A DNA stretch of 64,000 nucleotides from an uncultured Clostridia bacterium. GTDB lineage: Bacteria; Bacillota; Clostridia; Christensenellales; UBA1242. Below the pieces are notes generated by a model. The model was given only the letters and a program-made list of their open reading frames with translations, made no database searches and was not told where the DNA came from. Each line of letters begins with the position of its first letter. Positions within the stretch are counted from its first letter, which is position 1. Made by a program: the position numbers and the translations under genes. Below are positions 1 to 64,000 of the stretch, piece after piece. The stretch covers positions 24,576 through 88,575 of the forward strand of contig CANQOO010000005.1 in assembly GCA_947625515.1 (NCBI GenBank), read 5' to 3'.

Positions 1-3000
1 CGTTTGGCAACGGAATGTCCGAAAGCTTGGTGGCTTTTTTATTGATGCGAATTATTGTGTCCACATTCGGCTTGCTCGCTTTTGAAATGGTGAAAAGAAG
101 TTCTTTGCTGCCCTTATAATCAGTTTTGAATGTGACAATGGCCTTGCCCTGCCCCGCAAGTTTGTTGTTTTGATATTGGACGTCATAATCGATGCCGACA
201 GAAAGCGTCAGCCCGCCATCCTTTGCGATAACTTTTGGCGTCTTGACAGTTCCGTCATATACAAAAGTTTGTGTTTCAAGGGTGATGCTCAGCAGTGAGG
301 CATCCTTTTGTGCCACCTTGATGATTGTGATTTCCACTCTATAATTGATGTAGTTTTTCGTGTCGAAATAAACTGCAAACGCTTTGGTTGACTCAGCGAC
401 AATTTCTGTGTTCGGATTTTCCCACTTCCAGCCGCCATTAAGCTCAACCAGTTGCAAAGTTTTAATTTTCCTTCCCACCGTCATTGTTTGCGGCGGCATT
501 TGCGGAGGATTGTTTGCCTTCGCGATTGTGAATGAGGCATATGCCTCGGCGGAATTATAGTTTTGCGACGGCTCAATCATTGCCTTTATCCAATAAGAGC
601 CGGCATCTGTTGGCATTTCGGATGTATAGTCGCCATTTCGCGAGGTTGAATAGGTGAATGAAATTGTCGCATCTTCTTTCTTGTTCTGCACTTGTGGGCT
701 TGGAGCATTCTCACCATAGGTCCAATCGCCCATCCACACGCCAAAGCCGTCCCTATCCGCTTTGGAAATGGTATATTTCAAATATACATTTCCGCAAAAG
801 TTGCCAAAGAAGGAAATTTTCACTTGCACCCTGCCAGCATTTGTCCTGTCGCCGATATATTCAATCGAAAAATTGCTAATTGCTGCATTTTGGTGGGTGA
901 TTGTCAGGTTCTGCTCCGTCTGGCTGCCGTTATACACAAAATCTCGAAGCCCGGACACATTGATGTCATTCAGCCCAAGTTGCTTTGCACGAATGGTGAA
1001 AAATTGAGTCTTGCTGCCAGTCGAACGCCCATCCACAGAGGCAATCTCAATCTCCGCCCGCTCTGATGCGGATATGTTGTTTGAGCAAGATACACGATAG
1101 CAATTCTCTGGGACAACAAAGGCGTTGAAATACACCACAATTTTTGGCACAATCGCTTCGCCAGAATATGTGTAAGTGCCTTCCACGCGGATTTCGCATT
1201 TTTCAAGGTCATAAATCTTTGGCAAATCTGTGCTGAAAACCGCGATAAAATCCGCATCCCCCTTCAAAAGAACGCTGCCCAAGACAATTTGCGTGTCATA
1301 TTGCCAGCCCAAGAAGCCCTCTTCGTCAAGTTGAAGCAAATTGACGCTCTGACCATAAACGCCATAGCCAACGCTGAAAACCGCATCACGGACGATATAT
1401 CTGTAAACAAAACAACCTTCATAAATTGCCACAAGGCGTGTCTGTTTTTCAAGCACAAAAGTTTGCCCTGCGTCATAAATTTTGTCGCCATCCCTATATG
1501 CCACAACTTTGTTTTGAGAATTGTCGATGGTTGGAAGATAAACCTCATACGCATACGCGTAATAATTCACAAATTTTTCATTTTTATAAAAAATTTCCAA
1601 AGAAAGTTTGTCTTTAATCGTGACGTTAAACTCGCTGTCCTTATTAATGACAATTTTGTCGCCCGTTTGATATTTTCTTCCACTCAGTCGCTCTTCATAT
1701 TCAACATATTGATTTTCCAGCAAATTATATTCATGCTGCTCCGTGCCAAATTCAAACTCATGGCTCTTAATTTCGCACTCAAAATTTGTTTTGTTATCAT
1801 AGAATTTAAGCCGATATAGGATTTTGCTGACAAAAATGCCACCAACATCAAATTTAAGCATGTAATCCGCGTTTATCTCAATTTTTTCTAAGACGTCCTG
1901 TGTGAAATTTCCTTCAAGTTTGATGCTTCTGACGTCATCAAAATCATCAAAACGAACAGAAATGTTGTTCACTTTTTGCGAAAGCGTCAAATTGTCAATG
2001 TTGCTAATGTTCACGCAAGGCTCTTCAATTTGCGTGAATGTGCAATTTTCAAGTCTAACTTTTCCACCCGCACAGATGATGCCATCCCCTTTTAAATCAA
2101 TACAATTTTCAAAACTGCAATTGGAAAGTTCAACATCCATTCCAGGTGCGTAGATAACGCCTGCCAAAAATTTTGTTCGCATGTTTCGAAAAACGACATT
2201 TTCGGCAGTGAATTTTGCACTCGCTCCAAAAATTAACGGATTTGTTGTCTGCATCACATTCCCGTCAAAAATGATTTTTGCATTAGTTTTCCCCTTAATT
2301 GTCAGTTCGCTTTGACACTGCAAAAAGGTTTGGTTTGTATCAATGCAAATATCGTTTTGAATGGACGAGTCAATTTCAATCGTCACATTTTTAAGCAAAT
2401 AAATATATTCCAGCTTGCAGTCTGCCAAGAGAAAAATCGTCTGCCCATTTGTGGCCCTTTCAAGGGCTTCATGAATTGAGTTAAAATATTGCTCTTCAAT
2501 CCTGCAAACACTTGGGCTTTGCAGGGAAACATCCGAAAACTCCTGACTTGGCTCACTTTGATTGAAAAATCTGTTGATTGCCACAACTTTATATATCGGG
2601 TCAGAAGAATAGTAATTTTCGTCCACAAACGAAGAGCCATATGTGAAGCCGGCAAGTTTCCACACCCCGCCAACTTTGGAATATATCTCATAGCAAAGAT
2701 GATTTTCATCCCGCATGCCCTGAATGTAAATCGTTCGCTTGCTATTGGACTTTATAATTTTTGTGATTGATGCTGCTCCCTTGTATGCCCTGTCGGCATC
2801 CGGCACGTTTTGGTGGCTTAATGCAAAATCATACTGCGTGCCGTCAGCATACCAAAAGTGGTCAAATTTTTTTGAAATTTTTCCTGCCTGCCTTGCCTGT
2901 TCCATCAAGGACTTAAACTTTTCTGAAGAAGTGCTGTAAACAAATCTGTGGCTCCACTCTCCCGGGCTTTTGCCATAATAAAATCCCCAACGTTCATAAT

Positions 3001-4693
3001 AATCCGAAAGGTCAACCTGCGTTGCAATGGAAGAATAATAGACATATTTCTCTTCCATGCTCAGTTCCGATTCAATTGTGCCGCGGAAGTAGTTGTTAAA
3101 TCTTGCCCAAAAGCCAGGGAAGACCGCTTCCAAATCCCACCAAATCAGATAGTTGTGGTCATATATTGTCGGATATTTATCCTTTGTGTACATAATCTGC
3201 CCGTCATCATATGCTTTGTGGTCAAGTTTATAATCATTTGAAAGTGCTTTAAGTGTCTTTGCAAACGGCTGATACTGCTCATGATGCGGCATCCCAACAA
3301 TGTTGAAATATGCCATCGCGGCAGTGAAATTGTTTGTCGTTTCGTTTATCTTTCGCGGATCGTTGTCCAGGGCATGACCAAGTTCATGTCCAATTCCAAA
3401 AAGCAAATGTTCTGACTGTCCGTGGTCCTTGATTGGATTTTTTGCATTATAGAAATTGGCGAACCAATAATGCTCATAATACCACCCAATGTGATAAGAA
3501 TATGAATAAGCCCCCGAGCCTTCATAATATGTCATGTATCTGAAATTTATCTTCACATAATCATTTCGCGGGTCATATGCCACATCAAGATTGGAAGATT
3601 CGCTTGTGGGAATTCCGTTAAACTCAAAAAGCGTTGTAAAATAATTCCCCCAAAGATTGAGATTTTCACTTGGAGTGATGACATTGTTGTTAAAATAGAC
3701 GTCATAAAGGGAAGAAGAAGTTGTGGAAATTATTGCGTGGTCGGTGACAAGTTCTGCCATATTAAGCAAATTGTTTTCAGCCCGCTGCGTTTCATATTCT
3801 TCAAGAAAGTTCAAAAATTCTTGCTCATTTCCGCCCTTTCGGAAAATTGGATAAAAGTCCCCACCTTCAATATAGACACTAATTTTGCCCTGCTCTTCTG
3901 GCAAATATGGATTGCACAAATACACCGCCCCGCCACGGATTTCATCCTTCGCAATATATCCAAGGCCAAAAGTTGGGAATGTCAGTTTGTTCCAGCCTTT
4001 TTTAAGTTGGACTTTGTTATACCAGTGCAAATAATAGCCGTGATTTTGTGAAAACATAATTGAGGGCAGATTGTTGGTCGTTTCATCTGCCTCGACAAAA
4101 ACATTAAAAGCAAAGTCCGGCATGCCATAAATGCCCGTCAAAATAATTTCGCTTGACTTCCAAATGCATTTTAAGGCAGTTTGTGAATATTGTGCAATGT
4201 CCCCCACTTGGTCAATTTTGTTGTCATTTTCAAACTCCGTGGAGAACTCTCTTTTTGAGGTGTATCTCACATTCCCGTCAAGCACCATAGTTGCACGCTC
4301 ATACACCTGTTCAGAAATTTTGTTTTCTTGTTTTAATTGGTCAAGAATCGTCCTGTCAGCATATTCTTTGTTCAAACTTGTTTGAGTGTAATCTTCAAAA
4401 ATGTCGTCTTCCGCCAAGACGCTTTCGGCCTCGTTAGCCGACGCAACATTTGCCACCTCGCGTTCCGACAAGATGTTCACTATGCCATTTCCCGCCAGAA
4501 CATTTTCCACTTCGCCTTCCGACAAAAAATTTTGAGCCTCTTTTGCCGCAAAGATACTTTCGGACTTACATGCACTCGTCTCGCCTACGGCAACATATGC
4601 GGGCTGACTTTGAAATGCAAAAAAAATACCTGTCCCCGCAAAAAGCAGCAGGCAGCTTATGTAAAATAAAAATTTAGATTTTTTATTCTCCAT
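1..4693 (-). CDS. Large secreted/surface M60-like (enhancin-type) zinc metallopeptidase followed by Ig-like/MBG-type repeat modules; the C-terminus runs off the left window edge
   Basis: Absent from the ORF track because it is open at the window edge. Manual translation from ATG (complement 4693-4691) gives MENKKSKFLFYISCLLLFAGTGIFF (signal/anchor). HELGH is at complement 3374-3388, followed by ...INETTNNF. Then come repeated modules with F.YDG....P / Y.NN..AG.A pattern. No stop occurs down to position 1. Confidence 0.8.
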   Translation of the reverse strand, partial: MENKKSKFLFYISCLLLFAGTGIFFAFQSQPAYVAVGETSACKSESIFAAKEAQNFLSEGEVENVLAGNGIVNILSEREVANVASANEAESVLAEDDIFEDYTQTSLNKEYADRTILDQLKQENKISEQVYERATMVLDGNVRYTSKREFSTEFENDNKIDQVGDIAQYSQTALKCIWKSSEIILTGIYGMPDFAFNVFVEADETTNNLPSIMFSQNHGYYLHWYNKVQLKKGWNKLTFPTFGLGYIAKDEIRGGAVYLCNPYLPEEQGKISVYIEGGDFYPIFRKGGNEQEFLNFLEEYETQRAENNLLNMAELVTDHAIISTTSSSLYDVYFNNNVITPSENLNLWGNYFTTLFEFNGIPTSESSNLDVAYDPRNDYVKINFRYMTYYEGSGAYSYSYHIGWYYEHYWFANFYNAKNPIKDHGQSEHLLFGIGHELGHALDNDPRKINETTNNFTAAMAYFNIVGMPHHEQYQPFAKTLKALSNDYKLDHKAYDDGQIMYTKDKYPTIYDHNYLIWWDLEAVFPGFWARFNNYFRGTIESELSMEEKYVYYSSIATQVDLSDYYERWGFYYGKSPGEWSHRFVYSTSSEKFKSLMEQARQAGKISKKFDHFWYADGTQYDFALSHQNVPDADRAYKGAASITKIIKSNSKRTIYIQGMRDENHLCYEIYSKVGGVWKLAGFTYGSSFVDENYYSSDPIYKVVAINRFFNQSEPSQEFSDVSLQSPSVCRIEEQYFNSIHEALERATNGQTIFLLADCKLEYIYLLKNVTIEIDSSIQNDICIDTNQTFLQCQSELTIKGKTNAKIIFDGNVMQTTNPLIFGASAKFTAENVVFRNMRTKFLAGVIYAPGMDVELSNCSFENCIDLKGDGIICAGGKVRLENCTFTQIEEPCVNISNIDNLTLSQKVNNISVRFDDFDDVRSIKLEGNFTQDVLEKIEINADYMLKFDVGGIFVSKILYRLKFYDNKTNFECEIKSHEFEFGTEQHEYNLLENQYVEYEERLSGRKYQTGDKIVINKDSEFNVTIKDKLSLEIFYKNEKFVNYYAYAYEVYLPTIDNSQNKVVAYRDGDKIYDAGQTFVLEKQTRLVAIYEGCFVYRYIVRDAVFSVGYGVYGQSVNLLQLDEEGFLGWQYDTQIVLGSVLLKGDADFIAVFSTDLPKIYDLEKCEIRVEGTYTYSGEAIVPKIVVYFNAFVVPENCYRVSCSNNISASERAEIEIASVDGRSTGSKTQFFTIRAKQLGLNDINVSGLRDFVYNGSQTEQNLTITHQNAAISNFSIEYIGDRTNAGRVQVKISFFGNFCGNVYLKYTISKADRDGFGVWMGDWTYGENAPSPQVQNKKEDATISFTYSTSRNGDYTSEMPTDAGSYWIKAMIEPSQNYNSAEAYASFTIAKANNPPQMPPQTMTVGRKIKTLQLVELNGGWKWENPNTEIVAESTKAFAVYFDTKNYINYRVEITIIKVAQKDASLLSITLETQTFVYDGTVKTPKVIAKDGGLTLSVGIDYDVQYQNNKLAGQGKAIVTFKTDYKGSKELLFTISKASKPNVDTIIRINKKATKLSDIPLPN

Positions 4694-4772
4694 ATGTCTT
4701 ATTATAACAAAAATAACCTAATAAAAACAAACAACATCACAAGTTCACAACATATTTTCAGCACTTTTAAGC

Positions 4773-4804
4773 CACATTCTATATGGCCGTTACTGCCAAA
4801 AAGT
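4773..4804 (-). promoter_or_regulatory. Conserved 32-bp intergenic motif, copy A (contains TGGC-N7-GCCA palindrome), about 80 nt upstream of the M60-like gene start
   Basis: cacattctatatggccgttactgccaaaaagt is identical to 5575-5606. Confidence 0.4.
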
Positions 4805-4856
4805 TGATTTTCGCATAAAAATAGTTGCTATTTCATTTTAAAACTAAAATCTTTAT

Positions 4857-5546
4857 TTATTCCATAATTTCATTATATATTAAATTAAAATTGTTTTCAA
4901 GTTGATAAGCGGTCAAAATCAAGTGCTCAGCTATATTCGTTCGCAAATAATCTCTTTTAATATATGGTTGTCCCAGTCTTACCCTATCAAGAGCATCGGC
5001 ATCCTTTAAAATTTGATAAATTTGTCTACAACGTTTTTTCTCTTGTATGCAATATTTTTGCTCGACATCTTGATAATTCAAATCTGACAAACTATGAGCC
5101 GCGATTACGCATTTCAAAATTTTCAAATCATCACTTTTTATTGGCAATCTTAGTTTGTCTATAAGATTTGCCCCTAACGCTCCATGACTTAGGTCTTCAA
5201 GATCATTTCTTCTCCCTATATCATGATACATAGCTGCATACAAAACTAATTTTGTATCTTCTTCACTCAATTTCAATTCATCGGAGATGTAAACAGCAAA
5301 AAGAGAAACTCGAAAATTGTGCATTTTGCCATGTTTGTCACTTTTATACAAGAAATCATCCTTAACATTTTTAAATAGATTTTTAAACAACTCAAAGTGC
5401 TTTGATTCGAAAATTTTATTAACAAATTCAGTTAAATTAATTTGTTTTATATGTGCATTCTTCAATTCATCTTTCTGCAATAAATAAAAATTGTAAGTAT
5501 GATGACTTTCATCGACATCCTTAAAAGGCTTTGTTAATGCTGCCAT
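4857..5546 (-). CDS. HD-domain phosphohydrolase family protein
   Basis: 229-aa ORF with the motif ...AAMYHDIGRRND... and a downstream H/D pattern. AGGAGGG RBS upstream. AT-rich by eye. Confidence 0.7.
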   Translation of the reverse strand: MAALTKPFKDVDESHHTYNFYLLQKDELKNAHIKQINLTEFVNKIFESKHFELFKNLFKNVKDDFLYKSDKHGKMHNFRVSLFAVYISDELKLSEEDTKLVLYAAMYHDIGRRNDLEDLSHGALGANLIDKLRLPIKSDDLKILKCVIAAHSLSDLNYQDVEQKYCIQEKKRCRQIYQILKDADALDRVRLGQPYIKRDYLRTNIAEHLILTAYQLENNFNLIYNEIME

Positions 5547-5579
5547 TAATACCCTCCTAAATTAAGACAATTTACACAT

Positions 5580-5609
5580 TCTATATGGCCGTTACTGCCA
5601 AAAAGTCAA
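5580..5609 (-). promoter_or_regulatory. Candidate sigma-70 promoter for the HD gene, embedded in 32-bp motif copy B (5575-5606)
   Basis: Minus-strand reading is TTGACT-18 nt-TATAGA(AT). The TGGC-N7-GCCA palindrome lies in the spacer. Confidence 0.45.
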
Positions 5610-5611
5610 TT

Positions 5612-6175
5612 TTACAAATTGTAGGTTTTAATTTTCTCAATTATTTTTTTATAAATAGGTATCATATATTTTTCTTCTGACAAACTGAGAAGTTCATCAA
5701 AATAAAGCCATTTCACCCCTTTATTTTCTTCTGGAGCTTCTTGAAGGGCTTCATTTTCGTCTGCTTCAAACAAATATGTAACATTGAGATGTATGTGAGC
5801 CGGAATGTATTTCCCTCTCTTAAAATGACCCAAAACAGGTATGCTTTCAATTGAAATAGGTTCTTTTGATAAAAGTCTATAATTGTGCAAAGAGGTTTCT
5901 TCTTCAAGTTCTTTTTTTGCAACAAACAAGGCGTCATCATCACCATCCACATGGCCACCTGTCCAAGTCCAAGAATCAAAAATAATATGATATGTTGACA
6001 ACACTTTTGTTCTATCTTTGTTTACAACGAATGCCGATGCACACAAATGTGCCATATCATTATCGCGTGTTAGAATTTGTTCTTTATTTTCACAATCAAT
6101 AAAAAATATTTTATCTCTTTCTTCCTGCTCATTAAATGGTTTATATTTTTTCACCATTTCAATTATTTTACTCAT
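5612..6175 (-). CDS. NUDIX hydrolase
   Basis: 187-aa ORF with Nudix box GGHVDGDDDALFVAKKELEEETSL (GX5EX7REUXEEXGU pattern). Confidence 0.85.
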   Translation of the reverse strand: MSKIIEMVKKYKPFNEQEERDKIFFIDCENKEQILTRDNDMAHLCASAFVVNKDRTKVLSTYHIIFDSWTWTGGHVDGDDDALFVAKKELEEETSLHNYRLLSKEPISIESIPVLGHFKRGKYIPAHIHLNVTYLFEADENEALQEAPEENKGVKWLYFDELLSLSEEKYMIPIYKKIIEKIKTYNL

Positions 6176-6250
6176 ATCCCATCCCTAAAAAAGACAAATC
6201 ACTTGTTTTATATGGAGCTACTGGGCAAACTCAAGCCCGACCTGCTGATA

Positions 6251-6648
6251 ACAAGCCGAGCAATCAAACCGCTTGCGGAATTTGAAGTTGCGAGGCACAG
6301 TTATATCTTTAATATAACAAGCCGAGCAATCAAACCGCTTGCGGAATTTGAAGTTGCGAGGTGCAGTTATATCGTTAATATAACAAGCCGAGCAATCAAA
6401 TCGCTTGCGGGATTTGGAATTGCGAGGCACAGTTATATCGTTAATATAACAAGCCGAGCAATCAAACCGCTTGCGGGATTTGGAATTGCGAGGCACAGTT
6501 ATATCTTTAATATAACAAGCCGAGCAATCAAAACCGCTTGCTGGATTTGAAGTTGCGAGGCACAGTTATATCTTTAATATAACAAGCCGAGCAATCAAAC
6601 CGCTTGCGGAATTTGAAGTTGCGAGGCAAAGTTATGTTTCAATATAAC
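6251..6648. repeat. Tandem array of six copies of a 66-bp unit (copy 5 is 67 bp, copy 6 is degenerate at its end)
   Basis: The unit is acaagccgagcaatcaaaccgcttgcggaatttgaagttgcgaggcacagttatatctttaatata. It starts at 6251, 6317, 6383, 6449, 6515 and 6582. Each unit holds a long imperfect hairpin plus a GTTATAT/ATATAAC hairpin. Confidence 0.9.
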
Positions 6649-6734
6649 GAAGGAAGTGTTCTCCCCGCCCGCAATCAACTGCTCTTGCCACCTATTCCCC
6701 TTTGTTTTTCGGTTGTTTACAATAGGCAAAGAAA

Positions 6735-6785
6735 AATAGGTGTATAGGTTTTCACTCCTATACACCTATTTTACACCTAAATCTC
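6735..6785. terminator. Strong bidirectional intrinsic terminator (about 14-bp perfect stem)
   Basis: aataggtgtatagg-ttttcact-cctatacacctatt is flanked by an A-run and a T-run. It lies just downstream of the DUF1848 stop on the minus strand and downstream of the repeat array on the plus strand. Confidence 0.75.
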
Positions 6786-6845
6786 AAATTTTCCAAATGT
6801 TTTAAGCTTTCAAACTGCCTAATTCGTTCTATGGTTTTGCAAAAC

Positions 6846-7784
6846 TTATTTATACTCAAATTCGAGTTCGGTTTTGCGGTCATAGATTTCACCAGAAAGT
6901 TCATCAAGCATACTTTTTGGAGTGCCTTTGCGAGCATAACAATAGTTGCAGCCGTGGCGGCAGGTATCGTAGCGGCCAATGTCCACAGAAGGCATACAGC
7001 CGCAAAATTTTCTTTGTCCGTCAAGTTTATTGTTCTTTCGTTTGACGGTCAAATTTTGTGCTGCGAATTTTTCTGTGAGCAGTTTCTCAAAAATCTCGCC
7101 GTCAATGCACTTGCTCGGCACAATGTCGTAGGCACTCCAATCGCCGCTTTCGGCACAAGCCTCAATTTGAATGCCGTTTTGTTTTGCAATCTTTGAAAAT
7201 GCGGACAAAATTTGGTGCTTTTGCGTGAGATTAGGTGCCCAAACACTTTTCGAGCAACCCGAATAACTTTCAATCACAAAACTGATTTTGCAGTGTTTCG
7301 TGTAGCCCTTTAAACTTTCGCACAGCTTTGCAAAATGTTCAATGTGCCACTCAACATTAATCCCGTCCGCCAGCAAAATTGGGTCATATCGCCAAATCAC
7401 CGGACAAAATTTGGAGAGTTCTTTAAAACTATCAATTCGCTCTTCCAGTGGTGGCAAATTGGCTTCAATTTTCGCTGGATAATGATTGAGTGTGTAGAGA
7501 AAATAATATTTTATGTCCCCAAGTTCTCCGAGTCGGCTCATCATCGGTCGCGGATTTTTCGTCCAAAAGACGATGCCTTCCAAATTGCCGCTCATCTCAA
7601 CTTTTTTGTTGCCAAGCATATCTTCTTCAATGCTTTCAATTTTGATTGGCTTCAACTCTACCCGTGCAATCTTTTGCTGATTGATAGGATTTGGCACAAG
7701 CACAAAGCCGGCTTTGAGCCTCTCAAAAAACCAATCGCTATAAAATGCCGGCACATCCGTTCGCCTCGAAACGCTTAAAATCAT
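6846..7784 (-). CDS. DUF1848-like protein with a C-terminal Cys cluster (Fe-S type)
   Basis: The likely start is MILSVSRRTDVPAFYSDWF at 7784, where the ATGA overlaps the upstream stop. The C-terminal motif is CRHGCNYCYA. The track ORF extends to 7847, but the overlap start fits better. Confidence 0.65.
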   Translation of the reverse strand: MILSVSRRTDVPAFYSDWFFERLKAGFVLVPNPINQQKIARVELKPIKIESIEEDMLGNKKVEMSGNLEGIVFWTKNPRPMMSRLGELGDIKYYFLYTLNHYPAKIEANLPPLEERIDSFKELSKFCPVIWRYDPILLADGINVEWHIEHFAKLCESLKGYTKHCKISFVIESYSGCSKSVWAPNLTQKHQILSAFSKIAKQNGIQIEACAESGDWSAYDIVPSKCIDGEIFEKLLTEKFAAQNLTVKRKNNKLDGQRKFCGCMPSVDIGRYDTCRHGCNYCYARKGTPKSMLDELSGEIYDRKTELEFEYK

Positions 7785-8131
7785 AGTTCGTCCACCTTTA
7801 TGCCCAAATTGTCTTCCAGCCACTTTGCCACAATTCTGCGATGACAAAAAGTTGTGCCGTTTTCTATATCGGCATATTTTTCATAACAAAGCAAAACCGC
7901 ATTGTCACCAAGCTCATCAAAAACCTGCTGCGGATTTAACCTTGACAGCACTTTTTCATAATAAATTTTTTCATACAATTTTTCATCTTTGATTTTAATA
8001 ATCTCTGCCGGCGGTGCGAGTTTTTGATATGTATCTCCGTCCCAAAACTTTGCAAAGCGTGCAATTGAGACAAATCGATATCCTTTGTCTTTCGGATAAC
8101 TTCTCACTTTTCCAAAATATCCCGTTTTCAT
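7781..8131 (-). CDS. DUF488-like small protein
   Basis: 116 aa, with ...VLLCYEK......CHRRIVAKWLE, the characteristic C-terminal pattern as I recall it. ATGA overlaps at both ends. Confidence 0.55.
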   Translation of the reverse strand: MKTGYFGKVRSYPKDKGYRFVSIARFAKFWDGDTYQKLAPPAEIIKIKDEKLYEKIYYEKVLSRLNPQQVFDELGDNAVLLCYEKYADIENGTTFCHRRIVAKWLEDNLGIKVDEL

Positions 8132-8964
8132 ATCAAATCTCCATCAAACAGGCTCGCCTGTTTCCTTTCATCGAGCACACGCACTATGAACTGATCCGGA
8201 TTTTTCTCTTCTGGCAAAAGTTCAACATTTGGCGCAAGTTTTCTAAGGCAAAACTTGTAATAAACTTGCTTGCCGGTCGGTCTAAGCAAATCCACACAAT
8301 CTTGCAAATATTTTGCCCAGTCCTGCCACTTGTCCTCACTTTTATAGTTGTTGATTTTCCCAATTTTGTAGTGGTCAACGCAGTCAAGTTCCAGCGTTTT
8401 GCGAATAAGTGCCAAACTTTCGTCAGGCTCAATTGTTGGCTCAAAACTTGCAAAAGTCTTGATGCCATTATCATGCAAAATTTTCAAAGTTTCAAGCCTC
8501 TCGCTTGGAAGTGCTGCAAACGGCTCCCAATATCTGCTTTTTTCTTCGTCTAAAAATGTCAGCGTTGTTCCAACAGTTATGCGATCTCCAAAAGTCTTAA
8601 AAACATCCAAATCTCGCAGCATTTTCTTTCCGCCTTTGGACAGTACTGCCACCGGCACGCGATATGCACTCAGCATTTTCAACACTTCACGCGTTGTGGC
8701 ACTGTCATCTGCGTTGTCACAATAAACATCTCCGACAAAAGACAAAAGCACCTGCTCTTTATAAACATTTTTTTGCAGGTCTTTTTCCAAATATTTCAAA
8801 ATATCCTTTCGTGGCTCCGGTTTTCCAAAATATGTCGCACTTGATTTTTGCAACGTGTGCGGTGCATAACAATATCTGCATCTATGGCTGCACCCGATGT
8901 AAATGTTCAGCGCAAACGGACTATATTCTCTCGCCATGCCACTAGGCCGATAAATCACACTCAT
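8128..8964 (-). CDS. Radical SAM enzyme, SplB/COG1533-like (so-called DNA repair photolyase type)
   Basis: MSVIYRPSGMAREYSPFALNIYIGCSHRCRYCYAP carries a CxxxCxxC motif. The stop overlaps the DUF488 start. Confidence 0.75.
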   Translation of the reverse strand: MSVIYRPSGMAREYSPFALNIYIGCSHRCRYCYAPHTLQKSSATYFGKPEPRKDILKYLEKDLQKNVYKEQVLLSFVGDVYCDNADDSATTREVLKMLSAYRVPVAVLSKGGKKMLRDLDVFKTFGDRITVGTTLTFLDEEKSRYWEPFAALPSERLETLKILHDNGIKTFASFEPTIEPDESLALIRKTLELDCVDHYKIGKINNYKSEDKWQDWAKYLQDCVDLLRPTGKQVYYKFCLRKLAPNVELLPEEKNPDQFIVRVLDERKQASLFDGDLI

Positions 8965-9055
8965 GCAAAAATTATAGCACAAATGCAAAAAATTTGAAAT
9001 TATTTGACAATAAAATATCCATAATGTTTGTCAAAATGGTCAATATACGAATTTT

Positions 9056-9547
9056 TTAAATCCTCCTTTCAATGATCTGTGAAACGCCAAGCATAATCAG
9101 CACCACGCAAGCCACAGATTTTCCAGCAATACAAAATTTTTCGTTATTTTTGTTAATAATCCCCAATTTTTCCAAAAATGAGAGATGGTGATACACCTTT
9201 CCAGTTGTTGGAAAATTCAATATTTCCATAATTTCTTTCGCCGTTAAAGGTTTTTTAAGCAAAAGTTTCACAATGTCAATTCTTTCTTCTGTAGAAAAAG
9301 CGTCAATCACATGTGCCACTTCATTTGAATTCATTTTCAAAATTTTGCCAATGGAAACATCCCCCGCAAAAGTTGAGCCAATTTTTCTGTCGGAAGATTC
9401 ATATTTTCCTCGATAAGTCAACATCCCCACATTCATGTCTTTTGCCTCTTGCATGCTTTTTTCGCGATGACCACCCTTCGACTCAAGTTTTTCAAGACGA
9501 CTTTCAAGTTCTTTCAGTCTTTCTTCAAATTCAATTTGTTTTTTCAT
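9056..9547 (-). CDS. ArsR-type winged-HTH transcriptional regulator with N-terminal coiled coil and C-terminal hydrophobic segment
   Basis: ...ERIDIVKLLLKKPLTAKEIMEILNFPTTGKVYHHLSFLEKLGII.... The GGGAGGGG RBS precedes MKKQIEF. Confidence 0.6.
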   Translation of the reverse strand: MKKQIEFEERLKELESRLEKLESKGGHREKSMQEAKDMNVGMLTYRGKYESSDRKIGSTFAGDVSIGKILKMNSNEVAHVIDAFSTEERIDIVKLLLKKPLTAKEIMEILNFPTTGKVYHHLSFLEKLGIINKNNEKFCIAGKSVACVVLIMLGVSQIIERRI

Positions 9548-9810
9548 TTCCCCTCCCATATTTTAAATTACAACTTGTGCTATGGTTTTATGTAATTTCG
9601 TAAAATAATATACCACATGAAGCCTAACTTGTCAACACTTTTTTGCAGAAATTTTTATAATAAATTTTGTGTATGAAAATAGTTATATAAAAATAAAAAA
9701 AATGCCTATAACTAGGCAAGTTTTTGGCTGTTATCGCCAAAAAGTCGATTTTGCTGCCGAGCCGAAGGCGAACGCCAAGCCGCAGGCTTATTGCTCCAGA
9801 GCGGAACGCC

Positions 9811-9849
9811 AGTTCCGTGCAAATTTTTGTAAAATTTGCAAAATTTTGT
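9811..9849. repeat. 39-bp direct repeat, copy 1 (palindrome-rich), downstream of tRNA-Thr(CGT)
   Basis: agttccgtgcaaatttttgtaaaatttgcaaaattttgt is identical to 9937-9975. Confidence 0.85.
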
Positions 9850-9936
9850 TTCACAAGCTCTAAATTTTTATTTCCTTTCTCCTCATTGGAGCTGTTCAGT
9901 GAGCGAAGCGAACGCTGAAAGCTCCAAACGGAACAT

Positions 9937-9975
9937 AGTTCCGTGCAAATTTTTGTAAAATTTGCAAAATTTTGT
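9937..9975. repeat. 39-bp direct repeat, copy 2
   Basis: Identical to 9811-9849. The preceding ggaac-N-gttcc hairpin is also duplicated. Confidence 0.85.
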
Positions 9976-9989
9976 GAAACAAAATTTTT

Positions 9990-10065
9990 TGGAGCTGATG
10001 GCGGGACTCGGACCCGCGACCTGTCGATTACGAATCGACTGCTCTACCAACTGAGCCACATCAGC
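9990..10065 (-). tRNA. tRNA-Thr (anticodon CGT), CCA encoded
   Basis: Manual cloverleaf: acceptor GCTGATG/CATCAGC, anticodon arm GTCGA-TTCGTAA-TCGAC, T arm GCGGG/CCCGC. Confidence 0.9.
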
Positions 10066-10396
10066 ATAAGGTGCAAAAGCACCAAAGTTTTTGTGATTTG
10101 TTTTTGTTTGATTTCTATTTATGAATTTGTTTTTTTGATTTTATTTACAAACCAATCGCTATAACAATGAGCCACATCAGCACGAACGCAAAAATTATAT
10201 TCCTTTTTGCGTCAAAAGTCAAGCGGTTTTCAGGTTTGCAGTGAGGAGATTTGTGTGTTTTTTATGTCTCATTTCATTTTACACATTTAATTTCATTCTG
10301 TCGGCTACACTTTGCCATGTTCTCTTTCATTCCCGCTTTCAACTCATCATTCCAACATCATCAATTCAACTTCATTCATCAACTTCGCTTTCTCTT

Positions 10397-11428
10397 TCAC
10401 TTTCTCAGTGCGAAGCTGACTTTTGCCTGCTCTTCGTCTTTGGCGATCACTTCAACTTGCACGCGGTCGCCCACCTTTACAATTTCGTAAATTTTCTTTG
10501 TGCGGTCATCGGTGGCGTTTGAGATGTGCAGCAGCCCTGTTGCACCGTTTTCCACCTTCACGATGGCACCAAACTGCAAAAGTTTGACAACCTCGCCGTC
10601 ATAGACCTGCCCAACAACAAGTTCTTCAATGCGGGATTGTTTCGGGTCTTTTTGAAGTGCTTTAAGGGAAAGTTCCACCTTTTTGTTTTCGCGGTCCAGC
10701 CCAATCACCTTAAACTGCCTCTCGTCGCCGATGGACAGAGCGTCCTCCACTTTTTCCAGCCTCTCATATGAAATTTGCGAAATATGCAAAAAGCAATCCA
10801 CGCCGTCCACATTGACAAACGCCCCATACGGCATGATTCTTGCCACTTTTCCGCGGACGATTTTGTTTATGAAGATGCTGTTCCAGAAATTGTTTTCAAT
10901 GGCCACACGCGTCTGCTCCTGCAAAAGTTTGACGCTGCCAACAATACGTTTTGCCTCTTTGTCAATTTCGGTGACGACCGCTTCCATTTGACGGCCGACA
11001 TATTTGTGGTGATTTTTAAGTGCCACGGCAGAAACCTCGTCAAATGGGATGACAATTTGAAAGTCGCCCATTCTGGAAACGAGCCCGCCCTCGCCGACTG
11101 CGGTGACAACAAAAGAAAACTTGCTGCCCAGCCTCAGTGACGCGGCATTTTGATTGGCCATTTTAAGTGCGTCCGCCAAACTTTTGGAAGCTTCAATCAG
11201 CCCCTCTTCATTTTTGGACTTGGTGATTACCACCGAAAATCTGTCGCCAATTTTCAGCCCGGCAAAATCTTCAAAATCGTCCGCGGGAATGAAGGCATCG
11301 TTCTTGCCGCCAATATTGAAGATGCAGCCCGCGTCCGTTTTTTGCACCACCACGCCGTCAAAAGCCTGCCCTTTTTTGTATGATGTGAAAGTTTTGTCAA
11401 TCAAATCCAAATTAAAATTTTCGCTCAT
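10397..11428 (-). CDS. rpsA: S1 RNA-binding domain protein (ribosomal protein S1-like, four S1 repeats)
   Basis: 343 aa with repeated G..v.G.V....gaFV.... motifs. Lies next to plsC, as is common in Firmicutes. Confidence 0.8.
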   Translation of the reverse strand: MSENFNLDLIDKTFTSYKKGQAFDGVVVQKTDAGCIFNIGGKNDAFIPADDFEDFAGLKIGDRFSVVITKSKNEEGLIEASKSLADALKMANQNAASLRLGSKFSFVVTAVGEGGLVSRMGDFQIVIPFDEVSAVALKNHHKYVGRQMEAVVTEIDKEAKRIVGSVKLLQEQTRVAIENNFWNSIFINKIVRGKVARIMPYGAFVNVDGVDCFLHISQISYERLEKVEDALSIGDERQFKVIGLDRENKKVELSLKALQKDPKQSRIEELVVGQVYDGEVVKLLQFGAIVKVENGATGLLHISNATDDRTKKIYEIVKVGDRVQVEVIAKDEEQAKVSFALRK

Positions 11429-11716
11429 AATTCACCCATTTTGTGCAGGTTGCTTGCAAATGTGCCAACACACCTTCACGCAAGCAGAAACCAATTTGAA
11501 AGTAATATATCAAAAAGAAAGAAAAAAGTCAAACAAAAAACGCTTTTGTCCAACTTTTTTAAGCGGCAGAAATTTCTTTCCGCAAAACACTCCTTTTTCA
11601 CGAGTGTAAAATCGCATCTTGCTCCCAGAATTGGTCGGCATAGATTTTTTTAACATATGCAGCCATGAGCATTTCACCCATATCAGTCACATTTGTCAGC
11701 CAAATTAAGTTGCATA

Positions 11717-12337
11717 TCATTTTTTCTTCTTTTTCTTGTCCTTTTCCGCCAAAATCTGACTGCGAAGAGCCAGCATCTTTTCGCGAACAACCTGATTGGC
11801 TTTTTCCAAAGTTTCTTCGTCAAGTTTTTGGTCATAAAACTGGTCAAGTTCAAACGCCGTGCCGATGTGATATCTGCTCACGCGGAAAATTTTGGCTTTT
11901 CGTTCAATCCAAACTGGCACAACGGGCGTTTTTGTTTTGATGGCAATCAGAGCCATGCCGCTTTTGAGTTCCCCCAAAATGTCCGCCTCATTTTTCAGCC
12001 GCGTCCCCTCTGGAAAAACCAGCAATTTTTTGCCGTCTTTCAGTGCCTTCATGCATTTTTTGATGGCGGTCACATCGCTGACGGAGCGGTCAATCTCAAT
12101 GCCGCCCAGCCACCTAAGGAACGCCCCAAACGGCTTGAATTTAAACAGTTCTTTTTTCGATAAAATTTTAATTCTTTCTCCGACATTCGTCAGCCACAGC
12201 ACAATATCCCAATTCGAGCGATGATTGACGCTTAAAATCGCCTTGCCCTGCGGCAAATTTTCCCGCCCATAAATTTTCGTTGGGTGAAAAATGGAAAAAA
12301 ACGTCCACGCAATCCCCCGCAAAAAACTGTAAAACAT
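11717..12337 (-). CDS. plsC: 1-acyl-sn-glycerol-3-phosphate acyltransferase
   Basis: NHRSNWD (HX4D) and FPEGTR motifs. GGAGGTG RBS precedes MFYSFLRG. Confidence 0.85.
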   Translation of the reverse strand: MFYSFLRGIAWTFFSIFHPTKIYGRENLPQGKAILSVNHRSNWDIVLWLTNVGERIKILSKKELFKFKPFGAFLRWLGGIEIDRSVSDVTAIKKCMKALKDGKKLLVFPEGTRLKNEADILGELKSGMALIAIKTKTPVVPVWIERKAKIFRVSRYHIGTAFELDQFYDQKLDEETLEKANQVVREKMLALRSQILAEKDKKKKKK

Positions 12338-12523
12338 CCTGTCACCTCCGCTAAGCAGCCTCACGCTGCCACATTTTGCAACAAACAACTTTAAAATCAG
12401 CCCTAAATCAACTTAAAATTGGCATGAAGTCCGAAGTTTTAAATTCCGCCTTAAATTTTAAAAACAGCCATAAAATTTGCACCACAATCTCGCTGTCACA
12501 AATATGATAGCCTTTTTCAAATT

Positions 12524-13744
12524 TTATTCCAAATGTTTTGCACACATGAATGCAGTTGCCCAAGCAATTTGCAGGTTAAAACCGCCCGTGAAGGCGTCCA
12601 CATCCAGCACCTCGCCGACAAAATATAGTCCCTTTTGAAGTTTGCTTTCAAAAGTTTTGGGGTTGACTTCATCAAGGCTCACGCCGCCGCTTGTGACAAT
12701 GCCGGCGTTGAGGTCATACAGCCCGCCAAAAGTGAGCGGAAAATGTTTGAGAAGTTTTGCAATCTTTTCGCGTTCTTCTTTTGTTATGCCGTTCACCTTT
12801 CGCCCATCAAGGCCGCAGACGCTGCAAAAAACTTCCGCCACCGACTTTGGCAGCAGCCCGCGAAATACTGCCAGCACATCCTTATTTTTGGCGGAGTCAA
12901 AATCCCGCAAAAGCCGTGCGTCAAGTTGTTTCTCGTCAAGAGCAGGCTTGAAATCCAGCCAAAGTTGCACGCTTTTTGCACGATTGACCACGCTGGAAAG
13001 CGAAAGCACAATCGGCCCCGAGATGCCGTCCTCCGTGAAAAGCATTTCTCCAAAAAATTCCAACTTCTTCCCGTCAGCCAAGGCGGACAAAGTGACATTC
13101 TTCAAAGAGACGCCCTGCAATTTCTTGACAAACACATCATTCAAACGGATGGGGCAAAGTGCTGGCACAAGCGGAACAACGTCATGCCCAAACGCTCGGG
13201 CAATTTCATATCCCTTGCCGTCACTGCCGGTGGTGCGATAACTCTTCCCGCCAGTTGCCACAATCACGCGGTCAAATTTATGCTCCGCCACCGCCGTGCG
13301 GACGCAAAAAGAATCAGATGTGCTTTTCACATCCAGCACCTCTTCGTCCAGACGAAAATCCACCCCTTTGCAGTGCACTTTTTGCAGCACCCGAATCACA
13401 TCGCTGGATTTGTCGCTCTGCGGAAAAACGCGTTGCCCACGCTCCACTTTTGTCCTCAGCCCCAGCCCTTCAAAAAAATCCACCGCATCCTGGCTGGAAA
13501 AGTTGTAGATGGCACTTCGCAAAAATTTTTCGCCACGCACAACGTTTTTCAAAAAGTCATCCGACGGGCAGAGATTTGTGAGATTGCATCTGCCTTTGCC
13601 GGTGATGTAAAGTTTTTTGCCCACCTTTTCATTTTTGTCAAACACCACAACATGATGCCCCGCCTCACTCAAAAAGCCCGCCACAAAAAGTCCTGATGCC
13701 CCGCCGCCAATCACGGCGATGTCCAATTTTGTTTCAGAAAACAT
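12524..13744 (-). CDS. FAD-dependent oxidoreductase, HI0933/YhiN (BaiN-like) family
   Basis: DIAVIGGGASGLF dinucleotide-binding motif with family-typical length. The start lies 1 nt after the rluB stop. Confidence 0.8.
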   Translation of the reverse strand: MFSETKLDIAVIGGGASGLFVAGFLSEAGHHVVVFDKNEKVGKKLYITGKGRCNLTNLCPSDDFLKNVVRGEKFLRSAIYNFSSQDAVDFFEGLGLRTKVERGQRVFPQSDKSSDVIRVLQKVHCKGVDFRLDEEVLDVKSTSDSFCVRTAVAEHKFDRVIVATGGKSYRTTGSDGKGYEIARAFGHDVVPLVPALCPIRLNDVFVKKLQGVSLKNVTLSALADGKKLEFFGEMLFTEDGISGPIVLSLSSVVNRAKSVQLWLDFKPALDEKQLDARLLRDFDSAKNKDVLAVFRGLLPKSVAEVFCSVCGLDGRKVNGITKEEREKIAKLLKHFPLTFGGLYDLNAGIVTSGGVSLDEVNPKTFESKLQKGLYFVGEVLDVDAFTGGFNLQIAWATAFMCAKHLE

Positions 13745-13745
13745 T

Positions 13746-14474
13746 TCATTCCTCATTCGTCTGATTTTTTCTGTGCTGCAAAAAATATGCGATTTCATCG
13801 GCTGTCATCGGCCTAGTTTTGCCGCGTGAAAGTCCGCCAAGCACAACGCCGCCAATCCTGACACGCTTCAAAAGCACAATCGTCCGCCCAATGCAGTCAA
13901 ACATCCTGCGAACCTGATGATTTTGCCCCTCATCAATCACAACAGCAAGTTTGGTGTTTTTGCCGTCATAGCCCAAAAAGTTGACTTTTGCTTTTGGCAT
14001 TCGCACGCCGTTTTCCACAACGCCATTTCGAAGCACCGCAAGCTCGCTTTCCTTCATTTCGCCTTCGACTGTCACGTGATATTCCTTCTCAAAATGAAAA
14101 CGCGGATGGGTGACAAGATTGGCAAAGTCGCCATCATTGGTCAAAAAAATCAGCCCCTCGGTGGCGTAGTCCAGCCTGCCGACGTTCACAAGACGCACGT
14201 CGCTTTGCACCAAGTCAAAAATGGTCTTTCTGCCCTTTTCGTCCTTCGCGGAGCACACATAGCCTTTAGGCTTGTTAAGTTTCAAATAGACAAACTCCTG
14301 CGGCAACTTCACACGCACGCCGTCCACTGCAACAACATCTTTTTTCTCGTTAATCTCCACGCCCAATTCGCTGACGACCACGCCGCCAACAGTCACCCTG
14401 CCGCTTGAAATAATTTCGTCACATTTTCGACGAGATGCCACCCCGCAGGCACTTAAAAATTTGTTTAATCTCAT
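13746..14474 (-). CDS. rluB: Pseudouridine synthase, RsuA/RluB family
   Basis: S4 domain MRLNKFLSACGVASRRKCDEII and catalytic GRLDYATEGL. Confidence 0.85.
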   Translation of the reverse strand: MRLNKFLSACGVASRRKCDEIISSGRVTVGGVVVSELGVEINEKKDVVAVDGVRVKLPQEFVYLKLNKPKGYVCSAKDEKGRKTIFDLVQSDVRLVNVGRLDYATEGLIFLTNDGDFANLVTHPRFHFEKEYHVTVEGEMKESELAVLRNGVVENGVRMPKAKVNFLGYDGKNTKLAVVIDEGQNHQVRRMFDCIGRTIVLLKRVRIGGVVLGGLSRGKTRPMTADEIAYFLQHRKNQTNEE

Positions 14475-14759
14475 AAAAAAATCCTTTTCGCAATCGCCCG
14501 ATTGTGCAAAGGATTGTTTTTCAGGAAGTTTTTAAGAATTTTCCAAAGCAAAATTTATTTTTGCATGCAAATTTTCGATAAACTAAAAAACTCTTCGCAG
14601 CAAATTTTCTTCTCGCAAAATGTTTTTTTCTTGGAAACTTATTCGGAAATTTTTAGCATAAATTTTTTCGCACATAGCTTTTCGACATTTCCGCTCGCAA
14701 ATTTTGTTCACACGCAATTTTAGACGAAATTTTCGCTCTCAAAATTCGCAAGGCAAAAC

Positions 14760-15938
14760 CTAGACTTGCGGCTCAACATCCCAGTTTCCAAAAAAATCCT
14801 TCATCCTTTGCAAAACCGATTTTGGCTTTACATCTTCCATTGTATAGATTTTTTCGGAGAAAAGCAAGTTATTATCCAAAAATATTTCCACTTTCCCAAC
14901 TTCGGCACCTTTTTTTGTGGGTGCAGCGACCACTTCTGGCAGCGTATAGACAAATTTCAGCCGCGAAAGTTCGTCCTCGGTGAGCGGGTAAACAAACTGC
15001 TCGGTGGTGCCAATTTGTGTCGTTTGCACGCGTCCGTCCTTGACCGCAACCGTGTGATTGAAGTCATATTTTTGCGTCAGGTCATAAAGTTTAAATTTTT
15101 CAGCACAAAGTTTCAAAATCTCTGCACTCTCCGGAAACATCGGCCCGCAATTAAGCACCACACACACAATCCTCACGCCATCCTTCTCTATTGCCGAAAC
15201 AAGGCAACGTCCGGCATCATCCGTGAAGCCTGTTTTCACGCCGATGCAACCATCCAGCGTGTGCAAAAGTTTGTTTTTGTTACGCAAATATTTAATTTCG
15301 CCGCTTTCATTTCCGTTGACAATCTGGGTGTTTTTTGTGCCAACAATGTTGCGGAAAGTTTCGTTTTCAAGTGCATATGCCGTGATGCACGCAAGGTCGT
15401 ATGCGGTGGTGTAATGTCCGCCCTCGTCCAGCCCATGAGTGTTGGCAAAATGAGTGTTCTTGACGCCAATTTTGCGGGCAAGGTCGTTCATCATTGTCAC
15501 AAATTCGCTTGTTGACCCCGCCACATGCTCGGCAATGGCCACAGAAGCGTCATTGCCGGAGACAAGCATCAGGCCATACAAAAGTTCTCGCGTGGAAAAA
15601 ATATCCCCCTTGCGAAGATAGAGTGATGTCCCCGAAACGCCCACAGCCTTTGGCGAAATCTCAAATTTTTCGTCCAGGTCTTGGCAGTTTTCAATGGTGG
15701 TTATGGCAGTCATAATTTTTGTGGTGCTTGCCATTGGCAGCTTGACATCTTCGTTGTGGGCAAAAAGCTTTCTTAATGTGGAAGTTTCCAGCACCGCACA
15801 CGCTTTTGCCGAGCAGGACAACTGGACTGCATTTGCTGGAAGCGGCGTGGAAGTGTGCAGCCCAATCGCCACAAACATCACGCACAGCAAAATGGCGACA
15901 ACGCCCAGCCCGACGCGGCACAATTTTTCACTCTTCAT
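14760..15938 (-). CDS. D-alanyl-D-alanine carboxypeptidase (PBP5/DacB-type serine peptidase S11)
   Basis: ASTTK (SxxK), SGN and KTG motifs with an N-terminal signal anchor. Confidence 0.85.
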   Translation of the reverse strand: MKSEKLCRVGLGVVAILLCVMFVAIGLHTSTPLPANAVQLSCSAKACAVLETSTLRKLFAHNEDVKLPMASTTKIMTAITTIENCQDLDEKFEISPKAVGVSGTSLYLRKGDIFSTRELLYGLMLVSGNDASVAIAEHVAGSTSEFVTMMNDLARKIGVKNTHFANTHGLDEGGHYTTAYDLACITAYALENETFRNIVGTKNTQIVNGNESGEIKYLRNKNKLLHTLDGCIGVKTGFTDDAGRCLVSAIEKDGVRIVCVVLNCGPMFPESAEILKLCAEKFKLYDLTQKYDFNHTVAVKDGRVQTTQIGTTEQFVYPLTEDELSRLKFVYTLPEVVAAPTKKGAEVGKVEIFLDNNLLFSEKIYTMEDVKPKSVLQRMKDFFGNWDVEPQV

Positions 15939-16698
15939 CGTCCGCCTCGTCAAAACGAATTTGATTTGCAAAACTTAAATCTTCGTCAGATGCCTCATCA
16001 TGCCTTGCATGTTTCCTTTCTTGTTTTCTAAGTTTTTTCTCCTGTTTTTTCTGCTCTCTTTTCAAATTTTTGCGTTCTTTCTTCAAAAGCTTCCCCTGCA
16101 TATCATCCAGTTCATCTTCCAAATTTTGCAACGCACCTGCATTTTCATCATCGGCCGCATTTTCGTCATCGTCACCCTCACCATTTTCGGCATCTTCTTC
16201 TTCGTTGTTTTCGCTGAAATTTTTGCCTTTTTCCTTGCCAAAATTTGCGTCCTCATCTTCGTCCATGCAAGAAGCGTCATGCGGGCATCCACAGTTTTCA
16301 TTTTGGCAGCCACTGTCAGCATTCTTTTCCATTTTTTGCAGAAGTGAATTAAACATGTTAAGCACCGTTTGATAAAGCGATTTATTTTCAACGTTCACAA
16401 AGTCCACATCACCATTTTCATGCAAAATAAGAAAGCCGACCGGCGAAACGCTCATGCCGCCGCTGGACCCGCCACTCATAGGGAAATGATTTGCAACCCG
16501 TCTTGCAGAAAGGTCGGCATACTCTCCGCCGCCCACAACAAACCCAACTGTGACCTTGGAAATTGGAATGATTGTGTCATTGCCAGGCGTGACAATTTGC
16601 TCCCCAACAATTGTGCTGCTGTCCACAATGGTTTTAAGTTTTTCCATTGCTGTTGAAATTAAATCGTTGATTGATGTTGAATCTCCATATATTCTCAT
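15928..16698 (-). CDS. ytfJ: Sporulation protein YtfJ/GerW family with long acidic/basic C-terminal extension
   Basis: ...TAMEKLKTIVDSSTIVGEQIVTPGNDTIIPISKVTVGFVVGGGEY...SGGSSGGMSVSPVGFLIL. GGAGGT RBS precedes MRIYGD. Confidence 0.75.
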   Translation of the reverse strand: MRIYGDSTSINDLISTAMEKLKTIVDSSTIVGEQIVTPGNDTIIPISKVTVGFVVGGGEYADLSARRVANHFPMSGGSSGGMSVSPVGFLILHENGDVDFVNVENKSLYQTVLNMFNSLLQKMEKNADSGCQNENCGCPHDASCMDEDEDANFGKEKGKNFSENNEEEDAENGEGDDDENAADDENAGALQNLEDELDDMQGKLLKKERKNLKREQKKQEKKLRKQERKHARHDEASDEDLSFANQIRFDEADDEE

Positions 16699-16887
16699 AT
16701 TGACCTCCATTTTCTTTGCATACTACACCACATATTGTGTATTATGTTGCATACTACGCTTCATATTGTATGTTGTTTTGTTTCATTTCACATCTTCTGT
16801 TTAGCGTTGTCGCCTCACTTTACACTCCCTTTCACACAGCTTTTGCTTTCTGTTTACGCTTTTTGTCTGTGCATTTTGTTTCCTTTT

Positions 16888-17466
16888 TCACATCTTTTGT
16901 GAAGTGTTTGCTTTTTCATTTTTCATCCTTCTTCTTGATAGAATAACCGAAAGGACAAAAGAATATGCAACATCAAAGAAAGAAATTGATGCCGCCACCC
17001 TGCCCGCCACCTCGCACTGAGTTTTGTTGTAGGAAACAGTGTCATACACGCAGAACGAAGCGGTCGGCTTGTGACTTTTCAGCACAAGAAAAACATGCAT
17101 AAGCACCAAATTCACCAGCCCGCAAACAAGTGCACTGGAATAGGCATCGCCGGTGCCAATGTTGTAGAAAACATACATTTTTTTAAGCCTTATTTTGTCC
17201 TTGATTTGCTTGGAAAATTCTTCCACAAGTGCAAACTGCTGGCTGGAAAATTCGATTTCTTGTCGTTTGGTTTCTTTTTCATTTTGCAACTCCACATATG
17301 TCCCGTGGAAAGAGACAATAAAATAAAACACCTTGATGCGAAACAAAAATAGTGCCACCACCCCGCGATTGAAAAGCGGATTGAACGACACCCGCACTTC
17401 CGCAAACACCGGGAACACCAAAATGATGACAACAACCGCCGGAATGAGATAATAAAGCGAATTCAT
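16888..17466 (-). CDS. Membrane protein, DUF2953/YtfI-like (upstream partner of ytfJ)
   Basis: N-terminal TM helix and a position upstream of ytfJ, as with B. subtilis ytfI. The start is uncertain: ATG at 17466 versus TTG at 17523. Confidence 0.45.
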   Translation of the reverse strand: MNSLYYLIPAVVVIILVFPVFAEVRVSFNPLFNRGVVALFLFRIKVFYFIVSFHGTYVELQNEKETKRQEIEFSSQQFALVEEFSKQIKDKIRLKKMYVFYNIGTGDAYSSALVCGLVNLVLMHVFLVLKSHKPTASFCVYDTVSYNKTQCEVAGRVAASISFFDVAYSFVLSVILSRRRMKNEKANTSQKM

Positions 17467-17624
17467 GTTGTTATGTTTTGCAACTTCGCAAAAATCATGC
17501 CAAATTTTTTGAACATCAATCAAGTTTTCTTGCCTATATTTTTTTTAGAATTCCTATCAAAAATATTTTGAAAAACAGCAAAAATAAGGTAGAATATAAA
17601 TCTAAAATATCTTATGGGGTGAAT

Positions 17625-18794
17625 ATGGAAGAAAAACGATTGAAAATTGCACTTTGCTGCGACTCATTTTTCCCAATGGTGGATGGAGTCATCAATGTGC
17701 TTCACAACTATGCCGAAATCTTGTCCAAAAAGCACGACGTCACCGTTTTTGTTCCTGAAAGCACCGACAAAAAATATGTGGACAATTTCCCATACAAAGT
17801 TTGCCGCTGCAAAAATTTGCCGATTAATTTTGGCGACTATGTCACACCCGCTCCCACCCTTGACCGCCATTTCAAGAAGATGCTGGATGACAATTTTGAC
17901 ATCATCCATCTGCACAGTCCGTTCACCATCGCAAAAGCAGCAGTCAAAGTGGCAAAAAAGAGGGACATTCCAATCATCGTCACCCTTCACAGCCAATTTA
18001 AGAAAGATTTTCTGGAAAAAACAAAAAGCAAACTCCTCACCGCCTTCATGATGAAATACATTGCCAAAACCTTCAACAGTTGCGAAGAACTTTGGACGAT
18101 GAACTCGAAATTGGAAGAGATGAGCCACGAATATGGCTACAACGGAAAGGTCTTTCTGCTGCCAAACGGCTGCGACATGAAAAAACAAAATATCGACAAC
18201 AAAAAAGAGGACGCCATAAAAAGCAAATATGTCCAAAATGGCGAGCATTTGTTGCTTTTTGTCGGACGAATTCACAGGCTAAAAAACATTGATTTCATTT
18301 TTGAGACCTGTCAGCACTTGAAGGAAAAGAATTTCCCATTCAAGATGTTGTTCATCGGCAGCGGGCAGGACTATGACAAATATTTAAAAAGACGCCAAGA
18401 AGACGGGCTGGAAGAAGAACTTCAATTTCTTGGCAAAATCACAGACAGAGAAAAGTTGCAGCATTTCTATAAAGCAAGCGACCTGTTCATCTTCCCGTCA
18501 TATTATGACTGCGACGCCATTGTCAAAAATGAAGCCGCCGCTTTCGGAACGCCTACAATTTTTGTGGAGGGTGCCATCACCGCGTCCAGCGTGAAGGACG
18601 GCGTGAACGGATATGTCGGCAAAAATGACCCAGCTGCATTTGCGGACAAAATTGTAGAGATTTTCAACGATGAGCAAAAATATAAGCAAGTTTGCATAAA
18701 CGCCGAAAAAACACTTTTCAAAACTTGGGATGAGATCGTCGAGCAAGCTGAAAAGCGATATTATCAAATCATCAAATCACACAAAAAAAAGTGA
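17625..18794 (+). CDS. Glycosyltransferase family 4 (GT-B; diacylglycerol glycosyltransferase-like)
   Basis: MEEKRLKIALCCDSFFPMVDGV... N-terminus, and a C-terminal ...FPSYYDCDAIVKNEAAAFGTP... (E-x7-E-like region). Confidence 0.75.
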   Translation: MEEKRLKIALCCDSFFPMVDGVINVLHNYAEILSKKHDVTVFVPESTDKKYVDNFPYKVCRCKNLPINFGDYVTPAPTLDRHFKKMLDDNFDIIHLHSPFTIAKAAVKVAKKRDIPIIVTLHSQFKKDFLEKTKSKLLTAFMMKYIAKTFNSCEELWTMNSKLEEMSHEYGYNGKVFLLPNGCDMKKQNIDNKKEDAIKSKYVQNGEHLLLFVGRIHRLKNIDFIFETCQHLKEKNFPFKMLFIGSGQDYDKYLKRRQEDGLEEELQFLGKITDREKLQHFYKASDLFIFPSYYDCDAIVKNEAAAFGTPTIFVEGAITASSVKDGVNGYVGKNDPAAFADKIVEIFNDEQKYKQVCINAEKTLFKTWDEIVEQAEKRYYQIIKSHKKK

Positions 18795-18817
18795 TAAAAA
18801 TCTAAAGAGGTGAAAAA

Positions 18818-20560
18818 ATGAAAGAAACTTCAACAAAAACCAATGTCACAAAAGCAAAAAAGAGCGGCTTGAAAGCAAAATCAGCAAAAGCTTGTGGCAC
18901 AACATCCAGCAAATCAGCAAAAAAATCCGCAGCGTGCAGCTGCAATGAAAATTCCAAAACGAGCAGCGGCAAAGAAAAATCTCGCAACTGCAAGACGAAC
19001 GCAAAGGCATGCAGCAGCGAAGCATCTTCAAAAAAATGCAGTGGCAGGACGAACACAAAAACCCAAGAAAATGCAAACTCCAAAATCTGCTTTGACAACG
19101 ACCTATATCTCAAACTGCAAAGCGAGAACATCAACAAGAGAATCAAAAAATTTCACAATAAGTTGTATGTCGAGTTTGGCGGCAAGATTTTCGATGACCT
19201 GCATGCCGCCCGTGTGCTGCCCGGATATGACCCAAACATCAAAATCAAGCTTCTTCAAAAAATGAAAGACAAGGTTGAAATCATTTTTTGCATAAGCTCA
19301 AACGACATAGAAAAGAACAAAATTCGTGCTGACCTTGGGCTTTCATATGCCGACGAAGTTTTGCGTCTTGTGGACAACATGCGTGGGCTTGGGCTTTATG
19401 TCTCCGCTTTCGTCATCACGCTTTTCAAAGGGCAGCCAAGTGCTCAGAAATTTGGCAAGAAGTTGGAGCAACGCGGCGAACGCGTCTTTTTCCACCGCTA
19501 CACCAAGGGATACCCAAACGACGTGGACACCATTGTGTCGGACGATGGCTATGGTGCCAACCCATTTGTTGAAACCACCCGCCCGCTTGTTGTGGTGACC
19601 GCTCCGGGACCTTCCAGCGGAAAACTTGCCACCTGCCTGAGCCAGTTGTATCACGAATATAAGCACGGCGTGAAGGCGGGATATGCAAAGTTTGAAACTT
19701 TTCCTGTTTGGAATTTGCCGCTGAAACACCCTGTCAACATTGCATATGAGGCCGCCACCGCAGACCTATATGATGTCAACCAAATTGACCCATTCCATTT
19801 CAGTGCATACGGCACACTTGCCATAAACTATAATCGCGACATCGCCGTCTATCCAGTGCTGCGGAATATACTGACCAAAATCACCGGCAAGGAGATTTAT
19901 CAGTCGCCAACCGACATGGGCGTCAACATGATTGCCAGTGCCATAACGGACGATAATCTTGCCCGCGTCGCTGCCAAGAAGGAAGTTTTGAGAAGATATT
20001 ATCGTGCCGAGTGCGACTATAAACTTGGTGCATGCACCTTTGAGACATTAGAACGCAACAAATCTCTTGTCGCTGAGGCAGACGCTCAAAACGCACTCGC
20101 AGACATCATAAACACCGCAAAAAGCACATCAAAATCAACTGGCTTCGCCTGCGTGGCACTGGAACTTCCAAACGGAAAAATTGTGACTGGCAAAACCAAG
20201 AAAATCGTCTCCGCCTCCGCCGCCGTTGTGCTGAACGCCCTGCGAACGCTGGCTGGGCTGGGTGACGATTTTGACATCATCACCGACGACATCCTTCTGC
20301 CAATCGTGAAATATCGCACCCAAATTCTTGGCTCCAACAACAGCGTCTTGACGGTGGACGATGTGCTTGTGGCACTTTCAATCTGCACTGGCAAAAACGC
20401 CAAAGCCCGCTCAGCAATGGAGCAAATTGGCAAACTGAGAGGCTGTGACGCACATTGCACCTACATCCTCCCGCACGCCGAAGAGCAGACCCTGAAAAAA
20501 CTTGGCATAAACATCACCTGTCAGCCAGTTTTCCTGAACGCAAATTTGTTCGACGAATAA
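18818..20560 (+). CDS. DUF1846 (UPF0371) family protein with about 90-aa Lys/Ser/Cys-rich N-terminal extension
   Basis: Family core FDNDLYLKLQ...KLYVEFGGKIFDDLHAARVLPGYDPNIKIKLL. No in-frame ATG lies near the core start. Confidence 0.75.
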   Translation: MKETSTKTNVTKAKKSGLKAKSAKACGTTSSKSAKKSAACSCNENSKTSSGKEKSRNCKTNAKACSSEASSKKCSGRTNTKTQENANSKICFDNDLYLKLQSENINKRIKKFHNKLYVEFGGKIFDDLHAARVLPGYDPNIKIKLLQKMKDKVEIIFCISSNDIEKNKIRADLGLSYADEVLRLVDNMRGLGLYVSAFVITLFKGQPSAQKFGKKLEQRGERVFFHRYTKGYPNDVDTIVSDDGYGANPFVETTRPLVVVTAPGPSSGKLATCLSQLYHEYKHGVKAGYAKFETFPVWNLPLKHPVNIAYEAATADLYDVNQIDPFHFSAYGTLAINYNRDIAVYPVLRNILTKITGKEIYQSPTDMGVNMIASAITDDNLARVAAKKEVLRRYYRAECDYKLGACTFETLERNKSLVAEADAQNALADIINTAKSTSKSTGFACVALELPNGKIVTGKTKKIVSASAAVVLNALRTLAGLGDDFDIITDDILLPIVKYRTQILGSNNSVLTVDDVLVALSICTGKNAKARSAMEQIGKLRGCDAHCTYILPHAEEQTLKKLGINITCQPVFLNANLFDE

Positions 20561-20753
20561 GTGATGATTGTTGAAAAATGATTTATAGGATTTAATAAGA
20601 TTTTCCAGCAAGCATTAATAATGATTTCCCAGCAAGCACCTGATTTTTATTATTAAATTGATAAAATTTTGGCTAAAAATGAAAGAAATATGATGAACAA
20701 GATGCTGTAAGTTTTGATAAATTGATATTAAAACATAAAAGAATAGGCGACGC

Positions 20754-21692
20754 CTATTCTTTTTGATACCACCACCAAAATGATTGCAGTGTGTTTGGAT
20801 TTCCGCTGACCATAATTTGAACTTGATAGCCTTGATTTTCTGAGTTGTTGAAATCCGATTGCTGCCCCACCTGTTCTGTTGCTCCCACGCCAACTTGTTT
20901 CTCGCATTGCGTCCCATCGCCCACCTGTTTAGTGTGCTGCGGCTCCTCGCCCGCCTGTTTTTCGGAGGGATTTTCATGGCAAATTTGCGGCGGGCATTCC
21001 CCATCCGCTTGTTCTTCGCACTGCGTCCCATCGCTCGCCGGCTCTTCAAGCACAAAGTGTTTCAGACGCCGTGCAACCCCATTGGCACCATCAAAAAACT
21101 TGACGCCGCCGCCAAAGATGTTCTGCAAAATGTCCTTCACCGCCAAGTAATGCGTGCAGCCCAGCACCACCGCCTTTGGTTTTCTTTTTTGCTGCAAAAC
21201 ATCGGTCAGTTCTTGCTCCAAATGTGAGCGAAGCATCTCCAACTCGTCGATATGAGCGTCAATTTCGCTTGCCAGCCATGGCATTGCCAACTTTTGCAGC
21301 GACGGATTTTTGCGAATAAGAGCGTTATGCCGCAGCGTTGTTTCAGTTGCAAGCACCAAAACATCTTCGGCAACAAACTCTTCAAGTGCGGGTTTGACTG
21401 CCGGCACGGTGCCAACAAAAACTATCTGCGGAAAGACTTCTCGCAGCCTGTCAAGGCAGGTGCAAGAAAGCGTGTTGCACGCCAAGACCACGATGTCAAA
21501 TTTGAAAAACTTCTCAATCATCTTCAAATTTTCGAAGGCAATTTGCTGCAACTGCTCCTTGCTTTTGCTGCCATACGGCAAATTTTTGTCATCACAAAAC
21601 AGCAGAAAATTGCAAAACGGACACACCCTCACACATTCTTTCAGAATGTTTACGCCGCCACTTCCGCTGTCAATCAAAAGCACATTTTTCAT
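20754..21692 (-). CDS. murI: Glutamate racemase with unusual about 75-aa C-terminal low-complexity tail
   Basis: MKNVLLIDSGSGG, LACNTLS and VLGCTHY motifs. The tail carries DGTQCE(E/K)Q repeats and ends FWWWYQKE inside the terminator hairpin. Confidence 0.85.
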   Translation of the reverse strand: MKNVLLIDSGSGGVNILKECVRVCPFCNFLLFCDDKNLPYGSKSKEQLQQIAFENLKMIEKFFKFDIVVLACNTLSCTCLDRLREVFPQIVFVGTVPAVKPALEEFVAEDVLVLATETTLRHNALIRKNPSLQKLAMPWLASEIDAHIDELEMLRSHLEQELTDVLQQKRKPKAVVLGCTHYLAVKDILQNIFGGGVKFFDGANGVARRLKHFVLEEPASDGTQCEEQADGECPPQICHENPSEKQAGEEPQHTKQVGDGTQCEKQVGVGATEQVGQQSDFNNSENQGYQVQIMVSGNPNTLQSFWWWYQKE

Positions 21693-21802
21693 ACTGAAAT
21701 AATATATGCAGGACTGCCCGCTTTGAGCCAAAACTGACAAAATTCAACATCAATTTATTTTTTTTGCTTAACGAGATTCTTCGCTCCGCTCAGAATGACA
21801 GG

Positions 21803-22552
21803 TCACAACACCTCGTCCAAGACTTGGGCAATGAGGTTGGATAAAAATTCAAGTTGCTCTTCCACGCCTTTGTCAGTCAAAACAATCTCCCGCTTTTCGC
21901 CCAGGTCTTTGGAAGAAATCATCATCGGCACGCCCAATGCGATGCACGGCACATTAAGCGACTGTCGATTGATTGGCACGCCAAAGTTGTGCATGGCACT
22001 GCCCGGTGTCAACCCCGCATCGTTAAATTGAATTGAGCATCCCAGCCGCGATAATTTGGCTGTTGCGAGGCTGTCAAAAAGCAGCACGGCGGAGATGTCA
22101 AAAGCCTCCACCACCAGGCGGATGATGTCATATGCGTTCAGCCCGGTGTTGACAAACACATTTGGCATAAGTTTAAATCGCCGATTGTTTTTCCTGAAAG
22201 GCGAAATTCCAATTTTTTCCACAACGCGAACGCCAAAACTGTCCGCCGGCACCTGAGGGTTCCCAATGCCGACAAACAAAATTCTTCCATTCTTTTTGAT
22301 TTTGTTTTGTTTCAGTAAGAAGGAAAGCCGGCAAAGCAGAGCGTCTTTAAGAAGTTTTTCATGCTCTTGCATCATAAGCGGCAAAAGTGGAGCGTTGAGG
22401 ATGAAATAATGCCCCCTCTCAAAGCCCAACGCCTTGGCATGAGCCGGCTGCACAAAAAGCTTGTGGCAGGTCGCCCCAAATTTGCCAAGTTCCTCCGCTT
22501 CATATCCGCACGCCGTCAAGTCCTGACCGCATTCGTCAATCAAATCACTCAT
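21803..22552 (-). CDS. gpr: GPR endopeptidase (spore germination protease, peptidase A25)
   Basis: LFVGIGNPQVPADSFGVRVV and LLFDSLATAKLSRLGCSIQFNDAGLTPGS...VPCIALGVPMMI align with B. megaterium GPR blocks. It is divergent from rpsT, as in Bacillus. The start is uncertain. Confidence 0.7.
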   Translation of the reverse strand: MSDLIDECGQDLTACGYEAEELGKFGATCHKLFVQPAHAKALGFERGHYFILNAPLLPLMMQEHEKLLKDALLCRLSFLLKQNKIKKNGRILFVGIGNPQVPADSFGVRVVEKIGISPFRKNNRRFKLMPNVFVNTGLNAYDIIRLVVEAFDISAVLLFDSLATAKLSRLGCSIQFNDAGLTPGSAMHNFGVPINRQSLNVPCIALGVPMMISSKDLGEKREIVLTDKGVEEQLEFLSNLIAQVLDEVL

Positions 22553-22745
22553 GCAAAGATTTTGGACAAAAAGGCGACAAAAAATCACTGCTTGCCCACT
22601 TTTTTGAAAAAAAAGCGTGAAGAAAACAAGAAAATCTTCCATTTTCACTTGATTTTTTGCAAAACGTGTGATATAATGAGCTAGTTTTAACTTAAAACCG
22701 CGTTTTTTTATGCGAAAAAAAACAAAACTTACAAGGAGAAAACTC

Positions 22746-23015
22746 ATGGCAAACATCAAATCAGCAAAGAAAAGAGTGTTAATTGAAAGAGAACGCCGCG
22801 TGCAGAACAACTCTGTGAAGTCCGAAATTAAAACTTACATCAAAAAGTTTAAGGAAGACCTTGCTCAGGACGTTGCAAAAGCGGAAGAAACTTACAAAGT
22901 GCTTTCTTCAAAACTTGATGCTGCTGGAAGAGAAAATGTCATTCATCAAAACTCTGCCAACAGAAAAAAAGCACACTTTGCAAAATTGCTTGACAACGCA
23001 AAGAAAGCAAAATAA
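22746..23015 (+). CDS. rpsT: 30S ribosomal protein S20
   Basis: MANIKSAKKRVLIERERRVQN... preceded by an AAGGAGA RBS. Confidence 0.9.
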   Translation: MANIKSAKKRVLIERERRVQNNSVKSEIKTYIKKFKEDLAQDVAKAEETYKVLSSKLDAAGRENVIHQNSANRKKAHFAKLLDNAKKAK

Positions 23016-23044
23016 GGCTCTGTGTTTTCATCACATATCCAACG

Positions 23045-23069
23045 AAGCATGATGATTCATGCTTTTTTC
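23045..23069 (+). terminator. Intrinsic terminator of rpsT
   Basis: aagcatga-tgat-tcatgctt followed by a T-run. Confidence 0.7.
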
Positions 23070-23160
23070 TTATTAAACAAGTGCCGCCTGGGCATCAGGC
23101 TTTTGCACATCCGCCTTGTCCTCCCGACGCTTGACAATGCCAACGTTCAAATGATACACT

Positions 23161-23826
23161 ATGCATATGATAAGAATCACAAAAAACTGGGCAACAAAAC
23201 TTGCCGAAGAATTTGACAAGCCCTATTTCAAGCAGTTGCAACAATTCTTGGAGCAGGAATATTCCGCCCACACCGTCTATCCCGCCATGGAGGACATCTT
23301 TGCCGCACTCAACGCGGTGAAATTTGAGGATGTGAAGGTGGTCATCATCGGTCAAGACCCATATCACGAGCCGCATCAGGCACACGGGCTGGCTTTTTCG
23401 GTGCAGGACGGAGTGGAAGTTCCTCCATCTCTTGTCAACATTTTTAAAGAGATTGAATCCGACCTTGGCATCACTTGCATTAAGAGCGGCAATCTGACGC
23501 GTTGGGCAAAACAAGGCGTTTTGCTTCTGAACACCTCGCTCACAGTGAGACGCTCGCAAGCCAACAGCCACCACGGCAAAGGTTGGGAAATTTTCACGCA
23601 AAAAGTCATCGACTTGCTCTCTCAGCGTGCCGAGCCACTGGTGTTTATGCTCTGGGGTTCCAACGCCCAGGCCTTCGCCCCACAAATTGCCCCGCAGCAT
23701 CTTGTTTTGAAGGCCCCTCACCCAAGCCCGCTTTCGGCGTATCGCGGATTTTTCGGCTGCAAGCACTTTTCAAAAGCCAACAGCTTTCTTGTCGATCACG
23801 GCAAAACGCCGATTGACTGGCACTGA
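23161..23826 (+). CDS. ung: Uracil-DNA glycosylase, family 1
   Basis: VKVVIIGQDPYHEPHQAHGLAFSV and HPSPLSA motifs. Confidence 0.9.
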   Translation: MHMIRITKNWATKLAEEFDKPYFKQLQQFLEQEYSAHTVYPAMEDIFAALNAVKFEDVKVVIIGQDPYHEPHQAHGLAFSVQDGVEVPPSLVNIFKEIESDLGITCIKSGNLTRWAKQGVLLLNTSLTVRRSQANSHHGKGWEIFTQKVIDLLSQRAEPLVFMLWGSNAQAFAPQIAPQHLVLKAPHPSPLSAYRGFFGCKHFSKANSFLVDHGKTPIDWH

Positions 23827-23986
23827 AAAGCAGACTATTTCCACTCCTCCCACAGCGGGAAATGTTGCATTAACATTTCACAACTGGCAAGGCGTCGTCT
23901 GTTTTTTTTACAGGTGATTATGCCGTCTGAACACTTTTCACACTACGGGTAATTTTGGCATATAAAAACCTGAAAGGAGCGTTAAT

Positions 23987-24349
23987 ATGCAAACATTTTT
24001 CGACAATTCGCAAAGCCAGCCAAATTCTGCCCGACAGCATGTGAATGTGCAGGGCGGCGGAAATTATTTTGAGGGCAACGAGCCTTATGGCGAAGGCAAC
24101 ACTTTCCTGACCATTCAAAATGCCCGTGCGGACATCATTGGAGAACTGGATGCCATCATCCAATATGAAACCCACCTTCACGCCACAACCGACCCCGCCG
24201 CCAGAGCGACCATCACCGACATTGTGAACGAGGAGAAGCTTCACGTCGGTCAACTTTTTGGGCTTTTGTTTAAACTTGACCCAACATCTCAGGTGCAATT
24301 TGAGAAAGGCTACAACGAATTTCTAAGCGACGATGAAATTTATAAGTGA
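23987..24349 (+). CDS. Small ferritin-like protein of the encapsulated-ferritin (EncFtn/Flp) type
   Basis: ...GELDAIIQYETHLHATTD....ITDIVNEEKLHVGQLFGLL... matches the E...Y / EEKxH di-iron signature as I recall it. GAAAGGAG RBS. Confidence 0.5.
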   Translation: MQTFFDNSQSQPNSARQHVNVQGGGNYFEGNEPYGEGNTFLTIQNARADIIGELDAIIQYETHLHATTDPAARATITDIVNEEKLHVGQLFGLLFKLDPTSQVQFEKGYNEFLSDDEIYK

Positions 24350-24486
24350 AGATGAATTTATAGAAAATTTCCCTTGGCGACACAATTCTTGATAAACAAT
24401 AATTTTTTAAACGACAACAATAGAAAAAACACCTATATGGTGTTTTTTCTAAATAAATCAAAAATTTAATAAAAAAGCAATATTTT

Positions 24487-25209
24487 TTAAACAATCAATG
24501 TATAGTCATCATGCATTTCAACATGAGACACATTTTTATAGGTTTTTACTTCCACTTTTTCAACTTCAACTTTCTCACTTGGCATAGCGTAGATTGATTT
24601 TGGATTTTCTTTCAGCTGTTCATCAAGTGGAGCAGAAACAACAAATGTCCCCAACTTCAAATCGTTGTCATGAAGTTTTGCAATAGTCAAGTTATACTTC
24701 ATTGAATTTGTTTCTTCATCCGTGTAAGGTTTTGAAAGATTTAGTACTAACTCTCCATTGTTTATAAGTGCGAGTTCTTCCGCTTCTTTTCCTAAAAATT
24801 CACTTCGATAAAGAATATCCAACAACTTGTCAATAAAGATATAGTTTTCTCCTTTAATTTTAGTAAAGTCACTTTTGTTTGGCTTGATATCATAAAAATC
24901 TTGTTCGCTGACCTTATAATCGGCTGTCAAATATGACGCTTCTTTGGATGATCCCGCAATTCTTATCACATAATTCTCATTTGTTTTATCGAAAATTACA
25001 TTTTGTGTGCTGAAAGAGTCAACATCCAAGTCTCTCTCAATCTTTGTATTTAGTTTTTCCATTGATTCTTTTGTTTGATTGTTGGAGTAAATAAGCGCTC
25101 CAGTGAGTGTTCCACCGCTAATAAGCAAAGCACCCGATAAGGTCAACATGACCCATGTAGGTACTGGCCCATTGCCATAATAGTGATGATAGTGATGAAA
25201 ATAAACCAT
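24487..25209 (-). CDS. Membrane-anchored protein of unknown function with His/Tyr-rich N-terminus
   Basis: MVYFHHYHHYYGNG followed by one TM helix. AGGAGA RBS. AT-rich by eye. Confidence 0.5.
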   Translation of the reverse strand: MVYFHHYHHYYGNGPVPTWVMLTLSGALLISGGTLTGALIYSNNQTKESMEKLNTKIERDLDVDSFSTQNVIFDKTNENYVIRIAGSSKEASYLTADYKVSEQDFYDIKPNKSDFTKIKGENYIFIDKLLDILYRSEFLGKEAEELALINNGELVLNLSKPYTDEETNSMKYNLTIAKLHDNDLKLGTFVVSAPLDEQLKENPKSIYAMPSEKVEVEKVEVKTYKNVSHVEMHDDYTLIV

Positions 25210-25237
25210 TTTTTTCTCCTTTTTTAAATTTTTTCCT

Positions 25238-25675
25238 TTAATTTTTAAAGTGCTCTTCCTGTTGCAAATGCAGATTTGTGTTTTTTGTGCTTTGGTTTTG
25301 GTCATTTTCTTGCGATTGTAATGTTGTTTCGCGTGCACAATCGCAAATTTCGTCATATTTGTCTTCTGCTGGGCAACCTTGTGGATATGCGACAAATTGA
25401 TAAGTTTGCAACTCCTTTCCACAGTTGAATTCTAAAATCGGTGTCATCGCAACAATTGATGGTCCCCATGCTCTTTCAATCAAATCGCCTTTATGCAAAG
25501 TTTCGACGCCGTTTTCGCTTACAACGATATATGCGTTCGATAGGCTTGTTGTCGAATAGATCGCGGCTCCAGAGACTGTTTTTTCCCTATCGTCACATCC
25601 TGTCAATCCTGCAGCCGCACCAAACATTAAGCCTGCAAGCGAAAGCACCATAATTTTTTTTGAAATTGTTTTCAT
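25238..25675 (-). CDS. Lipoprotein of unknown function
   Basis: MKTISKKIMVLSLAGLMFGAAAGLTGC carries a lipobox (LTGC). Confidence 0.6.
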   Translation of the reverse strand: MKTISKKIMVLSLAGLMFGAAAGLTGCDDREKTVSGAAIYSTTSLSNAYIVVSENGVETLHKGDLIERAWGPSIVAMTPILEFNCGKELQTYQFVAYPQGCPAEDKYDEICDCARETTLQSQENDQNQSTKNTNLHLQQEEHFKN

Positions 25676-25990
25676 TTTTCTCTCCTTTTTGATTTTTTTA
25701 TTCAGAAAGACAAAAAAACAAGACTTTCTGAATTTCTTCAAAAAGTCTTGTTAAAGCATTTTCTCTGCTCTTGCAAAGCGGAACAAAAGTTCGAATTGAC
25801 GCCCTGCAACCACTTCCGGCTGTGGAAACTACTCCCTTTTTATGGCCATATCTTATCACATCTTTTTTCTTTTGTCAATACTTTTTTAAAAATTTTTTTT
25901 AATTTTTTTGTTTTTTTTCTTGATTCTACACTTCCGTTGACAAGAAAACTTGTTTATGGTATTATATTTTATATTCCATGGAGGTGTATT

Positions 25991-27226
25991 ATGATAAGAC
26001 TTTCCGGTGATTTCGAAAAAGACCAAACAATAAAAGAAGAAATTGCCAATGACCTTGTATATCGTGGACAAGCCGATCTTGTGTTAAATAAAGAAGTTTT
26101 ATTTAACAACTTTGAAAAAATAAAAACCTTTGTTCAAATTCTATCTCATGATGGTAAAATAAGACTTATTGTGGATGGGAATGTAAATGAAGCCGATTCA
26201 AATGATAAGCCATATATTTATACACAACAGGAAACTAAACAACTTGTTGAATTAAATAATTTTTTAGCAGAAACTAAAAATGTAAAAATGTATTTTTGTG
26301 ATGAGATTGTAGATGAGTATCTCTCATATAACAGTGAAAAATCCCTTTTGAATTTACATCAAGTTATAGAAGCAAACGAAAAACTAAATGATGTCGTGGA
26401 AGAAATTAAAAGATTAGAGTTGACACCATACGAAACTATGCTTTATATACATGAATACGTTGCAAACATTGTTGGCTCAGGCAATGGGCATTTAGATCGC
26501 AATACCAGTGCGACAATTATGGGTGCTTACACCGGGGAAGGACTTGTTTGTGCTGGCAGAAGTTCATTGACAAAGGCTATTATTGACAAACTGGATATGC
26601 CGGGACTTTCTTGCGAATATGTCGATTGCTCTATTCATACCGACCCTGACCCTGAGCAAATTAAAAAGTTTGAAGAAGAGATCAAAGAATATCCTCATTT
26701 TAAAAGCGATCTCAGTATTTATAAAAAATATGGTGATACCGAAAAACATAGACTATGTTTGATTACATTAAATGATGAAAAATATAAAATTTGTGGAGAC
26801 TATCTCAATGACGCCACGTGGGACAGCAAAGAGCATAGTTTTGCTATGTGCTGTTATCCTGTGAAGGATGTTCTAAATATATCCGGTGAGCACTTTGTTC
26901 AAACAGAGCATGATATAGACCGAACAAAAGTTTACGATGACGAAGAAAAAGAAGCGGCTAAACTTGCCAAAAATTTGAAAAATGGCAAATATGTGCCAGA
27001 TGTTGTGCAAAAACACGGACAAATTTCCAAACCAATCACCCGCCTGACTTTTGAATCGGCCTTGAAAAATTTGTATCTAAAAATGTATGAAGGCAACGAG
27101 GATAAGGCGAAAGCAGAAGTTCAAGAACATCTAAAAAATTCAATCAATGTGGCGAAACAAGTTTTTACGGAAAATGCTTCAAATTGCTTTGTCGGACAAA
27201 ATCAACACAATATCTCTATGGATTAA
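25991..27226 (+). CDS. Hypothetical protein with possible transglutaminase-like Cys-His-Asp core
   Basis: GGAGGTG RBS precedes MIRLSGDF. Candidate triad: GLVCAG ... EKHRLCLI ... NDATWD. Confidence 0.4.
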   Translation: MIRLSGDFEKDQTIKEEIANDLVYRGQADLVLNKEVLFNNFEKIKTFVQILSHDGKIRLIVDGNVNEADSNDKPYIYTQQETKQLVELNNFLAETKNVKMYFCDEIVDEYLSYNSEKSLLNLHQVIEANEKLNDVVEEIKRLELTPYETMLYIHEYVANIVGSGNGHLDRNTSATIMGAYTGEGLVCAGRSSLTKAIIDKLDMPGLSCEYVDCSIHTDPDPEQIKKFEEEIKEYPHFKSDLSIYKKYGDTEKHRLCLITLNDEKYKICGDYLNDATWDSKEHSFAMCCYPVKDVLNISGEHFVQTEHDIDRTKVYDDEEKEAAKLAKNLKNGKYVPDVVQKHGQISKPITRLTFESALKNLYLKMYEGNEDKAKAEVQEHLKNSINVAKQVFTENASNCFVGQNQHNISMD

Positions 27227-27399
27227 TAAAAATTAAATTTAGGATTGATAACATATTTTATCAATCTTTTTTTTGAACAATCAACCCTTTGCTGACAAGA
27301 AAAGTGAAATTTTATTTTCGCTGGAAAATTGTTAGAAGGGATTTAAAAACAAAATTGTTATAAAAAAATACCGAATTGTCGGTATTTTCTTGCTCTTAT

Positions 27400-27485
<86 letters not shown>

Positions 27486-27509
27486 ATTGATTAAGTTTTT
27501 TAGTGGAAA

Positions 27510-27556
27510 CGCACAAGATTTTAAGTCCCATGCGTCTGCCATTCCGCCACGCCGGC
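27510..27556 (-). pseudogene. Truncated tRNA-Leu(TAA) 5' portion (acceptor 5' strand through anticodon loop; no T arm)
   Basis: GCCGGCGTGGCGGAATGGCAGACGCATGGGACTTAAAATCTTGTGCG matches the intact tRNA from the D arm to the anticodon loop, then diverges. Confidence 0.75.
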
Positions 27557-27579
27557 CCATGTCGCAATCTGCACTCTTG

Positions 27580-27680
27580 CTCATTTTTGCCACAAGGGCA
27601 AAAAACATCGCCTTATCGTTTGATTGCTCCTCCTCCCCAAAAATGTAAAGCATTTTCGGGGACCCCATTTTAGGATATAC
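27580..27680. repeat. Imperfect direct repeat, copy 1 (about 100 bp, carries an 18-bp insertion)
   Basis: ctcatttttgccacaag...atcgtttgattgctcctc...aaaaatgt.aagca.tttcgggga.cccatttta.gat.tac is shared with 27723-27807. Confidence 0.75.
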
Positions 27681-27722
27681 TCCTGCTTCTTTTGCTTCTG
27701 AAGGCTCCCTTATTCGCTTGGA

Positions 27723-27807
27723 CTCATTTTTGCCACAAGAGTATCGTTTGATTGCTCCTCTCTCACAAAAATGTCAAGCAGTTTCGGGGACCCATTTTAA
27801 GATGTAC
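27723..27807. repeat. Imperfect direct repeat, copy 2
   Basis: See 27580-27680. Confidence 0.75.
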
Positions 27808-27888
27808 AGCTTATGCATGTTTTTTGGGAAAAGACTTGTCCGCCCCTCATAACTTAAATTTCCCCAAAGAACGCCTTTGGGGAAATTG

Positions 27889-27963
27889 TGGAGGTACCAC
27901 CCGGATTCGGACCGGGGAATAAAGGTTTTGCAGACCTTTGCCTTACCTCTTGGCGATGGTACC
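27889..27963 (-). tRNA. tRNA-Cys (anticodon GCA), CCA encoded
   Basis: Acceptor GGTACCA/TGGTACC and anticodon arm AAGGT-CTGCAAA-ACCTT. The hairpin ccccaaag/ctttgggg lies downstream. Confidence 0.9.
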
Positions 27964-28181
27964 ACTTGCGGAACACATCCAATATATCATATTTTGAAAA
28001 GTTTGTCAATTATTTTTATGAAAAACTGCACTTTCTTGCGACAATAATCAAAAATTTTTAAAAAGTTATGAAAAACGCTTGATTTTTCTCGTTTAATTTG
28101 GTATATTATTAGAGCATTTGAAAAGATGCCTGCATAAAAAACTTACAAAGCACTTGAACTTGTTCTTTGCAGCAAAATTGT

Positions 28182-28256
28182 GCGGAAGTGGCTTAGAGGT
28201 ATAGCGTTGCCTTGCCAAGGCAAAGGTCGCGGGTTCGATTCCCGTCTTCCGCTCCA
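28182..28256 (+). tRNA. tRNA-Gly (anticodon GCC), CCA encoded
   Basis: Acceptor GCGGAAG/CTTCCGC, anticodon arm TTGCC-TTGCCAA-GGCAA, T arm GCGGG/CCCGT. Confidence 0.9.
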
Positions 28257-28269
28257 AAAAGGTGTTGCG

Positions 28270-28587
28270 ATGCAAAAAAGTGTGAGAAAATTTAATGATG
28301 TTTCACTCAAAAATGCACACAAAAAACCGATGCCAGTTTATGCCAGAATCCTGGACACTCAAAGTGAAATGGGCGAGCTTGCAAAGGAATATCTCAAAAA
28401 TTCCAATTATGGCACAAAAGACTTTGAGCTTACACAAGATTTTGAAATGGAATTTGGCGATGTTTTGTATTGTCTTTTGTCGCTAGCAAATGAAGTGCAG
28501 ATAGACGCAAAAGAGTGCCTTGACTTGGCTTTGAAAAAGTATCAAGACAGAATTAACAAGAAAAATTCAATGGGCAGCGAATCATAA
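28270..28587 (+). CDS. MazG-like nucleotide pyrophosphohydrolase (small all-alpha NTP-PPase)
   Basis: ...EMGELAKEYLK...EFGDVLYCLLSLANEVQIDAKECLDLALKKY... shows the E..E / E..D pattern. It starts 13 nt after tRNA-Gly. Confidence 0.65.
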   Translation: MQKSVRKFNDVSLKNAHKKPMPVYARILDTQSEMGELAKEYLKNSNYGTKDFELTQDFEMEFGDVLYCLLSLANEVQIDAKECLDLALKKYQDRINKKNSMGSES

Positions 28588-28779
28588 ATTTTTAACAAAA
28601 TTTAGGTTCGCTTTTTTTATTTCAAACTGAGGCAATTTCACTGCAAGTTGTGTTTTCATCAGTTTTATGCTTCAAACTAAGACATCTATTTTTTGTGTTT
28701 TAGATTAAAAGTTTTGTTCTCTCAATTTAAAGTTTTCTTGCAAACAATGTGCAGCCTACCCATAGATTTGCATTATTGT

Positions 28780-30075
28780 TCAACCCTCGTCCTCTTGAAC
28801 ATCCTCAATCCCAAGAATGTCGTTGGAAGACTTCGCATCAAGCCTGTCAACAGAGCGAAGTTTGCTGGCAATAAGCCTGGCACGCGTGCCAACAAGACTG
28901 TCAAATTCTTTGCTCGTCTTTTCAAACTGACCGCGAATTTTTTCGACAATGCCGTTGAATCTTTCAAATTCCGTCCTGACCGCACCCAAAATTTTCCAGA
29001 CTTCGCCGGACTTTTTCTGAATTGCCAAAGTCTTGAATCCCATTTGCAGGCTGTTAAGAAGTGCACTCATCGTTGTCGGGCCCGCGATTGTGACGTTGTA
29101 GGTGTTTTGCAGTTCTTCAATCAGCCCCATCTTTGCGACCTCGCTATAAAGTCCCTCAATCGGCAAAAACATGATGGCAAAATTGGTTGATTTTGGCGGG
29201 CATATGTATTTCGTGTTGATGTCGCGTGCCATGCTTTTGATTTTGCTTTTAAGTTGTTCTTTTTTAAGCTTCACGCCGTCAAAATCGTTCGCCTCGTATG
29301 CAGCTTGCAAGTCGCTGAAAATGGTGTAAGGAAATTTGCTGTCCACTGGCAAATAGACAAATTCGCCATCCGCCTGCCCCGGCAATTTGATGGCAAACTC
29401 AACAGGCTCTCGCCCCTCGCCGGTGACAAAATTTGTTTCATATTGGTCCTTTGTCAAAAGTTGGTCGAAAATTGCCCCAAGTTGAATTTCGCCGAACACT
29501 CCCGTGGTTTTGACATTTGAAAGCATTTTGGTCAGGCTGCCAACGTCGCTGGCGATGTTTTGCATTTCGCCCAAACTTTTGTAAACGCTTTCAAGTTGAT
29601 TGGAAAGCACCTTAAAACTTTGCTCAAAACGCTCGTTGATGGTCTTGGAAAGTTTTTCATCCACCGTCTCACGCATTTTGTCAAGTTGACGGCTGTTGTC
29701 CTCCTGCAAGGCACGCATGTGACGCTCGTTTGAAAGTCGAATCGCTTCCAACTTTTCTTCCTGCATCTTGCTGCTCTGCTGCATTCGCTCGTCCAACTGT
29801 TTTGTAAGCTCCAAAATGCGTTTTTCAAGTGCCTGAGAGTGCCCCGAAAGGCTCTCTTGAAAGGTGCGAATATTTTGCAAAATGGCATCATTGCTCACCC
29901 GCTGAATCTCGCTCAAATTTTTGCTCAAAAAATCCATATCATTGCGAAAACTTTGAGCGATATCACTTTTGTCTCTGTCCGAAATGCCATCGGATTTAGA
30001 TTTTCTGAGTGCCAAAAGCACGCTTGCCCCGCTTAAAAGAATTGCCACAGCCAACAAAACATACACAGCAACCAT
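28780..30075 (-). CDS. rmuC: DNA recombination protein RmuC
   Basis: N-terminal TM, long coiled coil, and a C-terminal ...FAIMFLPIEGLYSE... nuclease-like core. Confidence 0.85.
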   Translation of the reverse strand: MVAVYVLLAVAILLSGASVLLALRKSKSDGISDRDKSDIAQSFRNDMDFLSKNLSEIQRVSNDAILQNIRTFQESLSGHSQALEKRILELTKQLDERMQQSSKMQEEKLEAIRLSNERHMRALQEDNSRQLDKMRETVDEKLSKTINERFEQSFKVLSNQLESVYKSLGEMQNIASDVGSLTKMLSNVKTTGVFGEIQLGAIFDQLLTKDQYETNFVTGEGREPVEFAIKLPGQADGEFVYLPVDSKFPYTIFSDLQAAYEANDFDGVKLKKEQLKSKIKSMARDINTKYICPPKSTNFAIMFLPIEGLYSEVAKMGLIEELQNTYNVTIAGPTTMSALLNSLQMGFKTLAIQKKSGEVWKILGAVRTEFERFNGIVEKIRGQFEKTSKEFDSLVGTRARLIASKLRSVDRLDAKSSNDILGIEDVQEDEG

Positions 30076-30282
30076 TTTTCACCTCTTGCAAACATTTTAG
30101 CACAAGTGGAAAAAAATTGGAAATGAATTCACTTCTGCACTGGAAAAATTCTCTCCGCACGCACACAAGGAAAAATTTGAAACAACAAACTTTTCAAACT
30201 CTCAACATGCAATATTGGAAAAATAAAATGCAATAATCTGGGCATAAAAATGCATGCAAAAATAATTTTGTGAATAAAAAAA

Positions 30283-30306
30283 CGCAAAAAATGCGGGTTT
30301 TTTGCG
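30283..30306. terminator. Hairpin terminator between the adhesin-like gene and rmuC
   Basis: cgcaaaaaa-tgcggg-ttttttgcg. Confidence 0.55.
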
Positions 30307-30333
30307 TAATTTTTAAATTAAGAAAGTCAATTC

Positions 30334-31905
30334 TTATGCTGCAAGGTCCTGTGCCGTTTTAAGATTGAAATAAATGCGGCCGTTGGTGATAATTTCCATT
30401 GCACCATTTGTGCCGGATTCGCTTTGATTGACTTTAAGCGGATTTTTGGTGTTGCCTTCCAGCATTTCTTGACCAATGTTGATGGAAATTTTGTCGTCCT
30501 CAACTCTGGTTTTTGTTGGAGTGATTTCGTCGTCATTGAGATACATGTCCGCGATGAATTTTGCTGCACTTGTGATGTTTATGGTGACATTGGAATTTGT
30601 AACAATGCTCACCCCAGGGATTGTCTGCAAGCCAGTGCCGAGATATGAGCCAGAAACAGTGCCAAGGAAGTTGAGATTGACATTGCCACTTGCTGTTTTG
30701 ATGGAAATTACGTCATGTGCATCCTGAGCCATTGTGACATCCACCGCCAAATTGCCATTGCTGATTACAACAACAGCACCATGAGCCTTCTTCACTTTCA
30801 AGTTGCCGCGGTCGGCTGTCATTGTCACGCTTCCGGTCACCTCGCCAACCTCGATGTCCGGATGCCCCTCTTCATTGATATCAACAACCAAATTTCCTTC
30901 CAAATTGCTGATTCTCAAATTTGGCGAAGAGATGCTGTCTGGCGAATTCATGAAAAACTGTCCAACCACCTTATTGAAAAGATAGTTCCCGTCCACGCAG
31001 TTGACGCAGTTTATGTCAGTCGCATTGATATAATCAATGTCCCACTTACCACTCTCGCATGTGAGATAAACTTTGTTGCTTGGAGCGAATATCGCTTTGC
31101 AATCAAGTTTTCCGCGTCCGTTGATGGAAATCGTTGCGTCACAGCTGAGTGCAATTCCTGTGTTCTGCCCCTCGCCATAGTTGACCGACCTTGCGGAAGA
31201 AATGGTGCCACTCACAGTTTTGAGATTGAAGGTTTTAAGATTTGTTGTGTCACATTTGCTTGACAAAGAAATGTTTCCGCTTTGTGTTTCAAGAATAAGT
31301 GCTGACGGCTTGATGTCCTCTGCCTTGTCAGTGTCGGACCCGCCAACATTGATGCTGCCATCAGCCGTCTTAACGCGAATGGTCATTTTATCAAAATTCC
31401 AGTTGGCAGCGTTTGTTGCTGTTTGGGAGGTTGTTGCGTGCAGCACAACCTTGACATCCTTGGCAAAATATATAAATCCCGTTGGCTCTTCAATTTCAAT
31501 TTTCAGCCAAGAATCCTTCCAATATGCCTTATATGAAAAGTGTTTTGCCGCAGCGGCAGTTGTGAAGCCTTTGGAGTTGTTGACGATATACACCCCGTCT
31601 CGGTCATAGCCCTCTTCGCCGTATTTTTGCAAGCCGCCATCCGAATTTCGTTCCACAATCACATTGGCATAATTACATGAAATTTCCAAATTGGTGACGC
31701 TTTTCCAATCAATATCCTGCTTCAAATCATCCGTTGTTTTGACAACCTGAAAAGTGGAGTTGTCAGTGAAATATTGCATCCAAAGCACAGTCGAGCCAGG
31801 ATTGAACATCATCACAACCAAACAGATGCAGAAAATTGCAATCAGTAAAAGCACAAACAGACCAAAGTAGAAGAAAAAGCCTTTCTTAATTCCACCTTGT
31901 GCCAT
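30334..31905 (-). CDS. Membrane-anchored beta-helix/DUF4097-like putative adhesin
   Basis: N-terminal TM (GFFFYFGLFVLLLIAIF) and repetitive ...SG.I.L/V... strands. The family call is tentative. Confidence 0.4.
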   Translation of the reverse strand: MAQGGIKKGFFFYFGLFVLLLIAIFCICLVVMMFNPGSTVLWMQYFTDNSTFQVVKTTDDLKQDIDWKSVTNLEISCNYANVIVERNSDGGLQKYGEEGYDRDGVYIVNNSKGFTTAAAAKHFSYKAYWKDSWLKIEIEEPTGFIYFAKDVKVVLHATTSQTATNAANWNFDKMTIRVKTADGSINVGGSDTDKAEDIKPSALILETQSGNISLSSKCDTTNLKTFNLKTVSGTISSARSVNYGEGQNTGIALSCDATISINGRGKLDCKAIFAPSNKVYLTCESGKWDIDYINATDINCVNCVDGNYLFNKVVGQFFMNSPDSISSPNLRISNLEGNLVVDINEEGHPDIEVGEVTGSVTMTADRGNLKVKKAHGAVVVISNGNLAVDVTMAQDAHDVISIKTASGNVNLNFLGTVSGSYLGTGLQTIPGVSIVTNSNVTINITSAAKFIADMYLNDDEITPTKTRVEDDKISINIGQEMLEGNTKNPLKVNQSESGTNGAMEIITNGRIYFNLKTAQDLAA

Positions 31906-32086
31906 CGTGACCTCCTTTTAAAAACGCCGCAGGTTTATTTAAATTATAGGCAGCAAATTTTTGAATTTCAAGCAAAATGGACAAAATTTTTCACCTGCAA
32001 ACGATGAAAATTTTCACGCCCAGCCATAATCTAGCCCTTACATAAAAATTATAACACTCTTTCGGGCAAAAGTCAATATATTCCCG

Positions 32087-33904
32087 TCAATCCAGCACGG
32101 CCTTGATTCTTCGAATGCCGGCGGACGAACTTTCCTCTTTGACAATTTTAAGATGGTGCAAATCTCGGGTGTTTTTGGCATGCGGGCCGCCGCAAATCTC
32201 TTTGGAGACATCCCCCACAGAATAAACCTTCACCACGTCGCCATATTTATTTTCAAAAACGCCAACCGCTCCGCTCGCCTTAGCCTCTTTCACGCTCATC
32301 TCCTGACAAGTGACATCAAGTTGCCTTGAAATTGCGTCGTTGACAAATTTCTCAACCTCAGCAATTTCTTCTGGCGTCATCTTGTGGTCGAGATTGAAGT
32401 CGATGCGAAGGCGTTCTGGAGTGATGTTGGAGCCTTTTTGCATAACTTGCGGCCCAAACATTTTTCTTAGACCTGCCATAATCAAATGTGTTGCAGTGTG
32501 CAATTTTGCACTTTCATAACTGTTGTCTGCAAGCCCGCCCTTGAAAGTCCCTGCAGAAGCCGTGCGGCTTTTTTCTTGATGCTCTTCAAACGCCGCGTGG
32601 AAGCCCGCCTCGTCCACATCATAGCCGCGTTCCTTGGCCAACTCTTTTGTAAGTTCAAACGGAAAACCGAAGGTGTCATAAAGCCTGAAACATGCCTTTC
32701 CGGAAATGACATTTTCCACAACCTCGCCGCTCTGAGCAGCAAACTGCTTGTGTCTTTCAATTCCAAAAATCACTTTTTCAAATTCTTTATGCCCTTCTTC
32801 AAGTGCTTTTGAAAATTTTTCCACCTCTTTTGAAAGTTCATCCTTCACAAATTGGCGATTGCCGGCGATGTCTGGATAGTCCACCCCGTGCTTGTCCACA
32901 AAAATGTCAATGATGTCGGCAAAATATTTTGTGTCCAGCCCGATGTTGCGTGCACAGTTCACCGCCCTGCGAATCAGCCTTCTAAGCACATATCCTTGCC
33001 CCACATTTGATGGCACAACGCCTCGCAAGTCACCCAAAATGAACATGGATGTGCGAAGGTGGTCAGTGATGATGCGATAAGAGCGTTTTGCTTTTTCGGA
33101 CGAGTCATATTTTTCGGCAGCTTTTGTGCCAATAAAGTCAACCACGTCTTTGAAAACGCCGCTGTCATACACACTTTTAACGCCGTTCAGCACACATACT
33201 GCTCGTTCCAGTCCCAGCCCCGTGTCAATGTTTGGCCTTGCAAGCGGAACAGCCTTTTCGCCCGCCTTTTCCACCTTATATTGCATGAAAACATCGTTCC
33301 AAATTTCCAAATATTTTCCGCAGTCGCAAGAAGGGTTGCAATTTGGGCTGCACTTTGGCTTGCCCGTGTCGTAGAACATTTCGCTGTCAGGGCCGCAAGG
33401 ACCAGTGCCGGCACCAAGCCCCCACCAGTTATGCTCTTTTGAAAGATAAAAAACATTCTCCACTCCGCATTTCTTCCAAGCACTATATGCCACCTCATCC
33501 TTCGGGGCAGTTTCATCCCCAGCAAACACACTTGCTGCAAGACGTTCTTTTGGAATGCCAAGATATTCTTTGCTTGTCAAAAATTCGAAAGAAAGAGCAA
33601 TCATCTCTTCCTTAGGGCAGTCCCCCAAAAACCAATTTCCAAGCATTTCAAAACATGTGAGATGTGCATCGTCGCCGACCTCATCAATGTCGCCCGTGCG
33701 GATGCATCTTTGCACATTGCACAAGCGGTTGCCGGCAGGATGTTTTTCACCCAAAAGATATGGCACCAGCGGATGCATGCCCGCGGTTGTGAAAAGCACC
33801 GTTGGGTCATTTTCCGGAATGATGGATGCGTTTTCAATCCTCTTGAAGCCGTGTTTTTCAAAAAACTTAAACCATTTTTCTTTAATTTCTGAATCTGTAA
33901 TCAT
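32087..33904 (-). CDS. alaS: Alanine--tRNA ligase, short form (catalytic plus editing core; no C-Ala domain)
   Basis: The N-terminus MITDSEIKEKWFKFFEKHGFKRIENASIIPENDPTVLFTTAGM and the editing motifs HTATHL and CGGPH are present. The ORF stops at 605 aa. Confidence 0.85.
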   Translation of the reverse strand: MITDSEIKEKWFKFFEKHGFKRIENASIIPENDPTVLFTTAGMHPLVPYLLGEKHPAGNRLCNVQRCIRTGDIDEVGDDAHLTCFEMLGNWFLGDCPKEEMIALSFEFLTSKEYLGIPKERLAASVFAGDETAPKDEVAYSAWKKCGVENVFYLSKEHNWWGLGAGTGPCGPDSEMFYDTGKPKCSPNCNPSCDCGKYLEIWNDVFMQYKVEKAGEKAVPLARPNIDTGLGLERAVCVLNGVKSVYDSGVFKDVVDFIGTKAAEKYDSSEKAKRSYRIITDHLRTSMFILGDLRGVVPSNVGQGYVLRRLIRRAVNCARNIGLDTKYFADIIDIFVDKHGVDYPDIAGNRQFVKDELSKEVEKFSKALEEGHKEFEKVIFGIERHKQFAAQSGEVVENVISGKACFRLYDTFGFPFELTKELAKERGYDVDEAGFHAAFEEHQEKSRTASAGTFKGGLADNSYESAKLHTATHLIMAGLRKMFGPQVMQKGSNITPERLRIDFNLDHKMTPEEIAEVEKFVNDAISRQLDVTCQEMSVKEAKASGAVGVFENKYGDVVKVYSVGDVSKEICGGPHAKNTRDLHHLKIVKEESSSAGIRRIKAVLD

Positions 33905-34275
33905 TTCAAAACCTCTTTAAATTCTTGTGAAAATTCTATAAGATTATATCAAAAAAAACATAAAAAAACAAGAGAAATATGCACAAAAAATCACAATTTT
34001 TATTTGAAAAATAAAATGAGAGATTTTTATTTTTTTGCTCTTCATTTACAATTTTTTGTGCAACTTTTGAGCATTTTTTTGTGATTTTGTTCTTTCGTTT
34101 TTGCAACTATGCAATCTTTTTCAAATTTTTTCTTTTTTAGTCGTTATTTTGCAATTTTGCAGTTTAAGTATTTTTCAAATCATTTGCATTTAATTTAAAG
34201 AAAAAGCATCAAAAAAAACATTGAAATTTAATTAATATTAAAAAAACGCCAAAAACGGCGGTTTTTTGTCAATTT

Positions 34276-35463
34276 TTATTTTCTTAAAATGTCGCCCTGC
34301 TTCAATGGGAGCGTGCATGGAATTGTCACTTTTTCTTGCACAACTTTTGCACTTTCCACGTCTTCACCGGCAGAATTGATTATTTTTTTGACGGTAATTT
34401 TTTTGTTGAAACACTTCTTATCTGGGCTTAAAATTTCCAAGGTGTCGCCCACAGAAAATTTGTTTCGCATTTCCACTTCCACAGTTTTTCCGTCACCGTC
34501 CCGCGTGACCAGTGCCATAAATTCACTCTCCTGCACCGGCATGCTGTCGCCGACAAATTGTTTTTGCTCGTCGCCATAATAAAATCCTGTGGTGTAGCGT
34601 CGGTGGCTTGCCTTGTTAAGTTCTTCGCACAGTTCTTTTGTCGGCTTTTGTGGCAACATATCAAGAGCCTGGCGATAGGCATTCACAACGGTTGCAACAT
34701 AGTAGGCACTCTTCATGCGTCCCTCAATTTTCACGCTGTTCACGCCGATGTCTTTAAGTTCTTGCAAGTGTTCAAGCATGTTCAAATCTTTGGAGTTGAA
34801 GATGTAACTTCCGCGTTCATCCTCCTGCACTTCCAGCTCGTCCTCGCGGCTGACTTCCCGCACCATATATTTCCATCTGCACGCCTGCACACACTCGCCG
34901 TGATTGCTGTCGCGACCAGTGAGATAATTTGAAAGCAAACATCTGCCAGAATATGCCATGCACATTGCCCCATGCACAAAAACCTCAATTTCAACGCTTT
35001 TTGGCACATTTTTGCGAATTTCTGCCACTTCTTTAAGCGAAAGTTCGCGTGCCAGAATCAATCTTTTCGCCCCGAGCTCAACCATGAGATTGGCGGCATA
35101 GGAATTGATTATGTTCGCCTGCGTGCTGACATGCACATCCAATGTCGGGGCGTTTTTTCGCACATAGCAAAGCATGCCAACATCCGCAACAATCACCGCG
35201 TCCACCTTCGCCTGCACGAGAAAATTCAGATAATCACCCAAGCCCTCAAAATCTTTGTCCTTGGCAATGATGTTAAGCGTGACAAAAACCTTTTTACCCT
35301 TTTCATGTGCCATTTTCACCGCCAAAACAATTTCTTCATCAGAAAAGTTGCCAGCAAACGCTCTAAGCCCAAATCTTCCGCCCGCAAGATAAATCGCGTC
35401 CGCCCCAAAGTGAAGTGCGGTCAAAAATTTTTCAAAATTGCCAGCCGGTGCCAAAAGTTCCAT
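34276..35463 (-). CDS. Peptidase U32 family protein
   Basis: MELLAPAGNFEKFLTALHFGADAIYLAG..FGLRA, with family-typical length. Confidence 0.85.
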   Translation of the reverse strand: MELLAPAGNFEKFLTALHFGADAIYLAGGRFGLRAFAGNFSDEEIVLAVKMAHEKGKKVFVTLNIIAKDKDFEGLGDYLNFLVQAKVDAVIVADVGMLCYVRKNAPTLDVHVSTQANIINSYAANLMVELGAKRLILARELSLKEVAEIRKNVPKSVEIEVFVHGAMCMAYSGRCLLSNYLTGRDSNHGECVQACRWKYMVREVSREDELEVQEDERGSYIFNSKDLNMLEHLQELKDIGVNSVKIEGRMKSAYYVATVVNAYRQALDMLPQKPTKELCEELNKASHRRYTTGFYYGDEQKQFVGDSMPVQESEFMALVTRDGDGKTVEVEMRNKFSVGDTLEILSPDKKCFNKKITVKKIINSAGEDVESAKVVQEKVTIPCTLPLKQGDILRK

Positions 35464-35575
35464 GTTTTTCTCCTTAAATGTTGTTCTATTTTTGTTTCTT
35501 TTTAAATCAGCTTTTAAATCAACGTAATGATGTTTTATGTTTTTTCATATCCCACATTGTTGGCTGGCAATATTT

Positions 35576-36640
35576 TCATCCGTCAATTCTCACTGTCGGC
35601 ACAGCGGTGAGAGTTAAATCGGCAAGGCCCTTGCCAGAGCGAATGTAATAATATGCAATCGAGCCAATCATGGCAGCGTTGTCTGTGCAATATTTAAGGT
35701 CGGGAGCATACATTTTTGCCCCAAGTTTTTCGCAATCGCTGGCAAGTCTTTCTCTCAGTCTGCCATTTGCACCCACGCCGCCCGCAATCACGAGCTTTTT
35801 CATGCCCGTTTTTTTGAGTGCCAAGGCGGTTTTCTGAGCAAGCTCGTCCACGGCAAGTTCTTGGAAAGAATTTGCGACGTCCGCCTTTGAAAAATCTTCG
35901 CCCTTCTGCTCTTTTGTATGCACAAAATTGACAACCGCCGTTTTCAGTCCGCTGAACGAGAAGTCAAGACTGCCGCCAAGCGGACAGGAATAGTTGAATT
36001 TCACAGAATTTTTGCCGGTTTTTGCCAGTTTTTCAATGTTAGGGCCGCCCGGATAGGAAAGCCCCAGCACGCGAGCGACCTTGTCAAAGCATTCGCCCAC
36101 GCTGTCGTCCATTGTGCTTCCAAGCACATGGAAATCACAAAAATCCTTCACTTCCACAATGGCGGTGTGACCCCCGCTGACCATAAGGCACAAAAATGGC
36201 GGTTCCAAGTCTTGGTGCGAGATATAATTCGCCCCAATATGCCCATGCACATGGCTGACAGCAATAAGCGGCACCTTCAGGGCATATGCAAGCGTTTTTG
36301 CAAAGTTCACGCCCACCAAAAGTGCCCCAACAAGCCCCGCTCCATATGTGACCGCCACCGCATCCACGTCCTGCAACGATTTTCCGCTTGCAGCAAGGGC
36401 CTCATCCAGCACGCCGGTGATGTTTTTGATATGGTTTCGCGATGCCACCTCTGGCACCACGCCGCCAAAAAGCTTGTGAATGTCAATCTGAGACGACACA
36501 ATGTTCGCCAGCACCTGCCGTCCGTTTTTAACAAGGGCGATGGACGTTTCGTCACAAGAGCTTTCCACGGAAAGAATAAGGACGTCTTCCTTTGTCCTAA
36601 GATTTTCAAATTTCTCTTTTGCAATTTCAAAATAGTCCAT
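35576..36640 (-). CDS. tsaD: tRNA N6-adenosine threonylcarbamoyltransferase
   Basis: ILSVESSCDETSIALV, VSHVHGHI and GGVGANGRLRE motifs. Confidence 0.9.
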   Translation of the reverse strand: MDYFEIAKEKFENLRTKEDVLILSVESSCDETSIALVKNGRQVLANIVSSQIDIHKLFGGVVPEVASRNHIKNITGVLDEALAASGKSLQDVDAVAVTYGAGLVGALLVGVNFAKTLAYALKVPLIAVSHVHGHIGANYISHQDLEPPFLCLMVSGGHTAIVEVKDFCDFHVLGSTMDDSVGECFDKVARVLGLSYPGGPNIEKLAKTGKNSVKFNYSCPLGGSLDFSFSGLKTAVVNFVHTKEQKGEDFSKADVANSFQELAVDELAQKTALALKKTGMKKLVIAGGVGANGRLRERLASDCEKLGAKMYAPDLKYCTDNAAMIGSIAYYYIRSGKGLADLTLTAVPTVRIDG

Positions 36641-36774
36641 ATCCTTTTCCTTTTTTTGTCTCATTCTGAATGAATGAAAAGTGGAATGAAAAATTTCTGC
36701 CACGCAGGAAATACAAGATTTCTTAATTTGCCAAGATTCATCGCCGTGCTGAATGGCAACATGTGCATCTTTTC

Positions 36775-37882
36775 TTATCCTTTCACACTGGTGCGTTTCA
36801 GATATTCATTGATAAAGGCTTGGATGTCGCCGTTCATGACCGCCTGAATGTCGCTGGTTTCAAAATTGGTGCGGTGGTCTTTCACAAGCGTGTAAGGGCA
36901 GAAAACATAAGAGCGAATTTGGCTGCCCCACTCAATTTTCTTAACGTCCCCGCGGATGGATGCCAGTTTTTCCATTTCCTCCAATTCTTGCTTCTCAACA
37001 AGTTTGGAATAAAGCATTTTCATGGCGGTTTCGCGGTTCTGCACCTGCGAACGCTCTGTCTGGCACGCCACAATAATGCCGGAAGGGATGTGCGTGATGC
37101 GGATGGCACTCTCCGTTTTGTTGACGTGCTGCCCGCCCGCCCCAGAACTGCGGAAGGTGTCAACTTTCAAATCCTCCGGACGGATGACGATGTCCGGTGC
37201 ATCCTCGATTTCTGGCATAACTTCAAGACTGGCAAAGCTTGTGTGACGACGGGCGTTGGCGTCGAACGGAGAAATTCTCACAAGTCTATGCACGCCTTTT
37301 TCCGCCTTCAAATAGCCATATGCAAACTCGCCAGAAACAAGAAAAGAAATGCTTTTCAGCCCTGCTTCTTCGCCGTCAAGCACGTCCAGAACCTTAATTT
37401 TGAAGCCATTTTTCTCTGCATACATGGAATACATGCGATAGAGCATGTCCGTCCAATCCTGAGCCTCCGTTCCGCCAGCCCCGGCGTGCAAGGTCAGAAT
37501 GGCATTGTAGTTGTCATATTTTCCAGACAGCAGAGTTTCCAGTTTCGCCGCTTCAATTTCCTTTTCAAGATTTTCCAAGGTGGCACAAAGTTCGTCAAAA
37601 ATGGATTCATCATCCACCTCTTCCAAAATCTCAATGCTGGCGTCACAGTTGTCAATTTCCGCCTGCAACTTTTTCACCTTTTCAATCTTATATTCGCACA
37701 GTTTCACCTCGCGGCCGACCTTCGACACGCGTTTTGCATCATTGAAAAAGCCGTCCGAAAGTTGTTCGGCTTTCAACTGCTCCAATTTTTCTTCTTGCCC
37801 AGCCGGGTCAAAGACACTCCTTGATGAAAGAGAAGTCAGCCTTGATGTTGCCAAGTTTTTCTTTTTGAATGTCAATAATCAT
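36775..37882 (-). CDS. prfB: Peptide chain release factor 2 with programmed +1 frameshift (join complement 37811-37882 and 36775-37809)
   Basis: Frame 0 reads MIIDIQKEKLGNIKADFSFIKECL, then CTT TGA C preceded by AAGGAG. The +1 frame continues DPAGQEEK...GAGGQHVNKTESAIRITHIPSG. Confidence 0.9.
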
Positions 37883-38160
37883 AAAAAAATCTCCTTAAAT
37901 TGTCCCACTTTTTGCCCAGACGCAGCCAAATTGCAGCATCCGTTGCGACGCGGAATTTCAATCGAAAGAGATTTTAACATATCTTGCAAAAAAAGTAAAG
38001 CCAAATTCGTCGTTTTGTTGCACGCCTCTTGTCGAAAACATCAAGCGATTTAGACAGCCCATAAACTTCGTGCGACTTGCGTTTGGTCGCGGAATGAAAA
38101 AACAAACGTCAAGCGAAGCTTTTGTTGCTTGCAACAAAACAAGCCCTAAGTGCAGTTTTT

Positions 38161-39453
38161 TCATTCTTCGGTCTTCTCAATATTCTCAGCCAAGTGAGCA
38201 TTTCGAAATTCCTCGTCTTGTTTGATAAGTTCTTTTTCCAAAAAGATGAGCGAAACACCATAAAGGACAAAGAACAGGCACACAATCGCGAGGGAAATCA
38301 TGAGGAAAAGGGTGCCTCCGCCCATGAGAGAGTCAAATACGCCGGCAAGAAGAAGCACGACTGAGCCAACAATTCTGCCCGTCTCCAAGAAAACTTCCGC
38401 CAGAGTGTTGCTTTCCAAAATGTGTGAGTGCAGCGACAGCACGCGGACAACGCCAGCACGCCTGCTGTCCGAAATTGACATCATGACAACGTTCAAAGAG
38501 GAATAAATTGCATAGAAAATGATGATTGTCACCTGATTTGCGGCACAAAGGATGGCAATAATTGAACATGCAACAAGCGAGATGATTGGCGTGATGAATG
38601 CGACAGCCCTCTTTTTGCGATAGAATTTCAAATAAACAAACATCGCCACAAGCGAGCATGCGGTGAAAATCGAGCGAAATGTGCCAAGTGTGGAATCTTT
38701 TTGGAAGACGAAAATCACCAAAATGGTGATGAGCGTTGTGAAGCAGTCATATGACGCCCCGCGGAAGAAATTTTGGATATAAACCAGCCACAGCGACTTT
38801 GTCTGCTTGCGATTTTTATACATATATTTCGTAAATTTTGGCAGATTGTATTCCATTTGGATGGATTTTTTCGGACGAATTAGGAAAGAGAAAATGACAA
38901 GCAAAACGGCAATGCCAAACATAATGTAAGTCACATATGAAAAGCTGAGGTCGGCAATGAAACCCAGTGTGATTGGGAAGATTATGTAAACAAATTGGAA
39001 AGCAATTCTCTTCACAGCAAAAAATTTGACTTGATGTTTGCTGGAAATAGTCTCTGCAGTCAGGCTGTTATATCCCGCCGAGAAGAACCCCCACGCGATG
39101 CCATACACGGCAGCAATAAGCGGCACAAAAGTCATCAAATCGTTTTGCAAAAGATGAACCATCAGCACCGTGCCGGCAAGCAAGATTGAGCCAATCGAGA
39201 CAAAGATGCTTTTGTTGATTTTTTTCATGAAAAAGCCGTTAAGGACATAGAAAACAATAATCATTGCATAATCAACAATGTAAAAAAGTGCAATACTGAC
39301 AATTTTGTCGGGCATCGCCGCCATTTCATTGTGCAAAATGCGAGACACGAAAAACAGGTCAATGAAAATGCATATCACCGCCTGCAAGCAGTCGCATGCG
39401 ATGATGGAAATTCCACTCAGATTAAAAACACCCGATTTAACTCTTTTTGCCAT
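38161..39453 (-). CDS. Polytopic membrane transporter, MFS-like (about 12 TM)
   Basis: 430 aa and hydrophobic throughout. The start overlaps the ATPase stop by 17 nt. Confidence 0.55.
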   Translation of the reverse strand: MAKRVKSGVFNLSGISIIACDCLQAVICIFIDLFFVSRILHNEMAAMPDKIVSIALFYIVDYAMIIVFYVLNGFFMKKINKSIFVSIGSILLAGTVLMVHLLQNDLMTFVPLIAAVYGIAWGFFSAGYNSLTAETISSKHQVKFFAVKRIAFQFVYIIFPITLGFIADLSFSYVTYIMFGIAVLLVIFSFLIRPKKSIQMEYNLPKFTKYMYKNRKQTKSLWLVYIQNFFRGASYDCFTTLITILVIFVFQKDSTLGTFRSIFTACSLVAMFVYLKFYRKKRAVAFITPIISLVACSIIAILCAANQVTIIIFYAIYSSLNVVMMSISDSRRAGVVRVLSLHSHILESNTLAEVFLETGRIVGSVVLLLAGVFDSLMGGGTLFLMISLAIVCLFFVLYGVSLIFLEKELIKQDEEFRNAHLAENIEKTEE

Positions 39454-42214
39454 AATTGTTCCTCTTTAGTGACGCACGAATAAAAATTTTCACAATTTCA
39501 AAATATGGAATAATCAGGAAGCCTCCGCCTATTGCAATCAGGCATTGCCACCAATTCAACTGGCAGACGCCCATTGCCGTTTGAATTGACCCAAGCGGCA
39601 GCACAACAATGGCGATGGTCAGCAGTGCGGAGCCAAGGAAGGCGATGTTCAGCCATTTGTTGTCAAAAGGATTGCTTGTGAAAAGAGACTGGGTTTGATG
39701 CTTCAAATTGTATGAGTGGCAAAGCTCAGCAAAGACGAGTGTCAAGAAGCAAAAGGTTGTGACGATGGTTGGATTATATTTCAAAACATATGTCATGACA
39801 CAATATTCCACCAGCAGCAGTGCTGTCACAAAAATGCTGGAACAGAGGATGTTCACCCCGGGGTCGCCACGGAACAAACTTCCGGTGTTTTTGATTGGTC
39901 GGCGGTCCATAACGTGCTTGCTTGCTTTTTCAAAGCCCAACGCAAGTCCGACAAAAGTGTCGCTGACAAAGTTTGTCCAAAGCAGCAACGCCGGCGTAAA
40001 GAAATGCCAGTCTGCCCCAGGTTTTGGCAAGGCAATCATGATGATTGTCAGCAAAATAAGTTCTGCAATCGATGTGCCAAGCAGGAACATCAAAATCTTC
40101 AGCAGTGTGTCATAAATTCTGCGGCCTTCCTTCACCGCCCCAACAATGGTGGCAAAGTTGTCGTCCGTCAAAATCATATCGGCGGCTTCTTTGGTCACAT
40201 CCGTTCCGGTGATGCCCATGCCAACGCCGATGTCTGCCGCCTTAATGCTTGGGGCGTCGTTCACCCCGTCGCCCGTCATGGCAACAATCTTATCATTCTT
40301 TTTAAGTGCCTTCACAATTCGCACTTTATGCTCCGGCGAAACGCGTGCATAAACGCGAAATTTCTCCACCAGTTTGCAAAACTCTTCGTCATCAATTTGG
40401 TCAAGTTCTTTTCCGGTTATGACCTCACTTTCGCGGTCGCAGATGCCAAGTTCTTTTGCAATCGCAAACGCGGTGTCTTTGTGGTCGCCCGTAATCATAA
40501 TTGTGGTGATGCCCGCCTTCTTGCAAGTTTTGATGGCATCCTTAACTTCTTCTCGCGGCGGGTCAATCATGCCAACAAGCCCCAAGAAGCACAGGCCAAA
40601 TTCTGTGTTTTGAGAGGTCGGCTTTCCAATTTTGTCAACATATTTCGCCGCAAAAGCCAAGTTTCGCAGTGCGGCTGAGGCAAACTCGCCGTTTTTTGCC
40701 AAAATTCTTTCGCGGTCGGCATTTGTCAGACGGCGGATTTTGCCATTATCCAGCACGCGATTGCACCTGCCTAAGATATTGTCCACGGCACCCTTAGTGT
40801 ATGCCACAATCTTTCCGTCAACAGAATTGAAAGTGGTCATAAGTTTTCTGTCGCTGTCAAATGGAATTTCGTTCAGCCTCTTAAATTCTCCGTCCAAGTT
40901 TTGCTTGTTCAGCCCCATTTTATAGCCATAATGCACAAGGGCAATTTCGGTTGGGTCGCCAATGCTTTCAAGTTTGTCGTCCTCGAACCTCACTTTTGTG
41001 TCGTTGCAAAGCAGCATACATCTGAGAAGTTCGGTGAAATTTCTGTTGTCGGAAAGCTCATTTTCCTTTTCCACCTCGTCCAGCGTCAGCACATTTTCCA
41101 CCGCACTGCCTTCCACAAACTCCTCTTTCTGCTTGCCGTTCAAACTATCGCACGCTTGGTCAAAGAAGAAAACTTTTGTCACCGTCATTTTGTTCAGCGT
41201 CAAAGTGCCAGTCTTATCGCTGCAAATCACCTCGGTGCTTCCAAGAGTTTCCACCGCCGGCAGAGACTTCACAATGGCACGAGCGTCGCTCATTCGCTTG
41301 ACGCCCATGCTCATCGTCACAGTGTTGCACGCTGGCAGTCCCTCAGGAACGGCACAAACGGCAATGGCAATCGCCATAGAAAACGCCGAGAAAACGCTGT
41401 TGCCAGTGCAAATTTGCACAATAAACACTGCAAGGCAGGCTGCAAGCACAATACTCGTGATAATAAGGCTGGTCTTTTTGATTTTTTTAGTGAGCGGCGT
41501 CACAGGTGCGTCCATCTCGGCAAGGGCAGAGGCGATTTTGCCCATTTCGGTGTCCATGCCCACGGCAACAACAACGCCCAACCCTCTGCCATATGTGCAG
41601 ACGCTGCTCATGAACGCCATGTTTGTCCGGTCGCCCAGCACGGCATCCTCGCCAAGCACAGTGGCAGCGTCTTTTTCAATCGCCAAACTCTCGCCCGTCA
41701 AGGCACTCTCTTCAATTTTCAGCGAATTTGTTTCAATCAGCCTCAAATCGGCAGGGACAATGTCGCCCGCCTCCAAAATCACGATGTCGCCGACAACAAG
41801 GTCCTCGCTTTTTATGCTGCATGAGCGGCCATTTCGCAAAACTTTGCAAAACGGTTTCGTCATATTTTTGAGAGCTTCCATGGCTTTTTCGCTTTTTCTT
41901 TCCTGCATAAAGCCAATGATGGCATTGAAAAGCACAACAAACAAAATTATGCCCGCATCGATAAATTCGCTGTAAGAGCCTTCAACTGCCCCAATGATGA
42001 CGCTGACAATGCAGGACGCAATCAGAACAAGAATAAGCACATCCTTAAACTGCTCCAAAAATTTCACAAACGCACTTTTCCTCTTCTTTTGAGCGAGCAA
42101 ATTCTTGCCATTCTTTTCCAGACGTTTTTTTGCCTCAGAATGAGAAAGCCCTTCTACCGAAGAGTTCACCTTCTCAAATGTTTGCTCAATGGTTTGCGTG
42201 AAAAACTTTTCCAT
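39437..42214 (-). CDS. Calcium-type cation-transporting P-type ATPase (P2 family)
   Basis: CSDKTGTLT, TGDHKDTA and MTGDGVNDAP motifs. The start MEKFFTQTIEQ is preferred over the upstream ORF start. Confidence 0.9.
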   Translation of the reverse strand: MEKFFTQTIEQTFEKVNSSVEGLSHSEAKKRLEKNGKNLLAQKKRKSAFVKFLEQFKDVLILVLIASCIVSVIIGAVEGSYSEFIDAGIILFVVLFNAIIGFMQERKSEKAMEALKNMTKPFCKVLRNGRSCSIKSEDLVVGDIVILEAGDIVPADLRLIETNSLKIEESALTGESLAIEKDAATVLGEDAVLGDRTNMAFMSSVCTYGRGLGVVVAVGMDTEMGKIASALAEMDAPVTPLTKKIKKTSLIITSIVLAACLAVFIVQICTGNSVFSAFSMAIAIAVCAVPEGLPACNTVTMSMGVKRMSDARAIVKSLPAVETLGSTEVICSDKTGTLTLNKMTVTKVFFFDQACDSLNGKQKEEFVEGSAVENVLTLDEVEKENELSDNRNFTELLRCMLLCNDTKVRFEDDKLESIGDPTEIALVHYGYKMGLNKQNLDGEFKRLNEIPFDSDRKLMTTFNSVDGKIVAYTKGAVDNILGRCNRVLDNGKIRRLTNADRERILAKNGEFASAALRNLAFAAKYVDKIGKPTSQNTEFGLCFLGLVGMIDPPREEVKDAIKTCKKAGITTIMITGDHKDTAFAIAKELGICDRESEVITGKELDQIDDEEFCKLVEKFRVYARVSPEHKVRIVKALKKNDKIVAMTGDGVNDAPSIKAADIGVGMGITGTDVTKEAADMILTDDNFATIVGAVKEGRRIYDTLLKILMFLLGTSIAELILLTIIMIALPKPGADWHFFTPALLLWTNFVSDTFVGLALGFEKASKHVMDRRPIKNTGSLFRGDPGVNILCSSIFVTALLLVEYCVMTYVLKYNPTIVTTFCFLTLVFAELCHSYNLKHQTQSLFTSNPFDNKWLNIAFLGSALLTIAIVVLPLGSIQTAMGVCQLNWWQCLIAIGGGFLIIPYFEIVKIFIRASLKRNNYGKKS

Positions 42215-42456
42215 CTTTTGTAGTATATCAAATAAACAAAATAATAGCAAAACAAATTGCACAAAAATCTGACTTTTTTCGACAAAAACGGAGGTGCCGC
42301 TCATAAAAAATGGCGTGGATGTTCACAAAAATGAATGCTCCCATCCAAGACTTAAACTTCTTAAAATTTGCAAAATTTAAGCATAAATTTTTACAGAAGG
42401 TATTGATTTTCCCCGTGAAATGTTTTAAAATAAAATAAAAGAAAAGAGGTGGATAT

Positions 42457-43539
42457 ATGTCGAAAAATCAGACAGGACGGTGGAAACATTCCAAGAAAGG
42501 TTCAAAAAATTACACAGATTGGTCAAATAAAAAGCATTTGAAAAATTGGGGAAATTGGAATCCAGCAATTTACAAACATCCTGGTGCCTATGCTTTTGTG
42601 GAAACAAGCGAGGGGAAGGGCTGTCTTGCATTCGACTCCTGTGCCGTCATCAATATGGCAAAAATATCTTGCGGATATTTCAGAGACAACTCTTTCAAAA
42701 GCAACAAGGAAAGAAGCCTCAACTGCAACCTTAACTATCTCTACAATCACTCCGCGGTCAGATATGGCAGGGCAAATATCAATGGGAAATTTGTGATGTG
42801 CATTGTGCCTGCCGTGCTTGAAGAAGTTGACAAAAACAACAAAGTCTTCTCTGACGTAATCCAATCCCACCTTAAAAACATATATCTTGTCCTTGAAATT
42901 CGCCCAGAATATCGAGAAGCTTTCAATCTGCTGACCAACACACTTATGAAAGAATTTGCCAAAAAAGGACTTTTCTTTGACGACGACGGAATTTTCATGA
43001 CCGCCGATGCCAAAATCGCTGCCCAAGCCGCCATCTTCAATTTGCCGCTTATCAGTCAAGATAATCATCTCACCGGCCGCGAGCACGGTCAGCGTGAAAG
43101 AATTCAAAGTTGCATCCAAAAATGTCTTTGGGGAGACCACAACGGCAATATAAGTTCTCCGATGCGACTGCATGAATTTTCAAAAGCTGTCAACAATCAA
43201 CAAAATCTGCCGCAGCCAGAAAATCTTCTCTTGCTGACAGGGAAAGTGCAAAAGGTTCTCACACAACTGGGTTATCAGGTCAACTCATCAGAAGCCAATC
43301 CAATCCTGGACAATTACGTCCATTTTGTTGAATCTCAAAAATATGCCAATTCACTGCGTTCAACAATCTCTCAACCTTCACCTTGCTATAAGCAGTCAAC
43401 CAACTCTCAACCATCACTTCGCTCCGAGCAGAGCACTGCCTCCCAATTTCCTGAGCGACAAACAACAGATTGTTCGAATAATGAGAACAACCCCATGTCG
43501 GCTCCTTGCCAAACAATTGGGAAACAAAGAAATGCATGA
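42457..43539 (+). CDS. PIN-domain (VapC-like) putative nuclease with basic N-terminal and Q/S-rich C-terminal extensions
   Basis: Acidic-residue pattern: LAFDSCAVINM ... VPAVLEEV ... ADAKIAAQAAIFNLPLISQDNHL. AGAGGTGG RBS. Confidence 0.5.
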   Translation: MSKNQTGRWKHSKKGSKNYTDWSNKKHLKNWGNWNPAIYKHPGAYAFVETSEGKGCLAFDSCAVINMAKISCGYFRDNSFKSNKERSLNCNLNYLYNHSAVRYGRANINGKFVMCIVPAVLEEVDKNNKVFSDVIQSHLKNIYLVLEIRPEYREAFNLLTNTLMKEFAKKGLFFDDDGIFMTADAKIAAQAAIFNLPLISQDNHLTGREHGQRERIQSCIQKCLWGDHNGNISSPMRLHEFSKAVNNQQNLPQPENLLLLTGKVQKVLTQLGYQVNSSEANPILDNYVHFVESQKYANSLRSTISQPSPCYKQSTNSQPSLRSEQSTASQFPERQTTDCSNNENNPMSAPCQTIGKQRNA

Positions 43540-43893
43540 AAAATGCATTTTTTATTGCAAATTTTACACTTTTTTATTGTTTTTCATAATTGTCTTTTTT
43601 TCAAAGTTTCTATTTTTTATTGTTTTTAATAATTTGTCTTTTTTCAATTTTTTCTTTTATTTTAGCATGTTATTTTGAGGATGTAATTTTGAAGAATGTA
43701 ATTTTAGAGGATATTTTTCATGTTCTGCATTATTTATTCGAAAATTCTTATGCATTATTTGATGTTATGATTTTTGTTAATTCTTTTATGCGTTGTTTTT
43801 ATGCTTTGTTTAATATTGCATTTTTTCAGCGTTTTGCATTTTTTAAATACTTGTTTAAATCGTTATTAATATTTTAATTTCATTTAGAAACGC

Positions 43894-43922
43894 AAAAAAC
43901 CCGCAAAAATGCGGGTTTTTTG
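43894..43922. terminator. Bidirectional intrinsic terminator
   Basis: aaaaaacccgc-aaaaat-gcgggtttttt. Confidence 0.75.
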
Positions 43923-44008
43923 TCATTTTTTTATTTTTAATTAAGTAATTTTTCTTTTAAATTCAAGAAAAACATTTTTTATCTGCAAGCAAAAATTGGA
44001 AAATTTTG

Positions 44009-45166
44009 TTATTCTTCTTCGCCCTCTGCTTCAAGTCTTGCAATTTCTTTTTTGTATGTTTCAATATCGTTTTTCAGTTCTTCATTTCGTTGACTCAGCA
44101 CGCCATACATCTTTTCAAGAAGAGGATATCTTTCTGCGTTTTCTGCCATCACCTCTTCGCAGTGTTGAACAGAAAGTTTAAGTCCGTCAAGATGATCCAA
44201 ATCCTCAGAAAGTTTCTTGGCTTTTTCTTCGTCAATATCGGCAAAATTGTTGACACCATACAAAAGCACTTTTTGCCTTGCAACAAGGGCTTCTTTTCTG
44301 CGAAGTTTTTTCTCGTCGCGTTCATGTGCAACCCAAATTTTGCGAAGTGGAATATATTCTTTTTTGCATTGTTTAAATTCTTTTTCGGTGCTTGCCAAAC
44401 GCTGCTCGGCATCTGCAAGGCGTTGTCTCAATTCATCCAAGGAAAGATGTGATGTGCTTTGCACAACCGTGACAGGGGTTTTTGCCTGCTCGTTCTGCTC
44501 TGCCAACGCACGTTTTGCCTCTTCAAGTTCTTGAAGCATGGTTGCATATCTTGCCTTCTCAACAGCAAGAGCACGGCGTTCTTCCAACAATTCTTCGGAT
44601 TCGGCAGCGGGCTGTTCTGGCGTTTCAACTTTCTCGACCTCAGATTCAGTCTCAGCAGCAGTCTGCTCGGTCTCCTGCACCTCAACCGTTTCCGGCTTGT
44701 CAGCTTCCTCATTCGCCTGTTCGCCTGATTGCTCCTCAGAATCTTGCTGATTTTCTTCTTGCATTTCGGCTTGCATTCTGCGAATCAATTCTTGTCTGCG
44801 GGCTTCAAGGTAGGCTCGACGTTCTTCATTCACACGTTCCTGCTCTTCAATTTCGGCTTCTGCCTGATTTTTTTCCTGCTCAGCGGTTTGTTGATTAAGC
44901 TCTGTAATTTCTGGCTCCTTAACCTCAGTCTCTTCTGGTTCGTCAATTTTCACAACAACCAACTGCTCGTCGTTCACTTTTTGTTTCACCTTGGCACGAG
45001 GAGCGGCAGTCGTTTTCTTCTCTGGCTTAGCAACAGCAGCATTGACCGCCTCCCAAAGGAAATAAATCACCAACGCCCCTGCAACGACAACGGCAATAAT
45101 GATGAAAATGTCAAGAATCAGCGACTCTGTGACTGCACCAGCTGCGTTAAGTAAAGATTTAAACAT
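44009..45166 (-). CDS. Membrane-anchored Glu/Gln-rich coiled-coil protein of unknown function
   Basis: N-terminal TM (ILDIFIIIAVVVAGALVIYFLW) followed by about 330 aa of E/Q/A/K-rich heptad-like sequence. Confidence 0.5.
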   Translation of the reverse strand: MFKSLLNAAGAVTESLILDIFIIIAVVVAGALVIYFLWEAVNAAVAKPEKKTTAAPRAKVKQKVNDEQLVVVKIDEPEETEVKEPEITELNQQTAEQEKNQAEAEIEEQERVNEERRAYLEARRQELIRRMQAEMQEENQQDSEEQSGEQANEEADKPETVEVQETEQTAAETESEVEKVETPEQPAAESEELLEERRALAVEKARYATMLQELEEAKRALAEQNEQAKTPVTVVQSTSHLSLDELRQRLADAEQRLASTEKEFKQCKKEYIPLRKIWVAHERDEKKLRRKEALVARQKVLLYGVNNFADIDEEKAKKLSEDLDHLDGLKLSVQHCEEVMAENAERYPLLEKMYGVLSQRNEELKNDIETYKKEIARLEAEGEEE

Positions 45167-45227
45167 TGCAATTTACCTCTTTTTTAAATTTCCAGGAAAA
45201 AAGGTGGTCAAACAAATTTCAAACTTT

Positions 45228-45627
45228 TGGTGGAGACGGAGGGAATTGAACCCTCGTCCGAAAACAAAACAAAACACTTTTCTACATGTTTAGTTTATGA
45301 TTGAATCTCGCTGCCAAATCGCCCATAAACAGGTTTTGGAAGCCAGCCTTTAAGATTTTTTGCGGCTGCAAAGGCCAATCACCACAAAATTTTTGCCTTG
45401 TTTGATGCCCTGACCCTCAAGCGGCAACTTTGAGGCAGGACAGATTGAAAATTCTCAATCAAGTCGTCGTTTCAGTTAAGCAGCGTAAGCGGCGTTAAAA
45501 GGAACAACATTGTTTTCATTGTTTGCGTTTATTCGCTTGCATCAGTTTAAGGTGTCGGTGCCCCACCACATGCTTTACATATTTTGTTTAAATCCCCGTC
45601 GAAACCAAATCGTCCCCGCAAACGACA
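45228..45627 (-). ncRNA. ssrA: tmRNA (SsrA)
   Basis: 5' GGGGACGATTTGGTTTCGACGGGGATT and 3' GGACGAGGGTTCAATTCCCTCCGTCTCCACCA. The candidate tag ORF is ...GCA AAC AAT GAA ... GCT GCT TAA. Lies downstream of smpB. Confidence 0.9.
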
Positions 45628-45809
45628 TCCATTTGCCGTTTTGATGCATCTTTTGAAGTTTTTGCAGTCTTTTTGCGATTTTTTGCAAAAGTTTTGAAAT
45701 TTTGTGAGTTTTTCTCAAATTTTCTGCAAATTTAAGTGCTTTTGTGAAATTTTTGCACGTTCGCAAAATTTCACAAGACAAGGTTCACAACGCCCACGCA
45801 AGCAAAACG

Positions 45810-46256
45810 TCAAAGTTTTTGTGTGTCCCTTGCAATTTCTCGCTTGACTGATTTTTCCTTCAAAGAAGCACGCTTGTCGTAAAGTTTTTTACCCTTCGCA
45901 AGGCCAATCTCCACTTTCACGCGACCAGCATCATTCAAGTAAATTTTGGTCGCAATGATTGTGAGGCCTTTTTCCTTCACCATTCGTTCGAATTTTTGAA
46001 TTTCGCTTTTTTTAAGAAGCAATTTTCTTGTTTTTCGCTCGTCCGGTTTGAAAGAAGAGGTCTTCTCGTAAGGTTTTATGTAGGCATTTTTCAAGAACAT
46101 CTCGCCATTTTTAATTTGCACAAAACTGTCCGTCAAACTTGCCCCACCAGACCTGACTGATTTAACTTCACAACCTTCCAAAACAATTCCAGCCTCAACC
46201 AAGTCTGAAACGAAGTAATCAAAGAATGCTTTCTTATTGTTTGATATAACCTTCAT
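45810..46256 (-). CDS. smpB: SsrA-binding protein
   Basis: MKVISNNKKAFFDYFV...GCEVKSVR... Confidence 0.9.
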   Translation of the reverse strand: MKVISNNKKAFFDYFVSDLVEAGIVLEGCEVKSVRSGGASLTDSFVQIKNGEMFLKNAYIKPYEKTSSFKPDERKTRKLLLKKSEIQKFERMVKEKGLTIIATKIYLNDAGRVKVEIGLAKGKKLYDKRASLKEKSVKREIARDTQKL

Positions 46257-46495
46257 TTCCGCTCCTATTATATCACCTATTTTTATATAATTCAATAGTC
46301 TTTTCGAAATTTTTTGCGAAAAATTCGATTTTTTTCGTGTTTTTGGGCATTTTTTTGAAAAAATCGGCGTTTTCTCTTCCAAAAGACCATAAATTAGGTC
46401 AATAAAAAGGAAAAAGTCCTAATTTTTCGCCTTAAACGTGCAAAAACGCTTCAAAAAGCTGAAAAAAATTGAAAATAATTGTCTTTTTTGCAAAA

Positions 46496-48583
46496 TTAAG
46501 CCATTTTAAAATCGAGGTTTCGCGTGTGCAGATTGACATTTGTCAGCTGAACTTTCACCTTGTCGCCAATGGAAAAGACATGTGCTGAGCCTTTAAGTTT
46601 AAGTTGCTTATCAAGGAAAAGATATGCATCATCCGGCAAATCTTCCACCCGCACAAGCCCCTCAACGGTGTTATCCAGTGCAACAAAACAGCCGAAATTT
46701 GTGACAGAAGAGATTGTCGCGTCAAACACTTCGCCCACGCGGTCTTTCATCAAATATGCCTTCCAAAGGTCGTCCACATCACGTTCTGCCATGTCCGCAT
46801 TACGCTCGCACTGCGACGCCTGCTCTGCCGCTTCAAATGTGAACTCGTCCAGTTCTGCCTTACGCTCCGCCGAAAGTTTCCCGCCGCTATGCAGCCACTC
46901 TTTGATGATTCTGTGAATGGTCAGATCCGGATATCGGCGAATTGGCGAGGTGAAGTGGCAATAGTCCACCAAGGCCAAGCCGAAATGTCCCAAATTTTTG
47001 TTCGAATATTTGGCTTTTTGCATGGAACGCAGCACAATTTTATTGACAACATCCTTAGCGTTCAAATTTTCCACGCCATCCAAAATCTCTTGAAAATATG
47101 CTGGCTCAACCTCGTCAGGAATTTTTGGATATTTCACGCCAATCCCTTTCAAGAAGTCGCAAACGGACAGCACTTTTTCCTTTGTCGGCGGCTCATGCAC
47201 GCGATAAACAAACGGCACCGACAGCTTGTGAAAGTGCCGTGCAACCGTTTCGTTTGCCAGCACCATAAAATCTTCAATCAGCCTGTGAGCCTCGTTGCGT
47301 TCCCTTCTTGTCAAATCCACAGCCATGCCATTTTCGTCAAAAACAAACTGCACCTCTGGGATGTCCAAATCAAGAGCCCCACGATTTATGGTGTTCTTTT
47401 CCAAAATGTCGCAAAGTTCTCTCATAAGCAAAAAGTCTTTTTGCAGATTTTTGGTTTTAGCGTTCAGTTTCTCGCCCAGAATGGCCTCGTGCACCTCTTT
47501 GTAGGTCAGTCTTGCCACGCTTTTGATGACGCTTTCGCAAATTTTGTAGTCAACCACTTTGCCAGAAAAATCCACCTTCATGATGCAAGAAAGAGTCAGC
47601 CTCTCCACCCCTTCATTCAAAGAGCAAATGCCGTTTGACAGTCCTTTCGGCAGCATTGGCAGCACAGACGTTGGAAAATACACGCTTGTGCCGCGGCGAT
47701 ATGCCTCTTCGTCAATCACTGAGCCTTGCGGAACATATTCCCCCACATCAGCAATATGCACGCCGACCTCATAGAATTTGTCCAATTTTTTGATATTCAC
47801 CGCATCGTCCAGGTCTTTTGCGTCGGCACCGTCGATTGTGAAAATGCGTTCTTTTGTCAGGTCAAGCCGGCCTTTTTTCTGATTTTCGCCGACCATTTTT
47901 GGCACTTTTTTCTCGGCTTCGACCACCTGAGATGGAAAGTTTTCAAACAGTGCGTGGTCGCGAATGATGGAAAGTTCCAATGCCTTCACGTCATCCTGAA
48001 AGCCCAAAATCTCCTGCACAATCGCCTTGACACGCCCCTTGTCGGTGCGGACAATTTTTGCCAGCACTTTCATGTCCTTTTGCAATTTCATGCCCGTTTT
48101 TTGGACAGGGATGTCAAAAGCGATTTTTGTGTTGTCTGGGTCGAGGAAAAAATTGCCGCCAACAATGCTGAGCGTGCCAACCAAGCCGTCCAGCTCTTTA
48201 TAAATGGAAACGACCTCTCCGTCGCAGCCGTCCTCGGACTGTGCCATGATTTTCACAATGACAAATTCCCCGTCCAGTGCCCCAGCAGTTTTGTTCGCTG
48301 GGATGAAGATGTCGCTGGCAAAGCCGTCCACCTTAACAAAGCCGAAGCCCTTTGCAGTACCAAAAAATTCTCCCTTCACATATCCATGCGACGGAATGGT
48401 GATGAATTTGTTCTTTCGAATTTCAAAAATTTCGCCGTTTTCAAGAAGCGAGTAGAAATTTTTCTTGACCAAATTTTCATCCATTTGAAGTGAGGATGAA
48501 AGAAATAAAAATAGTTTGTTTAAATCAGAAAAAACCAAACTATTTTTATCCAAAAGATTTAAGATATTTTTTTTAATACTCAT
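46496..48583 (-). CDS. rnr: Ribonuclease R
   Basis: RNB domain (FTIDGADAKDLDDAV, HFGLA...YCHFTSPIRRYPD) and a C-terminal S1 domain. Confidence 0.9.
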   Translation of the reverse strand: MSIKKNILNLLDKNSLVFSDLNKLFLFLSSSLQMDENLVKKNFYSLLENGEIFEIRKNKFITIPSHGYVKGEFFGTAKGFGFVKVDGFASDIFIPANKTAGALDGEFVIVKIMAQSEDGCDGEVVSIYKELDGLVGTLSIVGGNFFLDPDNTKIAFDIPVQKTGMKLQKDMKVLAKIVRTDKGRVKAIVQEILGFQDDVKALELSIIRDHALFENFPSQVVEAEKKVPKMVGENQKKGRLDLTKERIFTIDGADAKDLDDAVNIKKLDKFYEVGVHIADVGEYVPQGSVIDEEAYRRGTSVYFPTSVLPMLPKGLSNGICSLNEGVERLTLSCIMKVDFSGKVVDYKICESVIKSVARLTYKEVHEAILGEKLNAKTKNLQKDFLLMRELCDILEKNTINRGALDLDIPEVQFVFDENGMAVDLTRRERNEAHRLIEDFMVLANETVARHFHKLSVPFVYRVHEPPTKEKVLSVCDFLKGIGVKYPKIPDEVEPAYFQEILDGVENLNAKDVVNKIVLRSMQKAKYSNKNLGHFGLALVDYCHFTSPIRRYPDLTIHRIIKEWLHSGGKLSAERKAELDEFTFEAAEQASQCERNADMAERDVDDLWKAYLMKDRVGEVFDATISSVTNFGCFVALDNTVEGLVRVEDLPDDAYLFLDKQLKLKGSAHVFSIGDKVKVQLTNVNLHTRNLDFKMA

Positions 48584-48623
48584 CTTTTTTGCCTTCTTAT
48601 CGCGTAACTTGACTTATGCGGGC

Positions 48624-48941
48624 TTAGCCACGTCCACCTGGCACCAAAAGTGTGACAAAATACAAAATCACGCAAACAACAGCAATGCAAGAGAAAATCA
48701 CTGTCAGAAGGTGCAGTTTGCCGTCACGAGAGCCGCCCTTGTTTTGGGAATAATAACTTTCTTGTTTGCCGGTGATGACGTCTGTGCCGCCACTGTCTTC
48801 ATTTTGCATCAATGTTGTGACAATCAGCACAATGGCACAAAGCACAACAATGCAGAAAAGCACGATGCGAATGATTGGGAAGGATGACGAAATCCAAGGT
48901 GCGACAAGTGAAGGGTCGCTTTCAAGCAATAAACGTTTCAT
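48624..48941 (-). CDS. secG: Probable preprotein translocase subunit SecG (extended N-terminus)
   Basis: Two TM helices flank ...LMQNEDSGGTDVITG.... The position upstream of rnr-smpB-ssrA matches B. subtilis. Confidence 0.55.
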   Translation of the reverse strand: MKRLLLESDPSLVAPWISSSFPIIRIVLFCIVVLCAIVLIVTTLMQNEDSGGTDVITGKQESYYSQNKGGSRDGKLHLLTVIFSCIAVVCVILYFVTLLVPGGRG

Positions 48942-49060
48942 ATAAAACTCCTTAAAATTTGTTGACTTTGACGCTTAGCAAAGCCAAAACATTGAAGAAA
49001 ATTAGTCAAAAGGCTGCGTGGCAACATCCGTCTGCACAGCAGAGAACAGTTGGCTTGGTG

Positions 49061-49339
49061 TCAAGAGCGAGCAATGAAAAGCACAATCATTATGCCAAAC
49101 ATCACGAGTGTAAGCACCAAAGCAATCCACTTGAAAGGTTTTTTGTCTTTGTTAAACTTGTTGCCCTTCAAAAAGCCCACGACGTTGATTAAGGCAACAA
49201 TTCCGAGAGCACAAAGCACAAGGATGTAGGTCACATCTGACCAGCTCATCACCCAAAGTGAGAAGTTGTCCCAAAGGTTGCACATCGTTGACATCATAGC
49301 AAAAATTCCTTTTTTTTGAAAATTTTCCTTTTTCTGCAA
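49061..49339 (-). CDS. Small two-TM membrane protein of unknown function
   Basis: 92-aa ORF with two hydrophobic helices. The start is uncertain. Confidence 0.35.
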   Translation of the reverse strand: MQKKENFQKKGIFAMMSTMCNLWDNFSLWVMSWSDVTYILVLCALGIVALINVVGFLKGNKFNKDKKPFKWIALVLTLVMFGIMIVLFIARS

Positions 49340-49497
49340 TATATTAACACATTATTCAAAAGAAAACAACTCTTTTTCCGGAAAAACGGCAAAAAAATTG
49401 AAAAAAACTTTCAAAAATCTGTCAAAACGGCTCAAAAATTTGGAAAATATCTACAAATTTGCTATCATTCTGCTGAGTGAAAAGATTGGAGGGAAAT

Positions 49498-50910
49498 ATG
49501 GAAAAAAGAAAATTGAATAAAACAAAAATTGTTTGCTCAATCGGGCCTGCCACGTCAAATGTGGAGGTTCTTGAAAAACTGATTGATGCGGGCATGAATG
49601 TGGCACGTTTTAACATGAGCCACGGCACGCATGAGAGCCACAAGCAGTTGATTGACGCTGTGCGAGCCGCCCGCGAACGCAAAAGCGAGGCAGTTGCCAT
49701 TCTCATTGACACCAAGGGCCCCGAAATACGCGTGAAGCAGTTTGAAAAGGGCAAAATTTTCTTGCAAAACGGCGACACCTTCGTGCTGACGACAGAGGAT
49801 GTTATTGGAAACGAGCAACGCGTTTCGGTCACATATGCAAAACTTCCAAAAATTGTCACAAAAGGTGCCAAAATTTTGCTAAACGACGGCAACATTGAGC
49901 TTCAAGTGACAAAATCCAAGGGCAAAAATGTGGAATGTGTTGTTGTGAACGGCGGAGAGCTTTCCAACAACAAAAGCATAAACTTGCCTGGCATAAAGAC
50001 GCAAATGCCATATCTTTCCGCCCAAGACAAAAGCGATTTACTGTTTGCCAAGCAGATGCAGGCGGACTACATAGCCATCTCCTTCGTTGGCTGTGCGGAC
50101 GACGTGCTGAGCGTGAAGGAATATTTGCAGCAAATCGATTTTCGGGATGTGAAAATCATTTCCAAGATTGAGAGCGACGAGGGCGTAAAGAATTTTGACC
50201 AAATTTTGCGTGTAAGCGACGGCATTATGGTTGCCCGCGGAGACCTTGGGGTGGAGATTGATTTTGAACGCATCCCTGTGCTGCAAAAAGAGTTCATCAA
50301 AAAGTGCAACGCCGTGGGGAAGATTTCCATCACCGCCACACAAATGCTTGAAAGCATGATTGAAAAGCCTCGCCCAACCCGTGCTGAGATTTCGGATGTG
50401 GCAAACGCCATTTTTGACGGCTCCACAGCCATTATGCTTTCCGGCGAAACTGCCTCCGGGGCACATCCCGTTGAAAGTGTGCTTGCCATGCACCGCATCG
50501 CCCTCGAAACAGAAAAATATGCCGACAGCCAAGCCCCTGCCATTCAAACACGCAACACCTCCCAAAGTCTGGGCTATGCCGCCTATGCTCTTTCTGAAAC
50601 ACGCGGAGTGGAAGGGATTGTTGTGGTGACAAAATCCGGCACAACTGCCAAAAACATCTCCAGGTTCCGCCCACGCGTGCCAATCATTGCCTGCACGCCA
50701 AGCGAAAAAACCTTCCACAACATGAGCCTGCTGTATGCAGTCTGCCCGCTGCTTGACAAAGAATATAAAAGCATCGAGGCGGTCAACAGCAGTTCTCTGC
50801 AAAAAGCACTTTCTTCCGGCCTGGTGCAAGAGGAAGAAAAAGTTGTGCTTGTCAGCGGAGCCAGAGCCGGCAAACGCGGCACCAGCACCATGGTCATAAA
50901 AAAACTTTAA
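49498..50910 (+). CDS. pyk: Pyruvate kinase
   Basis: KTKIVCSIGPAT...MNVARFNMSHG...MVARGDLGVEI. GGAGGG RBS. Confidence 0.9.
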   Translation: MEKRKLNKTKIVCSIGPATSNVEVLEKLIDAGMNVARFNMSHGTHESHKQLIDAVRAARERKSEAVAILIDTKGPEIRVKQFEKGKIFLQNGDTFVLTTEDVIGNEQRVSVTYAKLPKIVTKGAKILLNDGNIELQVTKSKGKNVECVVVNGGELSNNKSINLPGIKTQMPYLSAQDKSDLLFAKQMQADYIAISFVGCADDVLSVKEYLQQIDFRDVKIISKIESDEGVKNFDQILRVSDGIMVARGDLGVEIDFERIPVLQKEFIKKCNAVGKISITATQMLESMIEKPRPTRAEISDVANAIFDGSTAIMLSGETASGAHPVESVLAMHRIALETEKYADSQAPAIQTRNTSQSLGYAAYALSETRGVEGIVVVTKSGTTAKNISRFRPRVPIIACTPSEKTFHNMSLLYAVCPLLDKEYKSIEAVNSSSLQKALSSGLVQEEEKVVLVSGARAGKRGTSTMVIKKL

Positions 50911-51087
50911 CAAAATACAAAAAAAGAATTATAAAACAAAAAAATATTTAAAAAATCAAAATTTTCTTTGAAAAATTTACAAAAAAATCTTCAAAAAAAT
51001 CTTTAAAAAAATTTCTTCAAAAATTATTTATCATAATTAAAAAAACTTATTAAAATAAAACAATCTTCAAAAATATCTATCAAAAAA

Positions 51088-51125
51088 ATGGGCGAAACTT
51101 GCAAATTTGCCCATTTTTGTTTTTC
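51088..51125 (+). terminator. Intrinsic terminator after pyk
   Basis: atgggcgaa-acttgcaa-atttgcccat followed by tttttgttttt. Confidence 0.65.
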
Positions 51126-52527
51126 TATTTTTTCAGACTCTTTGCCACCTCAGTGAGGTTGAGGTGCAGTGCCGGACGGACGGTGTAAGTAACGCTGACA
51201 ACATTGCTAGCCCAGCGGTTACCATCCGGAGCCAGACCACTCACCCTGCTGCCACCAGTAATCCAGCCAGACCGATGCATGGTAAATGGTTGAGCCGTGA
51301 AGCCATAGTTTCCGTTACCAACCGTGCCACGGTAGGCACTGGAATTTAATTTTCTTTGAGCAGTGGATGTCTTCCAAATTCCGTTATAGTTGTCTTTATA
51401 GCCCGTCTCTGAATATGACGTTAACCACAGATAGTCGTCTTTCCAAGCATCGTTGCCAGCCTTGCCTTCAAAATGATTATTTTCATAGAAATTCCCCACT
51501 GTCGTATTTTGTGACCAGTTTTCATTTGGCAGATTATATGTTACATAATCTCCTCCCACTTCCGATGCTTTCTGCCCATCTTCCTGCCATGACACATGTT
51601 CGGGAGTAACTAAATATTTTGTCAAGCCAAATTGTGCCATTGTGAAAAGTGCAAACGCGTTGCTCTCGCTTTGCGTTGCAGCGGAGAGTGTAGTGATAGA
51701 TGTGGCATAATTCCCGCCATTGTTCAAAACAACGGCACTCATGTAGGACATTCCATACATATGGGATGGATAATCCACTGTGGAGCTATCATCCATCCAA
51801 TCCGCTGACCAATCACTATATAATGCCCCATCCAAGAAACCATAATATTCCCCCTCATCTGCCTTTCGGTCAGCCCATGCGTCTTGCTGATTGTCCGCCA
51901 GCCAGAGTGTTAAAATCACGTCGTGCGGCTCACTGTCTTTGCCCTCATTTGTGGTGGAAAGATATACTGGCGTCCATTTAAGCCCGCCAAGTTCAACAAT
52001 AATCTCTGCTTCGTAACTCTTGGCGGAGACAGCATAGTCGTCGTTCGCAGAGGCTGAGTTTGCAGGAATTAAATATTCTCTTGATGTGGCGTGATTCGCA
52101 GAAACAGAAGCGGCATTTGCGGATGCATAATAAGCAGCACCACCAGCGGCAGATTTTGTAGCAGCAGACAAATCCTCGTCCGCAGACGCGGAGTTCACCT
52201 TGTTGTAGTTTGCAATCATGTCTTCTGAGGTCATCCTTGTTGCTGCAAGAGCCTCAATCGGTGCCATGTTGTCCACCGTCGCTGTGTTGTCGCCTGAGAT
52301 GTTCCACAAAAGTTTGTTGACGTTGCTCTTGTCAAAAATTTGTGACACACGGTCCCATAGGTCCTGTGGAATGTCATAAATAACAGAAAAGCCGCCCTCG
52401 ATTCCGGTCGAAAGAGCAGCCAAAACAATGTTAGCCATAGTGCAAGTGATAACAAAAATGAAAAGACATATGAAGCCTGTATATTTTAGCTTATCAAAAA
52501 TCCCCCCCCCGCAAATTTTCGCTTCAT
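51125..52527 (-). CDS. Paralog A of a secreted/anchored protein family (C-terminal ...WLRSG/VRPALHLNL module). As sequenced, the reading frame is interrupted at a G9 tract
   Basis: RBS plus ATG at 52527 opens MKRKFAGGGFLIS*. The long ORF (track 51125-52438) is in the +1 frame. One extra G fuses them to give MKRKFAGGGIFDKLKYTGFICLFIFVITCTMANIVLAAL.... Confidence 0.75.
52502..52510 (-). repeat. Homopolymeric G9 (C9 on plus strand) in codons 6-9 of paralog A
   Basis: Counted directly: t ccccccccc g. Confidence 0.95.
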
Positions 52528-52632
52528 TTTCATTTCTCCTTTTTTATAGCATTTTCTCTCAAAATTTGAAATTGATAACATTTTTATTGATATATTTTGT
52601 TCAAAGATATCAATATATCAAAATTCTATTAT

Positions 52633-52661
52633 ATTATCTCAAAAAAATTTATTTTTGTCAA
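52633..52661 (-). promoter_or_regulatory. Sigma-70-type promoter of paralog A
   Basis: Minus strand: TTGACA-17 nt-GATAAT. Confidence 0.6.
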
Positions 52662-52682
52662 GCAAAAATTTCAGCGATAAAG

Positions 52683-52711
52683 AAAAAATCTCTGCAAAAG
52701 AGAGATTTTTT
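52683..52711. terminator. Hairpin terminator between paralogs B and A
   Basis: aaaaaatctct-gcaaaag-agagatttttt. Confidence 0.6.
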
Positions 52712-52839
52712 TACAAATCGCCAAAAATTTGTTTTTTTCAAACAATTTTTCATATTTCAACTGTTGTTGGCTTCGATGTTTAACCTTCCCCTGTTGTGGA
52801 CTTTTGATTGCAAACTTTGTTGCAAAATTTTGCTTTTGC

Positions 52840-54248
52840 CTAGTTTTTCAAACTTTTTGCCACCGCGGTGAGATTGAGGTGAAGTGCCGGTCGCACAGCA
52901 AATGAATTGCTGCTGACACGATATTGGTGCCATCCCTCGACTCCTGTATACAGACAAAAAGCATTGTAGGCATTATCTTTGCAGCCCGACCGAAGCCAGG
53001 TATATGGGTAAACCGGGCCCGTGACTGAGCCAACAGTTCCACTCACACTTGTCTTGCTGAGAAATCTTTGAGCAGTTGAGGTTTTCCAGATTCCGTTGGA
53101 GGTGTCATTGCTTCCAGTTTCTGAAAGTGACGGAAGCCAAAGAAAGTCGTTTTTCCAAGCGTCATTGCTCTCTTTTCCAGCATAGTTGAATTGCCCATCA
53201 TTATAAAAATCCGTATTTGGGACTTTTTCATTATTTCCCCAGTTTTCGTTCGGAAGGTCATAATCAAGGTCATCTATTTGCTCTTTTGCACTTTGGCCGC
53301 TTTCTTGCCAGGAAACTTGCCCGGGTGTTACAATGAAATTGGTCAAGCCAAACTTTTCCATCGTGAAAAGTGCAAATGGATTGCTGTCACTCTGTTCAGC
53401 TGACAACATTTTCGTTCCTGATGTGGCATAACTTCCACCATTATTGAGTGTCACCGCTTTTATATAAGATGTCCCATACATATCGGATGGATATGTTTCT
53501 GTTGGGTTGTCCTTAAACCAATTTGCAGACCAGTCGCTATACAATGCCCCGTCCAAAAAGCCATAATACAGACCTTCATCATTTTTTCGGTCAGCCCAAG
53601 CGTCTTGCTGATTGTCCGCCAACCACAAAGTTAAAATCACATCGTGCGGCTCACTGTCTTTTCCCTCATTTGTGGTGGAAAGATAGACTGGCGTCCATTT
53701 AAGCCCGCCCAGTTCAACAATAATTTCCGCATCATAACTTTTGGCGGAGACGGAATAATCCTCGCTCACAAAGGCTGAGTTTGCAGGAATTAAATATTCG
53801 CTTGATGTGGCGGGATTCGCAGAAACAGAAGCGGTATTTGCGGATGCATAATAAGCGGCATCAGCAGATGCATAGTTTGCATACGCATACAAATCCTCGT
53901 CCACAGATGCGGGGTTCACCTTGTTGTAGTTTGCAATCATGTCCGCAGAGGTCAGCTTGGTTGCTGCAAGGGCCTCAATCGGTGCCATATTGTCCACCGT
54001 CGCAGTGTTGTCGCCTGAGATGTTCCACAACAGTTTGTTCACATTGCTTTTGTCAAAGATTTGTGACACTCGGTCCCATAGGTCCTGAGGAATATCGTAG
54101 ATAACAGAAAAGCCGCCCTCGATTCCGGTCGAAAGAGCAGCCAAAACAATGTTAGCCATAGTGCAAGTGATAACAAAAAGGAACAGCAAAACAAAGCCGG
54201 TGTATTTTAACTTATCAAAAATCCCCCCCCCGCGAATTTACGTCTCAT
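52840..54248 (-). CDS. Paralog B of the same family; frame interrupted at a G9 tract
   Basis: GGAGAGG RBS plus ATG at 54248 opens MRRKFAGGGFLIS*. The long ORF is +1. G10 would give MRRKFAGGGIFDKLKYTGFVLLFLFVITCTMANIV.... Confidence 0.75.
54223..54231 (-). repeat. Homopolymeric G9 in codons 6-9 of paralog B
   Basis: Counted directly: at cccccccc c gcg. Confidence 0.95.
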
Positions 54249-54436
54249 GTTTGCCTCTCCTTTTTCTTAATATTATTTTCATTCAAATTTTAAATTTGAT
54301 AACTTTTTGTTGATATTTTAAATGAAAACAATTTACTTTGAATTTGTTATTTCTGAAAACGCCTTCACTTGTTTCAAACTATTTAATAAAATTTTGGTTC
54401 GAAACTTGATATTCAAATATCCATATATTCTTTTTT

Positions 54437-54465
54437 ATTATCTCAAAAAAAATTATATTTGTCAA
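54437..54465 (-). promoter_or_regulatory. Sigma-70-type promoter of paralog B
   Basis: Minus strand: TTGACA-17 nt-GATAAT. Its context is homologous to the paralog A promoter. Confidence 0.6.
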
Positions 54466-54484
54466 GCAAAAATTTCCGTGATAT

Positions 54485-54515
54485 AAAAAAATCTCTGCCA
54501 AAGCGAGATTTTTTA
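54485..54515. terminator. Hairpin terminator between paralogs C and B
   Basis: aaaaaaatctctgc-caaa-gcgagatttttt. Confidence 0.55.
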
Positions 54516-54613
54516 TTTCAAATTGCAAAAATGTTTTATTTTTCAAATTAATTTTTCACATTCAACTGTTGTTGCTTCTGATTGCAAACTTTGTTGCAAA
54601 ATTTTGCTTTTGC

Positions 54614-55965
54614 CTAATTTTTCAAACTTTTTGCCACCGCGGTGAGATTGAGGTGCAGTGCCGGTCGCACAGCACAACAATCTGCGGTATGTGGATCAGA
54701 AGATATAGTAGCTCTGCCACTGTCATACATAACATATGCTTTATCCACCTCATTGGTGCCAGTTCGAAGCCATGAGCAGTGGTGAGCTGTCCTGCCACTG
54801 CCGCTGCTAGTTTTGCCGACCTCCCCCATCGTTATATACCATCCGCTTTGCTCATTTGTTACAAATCTGAGAGCTCTTTGAGAAACCGTAGTTTTCCAAA
54901 TGCCATTGAATGTACTATCGTTGCCCGTTTCAGATATAGATGGAAGCCAAAGATAGTCATCTTTCCAAGAGTCATTGCCATCTTTGCCAGCGTAGTTGAA
55001 TTCCCCATTATTATAAAAATCTGTGTCAGGAACCTGCTCCTTATTGTTCGCCCAGTTTTCGTTTGGACAGTTGTATGATGAGATGCCACTTATTTGATTT
55101 TTTGCACTTTGACCACTTTCCTGCCAAGATACATGCTCTGGTGTCACAATATATTGTGTAAGCCCAAATTCCGGCATTGTGAATGCCGCAAAAACACTGT
55201 CCTTGTTTTGTTCAACTGTTGTTGTTTGAGTTCTGGTTTTGGCATAGACACCGCCATTGTTAAGAATCACAGCACTCATATAGGATGTCCCATACATATT
55301 AGACGGATATTCTTGTTGGTCACTAATATCATAATAACCTGACCAAACGCCATACAATCCACCATCTAAGAAACCATAACAATCGTCCTCGTCGGCGGCT
55401 CTATCCACCCAAGCATCTTGTTCGTTGTCTGTCAACCAAAGAGTGAGAATCACGTCGTGCGGCTCATTGTCTTTGCCCTCATTTGTTGTGGAAAGAAAGA
55501 CTGGAGTCCATTTAAGTCCGCCTAATGTGATTATAATTTCCGCATCATTGCTCATTGCAGAGATAGAATAGTCCTCGTTCGCAGATTTAAAGTTCGCGGA
55601 TGCAGACAAATCTTCGTCCGCAGATGCAGGGTTCACCTTGTTGTAGTTTGCAATCATGTCCGCAGAGGTCATCCTGCCTGCTGCAAGGGCCTCAATCGGT
55701 GCCATGTTGTCCACCGTCGCTGTGCTGTCGCCTGAAATGTGCCACAAAAGTTTGTTGACATTGCTCTTGTCAAAAACTTGTGACACACGGTCCCATAGGT
55801 CCTGCGGAATATCGTAGATAACAGAAAAGCCGCCCTCGATTCCTGTCGAAAGAGCAGCCAAAACAATGTTAGCCATAGTGCAAGTGATAACAAAGAGAAA
55901 CAAGCAAACAAAGCCGGTTAATTTTAGCTTATCAAAAATCCCCCCCCCGCAAATTTTCGCTTCAT
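54614..55965 (-). CDS. Paralog C of the same family; frame interrupted at a G9 tract
   Basis: AGGAGA RBS plus ATG at 55965 opens MKRKFAGGGFLIS*. The long ORF is +1. G10 would give MKRKFAGGGIFDKLKLTGFVCLFLFVITCTMANIV.... Confidence 0.75.
55940..55948 (-). repeat. Homopolymeric G9 in codons 6-9 of paralog C
   Basis: Counted directly: c cccccccc gc. Confidence 0.95.
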
Positions 55966-56126
55966 AGACATTTCTCCTTTTTCATCAACGCCACGTGCCG
56001 CAACAGATTTGCAATCATTTGCAAATTTTATTTATTATTTGCAACCAGCCCGCATTTTACAACGCAGTTTTATGCAAAATATCAATTTTTTGTTGCTTTC
56101 AGTGGCAATAATTCAATTTCATTTCT

Positions 56127-56155
56127 ATTCTACTATTTTTTGCACAGCCTGTCAA
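56127..56155 (-). promoter_or_regulatory. Sigma-70-type promoter of paralog C
   Basis: Minus strand: TTGACA-17 nt-TAGAAT. Confidence 0.55.
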
Positions 56156-56545
56156 GCAAATTTTCAATTTGGCATATAATTTTCATATTTTACATCCCGT
56201 AATTCAAATCTTATTTTTCTCCTAACATTTTATTTTTCTCATCCCATCTACCTAATTTCGCCTTCATCGCCCACTCTTTTTCCCAAATTCCACACATCCT
56301 TCCAAATCCACACATGCAATTTTTTTCGTTTCTCGCCGCCTTTATTTTATCGCGGAGTCTTGTGTCTAATTTTTAGGCTTGCCACTTTTACATCGAAAAC
56401 ATCGCACCGGCAAACAACATTCCGAGGATGGGCGAAAATCATGCCAAGGGCAGGAATATATCAAAGATGGGCAAAAAATGTTCCAGCGGTGGACGAAAAA
56501 TTTTCATATAAAACATGCCAATTTTATTTTTTTTGCGAAATTAAA

Positions 56546-56574
56546 TTGACATCGCCAGAAAAATATGTTAACAT
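56546..56574 (+). promoter_or_regulatory. Sigma-70-type promoter (extended -10) directing transcription toward the tRNA-Thr locus
   Basis: TTGACA-17 nt-(TGT)TAACAT. Confidence 0.55.
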
Positions 56575-56797
56575 ATCAAAGCAGTTAGATTTCCAGTTGA
56601 AGTTTGAGCAGACGCCAAAGAAGTTGCAATATCATGAACTTGCCCTTTATGAAGCCTCTGTGTAATTGGCAATGGTTCCCTACGACTCCATACAATTCCA
56701 CTCAATTCAATTGTCTATCTGCTCAATTATCAAAAACCGAGCGTCTGTCCACTCAAAAAATCGAGTGCAGAAGAATCACCAAGCAACTTGTTTGTAT

Positions 56798-56836
56798 GCT
56801 GATGTGGCTCAGTCGGTAGAGCGTCGCCTTGGTAAG
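56798..56836 (+). pseudogene. Truncated tRNA-Thr(GGT) 5' half, ending just after the anticodon loop
   Basis: GCTGATGTGGCTCAGTCGGTAGAGCGTCGCCTTGGTAAG is followed by unrelated sequence. Its acceptor and D arm differ from the intact copy 52 nt downstream. Confidence 0.8.
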
Positions 56837-56888
56837 ACAAAAAAGTGGCATTTTGCAGGTGTAAAAAACAACTAAATATCCCCAATTT

Positions 56889-56963
56889 GCTGGTGTGGCT
56901 TAGTGGGAAAGCGCGGCCTTGGTAAGGCCGAGAGAGCGGGTCCGATCCCCGCCACCAGCTCCA
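56889..56963 (+). tRNA. tRNA-Thr (anticodon GGT), CCA encoded
   Basis: The full cloverleaf was checked by hand: acceptor GCTGGTG/CACCAGC, anticodon arm CGGCC-TTGGTAA-GGCCG, T arm GCGGG/CCCGC. Confidence 0.9.
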
Positions 56964-56970
56964 TAAAAAA

Positions 56971-57004
56971 GTGTCTAAAATCCTTTATTTTAGGCACTTT
57001 TTTT
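56971..57004 (+). terminator. Intrinsic terminator after tRNA-Thr(GGT)
   Basis: gtgtctaaaat-ccttt-attttaggcac followed by a T-run. Confidence 0.8.
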
Positions 57005-57170
57005 ATTTTTTCATAACAACTAAAAATTTTCAAAAATCTTTACACTTTTTACACTTAGCACAAAAAAAAGGACCGAAGTTCACATTTTTTGAACTTCGGT
57101 CCAATTCGTTCTAAAACTGCCAAAAACTTGTATATTTGTTGTCAACTGTTGTCAAATTGTTGTCAGTTTT

Positions 57171-57877
57171 TTACATTTCAAAATCTTTTTCTCGTTTTCT
57201 TTTTCGTTCTTCTCTTTCTTTCATAAGTTTTTCAAACAAGGCGTCAAGCTCATCATCAGTAAATTGTGTGGTAGGGCTGTCATCTTGTTCGGTTGAATTG
57301 CTTTCATTTACAATATTGTTTTCTTTAATTCTTTCATTAAGTTTGTCAGTTGTTTGCCGTATATACTCATTGTCAACAGAATTATAGACTGTAATTGTCG
57401 TCTTTACATCTCTATGGCCTAAAAGTTGTTGTATAACTTTTGGATTTTCGTTCATTTCAAACAACATATTTGAAAAAGTTGCGTGACCGCTTGTTCAATT
57501 TTTAAGCGTTTGTTCTCAAAATCAACATTCGACCACTTCAAAGCAAGAGCTTCGCCAATTCGTAGTCCAGAAAACATTAAGACAACGCACAATGGCTTGA
57601 TAAAGTTTGCTTCGTCCTTATTTAATGCTTCTAAAAACTTTTTCCTAATTTCTGGTGTAAGCACTTTATATTTTTCTTTTTTGTTATTTCTGTCTTGGCT
57701 TTTTAATTTTATCTTCGAGACGGGATTAACTGAAATCCATTTATTGTCAATGGCATAATCAAAAAATTGTCCCAAAATGTGCTTGTTCTTTTTTATTGTG
57801 TCGCTGGCATAACCACCGTCAACCATATTGTTTATAAGTTTTTGAACAGTCATAGTGTCTATATCATAAACTTTCAT
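57171..57877 (-). pseudogene. Tyrosine recombinase/integrase remnant (internal deletion plus frameshift)
   Basis: ORF 57452-57877 carries ...FSGLRIGEALALKWSNVDFENKRLKIEQ. ORF 57171-57467 carries ...(GHATFSN)MLFEMNENPKVIQQLLGHRDVKTTITVYNSV. The roughly 100 aa that normally lie between them are missing. Confidence 0.75.
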
Positions 57878-58848
57878 ATTGCCAATGATAGGTAAAATAT
57901 GGAGTTTAAAATTTCTAATATTTCCTTAAAAAAGCAAATGCGAAATGCTTTTTGCTTTCTTCCATAGGTCTTCATTTTCTCAATTTCATCATGCTGTTTT
58001 CCAAGTTCCAAAGCAGTTTGAATTGTCTTATTTCCAAGCCTTCTAAACATATCTTCTTTGTAGTGAATTCCATCATTCGCATATCTTTGTTTTTTCCAAG
58101 TTTGCATTTCGGCAAGTTTTTCATTGTAGTTCAAATATGATTTCCAAGTCTGCTCGTTGTGGACTAAAAACCATTCTGTCGTCTCGTCTATTTTCTTTTT
58201 CAGTGGCAGCATATTTTCGCTATCATAGCCAAGCCTTCCAGATTTTGGCAACTCTTTGTAAAGTTCCAACAGCATCTCTTTTGCAAATTTTTCTATATTG
58301 TCCAAAGTTTCCATGTTCAAAGTAAATTTATTATTGGATAGTTCGTCTTTTGCAGTGTCAATAATGTCTTGTGAAATCTCTTTATAATGAGTTTCAAACC
58401 AATATGTTTTAACAAATTTTTTGTCATGCGTAAGATAAAAAGCAAAGTGTTTGTGTGTTGTTGCCATAAATTGCGTTAGCGCACTTCTTGTCATGTTGTG
58501 CTTTTTGGCAATATCGCTCATTCGCATATCGAGTATGTATCGTTCTCTCATAATTTCTTGTTGAAGTGGAGTTAGGTTTTTCGCCACAGCCCAAATAACT
58601 TCGGCGAAAATTTTATCTTCGACCTCTTTTTCAACATCTACATTTGGATCTGCGATTGTTTCTTCAAAAGTTATCTCGTCATCATCTTCAAAAATGCTGT
58701 TATTAAAACTGCGTTCATAAAATCTGGCTTTTAGCATAAGCCTTCGCCATTTTCTGTCGGCCGCCCAAAGATAGCGTGCAACTGCTTCGCTGACCTCAAC
58801 ATCAACGATTTGCCCATGTATTCTATCTCTGTATTTTATCCAAACCAC
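57874..58848 (-). CDS. Hypothetical protein with sigma-70 region-4-like HTH (phage/ICE regulator-like)
   Basis: ...NLTPLQQEIMRERYILDMRMSDIAKKHNMTRSALTQFM.... GTG start in the track; the start is uncertain. Confidence 0.4.
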   Translation of the reverse strand: MVWIKYRDRIHGQIVDVEVSEAVARYLWAADRKWRRLMLKARFYERSFNNSIFEDDDEITFEETIADPNVDVEKEVEDKIFAEVIWAVAKNLTPLQQEIMRERYILDMRMSDIAKKHNMTRSALTQFMATTHKHFAFYLTHDKKFVKTYWFETHYKEISQDIIDTAKDELSNNKFTLNMETLDNIEKFAKEMLLELYKELPKSGRLGYDSENMLPLKKKIDETTEWFLVHNEQTWKSYLNYNEKLAEMQTWKKQRYANDGIHYKEDMFRRLGNKTIQTALELGKQHDEIEKMKTYGRKQKAFRICFFKEILEILNSIFYLSLAI

Positions 58849-58958
58849 AAATCCATTTTAACACAAAAACAATTAAAAATCTTGCATTTGTGACAACATT
58901 CTTTGTCGATTATTGTAGAAGTCCAAATTTTTGGACTTGTTTGAAACTGATTTTTTTT

Positions 58959-59792
58959 CTAATCTGCACTATCTTTGTTGTCCAACAACAAATGATTGCT
59001 TGTTTGACTTAATACTCTCAGTTGAGATTTGGCCATATTGTTCAGTTGCACAAGCCTTTCGCTTTGTGGGACTTTTTGTTCAATTAAAATGGCGTTATAA
59101 CTTTCCATATTTGCAATAACAAGTAATTGTTCTATTGTCGCATAATCTCTTATGTTGCCTTTAAGATTTGGATTTTCGGTTTTCCACTCGCCAGCAGTCT
59201 TTCCAAAAAGTGCAACATTCAAAACATCTGCTTCGTTAGCATAAACAAAATTGATTTGATTTTTTGTTAGAGTTGGCACAATCAAATTCTCTTTGATAGC
59301 ATCTGTATGTATGTGATAGTTAAGTTTTGCAAGCTCGCGCTTTGCGTTCCACTCCAATTCTTTTTGTTCTGCAATCTTTAAGCGCTGAAATTCCATATTC
59401 AAATACAATTCAAATTCAACGGAAATCCAACTAGCAAATTTTAGTGCAATATCTCTATGGGCATAAGTTCCGCCATACCTACCACTTTTAGAAATTAAAC
59501 CTATTGCGTTAGTTTTTTCAGTCCATTCTTGCGCGGTTAAAACAAAAGCATTTTCTCCTGCTTGATTTTTAATGTTACCGAATTCGGTAACTTTAAAATT
59601 TGGATTATGCAAAGTTTCCCACAAACCCAAATATTGAATTGTAGAAAAATTCCTTAACCAATGAATTATAACTAAACCAGAATGCTCTGGATTTTTTGCT
59701 TTTGCCATATCTGTTAAGCAAATATAATCATCATCATTGATGTTGGTATATCTAACATTTAAACCTTGAACAACAATTTCGTTTTTTGTCAT
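58959..59792 (-). CDS. KilA-N domain DNA-binding protein
   Basis: ...ICLTDMAKAKN......WLRN..T..YL..WE........AQEW......GLISKSGRYGGTYAHRDIALKFASWIS... Confidence 0.7.
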   Translation of the reverse strand: MTKNEIVVQGLNVRYTNINDDDYICLTDMAKAKNPEHSGLVIIHWLRNFSTIQYLGLWETLHNPNFKVTEFGNIKNQAGENAFVLTAQEWTEKTNAIGLISKSGRYGGTYAHRDIALKFASWISVEFELYLNMEFQRLKIAEQKELEWNAKRELAKLNYHIHTDAIKENLIVPTLTKNQINFVYANEADVLNVALFGKTAGEWKTENPNLKGNIRDYATIEQLLVIANMESYNAILIEQKVPQSERLVQLNNMAKSQLRVLSQTSNHLLLDNKDSAD

Positions 59793-59880
59793 ATCAAACT
59801 CCTTTGATAGTATTATAGCAAAGTTTGGTAATATTTCAAACTGTTATTTCTTGCTATTTTGTATATTTTTACTTCTGCAA

Positions 59881-60129
59881 TCATTTTTCGTCTATATCTA
59901 ATTTTTCAAAATCAAAATAATCACTATCAAAAAATTCTGACATCGACATTCCTAACGCACGAATAATAAGCGCCATGTTTTTGAAATTTGGTGTTTGATA
60001 TTTGCAAGTCAAAATGTCGGTCATTGTGCTTTGATATAAGCCTGTTTCTTGTGCCAATTTATACTGTGTCATGTTCTTTGCTTTCAACACTTCTTTAACT
60101 CTCAACGCAAAAGCCTTATTTAGTTTCAT
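59881..60129 (-). CDS. XRE-family HTH transcriptional regulator
   Basis: LKAKNMTQYKLAQETGLYQSTMTDILTCK. Confidence 0.8.
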   Translation of the reverse strand: MKLNKAFALRVKEVLKAKNMTQYKLAQETGLYQSTMTDILTCKYQTPNFKNMALIIRALGMSMSEFFDSDYFDFEKLDIDEK

Positions 60130-60217
60130 AATTCGTTCTCCTTATTTCGTTTTTCACGATATAACCATTTTAGCCGACATATCGCGATAAACTATTTAAG
60201 GTTTTCCCGAATTTTCG

Positions 60218-60246
60218 TTGATTATTCTGGAAAAGTGTAGTATATT
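60218..60246 (+). promoter_or_regulatory. Candidate promoter of the DUF1273 gene in the divergent XRE/DUF1273 region
   Basis: TTGATT-17 nt-TATATT. An upstream 6-bp inverted repeat (cgatat-N16-atatcg at about 60147-60174) is a possible operator. Confidence 0.45.
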
Positions 60247-60284
60247 ATATAGGGAAAGGCCGAATTTTTATTTTGGAGTGAATT

Positions 60285-60785
60285 ATGAAATCAAACACTT
60301 GCTGTTTTACAGGACATAGGCTTCAAAAGTTGCCATGGGGATTTAATGAAAATAGCATTGATTGTATTGCTATGAAAGAAATTGCTAAAATTGAAATACA
60401 AAACGCCATTATCAACTATGGCATTACACACTTCATTTCTGGCATGGCAATAGGCTTTGATATGATTGCAGCCGAACTTGTTTTGGAGTTGAAAAAAGAC
60501 TATCCGTTCATTACTTTGGAGTGTGCGATACCCTGTAAAGAGCAAGACAAACTTTAGCGGCAAGAACAAAAAGAAAGATATAGAAAAATCTTGTCACAAG
60601 CGGACAAAGTGACTTTTGTTAGTGATAGGCCATATTTTGACGGTTGTATGCAGAAAAGAAATAAATATATGATTGACAATTCTTCTGTGCTTATAGCACT
60701 TTTCAATGGCAAGCCCGGTGGCACAAAAATCACAATAGATTACGCAAAGCAACAAGGGCATGAAATTTTAACTATCGAGCCATAA
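60285..60785 (+). pseudogene. DUF1273 (SLOG/YoqJ-like) protein interrupted by an in-frame TAG at 60555-60557
   Basis: CCFTGHR...GMAIGFDMIAAE...PC.EQDKL[TAG]RQEQKERYRKIL...KPGGTKITIDYAKQQG. Both halves share one frame. Family members have Trp (TGG) at this position, as I recall. Confidence 0.65.
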
Positions 60786-60837
60786 ATAATTCACACAAAA
60801 GGGGGAGATGTCTCTTTAATACAAAATAGTAATTAAA

Positions 60838-60863
60838 AAGACTGAGTTAAATTGCCCAGTCTT
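60838..60863. terminator. Convergent hairpin terminator
   Basis: aagactg-agttaaattgcc-cagtctt. Confidence 0.55.
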
Positions 60864-60867
60864 TAAT

Positions 60868-63813
60868 TTATTTCCACCACTGTTTTTTCCTATGTCTAAC
60901 AATAGCAAAAACAATCCATCCAACAAGTAAAGCAGGAGCCGGAACAATGATTGCGAGCCAAATCAAACTGCCTGATTTTGGATCATTTTGTGGCACCGGC
61001 GAGATAATTTCAAAGTAAATTTCCTTTGTCTTATAGTTTTCAGCATCTTTACCGATATAAATTGCTTTTGCCCTCATTCTGCCGGCTGTTATCTCAAGAT
61101 CTCCATTTTCCCAAATAAAGTCGTCTGGAAGTTGTATATCAGACAATTTTGCAACCGCGTGGTCAAGTCGAATAGTTGTATTTTCTACAATAGGCTTTTC
61201 TGCTTTTGAAATCGTGAACACAAGTTCTTTTGTGCCTGTATAATCATTTATACCTTTAACAATAACGCTTGCTTGCCCAGCAACGATGTTATTTTCATAC
61301 TCTATTTCAAAATCGGTGCCCTTTACAAGGTCAAATATTCCATCTTTTGCAATTATATGTGGTGTTTTTTCTTGTCCGTCATACACAAAAGAAGTTGCAT
61401 CAAGCCTTAGCTCTGTTATTGAAGCAATTTCCAACTGAGGCTCTCGAATTATCGTTATGTTCAGCTTGGTGTTTATATAATTATCTATATCCTGTCCTGT
61501 GTAAATTGCTATAGTTTGGAAGTTATCACTATTCAATTCAGCATCTGGCGTTTGCCATGCCCAATTATTGCAACTTAACAAAACTTGATTCAAATTTTTA
61601 ATTCTTCTGCTAACTTTAATAGTACTATTTGGTATTTCTGCAGGCCAATCAGCCTGTTTTATCACAAATGTTTGGCGTGCCTGACCATAATAGCAACCCA
61701 TTCCGTTGACAAAAATCGTGGCGCTGCCTGCATTTATGTTGTCTTGGTAGTCTAAGGTGTAGTCGACGCCTTGATATAACTCGACATTTTCAAGCCTAAC
61801 TTTCACGTCTGGCACTATTGCCGAGCCTGTGTAAACATAATTCCCAACAACATCCACCTGAGCAGCCGAAATATCCATCTTTGTTGATGGAGTCTGGTCA
61901 ACCTTGTAAATTTGAAGGCTGCAAGTTGTGGTCTGATAAAATTCTTTATCCTCCCCAATGTAGGTCATTGTCACCTGAGTATATCCATTTTGAAGTGGTT
62001 GATTTTCATTTTCCCACTTCCAGTCTGTTGGCGGCGGAATATCTTTCAAATATTTTTTTTCGCTGTAGACATTTATCGTGTCGCTTGTCGCTCCTGGTGG
62101 ATATTTTGCCTTTGCAACCTCAAAATAAGTGGTTCGCGTGCCATTATATGCACCATTGCCTTGAATAGTTATTTCTGCTCTCCCAGGCGAAGTAATGTTT
62201 TGAATTTTTAAGCTATAATCTTCTCCATTTGTAAGCAACTGCCCGTCTAAAAGCACATCGATTTTTTCTGGCCTTGTTTCCTTACCCTTTTCATAGTACA
62301 CAAGCCTATTTGGTATTTCGACTCTGGCATATTTCAGGTCATTGTACGAATCGGTTTCTCGAGGAATTGTATTTGTTATCGCTCTAATTTTTGCCGCTCT
62401 TTTGTCAGCCCCACTATCGGCATAAAAATCGCTGTTTTTGAAGTTGACCCACTGCTGTCCCTGAAGATAATAGGTCATATCATTAGTTGAATATTTGTCG
62501 ACCGAACAGTTGACGGGAACGGAAACGCCATTTGCTCTTTTGCATCTTATAACAATTGAAAAATATTCACCTTGCTCAATGTCTATGTTCCTCTCTAGGT
62601 CTATCGTGTGCATTCCGCTCCACTCGATATGTGCGTTCATATCTAAAACTGGCTCGCCTTGCTCTGGTATGTTGATTTTGTCATTAACATTGCCTGGATT
62701 TGCCTTCAAATCTTTGTAAATCTTAACATTGACATCCAAGTTGTCTTCTGGCACGGATATTGCGACCGCTTTTAACTGTTCCTGCTTGGTCGGGCTTGAG
62801 AGTTTTGCTTCATAAATAGCCGCTTGAGCCTGACCGGCGCTTTTCATCATGCTTATTGTCACATCTCCGTCATAGTGATAAATATTTTGATAGTCTTTTG
62901 CCATTGCCAAATCTATCACATACAGGCCGCCGATAGACAAGTCATATGAAATATAATAAAAGCCCTTCTCTTTTCCAGATTCTCCCCAACTGTTTTTGAT
63001 TATCCATGCTCCGTCATTTTTTGGCTGCTTTGGACTAAAAGTTGAGCTCTTCACACTGTCATCCCAGCCCACTATAATGGACGTATGGTTGGAACTTGCC
63101 GTTGGGTCGTAATATTTATCGCTAGATGGGGCACTATAATTAAATGTGACAGCGCCATACTGCAAGATTGCACGCTTGATTGCCGTTTCGCTATCGGATA
63201 TGCCATGATAACTTTGAACATAATATTTGGACTGTTCAAGTTTGCTTTTTATTGTGTTTTCATCAATAGACTGATGAAATGAATTCTCCTTCACAAGTGA
63301 GTAGCCTTGCGTCATAACTGAAAATGCACTTGCCGCACCTGTATCGCCTTGATTCCATCTTCCATAATCATATGTGTCATCTGTGGTCAAAAGTAGTGGG
63401 TCTTGCTTGCCGTCACGAGTATGACGAGCGTATGCGACTATTGTTTCATCAAGGTCAAGATTTTTCTGCGACGCATCTATGTCTATTCCTTCGCGCAAAA
63501 TGCTTGCTTCCACTGCCCCGACTGCCGCAAATGCCCAGCAAGTGTTTTTTTGATATTGATTTCTTACAGGCGTTATGTAATCGTATTCTCTTCCATCAAA
63601 TTTATCAAGTGCTGTTGCCCAATGATCAAGTTGCCCATCGCTTGCCTTTTGAAGCTCAGTCAAGTCCTGTGGCGAAGCGTCTTTGAAAACCTCAACTTCC
63701 TGTGCAGATGCACTCGCAAATAAATTTGCTTGATAATTAAAAGAAAAAACACCCATGCCTAGTGAGAGAAAAGCCACTGCACAAAAAATTACAATAGAAA
63801 TATATTTTTTCAT
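60868..63813 (-). CDS. Surface-anchored papain-like (C1 family) cysteine peptidase with Ig-like/MBG-type repeats and C-terminal TM tail
   Basis: Signal peptide MKKYISIVIFCAVAFLSLG. The catalytic motif QYQKNTCWAFAAVGA lies at complement about 63527-63558. Repeats follow. The tail is PVPQNDPKSGSLIWLAIIVPAPALLVGWIVFAIVRHRKKQWWK. Confidence 0.8.
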   Translation of the reverse strand: MKKYISIVIFCAVAFLSLGMGVFSFNYQANLFASASAQEVEVFKDASPQDLTELQKASDGQLDHWATALDKFDGREYDYITPVRNQYQKNTCWAFAAVGAVEASILREGIDIDASQKNLDLDETIVAYARHTRDGKQDPLLLTTDDTYDYGRWNQGDTGAASAFSVMTQGYSLVKENSFHQSIDENTIKSKLEQSKYYVQSYHGISDSETAIKRAILQYGAVTFNYSAPSSDKYYDPTASSNHTSIIVGWDDSVKSSTFSPKQPKNDGAWIIKNSWGESGKEKGFYYISYDLSIGGLYVIDLAMAKDYQNIYHYDGDVTISMMKSAGQAQAAIYEAKLSSPTKQEQLKAVAISVPEDNLDVNVKIYKDLKANPGNVNDKINIPEQGEPVLDMNAHIEWSGMHTIDLERNIDIEQGEYFSIVIRCKRANGVSVPVNCSVDKYSTNDMTYYLQGQQWVNFKNSDFYADSGADKRAAKIRAITNTIPRETDSYNDLKYARVEIPNRLVYYEKGKETRPEKIDVLLDGQLLTNGEDYSLKIQNITSPGRAEITIQGNGAYNGTRTTYFEVAKAKYPPGATSDTINVYSEKKYLKDIPPPTDWKWENENQPLQNGYTQVTMTYIGEDKEFYQTTTCSLQIYKVDQTPSTKMDISAAQVDVVGNYVYTGSAIVPDVKVRLENVELYQGVDYTLDYQDNINAGSATIFVNGMGCYYGQARQTFVIKQADWPAEIPNSTIKVSRRIKNLNQVLLSCNNWAWQTPDAELNSDNFQTIAIYTGQDIDNYINTKLNITIIREPQLEIASITELRLDATSFVYDGQEKTPHIIAKDGIFDLVKGTDFEIEYENNIVAGQASVIVKGINDYTGTKELVFTISKAEKPIVENTTIRLDHAVAKLSDIQLPDDFIWENGDLEITAGRMRAKAIYIGKDAENYKTKEIYFEIISPVPQNDPKSGSLIWLAIIVPAPALLVGWIVFAIVRHRKKQWWK

Positions 63814-63862
63814 TTGTCCCTTTTTATATTATAAAAAGTTTTTTTTCAAAAGTCAAAGTTTA

Positions 63863-64000
63863 TTATAATCCTTTCCACCATTTGTTTTTCCTACGCCTTA
63901 TAATTGCATAAACCGCCCATCCGACAAGCAAAGCTGCAACAGGGACTACGATTGCAAGCCATATCAAATTGTTCGTTTCAGGCTCGTTTTGTGGCACCGG
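63863..64000 (-). CDS. C-terminal end of another large surface protein with the same tail (N-terminus beyond window)
   Basis: Manual translation gives PVPQNEPETNNLIWLAIVVPVAALLVGWAVYAIIRRRKNKWWKGL*, with the stop at complement 63863-63865. Confidence 0.65.
   Translation of the reverse strand, partial: PVPQNEPETNNLIWLAIVVPVAALLVGWAVYAIIRRRKNKWWKGL

Follow-up and report, generated by a model that had tools for sequence, protein, structure and literature searches.

A 66-nt non-coding tandem repeat, probably a young minisatellite, in the tRNA-Thr attachment-site scar of a genomic island remnant from rabbit-gut Clostridia

Intergenic tandem repeats of 40–100 bp are represented by the MIRU-type repeats of mycobacteria. 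The sponge RNAs CsrB and RsmZ are encoded by conserved genes with promoters and carry their binding motifs in loops. Displaced tRNA fragments at the ends of islands integrated into tRNA genes have been placed in a common framework by Islander (PMC4383910), and the attC sites of integrons, which follow the scheme RYYYAAC ... GTTRRRY, are about 60 nt long and contain an unpaired central spacer and extrahelical bases (PMC5027507). A brief search of the literature on tandem repeats at tRNA attachment sites found the island framework and no precedent for the arrangement reported below.

The array considered here is located in the window, i.e., the whole 64-kb stretch of DNA that was analysed, which comes from an uncultured Clostridia bacterium. 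Its sequence family is undescribed, but tandem repeats between bacterial genes are in themselves ordinary objects. What is unusual is where the array lies, namely at the crossover of a tRNA attachment-site scar. The preliminary description of this DNA lacked this key piece of context: the edge of a genomic island is marked here by a tRNA-Thr fragment, and the array interrupts that fragment. The array is probably a young, lineage-restricted, non-coding minisatellite situated in an old attachment site, at its point of crossover.

The array and its position in the attachment-site scar

Tandem Repeats Finder reported a repeat at 6248–6648 with a period of 66, 6.1 copies and 93% matches (score 674), which is by far the top-scoring repeat of the 64-kb window. 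This result and the alignment of the units bear out the six-copy, head-to-tail 66-bp array that had been proposed earlier; the inter-repeat segments are all one sequence, with no unique spacers, in agreement with the proposal that whole units are repeated and not repeat–spacer pairs. The array and its units are as follows.

6253..6648, unstranded: tandem array of six units, covariance-model scores 88–98 bits
6253–6318, 6319–6384, 6385–6450 and 6451–6516: units 1–4, 66 nt each
6517–6583: unit 5, 67 nt, with one extra A
6584–6648: unit 6, 65 nt, with diverged tail and second hairpin

The extra A in unit 5 was absent from the preliminary description. The bases ATAAC at 6248–6252, ahead of unit 1, are a copy of the unit's end. 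A 26-nt core has five occurrences at three or fewer mismatches (0 expected in shuffles) and none in the rest of the 64 kb. The 1-nt insertion in unit 5 disrupts the only reading frames that are open across the array, and the unit of a sister species, locus L038, is 70 nt long, which is not a multiple of three; the array is thus non-coding.

A second metagenome assembly (L005 plus L002, sample ERZ27249386) contains copies 1–6 in identical form, including every variant base, and the recovery of the same array in an independent assembly excludes an assembly artefact. Two further contigs stop inside the array. In contig L001, copy 1 is joined to copy 6, giving two copies between flanks that are 100% identical; this two-copy state may be an assembler collapse, since an 82-nt stretch is common to the junctions between copies 1–2 and 5–6 and the coverage is 3x.

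The features on both sides of the array are listed below in the order of their coordinates.

4857..6175, minus strand: Nudix gene (5612–6175) and HD gene (4857–5546), on the host side of the scar
6207..6234, minus strand: candidate promoter of the Nudix–HD genes, TTGAGT-16 nt-TATAAA, as read from the sequence
6213..6252, minus strand: displaced, partly decayed 3' half of tRNA-Thr(CGT), from the anticodon loop to CCA: GTTATCAGCAGGTCGGGCTTGAGTTTGCCCAGTAGCTCCA
6649..6732, minus strand: conserved island terminal arm, 84 nt, 93–96.5% identity in L030, L031 and L034–L038
6733..6772, unstranded: bidirectional intrinsic terminator with 16-nt arms and an 8-nt loop, placed between an A-run and a T-run
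6846..9559, minus strand: island cargo, comprising genes for DUF1848 (6846–7784), a 116-aa protein (7781–8131), a radical SAM protein (8128–8988) and an ArsR-type HTH protein (9056–9559)
9990..10065, minus strand: intact tRNA-Thr(CGT), which bounds the island remnant at its other end

The displaced tRNA half was assigned by alignment to the intact tRNA and to orthologous halves in relatives, which BLAST aligns with exactly positions 32–76 of the tRNA and which have 84–87% identity (38–39 of 45 nt) to the intact tRNA-Thr(CGT) of the window. The junction in these relatives is uninterrupted and reads, on the minus strand, ...GAGAACACTTCC TTCGTAA TCAGC AGGTC GGCGG TTCGAGT CCGCC CATCAGC T CCA, which is the tRNA-Thr(CGT) 3' half from the anticodon loop onward. 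In the window, the order along the minus strand is intact tRNA-Thr, 3.3 kb of cargo, terminator, arm, array and displaced tRNA half; the intact tRNA is found at one end and a fragment of the same orientation at the other, both on the minus strand. This layout is the signature of an island integrated into a tRNA gene by a tyrosine integrase. The island remnant measures ~3.8 kb, and the array occupies its far end, at the anticodon-loop position of the displaced half. Housekeeping genes are located to the right of the intact tRNA. The minus-strand orientation of the flanking genes, stated earlier, is correct, with the Nudix and HD genes downstream of the array and those of DUF1848, the radical SAM protein and the ArsR-type HTH protein upstream.

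On the minus strand, each unit starts with GTTAT, and so does the tRNA half after the last unit, while the array of L038 still starts with GTAAT, the original anticodon-loop sequence. Judged by these starts, the array sits within the overlap of the former core site, the halves of which are now 396 bp apart.

No integrase is encoded between 6650 and 9990 in the window. The complete island of L035 contains genes for a 456-aa tyrosine integrase, a Terminase_4 small subunit and two unknown proteins, followed by cargo (radical SAM, a 116-aa protein, DUF1848 and a 138-aa protein) and then by the terminator, arm and tRNA half, with an IS3 transposase on the host side; an integrase is present in L032 as well. 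The window copy, which has lost the integrase and the terminase, is therefore a remnant. The displaced halves vary between species, with compensatory changes in the T-stem (GGCGG/CCGCC, GCGGG/CCCGC, GTGGG/CCCAC), unlike the arm, which is 93–96% constant across species; varying halves next to a constant arm fit host-derived fragments beside a shared mobile arm. To the right of the array, a stretch of 190 bp (6644–6838) is 93% conserved in other contigs, where it continues directly into the left-flank sequence.

Further tRNA fragments broken at the anticodon loop were observed in the same window, and such scars are thus common here. A comparison of the 5' part of the arm with the tRNA 5' half gave one 13-nt block (p = 0.0055) and ambiguous global alignments; this part of the arm may be a decayed tRNA 5' half. 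A derivation of the repeat unit itself from the island arm or from the tRNA was considered and rejected, as the local alignments were no better than those of shuffles (p = 0.13–0.84).

Occurrence in related genomes and in sequence collections

A search of GTDB genomes with a 22-nt arm query returned five loci, all in uncultured Clostridia MAGs of the rabbit gut. Empty sites are found in four species (L030/L037, L031/L036, L034 and L035), with the junction GATTAC|GAAGG on the plus strand, and the empty-site sequence reads ...CACTTCCTTCGTAATCAGCAGG... (L030/L037, L031, L034, L035, L036). Locus L038 contains at least two copies of the diverged 70-nt unit at the identical junction: AAGCCGAGAAATCAAACCGCTTGCGGGTTTGAAGATGCGAGGCGCAGTTATATTGATTTTTCAAAATAAC. 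The copy number is thus six in the window, at least 2 in L038 and 0 at the empty sites. L038 also has the host-side flank closest to that of the window (89%) and carries the GATAAC junction variant as well, so that a single insertion in a common ancestor would be the simplest account of the two arrays.

The differences between the two arrays are fixed within each of them: every array is uniform for C9/A9, for T36/A36, for the AA/G bulge and for the type of hairpin 2. The copies are more alike within than between arrays, which, judged from the alignment of the units, is concerted evolution. The identity between the window and L038 is 91% for the unit (with several indels), 89% for the leader plus tRNA half, 96.5% for the arm, 91% for the terminator region and 87% for DUF1848; the unit has no excess conservation over its non-coding flanks (91% vs 89–96%).

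The covariance-model search recommended in the preliminary description was conducted with model R1, built from eight units, in the window and 19 related loci (184.5 kb in total); it recovered the arrays themselves, and the further copies that had been looked for did not appear. Within the array-bearing genomes, the search for dispersed copies extended over 64 kb from the genome of the window and 4.3 kb from that of the sister species. A cmscan search of 6253–6648 revealed no Rfam family at the gathering threshold or at E<=10 beyond noise. An exact gapped pattern of the unit, which would miss the L038 variant, had 0 matches in the GTDB representative genomes; an exact gapped pattern also had 0 matches in IMG/VR, and in JGI metagenomes the exact pattern gave 14 single matches, all of which proved on inspection to be unrelated chance ones. 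A blastn search in distant mode with 6205–6740 found no match in the phage and plasmid collections. The translated repeat, in both open frames, was also compared with 5.8 billion predicted proteins, a search intended to catch arrays mis-called as genes, and no relative was found.

Folding of the unit, strand bias and transcription signals

Each unit contains two hairpins, given here for unit 1.

6255..6296, unstranded: hairpin 1, recurring every 66 nt, from the minimum-free-energy fold and pair counts
6300..6318, unstranded: hairpin 2, recurring every 66 nt, a perfect 7-bp palindrome, GTTATAT-CTTTA-ATATAAC

Hairpin 1 (GCC-GA-GCAA-TCAAA-CCG/CGG-TTTGA-TTGC-GA-GGC) is composed, in order, of a GCC/GGC helix, a tandem G.A 2x2 loop, GCAA/TTGC, an AG bulge, TCAAA/TTTGA, an AA bulge, CCG/CGG and a CTTG tip. 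RNAfold modelling predicted both hairpins in the minimum-free-energy structure of every unit (z ~-3 compared with dinucleotide shuffles), as proposed earlier; the minus strand is predicted to adopt a mirror-image fold with a nearly equal z-score. In the sister species L038, hairpin 2 is a 10-bp palindrome, GTTATATTGA-TTTT-TCAAaATAAC; hairpin 2 is palindromic in both species despite indels, and its sequence and length differ between them.

The 22 proposed pairs were counted in eight aligned units from the two species (window and L038). None of the pairs (0/22) is altered on both sides in a compensatory manner, and 11 are invariant. One-sided variation affects five pairs, four of them with genuine G.U wobbles and the fifth through a misalignment of L038 hairpin 2, and in six pairs the only departures are mismatches; in total, 12 of the 176 pair-by-sequence comparisons lack a standard base pair. 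In the fold and covariation check that had been called for, the hairpins folded in every unit, and the 22 pairs showed no covariation. The L038 unit carries two uncompensated transversions, C9A and T36A, both in the GCAA/TTGC helix, and its predicted fold loses this helix.

The variants listed in the preliminary description exist, and the pairs that they form are, as stated there, G.U if the plus strand is read and A.C if the minus strand is read. Within the window, the G.U pairs come from C44U (unit 2), A33G (units 3 and 4) and C17U (unit 3), with perhaps a further change in unit 6. The plus-strand bias has a binomial p of ~0.06–0.12, because there are only 3–4 independent transitions, each with a one-half chance of the plus-favouring direction. 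The predicted folding energy is lower for the plus strand in seven of the eight units, by 0.5–4.6 kcal/mol, and for the whole array (-147.5 vs -134.8 kcal/mol for the minus strand, a difference of 12.7 kcal/mol). The strand asymmetry of the modelled fold is real and modest; the retention of the palindrome and the predicted plus-strand advantage could point to selection on a single-stranded form.

The intrinsic terminator is real and bidirectional, as claimed before, and its position was refined to 6733–6772 with 16-nt arms, in place of 6735–6785 with a 14-bp stem. It ends the DUF1848 operon and is conserved at the empty sites of four species; since it is kept in four species without the array, no plus-strand transcript is needed to explain it. 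No sigma-70-like promoter upstream of 6253 on the plus strand passed the scan, and a promoter-like TTGCGA-16-TAATAT within the unit, on the same strand, matches at 8/12 positions and is not conserved in L038.

On the minus strand, the candidate Nudix–HD promoter comes immediately downstream of the array and shares sequence with the T-loop and the 3' end of the tRNA fragment; an A at the sixth position of its -10 element leaves it short of the rule used in the scan. The distance from the end of the array to the Nudix start codon is 78 bp. Homologues of the Nudix gene (67–76% protein identity; ~80% DNA identity in L033) are found in other contexts with no array, which excludes the array as a conserved leader of the Nudix gene.

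Origin of the array and comparison with known systems

A minisatellite that arose in the attachment-site scar would account for these observations in a few steps. The island is integrated at tRNA-Thr(CGT), with the intact tRNA at one end and the displaced 3' half at the other. A single insertion, in an ancestor shared by both array-bearing lineages, would have brought one 61–66-nt segment into an attachment site that was defunct or soon to be defunct, with the anticodon-loop 5-mer GT(A/T)AT on either side of the segment. Replication slippage or unequal recombination may subsequently have multiplied the segment head to tail, with homogenisation within each array; two strong hairpins and perfect unit-to-unit homology would favour slippage or unequal exchange. 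The insertion splits the former integrase core site, and the remnant island would thereby be unable to use this site. A cellular function of the array need not be invoked, and effects such as those on distance or topology upstream of the Nudix–HD promoter may be incidental. Among the alternatives offered in the preliminary description, that of a selfish minisatellite comes close to this reading.

It is unlikely that the array acts in cis on the Nudix–HD genes, as a DNA or leader element, whether as six palindromic operators, ~six helical turns apart, for a dimeric regulator, as a copy-number-dependent spacer upstream of the Nudix–HD promoter or as a structured minus-strand leader, if transcription passes the DUF1848 terminator. 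The short distance to the Nudix start (78 bp), the position directly upstream of a plausible TTGAGT-16-TATAAA promoter, the palindromic hairpin 2 of both species and the ArsR-type regulator encoded 2.4 kb away agree with such a role; however, hairpin 2 has a different sequence in each of the two species, no binding protein was identified, and Nudix homologues at 67–80% identity occur elsewhere without the array. In addition, L037, which is unit-free, has the same leader and tRNA fragment before other genes, so that the array is not needed for downstream expression.

A recombination or transposition substrate folded from single-stranded DNA, inserted and multiplied by a recombinase, seems quite unlikely. 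Two forms of this explanation were considered. When re-phased as ATATAAC-AA-[imperfect hairpin with bulged bases]-ACA-GTTATAT, the unit resembles an integron attC site; alternatively, it could be a miniature element of the IS200/IS605 type, inserted 3' of TTAC (empty site GATTAC^GAAGG) and ending in TAAC/TTAC, and new copies of an element with such an end would land head to tail. TTAC is the classic target of IS608-type elements. The insertion point coincides with the overlap of a tyrosine-recombinase core site, GT(A/T)AT is present at both junctions, and the fold is strand-asymmetric, with G.T pairs and the tandem G.A on one strand only. Against this, the R boxes match the attC consensus at 6/7 positions here and 5/7 in L038, the putative sites are only 5 nt apart with no ORF between them, and any array of a hairpin plus a palindrome can be re-phased likewise; the two hairpins also differ from each other, unlike the ends of IS200/IS605 elements, which have a single type of hairpin in common. 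Neither an integron integrase nor a Y1 transposase was found among the proteins scanned (window and locus), and there are no dispersed copies in 184 kb. If a recombinase did act on folded single strands here, this would be a new kind of attachment-site behaviour in Firmicutes, and an array made by a recombinase would record a series of repeated site-specific events and no replication slippage.

The preliminary description favoured an independent plus-strand structured ncRNA of ~550 nt. Such an RNA would comprise six two-hairpin modules, could act, e.g., as a protein sponge, and would end at the terminator. The better folding of the plus strand in 7/8 units, the three or four one-sided changes that keep G.U on this strand only and the bidirectional terminator are in line with it, but no compensatory change was found, a helix is broken in L038, conservation is neutral-like, and four related species are array-free at the same locus. 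The terminator is accounted for by the upstream operon, the scan revealed no plus-strand promoter upstream of 6253, the in-unit 8/12 match is not conserved in L038, and there is no Rfam match. This claim thus found no support and is very unlikely to hold. Stated as one proposition, that the unit is either an undescribed folded-single-strand recombinase substrate (attC-like or IS200/IS605-like), taken up at the anticodon-loop core of the tRNA attachment site and copied head to tail by a recombinase, or an expressed plus-strand modular RNA, the idea is improbable.

An array of binding sites for island proteins, such as additional arm-type sites bound by the integrase or the excisionase, or a pac-like site bound by the small terminase, is highly improbable: the array is indeed at the island end beside the core site, and the complete relatives encode an integrase and Terminase_4, but L035 keeps both and has no units, and the array-bearing window copy has lost both. 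Known arm-type and pac repeats are far shorter than the 66-bp period. A degenerate CRISPR-like array of a 36-nt repeat plus a 30-nt "spacer" would match the 66-nt period, which is typical of repeat plus spacer, and the first 36 nt end in TTTGAAG, but this or a Cas13-like array is effectively refuted by the identical "spacers". Variation is spread over the whole unit, and the L038 unit is 70 nt long, with two near-identical copies; no Cas proteins were found among the neighbours, save for a Csa3-like HTH match of the ArsR protein. A 1576-aa neighbour gave only a weak match to an MBG (surface-protein) domain and no PADLOC hit.

As a minisatellite alone, the array is of little importance. It could serve to type strains in an uncultured lineage of rabbit-gut Clostridia, and it breaks short-read assemblies, two of three metagenome assemblies ending inside it. 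A tandem repeat that splits the core of an attachment site would also be one way in which an integrase-less island remnant becomes fixed.

Among the known systems, the sponge RNAs CsrB and RsmZ resemble the array in having repeated stem-loop modules in one non-coding stretch; for the array, no plus-strand promoter upstream of 6253 passed the scan, and there is neither covariation nor conservation across related species. The similarity to integron attC sites and CALIN elements (PMC5027507) includes a length of ~60 nt, paired terminal boxes ending in AAC and beginning with GTT, an unpaired internal spacer, bulges and strand-asymmetric folding; it is a resemblance only, as the array has no cassettes, an imperfect consensus and a Clostridia host, and no integron integrase was seen. 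Minisatellites and VNTR loci are likewise composed of head-to-tail, non-coding units of tens of bp between genes of the same orientation, are homogenised per locus and differ in presence or absence and in copy number between close relatives. The array departs from them in its two strong hairpins per unit, in forming no dispersed family in the sequence at hand and in being situated in a tRNA-fragment scar, not in an operon spacer. With the ends of tDNA-integrated islands (PMC4383910), the locus shares an intact tRNA-Thr with a same-orientation 3' fragment from the anticodon loop, a tyrosine integrase in the complete relatives, and a conserved arm beside diverging host-side fragments. The scars of such islands are normally clean junctions, whereas here the island copy is integrase-less and a 396-bp array occupies the crossover point.

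Thr and Leu tRNA fragments of the window

The genome segment contains several partial copies of tRNA genes besides the displaced tRNA-Thr(CGT) 3′ half located at the repeat array. Neighbouring features are:

56889–56963, intact tRNA-Thr(GGT)
27400–27485, minus strand, tRNA-Leu(TAA) gene
27614–27673 and 27742–27801, two-copy direct repeat; also 27580–27596 / 27723–27739

A tRNA-Thr-like 5′ half is found upstream of tRNA-Thr(GGT), at 56798–56836; the first 25 nt of this fragment are 96% identical to tRNA-Thr(CGT), and the fragment stops in the anticodon loop (…CCTTGGTAAG) and diverges beyond it, 50 nt before tRNA-Thr(GGT). The position of this breakpoint suggests that recombination at the anticodon loop was recurrent in this genome. 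The 5′ half of tRNA-Leu is represented by a 34-nt copy (97% identity, 27517–27550) located 71 bp from tRNA-Leu(TAA) and extending from the anticodon loop towards the 5′ end; the break in this fragment is thus again in the anticodon loop. The 5′ end of tRNA-Thr(CGT) also has an exact 15-nt copy at 10168–10182, 116 bp upstream of the gene.

The two copies of the direct repeat, which is located between the genes of tRNA-Leu and tRNA-Cys, are 85% identical, with a period of about 128–143 bp. The repeat includes TTTGATTGCTC, an 11–12-mer that the array unit also has on its minus strand, a coincidence that is probably due to chance.

The conserved arm of the island

The 84-nt arm at the island end (6649–6732) is 93–96.5% conserved between species in the related rabbit gut loci (L030, L031 and L034–L038), compared to 87–89% for the protein-coding genes of the island. 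The arm contains AGAGCAGTTGATT, matching the D-stem/anticodon-stem of tRNA-Thr (p = 0.0055), which is followed by 23 extra nucleotides and then by the anticodon-loop sequence. The arm may represent a decayed tRNA 5′ half or, alternatively, integrase/excisionase arm sites.

In L030, pieces of the arm/terminator module are found again on the same contig behind other genes (4210–4247, 5271–5297 and 7800–7840), including behind the DUF1848 stop codon; the module, whole or in parts, is repeated within this genome.

Other genes of the window

<1–4693, minus strand, gene of a 1576-aa protein, complete in L002, a contig of an independent metagenome assembly (1642–6372)
45228–45617, minus strand, tmRNA gene, tag peptide ANNENNVVPFNAAYAA

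The 1576-aa protein, encoded downstream of the HD gene, showed only a weak match to the MBG domain and no match to defence systems, and is probably a large surface protein. The ArsR-type HTH protein (9056–9559) also matches the PADLOC models of Csa3 / CARF-associated regulators (E = 1.6e-9); the neighbourhood of its gene showed no cas genes.

A complete related element

L035 (CANQNH010000001.1), 144–5900, compact integrative element of about 5.8 kb

The genes of this element encode a tyrosine integrase, a Terminase_4 small subunit, a radical SAM protein, a 116-aa protein, DUF1848 and a 138-aa protein. PADLOC matched DUF1848 to RTasDUF1848, a DRT-associated model, and the 116-aa protein to PDC-M45C, and, because of these matches, the island may carry a module for defence or DNA repair as its cargo. 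As a whole, the L035 element looks like a phage-satellite/PICI-like islet.

Follow-up and report, generated by a model that had tools for sequence, protein, structure and literature searches.

In Campylobacter, Haemophilus and Neisseria, contingency genes for surface structures carry G tracts of at least eight nucleotides in their coding regions or promoter spacers, and the length of these poly-G/C tracts varies between isolates and sets the reading frame. The Neisseria opa genes, which together with the Helicobacter bab genes are the closest analogues of the locus described here, are several complete paralogs, each with its own promoter, in which a conserved framework surrounds semivariable and hypervariable regions; a simple-sequence repeat near the 5' end of the coding region, situated in the leader-peptide region, turns translation on or off. 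The opa loci exchange regions with one another by recombination and gene conversion (PMC13183285). The Helicobacter pylori adhesin paralogs babA, babB and babC are conserved towards both termini and diverge in the middle, and CT repeats in the 5' part of the coding sequence set whether a gene is read IN-frame or OUT-of-frame. Gene conversion within the genome yields chimeras in which the repeat-bearing 5' end of a bab gene has been transferred to a different body, the crossovers lying some 60-240 bp from the start (PMC4552749).

The DUF6273 proteins of gut phages that are diversified by DGRs (tentaclins and Faecalibacterium prophage targets) have a C-type-lectin-like fold, and most of their variability lies in a hairpin and loops at the C-terminal end of the domain (PMC10743442, PMC11792537). 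In the excerpted text on ThomasA of Thomasclavelia ramosa (PDB 9qa6), the N-terminal domain, residues 31-322, is annotated as DUF6273 and is assigned no IgA-binding role (PMC12402451). For DUF6273 genes, and for gut Clostridia of the Christensenellales type, our literature search found no paper describing poly-G tracts.

The window, by which we mean the whole 64-kb stretch of DNA that was analysed, comes from an uncultured gut Clostridia lineage and carries three tandem paralogous ORFs on its minus strand (c1, c2 and c3), with coordinates that agree with those of the first-pass annotation (Table 1). The explanation that we favour as a whole, and consider probable, is that c1-c3 form a tandem array of complete, independently transcribed genes for lectin-like proteins that are predicted to be exported, a phase-variable trio in which recombination keeps the heads alike and purifying selection keeps the framework of the fold. 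The trio shares with opa and bab the features given above, but is homologous to neither. Opa forms a beta-barrel in the outer membrane of a Gram-negative pathogen and is switched by a CTCTT pentamer, whereas the variable part of the window proteins is a lectin-like domain and the repeat is a homopolymer; the bab repeat is a dinucleotide found in only some heads, whereas every copy of the trio has its repeat; and the opa and bab loci are dispersed, unlike the tandem trio. The transfer of bab 5' ends closely matches the head swaps at codon ~69 in the window family. The poly-G/C contingency genes likewise differ in belonging to Gram-negative pathogens. With the phage proteins the trio has in common the domain family, the fold and variability in the C-terminal hairpin and loops, but its members are chromosomal bacterial genes and not phage tail proteins, and their variation would arise through diverged paralogs, recombination and on/off switching. 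Unlike ThomasA, the window proteins have no peptidase domain.

Table 1. Features of the c1-c3 array, in window coordinates
Feature	Position	Strand	Remarks
Copy c1	51125-52438	-	437 aa from internal ATG (MANIVL...); identical to protein P0004
Copy c2	52840-54159	-	439 aa from internal ATG
Copy c3	54614-55876	-	420 aa from internal ATG; identical to protein P0009
c1 promoter, sigma-70-like	52633-52661	-	TTGACA, 17-nt spacer, TG-GATAAT; 11/12 consensus positions
c2 promoter, sigma-70-like	54437-54465	-	11/12 consensus positions
c3 promoter, sigma-70-like	56127-56155	-	TTGACA, 17-nt spacer, TAGAAT; 11/12 consensus positions
Terminator-like hairpin + T-run, 3' of c2, upstream of c1 promoter	52683-52707	-	read from sequence
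Terminator-like hairpin, c3 counterpart of post-c2 hairpin	54485-54510		read from sequence
Terminator-like hairpin, 3' of c1	51082-51118		read from sequence
c1 poly-G (G9)	52502-52510	-	within leader ORF 52527-52486 (MKRKFAGGGFLIS*)
c2 poly-G (G9)	54223-54231	-	within leader ORF 54248-54207
c3 poly-G (G9)	55940-55948	-	within leader ORF 55965-55924
c1 homogenised 5' head (RBS, leader, poly-G, codons 1-92)	52164-52544	-	89% identical to c2 head (BLAST); head dS 0.29-0.37
c2 homogenised 5' head	53881-54270	-	breakpoint vs L063 at 53955 (codon ~69)
c3 homogenised 5' head	55602-55983	-	
c2 codons 93-190, low-dS extension common to c1 only	53590-53883	-	c1 equivalent 51869-52162
c2 3' tract: last 22 codons + ~36 nt past stop	52805-52908	-	common to c3 (54579-54682)
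c2 hypervariable segment, codons 363-417	52909-53073	-	c1 51194-51361; c3 54683-54883; dN/dS ~0.9-1.0

The terminator-like hairpins of c1, c2 and c3 were not flagged by the consensus scan, and no invertible promoter was found in the window. The only G/C homopolymers of at least six nucleotides in the 64 kb are three C9 runs, one at the same leader position in each copy, which bears out the proposal that every copy has an independent on/off switch. All three window copies stand at G9 and are OFF; G10 would fuse a signal/anchor sequence onto the ORF, c1 then reading MKRKFAGGGIFDKLKYTGFICLFIFVITCT and joining MANIVL.... In the window and its close relatives the tracts are G8, G9 or G10 (n = 14, with 5 ON and 9 OFF), and c2, whose tract is G9 in the window, carries G10 (ON) in the contig L065, which matches the window at 99.86% identity. 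The fused ON form, MxRKFAGGG(I)FDKLK..., is called in the close relatives P0002, P0005, P0007, P0008 and P0121, and other relatives begin MANIVL. The G10 of L065 lies only 6 nt from the end of its contig, which counts against it as evidence of switching; G9 is also the commonest tract length outside the window, and the treatment of G-runs by Illumina sequencing or assemblers could bias tract length. Mechanistically, the G9 tract would lie five codons 3' of each gene's true start codon, and a slipped-strand change in its length would shift the ribosome between a 13-codon dead-end leader and the full pre-protein; given that this would happen at each gene's own tract, each copy would switch on and off by itself. 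Such an array would let the cell draw at random on as many as eight expression states, which would differ in ligand-binding or antigenic specificity.

The three copies were compared by segment, in c2 codon numbering. Their nucleotide identity is 93-95% over codons 1-45 and 89-90% over codons 46-92, and the near-identity that the first-pass annotation had described for the first ~95 codons of all three therefore stands for about 92 codons, at about 90-95% and short of true identity. The central block and the last ~20 codons had been described in the same way; the former (codons 146-190) is alike at the nucleotide level in c1 and c2 (93%) but not in c3 (79-80%), and the latter (22 codons) is alike in c2 and c3 (92%) but not in c1 (76-78%). 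The Ala/Ser-rich low-complexity segment (codons 93-145), which had been taken as divergent, is 84% identical between c1 and c2 with a dS of 0.24, and c3 has a 32-codon deletion there. Identity is 61-65% in codons 191-330 and 48-58% in codons 331-417.

Silent sites are also unevenly diverged. The head (codons 1-92) has a low dS across all three copies (0.24-0.37); over codons 93-190 dS is 0.24 and 0.34 between c1 and c2, but exceeds 1 for either against c3; and in the last 22 codons it is low (0.21) only for the c2-c3 pair, in which the non-coding stretch downstream is near-identical as well. Outside these tracts silent sites are saturated. Differences at four-fold-degenerate sites amount to 0.23-0.27 in codons 1-190 versus 0.58-0.74 in codons 191-432 (Fisher p = 4e-5, 2e-3 and 1e-6), and because these sites differ between the two regions, the non-uniform conservation exceeds what amino-acid constraint would give. 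Divergence is thus not uniform along the genes, whether viewed by segment or at four-fold sites.

Judged from the sequences, recombination or gene conversion between copies is real, as had been proposed, and the evidence for it is silent-site heterogeneity, breakpoints, and identical bodies bearing different heads. The breakpoint test suggested in the first pass, run as max-chi-square, gave three breakpoints (permutation p <= 0.002 each): at codon ~70 in L063, with 298:0 informative sites to its right; at codon ~175 in L001_999, where informative sites favour one parent by 106:14 left of the switch and stand at 51:199 to its right; and at codon ~196 in the c2 copy of the window. Inter-copy chimeras were found in relatives, the cleanest of them (L063, L062_100 and possibly P0006 or P0121) on low-coverage metagenome contigs in which mis-joins are possible at shared identical k-mers. 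L063 matches the window at every position of a 1.63-kb stretch (53955 to 52328), whereas the 345 nt upstream of 53955 hold about 72 differences; P0006 and P0121 are identical over residues 70-419, their differences being confined to the head; and L062_100 has only the leader and ~40 codons in common with other copies. In L063 the changed stretch reaches upstream of the RBS too.

The unit most clearly exchanged is the conserved 5' head, from the RBS through leader and poly-G to codon ~69, and not a variable cassette between handles. The conserved blocks had been proposed as recombination handles, and two breakpoints do lie inside the central block or at its border (codons ~175 and ~196), but the conservation of the central and C-terminal blocks, which is seen also in relatives of 52-60% identity, stems mainly from their place as core strands of the protein fold. 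Exchange by homologous recombination or gene conversion, both among copies and from strain to strain, would hold tracts alike at silent sites (the head to codon ~92 in all copies, the stretch to codon ~190 in c1-c2, and the last 22 codons with the downstream spacer in c2-c3) and would at the same time re-assort heads and bodies. Two heads from the window genome are no closer to each other (93-95%) than heads from different genomes can be (up to 96%), so that concerted evolution of the head strictly within a genome lacks support, and slow silent-site change in the head may be an alternative source of the likeness.

It is unlikely that short-read metagenome assembly created the chimeras and near-identical heads artificially, by repeat collapse or k-mer joins. 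L001 and L062-L067 are indeed SPAdes contigs at 2.3-4.2x coverage, L063 passes from ~80% to 100% identity exactly where the copies have long identical stretches and has an upstream gene unrelated to the window, and L062 starts inside the repeat with its first 131 nt equal to its neighbour's; yet independent assemblies reproduce the window sequence (99.86% for L065, 100% for the L063 body), and L001_999 and L001_2750, in tandem on one contig, are 96% and not 100% identical in their shared tract and recur as a protein pair on a 306-kb NCBI contig. The window heads differ from each other by 5-10%, so the head was not collapsed, and the silent-site contrast within the window is independent of the other contigs.

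Another proposal, that these are old tandem duplicates whose identity blocks reflect purifying selection alone, is largely refuted by silent and four-fold sites that are 2-3 times less diverged in codons 1-190, and we regard it as quite improbable. It fits the persistence of the central, YLWLPS..GIW and AVRPALHLNLT blocks in relatives down to about 50% identity, the dS >1 and dN/dS of ~0.09 of the central and C-terminal blocks against c3, and a GENECONV-style run test that was not significant for the three window copies alone (p = 0.23-0.55), but not conservation that reaches the non-coding leader, RBS and downstream spacer, low-dS tracts particular to certain copy pairs, or the significant breakpoints and the nearest neighbours that switch along the gene in segment identity matrices. 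The mosaic conservation seen in the first pass is real and strongly non-uniform along the ORFs in the identity scan, but has two causes instead of recombination as the single one.

The second cause concerns the fold. The proposed architecture would run from a signal/anchor sequence through a small helical head and a disordered linker rich in Ala and Ser to a domain of ~300 residues, a divergent DUF6273 with a C-type-lectin-like fold. The DUF6273 resemblance noted earlier is real in that homologs of the window proteins score above the profile cut-off (23.5 bits), but the window copies fall below it, at 22.0 and 17.9 bits, with no match for c1. An AlphaFold2 model (pLDDT 86, pTM 0.84) places the conserved blocks on strands; the hypervariable codons 363-417, which lie between WLRSG and AVRPAL, form loops and a beta-hairpin in it. 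In these codons dN/dS is 0.7-1.0, as against 0.03-0.27 over the framework. Purifying selection on the beta-strand framework would keep the central block, YLWLPS..ETG..GIW and WLRSG/AVRPALHLNL alike at the protein level only, and the surface loops and hairpin between these strands would evolve almost neutrally. Antigenic or receptor-binding variation, as first suggested, is a reasonable inference from the modelled fold and its hypervariable hairpin.

In the model, codons 363-417 lie at the site that is variable in DGR-diversified DUF6273 proteins; DUF6273 is a recurrent DGR target whose variable region is C-terminal (PMC10743442; PMC11792537). These codons are the least conserved window segment, with dN/dS ~1, and targeted hypermutation by a DGR might therefore be held to explain the 3' divergence; we find this very unlikely, since the divergence also spans codons 191-362, with indels, which DGRs do not make. 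Unlike the phage systems, the window has neither template nor reverse transcriptase: a search of the 64 kb for a template repeat matching any of the three 3' regions found none, even with template adenines as wildcards, and the Y-x-DD motif is absent from every window ORF of at least 200 aa. Least credible of all is a silent-cassette system like pilE/pilS or vlsE, where donors that lack promoters feed a single expression site, which tandem paralogs with conserved flanks around variable segments would suggest, but which fails, as does "cassette-like" in that sense, because all three copies are complete (strong promoter-like site, RBS, start codon, switch tract, full ORF and terminator) and the 64-kb window holds no truncated or promoterless copy.

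The c2 model was compared with known structures. A sequence-profile search of the PDB gave no match. In Foldseek the best solved match was 9qa6, the T. ramosa IgA peptidase (E = 1.9e-3, probability 0.84, 288 aligned columns), with a query-normalised TM-score of only 0.23 and 14% identity, and phage DUF6273 proteins matched the c2 model as well.

By their sequence, the three tandem minus-strand paralogs c1, c2 and c3 are shown to be complete units, each made up of a promoter-like site, a leader, a poly-G tract and an ORF. In each copy the promoter is followed on its 3' side by a AAAAAGGAGA ribosome-binding site (RBS) and then by a short leader ORF with the layout ATG-AAG/AGA-CGA/CGT-AAA-TTY-GCG-G9-ATTTTTGATAAG-TAA. 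When the whole window was searched by tblastn with c2 as the query, the matches were c1, c2 and c3 only, with no further fragments. A very AT-rich spacer (50911-51080), which holds several degenerate copies of TTTTTGAAGA(T/A)TTTTTT, separates the pyk stop codon from the c1 terminator.

Features of the array, of the element upstream of it and of related loci (window positions unless a contig is named)
Feature	Position	Strand	Remark
c1	51125-52438	minus	paralogous ORF
c2	52840-54159	minus	paralogous ORF
c3	54614-55876	minus	paralogous ORF
Sigma-70-like promoter, c1	52661-52633	minus	11/12 consensus positions
Sigma-70-like promoter, c2	54465-54437	minus	11/12 consensus positions
Sigma-70-like promoter, c3	56155-56127	minus	11/12 consensus positions
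Poly-G tracts (plus-strand C9)	52502-52510, 54223-54231, 55940-55948	minus	G9 in all three copies
Terminator-like hairpin inside ORFs	52395-52414, 54116-54135, 55833-55852	minus	7-bp stem
tRNA-Thr(ggt)	56889-56963		part of decayed integrative element
Sigma-70-region-4/HTH-like ORF	57874-58848		part of decayed integrative element
KilA-N protein	58959-59792		part of decayed integrative element
Distant-relative poly-G tracts	L016 9639-9647, 20523-20531; L028 4545-4554; L030 723-733, 9419-9428		others exist
Distant-relative poly-G tracts	L009 9979-9988; L011 9756-9763; L031 58-71; L047 5174-5186; L051 46-56

The first-pass annotation had described the copies as a mosaic with three blocks near-identical in all of them, and had proposed an identity scan along the genes. 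The scan was strongly non-uniform, with nucleotide identity among the window copies of 93-95% over codons 1-45 (c2 numbering), 89-90% over codons 46-92, 61-65% over codons 191-330 and 48-58% over codons 331-417. Over codons 93-145 c1 and c2 were 84% identical, c3 having 32 codons deleted there; over codons 146-190 they were 93% identical, versus 79-80% against c3, and in the last 22 codons c2 and c3 shared 92% identity, versus 76-78% against c1. The mosaic was thus borne out, but only in the first block are all three copies alike at the nucleotide level, at about 90-95% rather than near-identity; the central block is alike only between c1 and c2, and the last 22 codons only between c2 and c3.

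The same pattern was seen at silent sites. Four-fold-degenerate divergence was 0.23-0.27 in codons 1-190 versus 0.58-0.74 in codons 191-432 (Fisher p = 4e-5, 2e-3 and 1e-6). Between c1 and c2, dS was 0.37, 0.24 and 0.34 in codons 1-92, 93-145 and 146-190, respectively, and about 0.9 to saturated elsewhere; between c2 and c3 it was 0.24 in the head (the conserved 5' part of the unit, from the RBS to codon ~92) and 0.21 in the last 22 codons, and exceeded 1 between these; and between c1 and c3 it was low in the head only (0.29), with other segments at 0.8 to saturated. Moreover, the low-dS 3' tract of c2 and c3 extends past the stop codon as a near-identical stretch of ~36 nt. Protein-level selection could not produce such pair-specific tracts reaching into non-coding DNA, while recombination could. 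A GENECONV-style permutation of concordant-site runs in the three window copies alone was not significant (p = 0.23-0.55); given that this test conditions on polymorphic sites, it is blind to a tract homogenised in all three copies, and silent-site contrasts and triplet max-chi-square tests with relatives were used in its place.

For the latter we built a codon alignment of ten full-length copies from the window and the related contigs L001, L062, L063, L064 and L066, in which nearest neighbours switch along the genes. Up to codon ~175 the copy L001_999 resembles its tandem neighbour L001_2750 (106:14 informative sites; codons 93-145 are 96% identical), and beyond that point it resembles L062_100 (51:199; permutation p <= 0.002). 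Similarly, c2 is nearer to c1 left of codon ~196 (61:20) and nearer to L064_1008 right of it (90:120; p <= 0.002). L062_100 has the leader and ~40 codons in common with other copies (87-92%), and is then ~50% identical. Head similarity between genomes equals that within the window genome; the relatives' contigs were screened for housekeeping genes in common with the window, against which this similarity could be set, and none was found. In two unrelated genomes (accession prefixes CAZOFH and CAOJXO), identity between paralogs is 84-98% over some ~100 nt surrounding the poly-G tract and drops to 50-70% outside it.

Heads and bodies (the rest of the gene) also re-assort. A 1.63-kb stretch of contig L063 that corresponds to window 53955-52328 (c2 codon ~69 to within c1) has no differences from the window, versus ~72 in the 345 nt upstream of 53955, which take in head, leader and the DNA preceding the RBS; the max-chi-square test placed a breakpoint here as well, at codon ~70 (p <= 0.002). 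Two related proteins, P0006 and P0121, are identical over residues 70-419, their four differences all lying within residues 23-69, and the head of P0006 is that of L063 at the protein level; thus the same head is found joined to two bodies, and the same body to two heads. No match above 91% to the L063 head and upstream flank was found among the related sequences searched. In L063, which comes from another sample, a gene for a GLUG-motif protein (1-920) precedes the c2-c1 pair, replacing c3, the tRNA and an integrase remnant; it had no match in the window or the other related loci. Either L063 represents a strain whose array differs in content and surroundings, or the contig is an assembly chimera. 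Several of the informative contigs have a coverage of only 2-4x, and low-coverage contigs could have been mis-joined at shared k-mers.

With that coverage in mind, the low-dS tracts, the max-chi-square breakpoints and the re-assorted heads bear out the recombination or gene conversion proposed at first pass, and the alleles are mosaics of the kind that recombination between paralogs produces. The description that fits this recombination best is homologous exchange and gene conversion, both from one complete paralog to another and from strain to strain, with the high-identity head as both its main substrate and its main product. The varying copy number and context of close relatives suggest that the genes move or are gained and lost. 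A scan of genome contigs for relatives gave only matches of at most 50% identity, and scans of JGI metagenomes gave none. Tandem pairs are present in L001 (999-4048, followed by rpsU and uvrD) and L062 (100-2790), and L067 holds a single copy (5163-6512) between a 453-aa gene and an ftsA-like gene.

The poly-G tracts, all five codons past the leader ATG, are the only G/C homopolymers of at least 6 nt in the 64 kb. Each has nine repeat units in a 5' coding region, and so fits a contingency locus, for which eight or more units in a 5' coding region or promoter are expected; tract length, again as in such a locus, varies among assemblies and sets the reading frame. With G9 the leader terminates after 13 codons, while G10 would read M(K/R)RKFAGGGIFDKLKYTGF(I/V)(C/L)LF.FVITCT and continue directly into MANIVLAALSTG..., so that the product is predicted to begin with a charged stretch and then ~22 hydrophobic residues, a signal or anchor sequence. 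The 'MANIVL' ORFs are therefore 5'-truncated readings of out-of-frame genes. A lipoprotein signal was rejected by eye, the residue preceding the Cys in ...FVITC being Thr rather than that of a canonical lipobox.

Protein calls from close relatives prove, as far as gene prediction goes, that the fused form exists: P0002, P0005, P0007, P0008 and P0121 are called as MxRKFAGGG(I)FDKLK...MANIVLA, and P0003, P0006, P0009 and P0010 from the internal Met. The body of P0006 is an out-of-frame (OFF) form, and P0121 is the same body in the in-frame (ON) form. Across the window and seven related contigs the tract is G8, G9 or G10 and is followed by one of three slightly differing sequences; 5 of the 14 tracts are in frame and 9 out of frame. 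The c2 tract, G9 in the window, is G10 in L065, a contig 99.86% identical to the window over 2.8 kb, although this G10 lies only 6 nt from the contig end; and the occurrence of G9 in all three window tracts could reflect homopolymer bias of sequencing or assembly. Between 50900 and 57100, no inverted repeats such as those of an inverton flank any of the three promoters, and an Rfam search found only the tRNA and no family matching the leaders; the poly-G tract is therefore the only visible switch. The on/off switch suggested earlier for each copy was upheld in that each has its own G9 tract, whose length toggles the frame; its reversibility we infer, with tract length presumably changing by slipped-strand mispairing.

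The first-pass annotation had likened the C-terminal module to DUF6273. The Pfam model (PF19789) gave 22.0 bits for c2, 17.9 for c3 and no hit for c1, below the gathering threshold of 23.5, while homologs of 52-60% identity exceeded it (P0011, 27.8; P0015, 26.9; P0020, 24.6) and many further relatives carry a precomputed hit. An AlphaFold2 model of c2 (102-sequence alignment, pLDDT 86, pTM 0.84) starts with a small domain of helices at residues 25-85, joined by a disordered linker rich in Ala and Ser (89-133) to one large domain (135-439), in which the conserved blocks are beta-strands. Among solved structures the top match was 9qa6, the IgA peptidase of T. ramosa (E = 1.9e-3), the N-terminal domain of which is annotated as DUF6273 (PMC12402451); phage DUF6273 proteins matched weakly. 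DUF6273 has been described as C-type-lectin-like and as a frequent target of diversity-generating retroelements (DGRs), the variable region being a surface beta-hairpin at the domain's C-terminus (PMC10743442, PMC11792537). We provisionally assign this fold to the c2 domain, with moderate confidence.

The central block, the WKxDYLWLPSxSETG..GIW block, WLRSG and AVRPALHLNLT are kept in relatives of only 52-60% identity, and against c3 the same blocks have dS >1 and dN/dS ~0.09; their conservation against c3 is thus protein-level constraint rather than recent exchange. The window's least constrained segment has a dN/dS of 0.9-1.0 (0.72 in the closest available pair), compared with 0.03-0.27 elsewhere, and occupies the position of the DUF6273 DGR variable region; residues 363-418 are modelled as loops and a hairpin. 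Given the signal or anchor sequence that the ON form is predicted to carry, the probable lectin-like fold and a hairpin dN/dS of ~1, we infer that the product may be an adhesin exposed at the cell surface, with its specificity for receptors or antigens determined by the variable regions, which would offer a functional lead for DUF6273. The ON product would be exported and the hypervariable hairpin would bind ligands or be antigenic, and, were switching reversible as well, the array would give up to eight expression states.

The earlier term 'cassette-like' did not hold in the sense of silent cassettes (pilE/pilS, vlsE): the three copies are full-length with promoter, RBS and start codon, and the window contains neither fragments nor promoterless donors. 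Likewise, an adenine-wildcard scan of the 64-kb window found no DGR template repeat, and no Y-x-DD reverse-transcriptase ORF was found there. The window array is composed like the Opa/Bab-type phase-variable multigene adhesin families, a class defined by function and not by homology: it has more than one complete paralog, and promoter and repeat switch are separate for each. Neisseria opa (PMC13183285) works like the window array, and Helicobacter bab is the closer working likeness, although in neither case are the proteins homologous. In bab, a 5' end that bears the repeat is transferred to other bodies by gene conversion, and the crossovers lie 60-240 bp from the start codon (PMC4552749). 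Neither poly-G switching nor paralog mosaics were found described in the literature for DUF6273 genes or Christensenellales.

How surfaces vary stochastically is known in detail for a few Gram-negative pathogens; for gut Clostridia, which are abundant and mostly uncultured, little beyond invertible promoters has, to our knowledge, been charted. Among distant relatives, from Christensenella/Catabacter-type MAGs, poly-G tracts occur family-wide; the window's own placement near Christensenellales is based on the taxonomy of distant members of the family. In 786 kb there are 26 G/C runs of at least 8 nt, and 17 of them are on the gene strand and no more than 700 nt upstream of a family match, a zone comprising 2.2% of strand-bases (binomial p = 2e-22); 17 of 55 family loci have such an upstream tract. 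Some of the distant-relative tracts are in the signal-peptide coding region and others in a TTGACA-TATAAT promoter spacer, where they would be a transcriptional, not a translational, switch.

Taking these observations together, we tentatively propose, as a reading that we consider possible but on balance rather doubtful, that Christensenellales-type gut Clostridia run a large exported family of DUF6273 (C-type-lectin-like) proteins as a contingency system, with poly-G in the signal-peptide coding region or promoter spacer and with shared 5' heads through which paralogs and strains swap switch-bearing fronts onto other binding bodies. If true, this lineage and its relatives would hold a repertoire of lectin-like surface proteins that both switches and recombines, and no Opa/Bab-like system of surface variation would have been described before in Christensenellales-type commensals. 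The lectin surface that gut phages diversify with DGRs would in these bacteria be varied through paralog shuffling and phase variation. It would then bear on commensal persistence against IgA, phages and changing glycan landscapes.

If the tract is out of frame, public calls for the family take as their start the internal Met or a TTG shortly before it; the calls concerned are those at window 51125-55903 and P0003, P0004 (identical to c1), P0006, P0009 (identical to c3) and P0010. Entries for the same gene therefore differ by ~30 N-terminal residues, the shorter lacking the signal sequence, a warning that gene callers truncate such genes at an internal ATG when OFF, as are 9 of the 14 tracts here.

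At codons 9-18 of every copy a scan flagged as terminator-like a 7-bp-stem hairpin followed by CGGCTTTTCT, which may have arisen by chance as the head was conserved, or may act as an attenuator. Directly upstream of the array lies a decayed integrative element (56889-59792), an arrangement also present in L065. The integrase remnant of the window element is split into two ORFs matching profile positions 2-60 and 140-170 only.
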